Source: Paramicrosporidium saccamoebae KSL3 (lineage: Eukaryota; Fungi; Cryptomycota). Taken from it: a stretch of DNA of 19,727 nt. Every line of letters begins with the position of its first letter. The first letter of the stretch is position 1. Below the pieces are notes generated by a model. The model had not been told where the DNA came from and searched no databases. It saw only the letters and a program-made list of their open reading frames with translations. Of this stretch, positions 1-19,727 are shown piece by piece. The stretch is taken from assembly GCA_002794465.1 (NCBI GenBank), contig MTSL01000045.1, positions 2,389 through 22,115 on the forward strand, read 5' to 3'. The position numbers were made by a program, and so were the translations under genes.

Positions 1-695
1 GGCCGAAGTACGGCCACTTTGGAGGGTGTCAAGGCAACTTTGTCGAGTCCAGGCATACGCGCCAGACAAGCGGCTGCTATAGGTCTCTGCAAACTTGGCG
101 ACGGACCGAGCAGCAAGGTGGCATTCATAAATTTGCATGCCTCTTCACTCTTGAACAACGCCTCCAAGGCGTCATAGTCAAGAAGGTGGAACTTTTTCAT
201 ATCCGCAGAGGCCAGTGCTTTTGTCAATTCCACTGCATCTTCCTGTGCCCATGCCACTGGTATCGCTGGAATCAGTCGTTGCATCCGTGCATTAGCGCCG
301 GATGAGGAGAAGGTACGATACAGAGTACACCGACAAGCCTTGTTCGCCATCGGCTTCACTGCTAACAAATCGAGAAATTCTAGGAAAATGGGACAAACAT
401 CTTCTTGCATGACATTGAAATGTTCATCCAAGAGATTATTCACAACGGGAAGCATTTTCTCCAGATGATCTGCTTTAAGGGCGACACTACGCCAGTTTGG
501 CACGCCCAGATGACGCGAAATCATAGCATTTGCCGCTTCGGCTGTCAGAGACTCCCAGGACAGAGATCCATCAGTGGTGGGTTCCGAAATTGCAAGCAGC
601 CCAAAACGTCGCTGCAGATCTTGTTCCTCACTGATGGCAGCGTTGATAAATAGCAACCAACCTAGGGTTGCACAAAGGCACAGGAAAATCTTCAT
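1..695 (-). CDS. Hypothetical secreted protein, partial (3' end runs off the window)
   Basis: Manual translation from the ATG at 695 stays open for 231 codons to the window edge: MKIFLCLCATLGWLLFINAAISEEQDLQRRFGLLAISEPTTDGSLSWESL...IAAACLARMPGLDKVALTPSKVAVLR. The N-terminus looks like a signal peptide (K, hydrophobic core, A-A-I-S). It is absent from the ORF track, presumably because there is no stop inside the window. Confidence 0.75.
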   Translation of the reverse strand, partial: MKIFLCLCATLGWLLFINAAISEEQDLQRRFGLLAISEPTTDGSLSWESLTAEAANAMISRHLGVPNWRSVALKADHLEKMLPVVNNLLDEHFNVMQEDVCPIFLEFLDLLAVKPMANKACRCTLYRTFSSSGANARMQRLIPAIPVAWAQEDAVELTKALASADMKKFHLLDYDALEALFKSEEACKFMNATLLLGPSPSLQRPIAAACLARMPGLDKVALTPSKVAVLR

Positions 696-1295
696 AGGAC
701 CGGGGTTGACGATGCGACAGGGTGTGCTAATACATAGGCCAGTATGACAATGTCTCTATGGGAATCCCTGGCATGTAGCTATGTGATCGAGTGTATTGAT
801 TAGCCGGGCACTTGAGAATCGCCGGTACGTCATTTTCGAGACGAGGGATAGGCCGTTAGATTAACAACGAGCAAAAAGTGTGAGGTGTGACGTAGGGACT
901 TGGGATTTTCCCCACCAGGTGGCAGACAGTATCAGCTTGTGATTGGTAATCCTGACCACAATCCGGTGTGTCGAGGGCGGTAGCCTACAATGCCGCTTTT
1001 ACTAAAGAGATATTTCTTATCAACAGGCCCTTACTTCCAATCTGGATCTGTATACATAAAAGGTTCACACACACACTGATGGTTCCAATATCCTTGTTTA
1101 CGCGTTCGCTGCCCGTTTTAGGGGCTCTATGCACTACCGTCACAAAGTAATGGGGCCCTTATATTTAGATCTGCTACTGGTTTAGAGTTCCGTCATAGAA
1201 CTGATTATACCCGTCTTACAATAATGGGAAATACAAGAGATTTACTCGAGCCCTCCAAATGATTTTTTAATTAATTAGTAAGTATCTTTAGAGGG

Positions 1296-3958
1296 ATGGA
1301 GCAGGTGCAGGCTGCAGTCAAGTCGCTCCATGCACCGGGAGACGCAGCGACACAACGACACGCACTAAATTTTTTGGAACGCTTTCAAAACTCGGTAGGG
1401 AGACGGAGGGATTGACCTGTTAGGTGGAGGCGTGGGACATTTCGGTGGCAATGCTGAGACAGGGAGACGGGTCGCTGGAATGTCGGTTCTTTGCAGCGCA
1501 AACGTTGAAGCATAAAGTTGTCTCGGATTATTCACAATTGGAAGAGGGGATGGCAGGAGCATTGAAAACGACTCTGTGGGAATTTTTACGGGGAGAGCGG
1601 GGGAGGACGGTGGGAGCACAACTGGTGCTTGGACTGGCGGCGCTGATAGTGCAAACGACAGAGGATGGAAACACAGTGGGCTCTCTACTGGAAGAGTTGG
1701 ATGCAGTGCCAGAGGGAGTTTTGGGAGTGTTGGGCTGTGTTCCCGAACAGTTGGCCAACCCACTGATCCACATGACGGGAGCCCAATTGGAGAGACAAAA
1801 ACGACACTTGTTGGAGTTTAATGTGGATCGGGTGATAGCCGCAGTGACTACACGATTAACAGGAAATGAACATCGAGAAGCCCTTCTTGCCTGTCTCCTC
1901 GCATGGATTAAATACGGCCCTGCTAGTCCAGAAGTGATTGGCTCCGAAAGGATATTGAGAACGTTGCTGCAAACGCTGTTGGAGGATGTGCAAAATGAAG
2001 GGACAACCTTACGGACGGGTTGCGAGGTGCTCTGTGAGCTCTTCTTCCGTCTTTTTCAGATCAGCGACGCTCCGTCAGAGGGGTTTCTGCGGGTACTGGT
2101 GGAGGGATTGGACCGACTACGCCCCGCTCTGCAACACTTGTTAAAGACGGACGATTCTCACGACGAAGAGGAGACGTCGGCATTGGCAGTGGGACGAATC
2201 TATCTGGAGGCGGGCGAGGCCTTTCTTCCATGGATTCTCAATGATCCGCGTGCCATGCAAATTGTCCTGGAGGCAGCACTAATGTTGGCAGAGAATACAA
2301 ATGGAAATTTGAAAATGGTAGAGGCGACCTTTCCCTTTTGGAGTCTGTTGGAAGAACGTCTATCGGGAGCCAATGAAACATTACGGGAGCCATTTGTGCC
2401 AGTGTTGGAGCGACTATTCCGATCATTAGTGTCTCTCCATCTTGCTTTTCCCCTATCAGATACCATGACCGCTGAGGAACGCGATCAGTTCCGCGATTTC
2501 CGTCACGTCATTGGCGACTGTCTCAAGGACTGCACCCGTATCATTGGCTCCACTGCCGCCCTCTCCCTCATCGTCACCATGTTGAAGGAAGCCGATGTGG
2601 CGCAGTCCTGGGAACACGTGGGGGGCGATGCAAACCAGGCGTCGTGGCAGCGGGTGGAGGCTGTTCTCTTCTCCCTGCGCACCATTTCGTCGTCAGTGGA
2701 TCGACGCGAATCCGAGGCTATGCCTGTCATTGCCGCAATGCTGCTCCGTCTGGTGCAGGGGACTCCCAATCCCAAATTGGTGTATGCCGTGGTACTCAAT
2801 ATTGGATGCTATGCTGATTGGGTGCGCTATCACGTAGAATTTCTGTCGCCCTTCCTTACTGTCCTCGGTGGCAGCATTGGCGATCATCCTGCTGCCACAG
2901 CCATGGCCCTTAAATACCTCTGCCAATCCTGTGCATCGCTGATGGTTCCACACGAGGCCACTCTAAGGTCTCTGTATACTCAATCCATTGCCTGTTTGGC
3001 CGCACGGGAAATGCAAGATTTTAGCGAGGCCGTCTCCAATGTGCTCTTGGCGGTGCCTGAGGAAACTTTTGCCCATCTATTCCCGCCCTATGTTGCCCCC
3101 TGGTTGTCCCTATTGACAAGCAAACCTGCAGATGCTCTGGATAACTTGGCCGTGTTTATTGAGGTGCTGTCGCGTCCCTCCCCGGCCATGGACGCCTTTG
3201 TGGGTCAACTGCTCCCTCATCTGCCTGCGGTTGTTGATCGCAGCCATAGACACGAGCCCACCATGGACAGTCTGGTCATGTTGCTGCGTGCCGTAGTGGC
3301 TCATCATCCCAAATACAGTTTGGCATTGATGGATCTGCTCGACCTAATGTTTTCTCGACATTCCATTTCCGGAGCACTCTATGTCATCCGTCATGCTGTC
3401 ATGTGTGACCCTCCGGTGCTGCCGTATGCACGAGCACAACAATGTCTCCATTCGGCCCTGGACATTGCTGAATCCCGACCAGCGGGGCTGTCTGATCTAA
3501 TGCAGTTAGCCACCGCCATTCTCGACTTTTACACTCAATTCCTCGACGATCCCCTGTTGGCACGCGTACTGAACATGGGACAGGTGATCCTGGCTGCCGA
3601 TCCAGTGACGCCCTCTGAACTGATTGCCGCACTGTCATTTTTAGCTCATCTGCTGCAACATTCTCGAATCGCAGGAGAAGGAGTGGCCACGTGTGTGCAT
3701 GCAGTGCTTTGCGCCTTGCCCCAACTCATTCCCACAAATATTCTCCCCGATGTCGCTGCTGTGCTCCGTCGTTATTACATTCTCGATCCCGTCCGATCAC
3801 GTGCTTATTTTTCTGCTCTACTCGCTGCCCTTCCCAACCTCACTGATCGAGAGCGTTCGGTATGGTTGGACAAGTTTGGTGTGGCCGTTGAAGGTAAACC
3901 GCGTGAGATGAAGGAAATGTTGGGGGCCTTTATTGCCGTGTGTCGGCGGCGTCTTTAA
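1296..3958 (+). CDS. MTR10: Transportin-SR / importin-beta family nuclear import receptor Mtr10 (exons 1296-1394 and 1424-3958; 877 aa)
   Basis: The spliced N-terminus MEQVQAAVKSLHAPGDAATQRHALNFLERFQNS|VEAWDI fits the importin-beta N-terminal LE-x-FQ-x-S-x-EAW motif. It also has FFAAQTLKHKV, FRDFRHVIGDCLKDC, WQRVEAVLFSLR and IGCYADWVRYH, typical of Mtr10/TNPO3, in a Leu-rich HEAT-like sequence. Confidence 0.9.
1395..1423 (+). other. 29-nt spliceosomal intron in MTR10
   Basis: gtagggagacggagggattgacctgttag: GT...AG with a TTGAC branch-like motif. Removal joins exon 1 in frame to the 844-aa ORF and restores the conserved motif. Confidence 0.9.
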
Positions 3959-4044
3959 TAAATTGTGTATTCTGAGACGTGGAAACTAATTGGCGCTAAA
4001 GCATGTGGCACACTAGTCATAGGCGGATAGCGTTCTGAGACGTA

Positions 4045-4305
4045 GACGTAGAGGCAGAGGATTGATTAGTCGGGTATTTGACGTAGAGGGTTGATTAGTT
4101 TAGAAAAGACTGAGTTGCTGGGTATTTGAGGACAGCGAGATGTATTTGTGTGCTAGAGTGGATCGCTTTGCTGGGTATTTGGGGACAGTAAGACATGTAT
4201 GCATACTATTTATCCCCACTACGCGACATGTGCATCCATACTATTCTAGGATTAGCAGTGAACAATCCCCCTTCCCGTCCATACTATTTACCCCCACTAC
4301 GCGAC
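4045..4305 (+). repeat. Dispersed modular repeat, copy 1 (inverted relative to 11621-11889)
   Basis: A gap-free core of about 160 bp matches the reverse complement of copy 2 with about 16 mismatches by manual count. Internal sub-repeats are gacgtagaggcagaggattgattagtcgggtattt, gctgggtatttg(a/g)ggaca (x2) and catactattta(t/c)ccccactacgcgac (x2). Confidence 0.9.
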
Positions 4306-4346
4306 GGTTCAACAATCTTTTGTATGTACTAAATTATCACTCATCC

Positions 4347-5090
4347 CTATTTTATGTATTTAAAGCGATATGCAAAAACAGTCTTCATCAGGTCTGCATC
4401 TCCTCGCGAGTTGGCCACAACCAATTCATCATATTTATGTGTCTCGACGAGAATCGTTTCCATTTGCAACTCATCCCGCACTAGTTGCAGTAGAGCCAAA
4501 TCGCGGTCCTGATACCATGGTCGGTAATGTGAGAACACACACCAAACCGTCCCTTCAGGACTCAGACAATCCTTTATGGATCGCAGCAGTTTGTAGTGTT
4601 CACTGTGGTTGAAGATGACATCACACATGATGATCATGTCAAATTGTGTGCTATTATTTTGAGATAGCACCAATGTCGAATCTGCACCCCATAGATAGCC
4701 TTTTGCTGTGATCCGTTTCTGCGCTTCCTCGTCAAGAAGACTGTCAATGTTCTTTTGAATATTCACAATCAGTTCGTTGTCTGGATAGTCCGTCACCACG
4801 ACCTTGTGGGCTCCAGCCTCGGCAGCAAGAATAGAGGGCAGACCTGCACCGGCTCCCAATTCCAAAATTGTCTTTCCACGAAACTCGTCCGGGTGGGTGC
4901 AGATATAGTCGCTTAGCCAGTGGGCTCCGTTCCACAGATAGTTTGCCCAAAGGACATGGTGTCCCACCACACACACCTGCAGCGTATCTCCCGACGGTCG
5001 AGTGTAGTTGATTACTTTTTCTGCAGGATGCACTATCCTTTTCTCATCCTCTGCTTCCACAAATAGGCCTCCCAGCTCGGAGTCACTCAT
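4347..5090 (-). CDS. EFM7: Protein N-terminal and lysine N-methyltransferase Efm7/Nnt1 (class I SAM methyltransferase; 247 aa)
   Basis: VVGHHVLWANYLWNG, GKTILELGAGAGLPS (SAM motif I), VVVTDYPD, GYLWG and DVIFNHSEH match the Nnt1/Efm7 family. The start is placed at the ATG at 5090 (MSDSELGGLF), because the ORF-track extension is translated intergenic repeat. Confidence 0.88.
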   Translation of the reverse strand: MSDSELGGLFVEAEDEKRIVHPAEKVINYTRPSGDTLQVCVVGHHVLWANYLWNGAHWLSDYICTHPDEFRGKTILELGAGAGLPSILAAEAGAHKVVVTDYPDNELIVNIQKNIDSLLDEEAQKRITAKGYLWGADSTLVLSQNNSTQFDMIIMCDVIFNHSEHYKLLRSIKDCLSPEGTVWCVFSHYRPWYQDRDLALLQLVRDELQMETILVETHKYDELVVANSRGDADLMKTVFAYRFKYIK

Positions 5091-5209
5091 TCCAACCAGC
5101 CAGCCAGCCAAGCAAACCCGATAACCCAAGTAAACCAGGTAATTCAGATAACCCAGGTAAACCAGACCAACCAACCAACCAAACCAACCAGATAAGCCAG
5201 ATAAACTGT
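5091..5209. repeat. Low-complexity spacer: degenerate 9-bp units (gataaccca/ggtaaacca) plus (ccaa)n and (ccag)n
   Basis: gataaccca agtaaacca ggtaattca gataaccca ggtaaacca followed by gaccaaccaaccaaccaaacc. It fills almost the whole gap between two minus-strand genes. Confidence 0.8.
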
Positions 5210-5676
5210 TTATTCATTTTCCGGTGGACTCTTTCGGCTTTGGATATGATCTTGGATCAGATTTATAACACGATTCCGCAGTTGCGCTGCTTGCACTGCC
5301 ACGGTTATCGCTACGTGTTACAAATAACGGAGAGAGGGCTTAATACCGTCAATCTGAAGTGATTTGCACATGGCAAGCAGCTGTTGATTTCCAAGATAAC
5401 CAGTCTTTTGAAGCTTTGTTACCTGTCTCCTCTTCAACTGCCAATTGTCTTCACCACTATCAATGAGCATATTATCAAAGTGACACCATTCCACTGTGAC
5501 TACGGCCGTGGCTACATCTGGGGGAATGAGCGGCGACTTGGTAGCTTCAATCTTGGCCATTATCAGACGAGCCTATCCATTAGAATTCCACGTCTTTTCT
5601 TTACCTTGCCAAGACATTTGGAGACGGCTTCGAGGGATTCCAGGTACTGGTCGTATGCTTCAATAATCTTCTCCAT
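5210..5676 (-). CDS. Probable Vma22/CCDC115-like V-ATPase assembly factor (exons 5676-5605, 5572-5347, 5310-5210)
   Basis: Manual splicing gives MEKIIEAYDQYLESLEAVSKCLGK|ARLIMAKIEATKSPLIPPDVATAVVTVE...WQLKRRQVTKLQKTGYLGNQQLLAMCKSLQID|AITVAVQAAQLRNRVINLIQDHIQSRKSPPENE*. The N-terminal coiled helix and the C-terminal G-x-L...D-A-I-x-x-A...A-x-L-x-N-R-V pattern resemble CCDC115/Vma22 as recalled. A further in-frame 30-nt intron in exon 2 is possible. Confidence 0.5.
5311..5346 (-). other. 36-nt intron (Vma22-like gene)
   Basis: gtattaagccctctctccgttatttgtaacacgtag: it contains the in-frame TAA that ends the ORF-track ORF. The branch-like GTAAC A is followed by 7 nt to the intron end, as in neighbouring introns. 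Confidence 0.6.
5573..5604 (-). other. 32-nt intron (Vma22-like gene)
   Basis: gtaaagaaaagacgtggaattctaatggatag: GTAAAG donor, CTAAT branch, TAG acceptor; phase 0 join. Confidence 0.8.
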
Positions 5677-5855
5677 CCCCCGGACATTCTATTAGGACAT
5701 TTTTGTTATGAGAGTTGTTATGCGATTTTGTTACGAGACCTCGTTATGAAATTTGGTGGCTCTTCAATAAGGCACTAGAGGCTGTCCCGACTCGCGATAT
5801 AGATCAACTCGAGCTTGCAGTAATGATAACCACTACTTATATCTGCATAAATCTA

Positions 5856-5925
5856 CCCACGCAAATTCGCCCACGCAAATTCACCCACACAAATCCGCTC
5901 ACATAAATTTACTCACACAACTTTA
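5856..5925. repeat. Five degenerate 14-bp tandem units just downstream of the VMA10 stop
   Basis: cccacgcaaattcg cccacgcaaattca cccacacaaatccg ctcacataaattta ctcacacaacttta. Confidence 0.85.
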
Positions 5926-5935
5926 TTCCTCACAT

Positions 5936-6354
5936 CTAATTTCCTTCGCGCATACGGAGGGCTGCGTTACGGTGAATCTGCGGCTCCACCTTTATCACTG
6001 TCGCCAGTAAAACTTTGGCCGCCTCGGCACTCTTCTGTTCGCCCACCCTCTTAATCTCTTCCAGTGCGACTGCCGTCTCTCGTCCGTATTCCTCCACCGT
6101 CGCCTCCAGACTGCCCATAACTGTTCTCTCATATTCCGTATATTCCGTCTGTTTGGAGCGTTTCAACGCCTCAATCTCGTGGTGGGCGTCGGCACGGGCA
6201 TCCTTCAAACGTTGCACACGGTCTACTCATTAATCATTTGCACAGCAACAGTACATTGACGAGCTGCCTGGATTTGGCGGTTTGCCTCTTTTTCAGCGTC
6301 AAGGAGCACTTGCACGCCTGGTGCTGCCACTGTGGGTGTTGCGGGAGTGGACAT
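5936..6354 (-). CDS. VMA10: V-type H+-ATPase subunit G (exons 6354-6255 and 6222-5936; 128 aa)
   Basis: The spliced protein MSTPATPTVAAPGVQVLLDAEKEANRQIQAARQY|RVQRLKDARADAHHEIEALK... fits the subunit G signature G-[IV]-x-x-LL-x-AEKEA...AR-x-x-R-x-x-[RK]LK-x-A. Confidence 0.95.
6223..6254 (-). other. 32-nt intron in VMA10
   Basis: gtactgttgctgtgcaaatgattaatgagtag: TTAAT branch-like motif; a phase 1 join restores the Tyr-Arg codons. Confidence 0.92.
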
Positions 6355-6802
6355 GACTACAACTAGCCGGGGTGTCCACCCCTATTATTGTGGATCCATG
6401 ACATTTGTACTAGACAATGAGCAAGTGTAATCCAGTGATGTTTATTGTAGATTGTTTGGTGCGTGGCGGGTGATTATTGTGGGGCGGTGCAAGGAATTTA
6501 ATTACCAGCTTAGATTCATGATGCATTAGCTATTTATAATGCTACCACTGCGATTTGTTTGGGTGGGAGAAAACTCTTTGTATAAATTTATAAGCTACTA
6601 AATGATCAGGCGTATCGAATACTATTAATTCTATACCAGATAGGTGAGGTGTCTCGTAGGATATACTCAATTTTTCCGACCATTCTGCAAAATCTGTCTT
6701 GGCTTCAATCACGTCGCAAAAGTTGATGGCTGATATGCATAACAAGAACTCGACTACATTACAATTGATGGCTCCATCACGCCGAACTTGAATATAGACG
6801 CT

Positions 6803-7387
6803 TTATTGCTTGTGGTGTGCGCCAACAGCAAATAACATGTCATCTTTGGGTACTTGAAGCTTCTTTAACGCAATTGAGGCCTTTCTTTCTTCCGCCACCA
6901 GCAGTTCTGGTTTCAAGTTAAAGTTTACTGGGTTTTCAATCGCTTCCCTTATGCGCTGGTCAAGATTTTCTTTTGTAATCATTGTGCCTTCTAGCTGCTT
7001 ACTGAGCATGGTAATTTGCTTTCTCTTCATCACCTGAACCTGCACCAGTGCCTTTGACATGTTCTCTACACCTTCCAACCTCATCTCTTGGCTTTTTATC
7101 ACTCGCCTCACTGGCCTACAGCGATGTCTATCCCTTGTGAGATCGGAGGTTGGATCATTCAGTTTTGTCCGCACACCCTCCAAATACTTGTTCCATTCGG
7201 CATCTCGCTTCAAGGAGCGTGTCTGACGGTCGGCAGCCTGTTTCTGGGCTCTTGTTGGAACAGCAGCAAATTCTAAGCGGTATTTTTGACGAGTCTTGCG
7301 GAGGGCTGTTTGATACTCTATTAGCTCGGCATTGCGGGCCGCACTTACCCCGCGGAGTGTGGAAAAGAGTCTGCTGAACCCGGTCAT
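6803..7387 (-). CDS. MRPS26: Mitochondrial small-subunit ribosomal protein mS26 (MRPS26/Pet12-like; 194 aa)
   Basis: The ATG at 7387 gives a mitochondrial-presequence-like start, MTGFSRLFSTLRGVSAAR. YQTALRKTRQKYRLEF and MITKENLDQRIREAIENPVNFN resemble the mS26 motifs (FITRENLEARVEAALD-x-x-x-NYN). Confidence 0.75.
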   Translation of the reverse strand: MTGFSRLFSTLRGVSAARNAELIEYQTALRKTRQKYRLEFAAVPTRAQKQAADRQTRSLKRDAEWNKYLEGVRTKLNDPTSDLTRDRHRCRPVRRVIKSQEMRLEGVENMSKALVQVQVMKRKQITMLSKQLEGTMITKENLDQRIREAIENPVNFNLKPELLVAEERKASIALKKLQVPKDDMLFAVGAHHKQ

Positions 7388-7469
7388 TCCAGAATCCACA
7401 AAGTAATTTAGTTTATCTTTTTCTATTACATAATACTGAAGTTTGCAATCGTCTCCCATTGCTATTGAA

Positions 7470-8471
7470 TCATAGCCCAAAATGCTCATTTTCAACCTGT
7501 GCCCTCCGTTTAATGGACGGTTGACCACTGATGAAATAGTCAAACGCATAAATACTGTTGTTCATCACCTTGGGGACGTGCTCCAGGCCTTTTGACAAAC
7601 ATTTCATCATGCCATATCTTCCAACCGACGCATCGGCCGCATGCATAAAGCTAATGTTTGCCGCATTCTCTACAACTCTCCAGCCATTCTCAAAGAGCAG
7701 CAGGAGGATATCGGCAATAGGCATTGCTCCTTCCAGCGGCTCCGCAGGAAATCCAAATAGAGAAAACATGGCAATGTTATCTACCACCCAGAGCATCAAG
7801 AAGCGCAAAACAGCGTGCTTCGCCAAATATAGGAGATCGTGAAGTAGCGGATAATTGAGAGAGAGCAAGGCGATGCCCTGCATGATGAGCGCCATTTGCT
7901 GTTCCTCGGGGAGGTTGGCTGGAACTGTCACTACCTGTCCGAACAGGCTGCCATGAACACCATAATGCGATCCGCTGCGTAGGGACACTGTCGGGTAGAC
8001 TGGATTTTCGATGGGGACACCCATGTTTTGAAAGACAAATACTTCTGCAGCCTCCATGCCCACAAGAAAGACAATATCCAATATAAGAAATACCCCAAAA
8101 GTCACGAGTCTTTGGTGTTTCATCGTAAAGTGTAAAGCCATCTCAAATAACAAACTGTTCACCACGGTGACAAGATAGAAATACAGCCCAAAGGATGGAT
8201 CGGCAAAAAAGCCGAGATTGGCTATCACGTCCCAACCTACCACAAAAAGCAAAGTCCCATGCTCCAGTCGTTTGCAATACCTCCAGCACCTCCCCAGCAT
8301 TCCAAATGCGAGACAAAAGATGGGGAGCATATTATTCCACAGCGGGACGGCAAGACTCTGTAATGCAAACCTGACCGTTTTTTCGTCGGCCGAGTAGAAG
8401 AGTTGTAGCCCAACTACCAGTAGATACGTCACCATACACAGCGCGAATGACAAGAGAAGGATTTTCTGCAT
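7470..8471 (-). CDS. Divergent Ste24/ZMPSTE24-like (peptidase M48) multi-pass membrane protein lacking HExxH; probable pseudoprotease (333 aa)
   Basis: It has several TM segments, and the order of motifs follows Ste24: DEKTVRFALQS...LW...FGMLGRCWRY; SLRSGSHYGVHG; LPEEQQMALIMQGIAL at the HELGH position; FSLFGF; ISFMHAADASVGRYG at the RRFEFQADAFA position; SGQPSIKRRA at the SHPPLLERL position. The start is set at MQKILLLSF; an upstream in-frame extension to 8603 exists. Confidence 0.55.
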   Translation of the reverse strand: MQKILLLSFALCMVTYLLVVGLQLFYSADEKTVRFALQSLAVPLWNNMLPIFCLAFGMLGRCWRYCKRLEHGTLLFVVGWDVIANLGFFADPSFGLYFYLVTVVNSLLFEMALHFTMKHQRLVTFGVFLILDIVFLVGMEAAEVFVFQNMGVPIENPVYPTVSLRSGSHYGVHGSLFGQVVTVPANLPEEQQMALIMQGIALLSLNYPLLHDLLYLAKHAVLRFLMLWVVDNIAMFSLFGFPAEPLEGAMPIADILLLLFENGWRVVENAANISFMHAADASVGRYGMMKCLSKGLEHVPKVMNNSIYAFDYFISGQPSIKRRAQVENEHFGL

Positions 8472-8620
8472 TTTAGAGAGTATAAGCAGCGATTGCGTTG
8501 CGGCTAGGAAGCTGTGTTTGCCTATGGTTTGTTCTACTGCCGCACATAAGGCGTATGTGGAAGTGGCACGTGATTCCCCTGCCGATTCACTTTTAAAGGG
8601 CACTGAAAGATGTTAAAATT

Positions 8621-8805
8621 TAATAGGGTTAGCGAGCGGATATGTATACAGAGCCTAATAGTCGGCTTGAATATTACTCTAATAGGGTTAGCGAGAGGAC
8701 CCAGACACAAAAAGCCTAATGGCTGACTTGAAGATTGCTCTAATATGGTTAGCCAGAGGATTCGGACACGAGAAGCCTAATGGCCGACTTGAAGTCTTAT
8801 TACTC
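8621..8805. repeat. Three degenerate ~60-bp tandem units in a divergent intergenic region
   Basis: Units are 8621-8679, 8680-8740 and 8741-8805. They share taatagggttagcgagagga...agcctaatggc-gacttgaa-attactc, with a more variable 11-13 nt middle. Confidence 0.88.
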
Positions 8806-8908
8806 AAAATGATGGTATGATTGGTATCTTAACTAGCTCTAACCTCAACAATATAGCTGTTGGTGGGTTACGGAAATTAAATACATTTCATTTCGGGCCT
8901 TGGTTGCA

Positions 8909-11506
8909 ATGACAAAGCTCATAGTCGGAGTCTGTGCGATGGACATTAAGGCACGCAGTAAGCCCATGCGACACATTCTGGACAAGCTGTTGTCGTATGG
9001 AGAATTTGAAGTCATACTGTTTGGAGACCACGTTATCCTTGAGGAATCCGTTGACCATTGGCCATTATGCGACATCCTACTGGCCTTTTTTTCGCGCGGC
9101 TTTCCCCTGGAGAAGGCAGTAGAGTATTGGCGACTAAGGAGACCATTCTGTGTGAATGATTTGCTGTTGCAGTATGTGTTGTTGGACCGACGACTGGTGG
9201 GACAATTACTGGATGCCAGTGATGTGCCCACGCCCAACCGACTAGTAGTCAATCGGGATGGCGGCCCTACGCTTCCAAGCGAATTGGTGGAGTTGATTAG
9301 TCGGGACTTTAATATTGACTTGAGCAGTTCAGCCCTCTTCCCCCAGCATAATGTCCGGATGTTGGATGCAGACACGTTGCAGGTCGGTCGACGGATCCTG
9401 CGGAAGCCGTTTGTGGAAAAGCCCGTTGACGCCGAGGACCACAACATTTACATTTACTATCCACGCAGCATGGGCGGTGGATGCAGAAAACTGTTCCGGA
9501 AGGTGGCGAACAAGTCGAGCGAGTTTTGTCCAGACGTGGTGGACATTCGGATGGATGGATCCTACGTGTATGAGGGCTTCATGCCGGCCGAGAATGCTGA
9601 AGATGTAAAGGTATATACGGTGGGACTGCATTATGCTCATGCCGAAACTAGAAAGTAATTCATGCGATAAATACTGACAAATAGGGCGCCGGTGGTGGAT
9701 GGCATTGTGAGGAGGAATGCAGAGGGAAAGGAAATTCGGACAGTGGCCGAAATGACGTGCGAGGAACAAGAGATTGCGCGCCGAGTGTGCATGTCATTTG
9801 GACAGACGATTTGTGGCTTTGACATTGTGCGGTCGGGGGGAAGGTCGTTGGTGGTGGATGTGAACGGATGGAGTTTTGTAAAGGGAAACGAGAATTATGT
9901 GGAAAAATGCGCAGCAATTCTGCGAGACACGTTTCTGTGTGCATCCGTCTCCAAACGCCACTCATTGGGCTGGAAATATGAGCCATTTCCCTCGGCAACT
10001 GAGGGACAATGGCGACTAAAATGTTTTGTGAGCATTTTTCGACATGGCGATCGGACACCAAAACAAAAGATCAAGATGACAGTGCGGCATGCGGCATTTT
10101 TTGAATTGCTGCCAGCTGATTATGGGGGCGAAGATGTGATTATTCGGGAAAAGGCATTGCTGGTAAAGGCATTCAATATCTCGGATCGGGTGTTGAAGGA
10201 AACGAGTCGGGAAGAGGAGGATTATGTGCGCCTGCAACAGCTGGTGGAGGTGCTGGGGAAAAAGATGCGGGTGCTGGGAACGAAACTGCAGCTACGCAAG
10301 ATCCGCACCAATGATCCGCAGCCGAGTATGCTGCTGATCATTAAATGGGGTGGCGACTTTACCCACGCGGGACGACATCATTCCAAGGATTTAGGGGAGA
10401 ACATGCGGAAGGACTTGACAATCCTTAATCGGGCGCTCCTTGACGATGTACGCATCTTTTGCAGTGCAGAAAGACGAGTGATGGCCACGGCCGAGGTATT
10501 TGCCAAAGCGTTCCTGTCCACGGCCGAAGTGGCGCCCAGTTATGTGACGGTGCTAAAGGAGGCATTGGATGACAGTTTCGTCTCCAAAGACGACATTGAG
10601 GCAGTGAAGAAACGCATTGGTCAGCGTCTATTGGACGATTCTAAAAAGGACATTTCCGATGATCCGACTGTCCATTTGGGACGGCTTAAGGAATGTCTGC
10701 AGATGCATCGAACAATTATGAAGAGAAAGTTGGAGACGGCCGATCTTGAGAACATCCGATGGTGCTGCTCTGATTCGCTAACGCTGTTCCGAGAACGATG
10801 GGAGAAGCATTTTGGAGATGTTTTGGACAGCAGCGCCGAATGGTTTGATCCGTCCAAAATATCTGATTTGTATGATTCGCTCAAATTTGATGCATTGCAT
10901 CACCGGGACGTCCTGGAGATGCTGTTCACGGACGATGATCCAATTAGCGTTACAGCCCTGCACGATCTATATCTGATGGCGCATAAACTGTTTGACTTTG
11001 TGGCGCCGCGAGAGTACGGCAGTAGCGCGGAGGAACGACTGCGGATTGGACGACAGATCAGCGGACTGATTTTGCATCGTGTACATAGCGATATTTCGGC
11101 AGCCATTCTCTCTGCCACCCCCAGCACCCGACTCTACTTTACAAAAGAATCACATATGACGGCGCTATTGAATATACTGCGCAGCTGCGGCTTGGCGTTG
11201 CATCCCACAGAGTCACTCGAGTTGGATTATTTGTCCCACATTTGTTTTGAATTTTATGAACGCGATCGGGGCGGCACTCCACGCTATTCTCTGCGGATTG
11301 GATTGTCACAGGGAGCCCATTCCACCCGTCTGCTTGATCTACAGGTGGATGCACGACACGCCTTGTCGGTGAGCAGTCGTGCCTGGCTGACCGACTATTT
11401 GGAGGGAAGGGAGGCGTTGGAGGTTATTTGGGGGACAGTGGAGGGCAGCGAGGAAGACTATCGAGACATGAGAGGGGTTCGAAAGTCATCTGAGCCGATG
11501 ATATAA
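8909..11506 (+). CDS. VIP1: Inositol hexakisphosphate / diphosphoinositol-pentakisphosphate kinase Vip1/PPIP5K (exons 8909-9654 and 9685-11506; 855 aa)
   Basis: The N-terminal ATP-grasp kinase has GVCAMDIKARSKPM, KPFVEKPVDAEDHNIYIYYP, EDVKVY, HAETRK|APVVDGIVRRN and VVDVNGWSFVK. The C-terminal histidine-acid-phosphatase-like domain has RHGDRTPKQK and YFTKESH. Confidence 0.96.
9655..9684 (+). other. 30-nt intron in VIP1
   Basis: gtaattcatgcgataaatactgacaaatag: CTGAC branch; it carries an in-frame TAA. Removal restores ETRKAPVVDG. Confidence 0.93.
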
Positions 11507-11620
11507 ATGATGTAGTAATAGACGTGAACATTAGTGTTATTGGGTTGGTAGGGGTACTGTGGGGTTGGTATGTTGTCTTGTACAAGTACAATAAAGGCAG
11601 TTGAAATCGAAATGTATAGT

Positions 11621-11889
11621 GTCGCGCAGTGGGGATAATACCACAGACGGGAAGGGGAGTTGTTCACAGCCAATCCTAGAATAGTATGGATGCACATGTC
11701 GCGTAGTGGGGATAAATAGTATGGATACACATCTCCTTGTCCTCAAATACCCAGCAAAGCGATCCACTCTAGCACACAAATACGTCTCACTGTTCTCAAA
11801 TACCCGACTAATCAATCCTCTGCCTCCACGTCAAATACCCGACTAATTGATCCTCTGCCTCTACGTCAAATACCCAACTAACCAATCCT
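11621..11889 (-). repeat. Dispersed modular repeat, copy 2 (reverse complement of 4045-4305)
   Basis: Same core as copy 1. The 35-bp unit gacgtagaggcagaggattgattagtcgggtattt is expanded to roughly 2.5-3 tandem copies. Confidence 0.9.
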
Positions 11890-11954
11890 TTACGCTAATC
11901 AATCTTCTCAAATACGACTGAGTCTATGGTAGATAATATTTATTGGGTTTAAAT

Positions 11955-12043
11955 CTCACATTACGCACATTTCTCACACTGCGCACATTTCTCACACTAC
12001 GCACATTGCGCACATTTATCACATTGCACACAATACGCACAAT
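11955..12043. repeat. Degenerate 18-bp/9-bp minisatellite (cgcacatttctcacact) immediately after the stop of the minus-strand gene
   Basis: cgcacatttctcacactg cgcacatttctcacacta cgcacattg cgcacatttatcacattg cacacaatacgcacaat. Confidence 0.85.
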
Positions 12044-12045
12044 GG

Positions 12046-13132
12046 TCACATAAAAGACCACAGGGCGGCAGGGACGGGTAGCCAATCGTCTTCCAGAGAT
12101 TCGGTACTGTTGTCTTCATCATCGGCCTGGCCCTCCCATTCGCGCATTTCAGGCTCAGTTTTCCTTCGGCCTATTCCCTCGGGCATGGCAGCCAACATAC
12201 AATTAGCAACGGAACCGGCCCGGAAGGCGCCAGTGATGTGGGTGACGCTATTGCGCCGTCGACGAAAGGCGTCCAGGGGTATACGTCGCTGGGGAGGCCG
12301 CGAATCGGGGGCGGGCGGAGAGGTGGAGAGAATCATGGCCAACTTTGCAGTGTCCATCAGCTCCTCCAAACGCAGACAATTGTCCAATCCGGGATAATCA
12401 TCCACGTGGTACACTCGATGGGTGGGAATGACGGCGGGAGCGGTGCAGACGCTGCTCTTGGCGGCCATCGAAATGGCAGCAAGAATCTGAGGCGTAATCT
12501 TGGCAAGTTGTTCACTCAGTGTCTCTTCTTGCGTCTTGGAGACGCACATTAATGGTTCCATCTCCAAATCCTCTTCTTCGCTGCTGCTGTCCGTGTGGAG
12601 GAACAACGACTCGATGGCAATGTCTGAGCCGCTGCTGTAGCCGTAGTATTCGGCAAACAGTTCCGTGTCATCCACACAACTGTCTTCCTCGGAGAAGTAG
12701 TACTCTGAGAGGGCAAATTGCGCATCCAAGTCGCCTGAAACTGTAAAGTGCCGGTCCACATGAACCTTTTCCTTCCTACACGGCTTTTTGCCCTTTTTCT
12801 CTCCTCCTGCTGCATCGTGAACACTATTGGGAGATTGTACCTGTGGTTTTGGCAGTCTTGACTCCACGACTACCGTGGAACGTCGCCGAGGGACGTTTGC
12901 GCGGCTTTGGCGACTTTTTAATGTGCAGTTCGGTCTGTCCCGTGCAGGAACAGTCGTCCTCGCAAATGGGACACAACATTTCATCCACCGAGCGACGTCG
13001 TGGCGATTTGGTGGGCGACATACTGTCGGCTCCCGAAGTCTCTCCTGCACTATTAATCCACCTCAAATATGCACCTCTGAATGTTCTTCGTGGCGATTCT
13101 CGTGCTGACTCGCGTATAGCTTCTATTCTCAT
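12046..13132 (-). CDS. Hypothetical, probably nuclear and largely disordered protein (exons 13132-13075, 13044-12841, 12809-12046; about 341 aa)
   Basis: A 31-nt intron joins ORF 12824-13219 to ORF 12046-13050 in frame (KTT|AGGEKKGKK). The product has CPICEDDCSC, Lys/Arg-rich NLS-like tracts, an acidic Ser/Asp/Glu tract and RRIPLDAFRRRR. The start codon and first intron are uncertain. Confidence 0.65.
12810..12840 (-). other. 31-nt intron (hypothetical gene)
   Basis: gtacaatctcccaatagtgttcacgatgcag: it contains the TAG ending the upstream ORF; a phase 1 join links the two ORFs. Confidence 0.7.
13045..13074 (-). other. Putative 30-nt in-frame intron (hypothetical gene)
   Basis: gtgcatatttgaggtggattaatagtgcag: TTAAT branch at the usual spacing, but stop-free and 3n, so retention cannot be excluded. 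Confidence 0.45.
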
Positions 13133-13420
13133 CCTGAACTGTGCGTGGTTGTTAGTGGTGGTTGGATACGGTGTCTTTGTTGGTATGGATGGATGTCTAT
13201 TCCTCAACCCAATGTTCACCTGTTGTCACGTTGGCTGACGCTGACGTCGTATGCAACCGGGAGCCCGACCAGGATGGATACCCGCAACTTTATGGAGCCC
13301 TGAATTGGGCATTGACCAATCAGATGGGTCGATTTCGTCAGAGGCGTTTTCTACCTTTTGGGATGTGCCATCTTGCCGGGTATTGGGTGTTGGGTAGTTG
13401 GGGCTGTTGGATGAGAGCAG

Positions 13421-13570
13421 GTTGTTGCTGTTGTTTGTGTTGTTTTTGTTGCTTTTGTTGTTGTTAGAAAAGTGGTTATTGCTGTCAAGGATGGTTGGTA
13501 TTAGGTAAGAACTAGGGGGTTGGACACACAATCAAGTCCTCGTTTCCAACAGCAACAGCAACAACAACAA
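13421..13570. repeat. Opposed (GTT/GCT)n and (CAA/CAG)n microsatellite tracts in a divergent intergenic region
   Basis: gttgttgctgttgtttgtgttgtttttgttgcttttgttgttgtt (about 13421-13465) and aacagcaacagcaacaacaacaa (about 13548-13570). Confidence 0.8.
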
Positions 13571-13702
13571 TACCATCACCATTATTACTCATTCGTTCAT
13601 TATATGCTATAAAGCACAGTACAATACGGTACATTAGAATCAATACTACAGACTTTATCCTATCCTAAAATCCTGTTGTTCGGTTTTGATTGGCGGGAGT
13701 GG

Positions 13703-14728
13703 ATGCTGCGCGCCAACAATGTCGACTTGTCCGGCATCGAACAGTATTATTTATGGCTGCAGAGAGTTTATTTTAGGTTTTTGAGGGAGAACAGCTTTAC
13801 TCCCTTTGAACGGGAAGAACTTCCGGTCCACAACTCTACACCCGCTCCGCAGGTGGAATTTGAAATTAGGCACACGCGCGAACACTTGGAGAAACTAAAG
13901 TTCAACTGGCTGGAACTCCACACTAAACGCGGCTTTCTAAATCGTCTGGGAAATGCAGAAGAGTGGCGAGCCTGCCAACTGACCCGTTGGACGCCGGGCG
14001 AATTGAAGCAGCTGGAGCATGAAATGGAACCCAGCAAATCCGTCTTGAAGGCCGAAAAGACCCGCACGTTGGAGCTGCTTCGGGTGCTAGAGGAGAAATG
14101 CGAGGCTGTCCTGGGACTGCAGAATTCGGTGCAGGAAAAACACGACGAGACGGACGACCTGCTCCGTCGTTATAGGGAGGCGGAGGAGACGCTGCAGGAT
14201 CTCAAACTGTCAGTGCCCGATGTACCAATGCGGTCGATGGAGGAGGTTCGGGCTGTGTTGGACGAACAGAGCATTACATTGGAGAAAAAGTCTATTGCCT
14301 TGGAGCGACATCGGGGGGCAGTGGAGGATTTGGAGCGTCTCTTGTCAGTGCATGAGGCTGAAAATGCCAAACTCATTGGACTGCAAGCAGAGCTCGAGAC
14401 AAGACGGACAGCCTTGGTAGCGGAACAGGCCAAGGGCGACAATTCATTGGGCGTTCTTTGTCGTTGGTACGCCTCGGCGGTGGAGACGCTCGTCCGTCTG
14501 AGCGGCTGTCGGGTGGAGATGGTGCAACCCGACTATCTGTTGGTGACGGTGGTTACGGTGCCGGTGCACATCCATGTGGACTTGATGACTGGAAAGCTGC
14601 GCAGTGTCAAGGTAGGGACTACCAGTTCCACACCAAAACGCCAATGGAAGGAGTTGGCCGAGACGGCCGTCGAGTTTAATGACATTCCCTTTCTGTTGCG
14701 TTCCATTCATGCAGCGGTCAATAAATAA
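13703..14728 (+). CDS. Sos7-like (Zwint/Kre28-equivalent) kinetochore protein (341 aa)
   Basis: REHLEKLKFNWLELHTKRGFL resembles the Sos7 signature (F-S-K-L-[KR]-F-S-Y-x-E-Q-x-T-K-E-x-F-L). A long coiled coil follows, then a C-terminal WY-containing alpha/beta RWD-like segment. The start is set at the first ATG (13703). Confidence 0.62.
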   Translation: MLRANNVDLSGIEQYYLWLQRVYFRFLRENSFTPFEREELPVHNSTPAPQVEFEIRHTREHLEKLKFNWLELHTKRGFLNRLGNAEEWRACQLTRWTPGELKQLEHEMEPSKSVLKAEKTRTLELLRVLEEKCEAVLGLQNSVQEKHDETDDLLRRYREAEETLQDLKLSVPDVPMRSMEEVRAVLDEQSITLEKKSIALERHRGAVEDLERLLSVHEAENAKLIGLQAELETRRTALVAEQAKGDNSLGVLCRWYASAVETLVRLSGCRVEMVQPDYLLVTVVTVPVHIHVDLMTGKLRSVKVGTTSSTPKRQWKELAETAVEFNDIPFLLRSIHAAVNK

Positions 14729-14846
14729 TTGTGTTTGATGGGCACTGTTTCGTCGGTTGTAAATACGGTGTAGTACCTAGACTACTACTGTTTAACGGGT
14801 TCTACAACCTTGCAACAAATCCTTTATCTCTAATGTGTAGATGTAA

Positions 14847-14916
14847 CATTCACTACTATTCACTATCATTCACTGACATTCACTATTATTCACTATCATT
14901 CACTATCATTCACTGT
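14847..14916. repeat. Seven 10-bp tandem units (consensus cattcactat) between convergent genes
   Basis: cattcactac tattcactat cattcactga cattcactat tattcactat cattcactat cattcactgt. Confidence 0.9.
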
Positions 14917-14948
14917 TATCCCCTATTGTCGCTTTGCTTGCCGCATAT

Positions 14949-16079
14949 TCAGATATGAAGCGACTCCATCATTTTGTTTAGTTGGTGCGGTTTGAATAGC
15001 TCGATTGCTTCAGCTAGCTGCATATTCCTGGCCGAATTGGTGGCCAAGATTTTGTCAGACAACACCACTCCCAGATGGAAGACGGCAAACAGGATAAAGT
15101 CCAACTTTTCTGTCTTGACCCATTTGTCAATCACAACGGGACTGGGATGTCGGAAACACTTTTTCCAGGCAAATCGGAGAGTGCCTTTGGCAATGGCATC
15201 GCCTTTTTCAAGGAGAGCAAAGCTATCCAGGCTGATCTGGCCAGGACAGTAGTTAAAGTACTTATTCAGCTGCCACAAGGGGACCGTGTTTGAAAAGAAA
15301 ATAGTCTCCAGGGATAGATTGCTGGGAGTCATTCCGTACAGACGACAGACTCTCCGGGTCATGTGGATGCCAGTACTGCTAGTAAGCGCATCAATGACAG
15401 CTTGGGATGGTTTCTTGTTCGTCACGGCGCGTATGGCGCGGAGAACAGGATATTCCTTTTGCAGAACAATCCGATTCAGTTGGAATTTAGATGGTCTAAA
15501 TTCACAGTGCTTCAATCCCACCTGAAGAACAGATAGCATCCCCTTTAAGGCTGCCGAATAAATTAAACCGTCGGATGGACAAATGTCGTGGAGGCTGGCA
15601 GCGGCCTCTAAAAGTGCAATATCACCTATCTGTGCCGCGTGATCAACCGCAGCATGGCATTTCGATCGCCCATTATTCTCAAATTCCTCAGAGTCTAGTT
15701 CGTCGTCAAATGACACCTTGTCGAAAAGGTAATAAATTACGTCACACGTTCCAAACCAGTCATTTTCATAGACTTCCTCAACGGTTTGCTGGGTAGGCCC
15801 AATTTTACTCATCAGTAATATCCGAACGCGTTCCCCTTCACTGTCGCTATTGAAAAGTTGATCATGAAGACTCAGATCCAACTGTTTCTGGTGGTCCTCG
15901 GCTGTTTTGAGACGTTTCGCAGCCACTTTGTCTTGCCTCGGTGAGCTTTGGGCGTCAGAGGACTGCTTGCCTTGTAGTTTTGCACCTTGGACACCAAAGA
16001 GGCCTAGGGAAAATAGCCCCCCAAACAGGGGACCGCTACATGTTAACCCGCACAAAATTATTCTGAGAAAAGTGTTCAT
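14949..16079 (-). CDS. Hypothetical protein with a hydrophobic N-terminus and 28-aa degenerate ankyrin-like helical repeats (376 aa)
   Basis: Long uninterrupted ORF. From the ATG at 16079 it reads MNTFLRIILCGLTCSGPLFGGLFSLGLFGVQG. PS dipeptides recur at 28-aa intervals. Confidence 0.75.
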   Translation of the reverse strand: MNTFLRIILCGLTCSGPLFGGLFSLGLFGVQGAKLQGKQSSDAQSSPRQDKVAAKRLKTAEDHQKQLDLSLHDQLFNSDSEGERVRILLMSKIGPTQQTVEEVYENDWFGTCDVIYYLFDKVSFDDELDSEEFENNGRSKCHAAVDHAAQIGDIALLEAAASLHDICPSDGLIYSAALKGMLSVLQVGLKHCEFRPSKFQLNRIVLQKEYPVLRAIRAVTNKKPSQAVIDALTSSTGIHMTRRVCRLYGMTPSNLSLETIFFSNTVPLWQLNKYFNYCPGQISLDSFALLEKGDAIAKGTLRFAWKKCFRHPSPVVIDKWVKTEKLDFILFAVFHLGVVLSDKILATNSARNMQLAEAIELFKPHQLNKMMESLHI

Positions 16080-16185
16080 GTAAACCTGAAAAAACAGCCC
16101 CCGGCTCACTCTAACCGTGGTTCAATGGCTACGCTCGAGATATATAGAACATTTGTACATATGGAACTTGTGATGGCTTTAGCTG

Positions 16186-17779
16186 TCAGTATCGCGGACG
16201 CTGAGACTGAGGATCATGAGGAGGGATAGGACGTTTTGGGGCCTGCGGTCTCTGAGGGGATCCAAACGACCTTCCACTCGGAATAAACATTCCACCAGAT
16301 GCATGAGCCGGGATAGTAGCAAAGGTTGTGGCCGTCATTAGGGATGGTGGCACTTCCCTCATCACTCCAATAGCATTAGGATTGGACACGTCGGCCACAC
16401 AGTTGTTGCCTTCGAGGGCCATTTGTCGTTTGAAATGTTCCACAAAGATTTCAGTGAGCGGCATAGTTGGTAAGACAATGTGGTGGGTGGCAAGATCGCC
16501 CAAACATGGCTGTGTACCTATCCTTAACACTGCCTCAAAACGCACCCCACGTAAGGGATTAACAAGAATGTGCACTGTGAAATGACGGAAGCGTTCTTCC
16601 CGTTTCTCCTCAAAACGCATCGTCCGCCAAAGTGCCACCGGCGGATGCAACCACGAAAGAGTGGGTGGGCTGCCAAGTTTCAGACGGGACGGGTCCTTGC
16701 GCGCATCCAATCCGTACATTGGTTCCATTCCACTGCCCGTCTTTCGCGTCCGATGCTCCTCTGCCACTGACATTATGCGGAACCGGGATTGCTGCACATT
16801 TTGTTTCAGACGACATCGCTGTAGGAACGCATCGATTCGCGCCGTCCGGGTGATTTCATTCTGCAGTAGATCCTCTGCACTCTTTTTTCCATGGTCTGCA
16901 CTCACGCTCATTACGTGTTCCTGCAGATTGGCGCCAAACTTTTTGGCATCATAATTCAACCTTGTCATGACCCGGGACACCATGGGATTAGGATCGAGGC
17001 AGATGGGTGCATTAATCATCATCTAAAAATAAATAAGCTCGGAAGTATACCAAAATGCGGCTTTCAATGTCCAAGGCCAGGTCAGCTGACGCCGCCAAAT
17101 GGCCCATCTCCTCCCGAATAAAGTTGTCCACATCCTTTTGAATAGTAGCCGAGTTGGGCTTTAGCAGGATTTTGTGCATCTCGGGGGCTGTTGCAGAGGC
17201 GCTGGCCAGCATTCCCACTTCTGGCGACCGTGGAGCTGCCATCACTCCAAACGCCCATCGACGGTAATCGACAATTCCAATCACAGCACATCCATCGTAC
17301 AGCAATGCTCCACATTCTCGCAGCTTTTCCAGCAGAGGGAGGCCGAGTACTTGTCCATTAATACAACGCACCAACTCTCTCGCCACCGGGTGCGACAACG
17401 GAAGCGGTCCAATGTCACCCGGCTCTAAAACCAATGAATCTTCAAAAACGGCCACCACCAACGACGGAGTAATGTCCCGAAACCTTTCAATTGCCCACAA
17501 ATTGGTGCTAAACAAAGAGTTTGGTGTGGTTATGTTGGATGTGTTAGTTGCGGTGGTTATGTTGGGTATGGCTGCACTAGCCGCGTTTGTGCCAGTCGTA
17601 GAGTTACGACGGAGAAGAGTCCCGTGTCTGAATTCCGCCAGTCGACGTTTTAACGGTAGACGATGCGGGAGCACCTGTTCATCACCCGTCTGTTCCATGC
17701 GCCATCGCTGAGCTAGTGAAGGAAACACTGCACTATCCAAAAACGATATTGTCTCGGCTATCAGACTATCAATCTCCAT
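16186..17779 (-). CDS. SPT20: SAGA complex subunit Spt20 (exons 17779-17051 and 17022-16186; 521 aa)
   Basis: PSLVVAVF, LYDGCAVIGIVDYR, KILLKPNSATIQKD and IESRIL|MMINAPICLDP fit the Spt20 domain. WRTMRF...FVEHFKRQMALEGNNCVAD resembles the C-terminal conserved region of Spt20. Confidence 0.85.
17023..17050 (-). other. 28-nt intron in SPT20
   Basis: gtatacttccgagcttatttatttttag: the phase 0 join restores ESRIL-x-x-x-x-x-P-I-C-L-D-P. There is no canonical YTRAY branch motif. Confidence 0.85.
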
Positions 17780-17894
17780 GCCCTGCTTATGCGACGAAAC
17801 GAAACGAAAAATACAAATCATTATTTTAACTTGCAAGCTACTGTGAGAGTACTGCGAGATATAGTTACAATCGCTATTGCTACATCATAGCCAG

Positions 17895-18191
17895 TCAACT
17901 TGTGTGTAGTTGGCAGGTGTGAAGCTTGTTGGCGGGGCCGGATACATTTACGATCCGTCCACTGATCGCCGAGGCCATTCCAAGCGTGACACACATCAAC
18001 ATTGTTCCAATGACCACATTCAGATACAACATTAATGCGGCACAGCCCACCAACAGAGTGTAGCGCCGTAGTATAATCTGCAATTTACATGCACAGCCCG
18101 GTAAGATTTTCAAGAGCAGTAAGAGTGAGATGCTCCATCCAGTAAAGATGGCCAGTCCAATCCAGCCGGTATGCACCGCCCAAACGAGCAT
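17895..18191 (-). CDS. Small hydrophobic hypothetical membrane protein (about 98 aa; exon structure uncertain)
   Basis: ORF with 2-3 hydrophobic segments (WIGLAIFTGWSISLLLLL; TLLVGCAALMLYLNVVIGTMLMCVTLG). It fills a gap otherwise too large for this genome. Confidence 0.4.
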   Translation of the reverse strand: MLVWAVHTGWIGLAIFTGWSISLLLLLKILPGCACKLQIILRRYTLLVGCAALMLYLNVVIGTMLMCVTLGMASAISGRIVNVSGPANKLHTCQLHTS

Positions 18192-18315
18192 GAATCTTAT
18201 CTATTAATAGATTGTAATTAAAGTGCAGACCATGTTGTTCGTTCACAGTGGATGAATCTGCATGGTAAATAATTAGACAGGTCACCAGCCGTGGATCATT
18301 TGGATTAAAGGTACA

Positions 18316-19727
18316 TTATAAGGCCAGAAGCAAAACCATGATTGCCAGCAATATTCCCAAAAAGGCGCATGCAAACGCACGATTAGAGAGGGGCTGACTG
18401 GCCCCAGTATCAACCAGTACATTGGCTTGCACCCGCCTTTTTGGGATGTAGTCAAAAAAGTTTGATGTGGCTAGTAGTTTGCTCAAGGCAGCTCCGGGCT
18501 TGAAAAGTTTTGACGCCTCCAAAGTGGATAGTGGATGCGTTTTATACGTGTGCAAGAATCTGGTAGCCCACAGCCTGGTGCTGGCGCGGTCTAAAAACAC
18601 TCCCTCGGTGGACCATCGTCCTGCAGATGTGTATAGCTTAACAGACTCTTCAACGAGACATTCTACAGTATCACAAGCAGTACTGGGAAAATTGATGAGG
18701 CCAGGCAAATTGGTAAATGCGGGAATGGCGTGTCTAAGATCGCCTCTGTAATCGCCCCAAAACTCTTCCGCCTCCTCCACTGTACTGATAGACGTCGGCC
18801 AGCGGATTCCGCCAAAGTTTTGATGTAGAAAGATAGCCCACGGTTTGACTGCCTGCATACATCCACCCCAGATGCTGGCCGATGAAGGTGCGAAGTCTTG
18901 GGCATATGTCAGTCCTCTTGCATAGTCACCGGTAAGATTCGTACCCAAATGTAGGTTTTTGAGGGCCAGAACTTGCACTATTTTCTCCAAATACATGGGT
19001 GGAATCAGTTCTACACTATATGCAGTCAATAACCATCTCACCAGCGCTATCGCGCGTAACCTCCCTGAAAGAACTTGGACATTTACTTTTGGTAAAGACA
19101 GGATGCTGTAGACAAGACGCGCGTGCCAAAACGCCAAAATCTCTGGTCTCTTGGCAAAGCATTCAGAGAGTTCCAAGTACAGATGGGTATGAGCAGACAT
19201 AGGATCTTCCCCAAACAAAAGTTTAATGTTCACTGCAAATTGCCCATTTCCAATATACCTTGCTGCCTTCTCCATCGCGAGTCTGTCAGTATCGGACGAA
19301 GAGGATGGGTCCATAAGTGAAATTATCGCGAGTTTTTGGTCTCCAGTGTCTTTAGAGAGATCCTCCCACGCATCCTCAGCGTTCCAATAGAGGTCCGTGC
19401 TGTGTGTTGGTATCCTTCCAATACGAGATTTTAACATTGAGGGACGGCTTATTAGCATTCTAAGTAGTCTGTCCCGCAATCCAGTGGGGATTGTTTCAAA
19501 TTGGTCCTCGTCATACTCAATATAGCGAGGCATATACTCTTCATATCTGTCAGCTAGTAGCTTATAAAGATGTGGCTCACGGACGACAAAGAATACTGGA
19601 AACAAAAGGGGATGAAGCTGTGGGTTGTCAAAGTATCCCTCAAATAGTGCTGCTGCATCACTGTGAGATAGCGAGCGGGTATAAAAGTCGTCTTTTGCGG
19701 GGAATGGGTCTGTGCTGCTCAAAATGC
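18316..19727 (-). CDS. Hypothetical protein with a C-terminal hydrophobic anchor (GPI-signal or tail-anchor-like), partial (5' end outside the window)
   Basis: The frame is open to the window edge (at least 469 aa). It ends in TGASQPLSNRAFACAFLGILLAIMVLLLAL* with no cytosolic tail. Confidence 0.75.
   Translation of the reverse strand, partial: ILSSTDPFPAKDDFYTRSLSHSDAAALFEGYFDNPQLHPLLFPVFFVVREPHLYKLLADRYEEYMPRYIEYDEDQFETIPTGLRDRLLRMLISRPSMLKSRIGRIPTHSTDLYWNAEDAWEDLSKDTGDQKLAIISLMDPSSSSDTDRLAMEKAARYIGNGQFAVNIKLLFGEDPMSAHTHLYLELSECFAKRPEILAFWHARLVYSILSLPKVNVQVLSGRLRAIALVRWLLTAYSVELIPPMYLEKIVQVLALKNLHLGTNLTGDYARGLTYAQDFAPSSASIWGGCMQAVKPWAIFLHQNFGGIRWPTSISTVEEAEEFWGDYRGDLRHAIPAFTNLPGLINFPSTACDTVECLVEESVKLYTSAGRWSTEGVFLDRASTRLWATRFLHTYKTHPLSTLEASKLFKPGAALSKLLATSNFFDYIPKRRVQANVLVDTGASQPLSNRAFACAFLGILLAIMVLLLAL

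Follow-up and report, generated by a model that had tools for sequence, protein, structure and literature searches.

Ste24 and ZMPSTE24 (MEROPS M48A; PF01435 and PF16491; PDB 4AW6 and 4IL3) are intramembrane-chamber zinc proteases of 450–475 residues, with an M48A active site summarized as HEXXH + E + N + H (PMC7804941). The Ste24 scaffold can also act without catalysis: the IFITM-linked antiviral activity of ZMPSTE24 is protease-independent (PMC5379977), and recent work reports that ZMPSTE24 binds a topological isoform of IFITM3 (PMC13579940). In this system ZMPSTE24 has an intact active site and performs the non-catalytic role in addition to proteolysis.

Among the proteins of the rhomboid superfamily, iRhoms and Derlins are polytopic protease scaffolds that have lost their catalytic residues and are selected for binding and escort functions in membrane-protein quality control. 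One Derlin, Dfm1, even has a reported connection to translocon quality control that depends on Ste24 (bioRxiv 10.64898/2026.07.01.735875). Full-text literature searches for Ste24 together with pseudoprotease, and for M48 non-peptidase homologues, returned no Ste24/M48A subfamily without a zinc site, in agreement with a preliminary description of the present locus, which knew of no inactive Ste24 subfamily.

Here we characterize a membrane protein of Paramicrosporidium saccamoebae, an amoeba parasite of the Rozellomycota, whose gene lies in a 19,727-nt stretch of nuclear DNA (GCA_002794465.1, contig MTSL01000045.1) that was analyzed as a whole and is referred to as the window. Like Ste24 and ZMPSTE24, the protein is predicted to comprise five transmembrane (TM) helices, a small β-sheet, a pair of long helices, and a helical cap at the C terminus, and its family carries putative, collinear remnants of the SxR, FGF, AD, and xP....R motifs. 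Unlike them, it measures only 333 residues, and the family lacks HExxH, the third-ligand Glu, and Asn265, while only one of the three members retains His459. The family further differs from Ste24 in giving no Pfam or HMMER match, in evolving far faster than the neighboring genes, and in bearing an acidic stripe of its own on a TM7-like helix. We read this protein, at about even confidence, as a catalytically dead, strongly diverged membrane protein of the Ste24 type (M48A) that is kept for a binding or escort role. It would then share with iRhoms and Derlins the concept of a dead intramembrane protease scaffold kept by selection, whereas the fold and catalytic class are unrelated (gluzincin versus serine rhomboid), and iRhoms and Derlins are ancient and widespread, in contrast to a family known from three closely related lineages only. 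The comparison with antiviral ZMPSTE24 differs in another respect, as the catalytic site of the window family would be gone altogether.

A membrane protein family of three members

The coding sequence is a single exon on the minus strand (7470..8471), delimited from the ORF list and the sequence, an orthologue-fixed start, dN/dS, and hydropathy. From an upstream GTG, the reading frame continues for 377 codons without a stop (7470..8603, minus strand), and translation from ATG 8471 to the TGA stop at 7472–7470 yields 333 residues. ATG 8471 is the true start, because the full-length orthologue P0003 (337 aa) begins MRKLLLILFTLCM, which aligns with MQKILLLSFALCM of the window protein.

Two orthologues, P0002 and P0003, were recovered from a search space of about 15 billion public proteins, with identities to the window protein of 69–70% and 41–43%, depending on the alignment. 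An exhaustive HMMER search over 1.84 billion cluster representatives matched these two proteins and a third, P0004, which was rejected as a spurious repeat protein. Neither a word-indexed search (E ≤ 10) seeded with the profile of the three sequences nor two metagenome DNA scans added family members. One relative resides on a JGI metagenome contig (L001; 69% identical) and the other in Logan DRR438482 (L002; 41–43% identical), where it forms a full-length ORF, and the order PPIP5K (divergent), membrane protein, and mS26 is kept in the relatives. The family is confined, across this search space, to Paramicrosporidium-like Rozellomycota, in three lineages.

Predicted architecture

The window protein contains at least six hydrophobic segments by hydropathy. 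Five long N-terminal helices are predicted at residues 2–26, 42–66, 71–90, 95–119, and 122–149, followed by three short strands within residues 164–184 that precede a ~43-residue helix (189–231). Beyond this helix, the prediction places a six-residue helix (233–238), a 42-residue helix (245–286), and three short helices. The gene product is predicted to be an integral membrane protein of about seven helices, and the multi-TM ORF of 333 residues proposed in the preliminary description is borne out by sequence, hydropathy, and predicted secondary structure alike.

The strand region before the helix that carries the putative pseudo-active site, S163-L-R-S-G-S-H-Y-G-V-H-G174 (7950..7985, minus strand; family and hhalign alignments), aligns to the 'SKRSSHSNAYFYG' substrate-binding strand of Ste24. 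S163 occurs in two members and R165 reads R/R/K, while N265 and A266 of ZMPSTE24 are lost. The same region contains H169 and H173, an HxxxH arrangement that is invariant across the family. The six-residue helix joining the two ~42-residue helices is described as carrying FGF. This motif, F239-G-F241 (7749..7757, minus strand), is family-invariant and aligns to F376-G-F378 of ZMPSTE24, which lies in the short helix or loop that connects TM6 to TM7.

Family conservation peaks in the block equivalent to TM7 (7665..7733, minus strand), as judged by invariant columns. Its invariant residues comprise four acidic side chains in heptad spacing (E247, D254, E261, and E268) together with W264, R265, and N269, and the positions that correspond to them in TM7 of Ste24 are small or polar. 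Within the 25-residue segment 250–274 (7650–7724), which lies mostly inside this block, 60% of the columns are invariant. Immediately downstream, F275-M-H-A-A-D280 (7632..7649, minus strand) aligns to F414-E-F-Q-A-D419 of ZMPSTE24, and nearer the C terminus G316-Q-P-S-I-K-R-R323 (7503..7526, minus strand) aligns to S458-H-P-P-L-L-E-R465, both in the family and hhalign alignments. R323, the equivalent of ZMPSTE24 R465, is invariant in the family.

Standard searches and profile–profile comparison with Ste24

A lineage-specific orphan, that is, a polytopic membrane protein unrelated to M48 whose resemblance to Ste24 arises by chance or composition and whose aligned residues were never catalytic, is the alternative that best withstands the evidence, and we regard it as a real possibility, held at well short of even confidence. 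It agrees with every standard search. Pfam-A hmmscan at E ≤ 10 reports no family, Peptidase_M48 and M48_N included, for the window protein, its C-terminal half, P0002, or P0003. PDB sequence and profile searches with the family find no match, BLASTP against human ZMPSTE24 (query sequence checked against 4AW6) is not significant, with a best match in the N-terminal region at E=1.3, and the exhaustive profile search of 1.84 billion representatives, which yields just three family members, gives no link to any M48 protein. The preliminary description had proposed collinearity with Ste24 and had itself named a missing M48 profile match as evidence against that proposal; at the HMMER level, such a match is indeed missing.

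Traces of similarity appear once the HMMER filters are removed. hmmsearch with --max and Z=1 returns E=0.003–0.03 over the FGF..AD region, and a Ste24 HMM built from the M48A set gives about 1–5 bits on family proteins with filters off. When 100 local ORFs are ranked against Ste24 by HMMER, the L002 protein comes first and the window ORF falls outside the top eight.

For profile–profile comparison, an M48A profile was assembled from six vertebrate ZMPSTE24 sequences and 79 bacterial Ste24-like proteins (30–37% identity, all with HExxH), the bacterial ORFs being chosen by phmmer guidance; yeast Ste24p (4IL3) joined this profile for a combined template. Membrane-protein composition inflates profile–profile scores. 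In global mode, hhalign produces a nonsense end-to-start alignment of family and Ste24.

The Viterbi path of hhalign places family residues 163–325 on ZMPSTE24 258–467, with Q198-G-I-A-L202 on H335-E-L-G-H339, M276 on E415, and Q317 on H459. This register is the one first drawn by eye, recovered unaided, which argues against an orphan. Measured against M48A profiles alone, the full-length comparison scores 26.6 (P=0.011), a value reached by one of 100 column shuffles and three of 100 block shuffles. The C-terminal halves (family 151–333 versus ZMPSTE24 241–475) score 29.7, with P=7.6e-4 and a probability of 25%. None of 150 full-column shuffles reaches this score (14.6 ± 3.0; z=5.1), nor does any of 150 shuffles in eight-column blocks (18.6 ± 2.8; z=4.0), whereas two of 150 do so in 25-column blocks, which keep true local motifs. 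The collinearity of the preliminary description is therefore reproduced in its register, but it stands above chance only modestly.

Further controls also speak against a compositional origin. The reversed family query scores 11.5 against the Ste24 C-terminal half, and the TM-rich cross-controls remain far below the true pairing, at 10.9 (family N-terminal half versus Ste24 C-terminal half) and 14.4 (family C-terminal half versus Ste24 N-terminal half). The register is identical across templates, with P=0.04 for a vertebrate-only profile, P=0.0017 for a bacteria-dominated one, and P=6.9e-4 for the combined template with yeast, so the signal grows with the diversity of the Ste24 profile. When 100 ORFs are compared singly with the profile of the Ste24 C-terminal half, the window ORF comes out on top and the L002 ORF next, both in this register, although the two members are only 41% identical.

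Predicted secondary structures, derived from separate alignments, provide another line of comparison. The C-terminal part of the family corresponds one-to-one to that of ZMPSTE24, with three strands in each, and the helices pair in order: ZMPSTE24 326–367 with family 189–231 (family/ZMPSTE24 lengths 43/42), 370–375 with 233–238 (6/6), 383–425 with 245–286 (42/43), 428–441 with 288–297 (10/14), 447–457 with 304–315 (12/11), and 460–468 with 319–330 (12/9). This agreement of six elements in order and length likewise speaks against an orphan. With the secondary-structure strings included, the hhalign probability rises to 58% (C-terminal halves) and 35% (full length). The family has no equivalent of the L5D helix of Ste24, with the helix at ZMPSTE24 233–243 and the long loop 283–325 both missing, which explains part of its shorter length.

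AlphaFold2 (AF2) models are of low quality for both proteins. The family model, from a three-sequence alignment, reaches a pLDDT of 38.6 and a pTM of 0.27; its input contained no Ste24 sequences, and a mixed alignment of family and Ste24 was rejected as circular. The ZMPSTE24 control, from 14 vertebrate sequences, reaches a pLDDT of 44.7 and was used solely for its secondary-structure string. Because ZMPSTE24 itself folded poorly from a shallow alignment, the poor family model says nothing against kinship with Ste24. A Foldseek search of this poor model against the PDB returned noise, with no hit at E ≤ 0.001.

The orphan explanation draws additional strength from several features of the alignment. 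Among the 25 aligned Ste24 columns that are at least 90% conserved, three are kept in all members (A418, L435, and R465) and nine in at least two. The N-terminal halves of the family and Ste24 share no significant similarity in hhalign (P=0.18), and the best-conserved block of the family, the acidic stripe at 247–269, has no counterpart motif in Ste24. The hypothesis was moreover formed by eye on the same sequence, which makes the P of ~1e-3 partly post hoc. HH probabilities range from 4 to 58%, depending on the set-up. Weighing these observations, we consider kinship to Ste24/M48A, argued from sequence comparison, to be moderately probable: the M48 relationship put forward in the preliminary description fails in HMMER, PDB, and BLASTP searches and is retained in profile–profile comparison alone (P ~1e-3; HH probability 25–58% in the C-terminal and secondary-structure set-ups). 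If the family is related to Ste24, it would be an extremely eroded relative.

Positions aligned to the zinc site

Active-site positions were read from the hhalign Viterbi path and are given in the order window protein, P0002, P0003. The segment at the HExxH position, which in Ste24 marks the start of TM6, is Q198-G-I-A-L202 in the window protein (7866..7880, minus strand; Viterbi path, column table, and family alignment), and HGMAL and HDLAL in the relatives, so that an intact HExxH occurs in none of the three members. Individually, ZMPSTE24 H335 corresponds to Q/H/H, E336 to G/G/D, and H339 to L/L/L. The third ligand, E415, is replaced by M276 (7646–7644), V, and G; H459 corresponds to Q317 (7523–7521), H, and T; and N265 corresponds to Y/F/H. 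In the 85 reference Ste24 sequences, H335, E336, H339, and E415 are 100% conserved and H459 99%. After the third-ligand site, the Ala is kept in all three members and the Asp in two.

The positions assigned to these motifs in the preliminary description (QGIAL at 7880–7866, FMHAAD at 7649–7632, and GQPSIKRR at 7526–7503) are all correct. Its statement that every catalytic residue is replaced holds for P. saccamoebae but not for the family, as the first His is still present in P0002 and P0003 and the C-terminal HP in one of them. Given the hhalign register, canonical zinc binding would be possible in no member, and a family protein that derives from Ste24 could not be a normal zinc protease. 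The second His and the Glu ligand are missing in all three lineages, which would date their loss before the split of these lineages. Two marks of a pseudoenzyme are found: catalytic-residue loss throughout the clade, conditional on a homologous alignment, and purifying selection on an intact ORF.

A Ste24-derived hydrolase with a rebuilt active site would need other invariant residues, for which H169/H173 (HxxxH), H211, H219, E247, D254, E261, and E268 are candidates. In its favor, members that are 43% identical share several invariant His, Glu, and Asp residues, two of the three proteins still carry the first His of the motif, and the strong conservation of block 250–274 points to a specific functional surface. 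Invariance is nevertheless weak evidence among three sequences in which about one-third of all columns are invariant. The second His and the Glu ligand, required in known M48 proteases and gluzincins, are absent, and we know of no M48 protease or gluzincin that works without them. We consider a rebuilt site very unlikely.

Proposed role

A catalytically dead protein of the Ste24 type would be a diverged descendant of the intramembrane-chamber zinc protease that lost zinc binding and catalysis and retained the membrane-barrel scaffold, working by binding instead of cutting. By analogy with the systems described above, such a chamber might retain or escort polypeptide segments that are hydrophobic, prenylated, or engaged with the translocon, or the protein may be a partner subunit. 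The acidic stripe formed by E247, D254, E261, and E268 on the TM7-like helix is a candidate new functional surface. A location in the endoplasmic reticulum or nuclear envelope is assumed by analogy alone.

With a canonical Ste24 in the same genome, the protein would be a dead paralogue; with none, it would be an orthologue that had itself lost catalysis, which would be more surprising. A search for ZMPSTE24 homologues gave only vertebrate proteins among the best 120 matches listed, and no listing of a P. saccamoebae Ste24 or M48 protein was found in the supplements of the genome paper or in the literature. We consider it improbable that Paramicrosporidium has no other Ste24-derived gene and that its single copy of an otherwise near-universal orthologue became a chamber protein that does not cut but has gained an acidic binding surface on TM7. 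In that case, the family would be the first 'dead Ste24' subfamily of natural origin, in a eukaryote that manages without Ste24 proteolysis.

If the preferred reading of a dead Ste24-type protein is true, it adds a pseudoenzyme to a family not known to have any. Confirmed kinship would furnish a natural experiment on the Ste24 membrane chamber without proteolysis, would bear on the debated protease-independent roles of ZMPSTE24, and would let a gluzincin example join the membrane pseudoproteases of the rhomboid superfamily. The impact is limited by a narrow range of three organisms, all close relatives and either uncultured or obligately intracellular, by a homology argued at P ~1e-3, and by a function that we infer.

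Gene integrity and the public gene model

The membrane-protein gene is intact and under purifying selection and is not a pseudogene. Between the window and L001, dN/dS is 0.15 (dN 0.17, dS about 1.15; 281 codons, Nei–Gojobori), and the differences at codon positions 1/2/3 number 58/42/111, with the third position dominating. Three independent assemblies carry the ORF at full length, with an identical start position and a stop at nearly the same place, flanked by the same neighbors. The preliminary description of an intact, retained gene is upheld by these data, and no sequencing or splicing correction restores HExxH in any of the three assemblies.

The protein evolves fast and is selectively maintained nonetheless. 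Over the same two evolutionary distances, identity amounts to 70% and 41% for the membrane protein and to 85% and 48% for mS26, and PPIP5K retains 77–86%. The rapid evolution relative to the neighboring PPIP5K fits relaxed catalytic constraint, in favor of the preferred reading.

The corresponding public model, PSACC_00463, matches the window protein at 100% in a protein search and departs from it at both ends. Its start is the internal Met139 (8057), so that the first 138 residues, which are conserved in P0003, are missing, and it counts residues 139–325 alone of the membrane protein as coding. After ..RRAQ, it exits the ORF through a predicted 61-nt intron (7496–7436) and continues into mS26. 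PSACC_00463 is a chimera of the 3' part of the membrane-protein gene and the mitoribosomal mS26 gene. The latter (6803..7387, minus strand) is identified by a match to Pfam MRP-S26 (PF14943) and by its occurrence as a separate gene in the relatives; translated from 7387, it encodes 194 residues, equal in length and 85% identical to L001 mS26. The membrane-protein ORF of either relative ends at a stop of its own, no more than a few codons from the stop position in P. saccamoebae, and mS26 starts ~380 bp after that stop in L001 and 45 bp after it in L002. The separate stop and separate mS26 start establish 7470–8471 as a separate, single-exon gene.

It is hardly credible that the ORF is a pseudogene in decay or an artefact of annotation or assembly, for example the 3' portion of a longer spliced gene or a genuine Ste24 with a frameshift. 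The splicing of residues 139–325 to mS26 in PSACC_00463 is what would favor such a reading, but pseudogene status, the recovery of HExxH through a frameshift or splice correction, and the fused model are all rejected on the evidence of dN/dS, the three assemblies, and the separate genes of the relatives. A concrete by-product of the analysis is that the wrong public gene model conceals the membrane protein from database searches.

Invariant features of the membrane-protein family

The TM7-like helix of the membrane protein (7665-7733, minus strand) carries an acidic stripe of E247, D254, E261 and E268 at heptad spacing, accompanied by W264, R265 and N269, all of them invariant across the family. 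An HxxxH motif (H169 and H173), located in a predicted strand region (7953-7967, minus strand), is likewise family-invariant. Ste24 has no counterpart to either the stripe or the HxxxH motif, and either could form a candidate new functional surface. The exhaustive search also returned P0004, a 4,320-aa bacterial repeat protein encoded outside the window, at E=4.8e-12 over 29 stretches, with its ...ANSTVGAYTVEASV... repeats matching family positions 268-309. This match was judged a repeat and low-complexity artefact, and P0004 was rejected as a relative.

A chimeric public gene model

In the 6803-8471 region of the window (minus strand), the public model PSACC_00463, located at 3001-4255 of L083, is chimeric. 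It starts at an internal methionine of the membrane-protein ORF (Met139, 8057) and joins this ORF to the gene for mitoribosomal protein mS26 via a predicted 61-nt intron (7496-7436). The two are distinct genes in two relatives, and mS26 itself most likely has its correct CDS at 7387-6803, encoding 194 aa. The error in PSACC_00463 masks the full-length membrane protein in protein databases.

The membrane protein (7470-8471) shares 70% identity with its counterpart at the closer relative locus (L001) and 41% with that at the more distant one (L002), compared with 85% and 48% for mS26 (6803-7387) and 77-86% for PPIP5K (8900-11506) across the two loci. The membrane-protein gene evolves at about the pace of mS26 and much faster than PPIP5K.

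Neighboring genes and intergenic region

Elsewhere in the window, the genes are of the ordinary eukaryotic housekeeping kind, encoding an importin-13/transportin-3-like protein (1424-3958, plus strand), a Methyltransf_16 lysine methyltransferase (4347-5174, minus strand), an intron-containing V-ATPase subunit G between the methyltransferase gene and mS26, kinetochore protein Sos7 (13676-14728, plus strand), and Spt20 (17012-17836, minus strand). Pfam has no match for four minus-strand ORFs (12046-13050, 14949-16109, 16186-17022, and 18316-19722), which are 278-468 aa long.

The PPIP5K/Vip1 gene (8900-11506, plus strand), composed of PPIP5K2_N and histidine-phosphatase domains, consists of two ORFs divided by a very short intron of ~30 nt (about 9655-9684) with strong signals (GTAATT ... 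TACTGAC ... ATAG). PPIP5K is also divided into two ORFs in the distant relative L002, and the intron position therefore looks conserved.

The membrane-protein and PPIP5K genes diverge from an intergenic region in which the segment 8621-8794 holds a tandem repeat of a 61-bp unit (8652-8794; 2.3 copies, 82% matches), whose 20-nt core, TAATAGGGTTAGCGAG(C/A)GGA, occurs three times, 59 and 61 bp apart. Given this location, the repeat could be a candidate promoter element.
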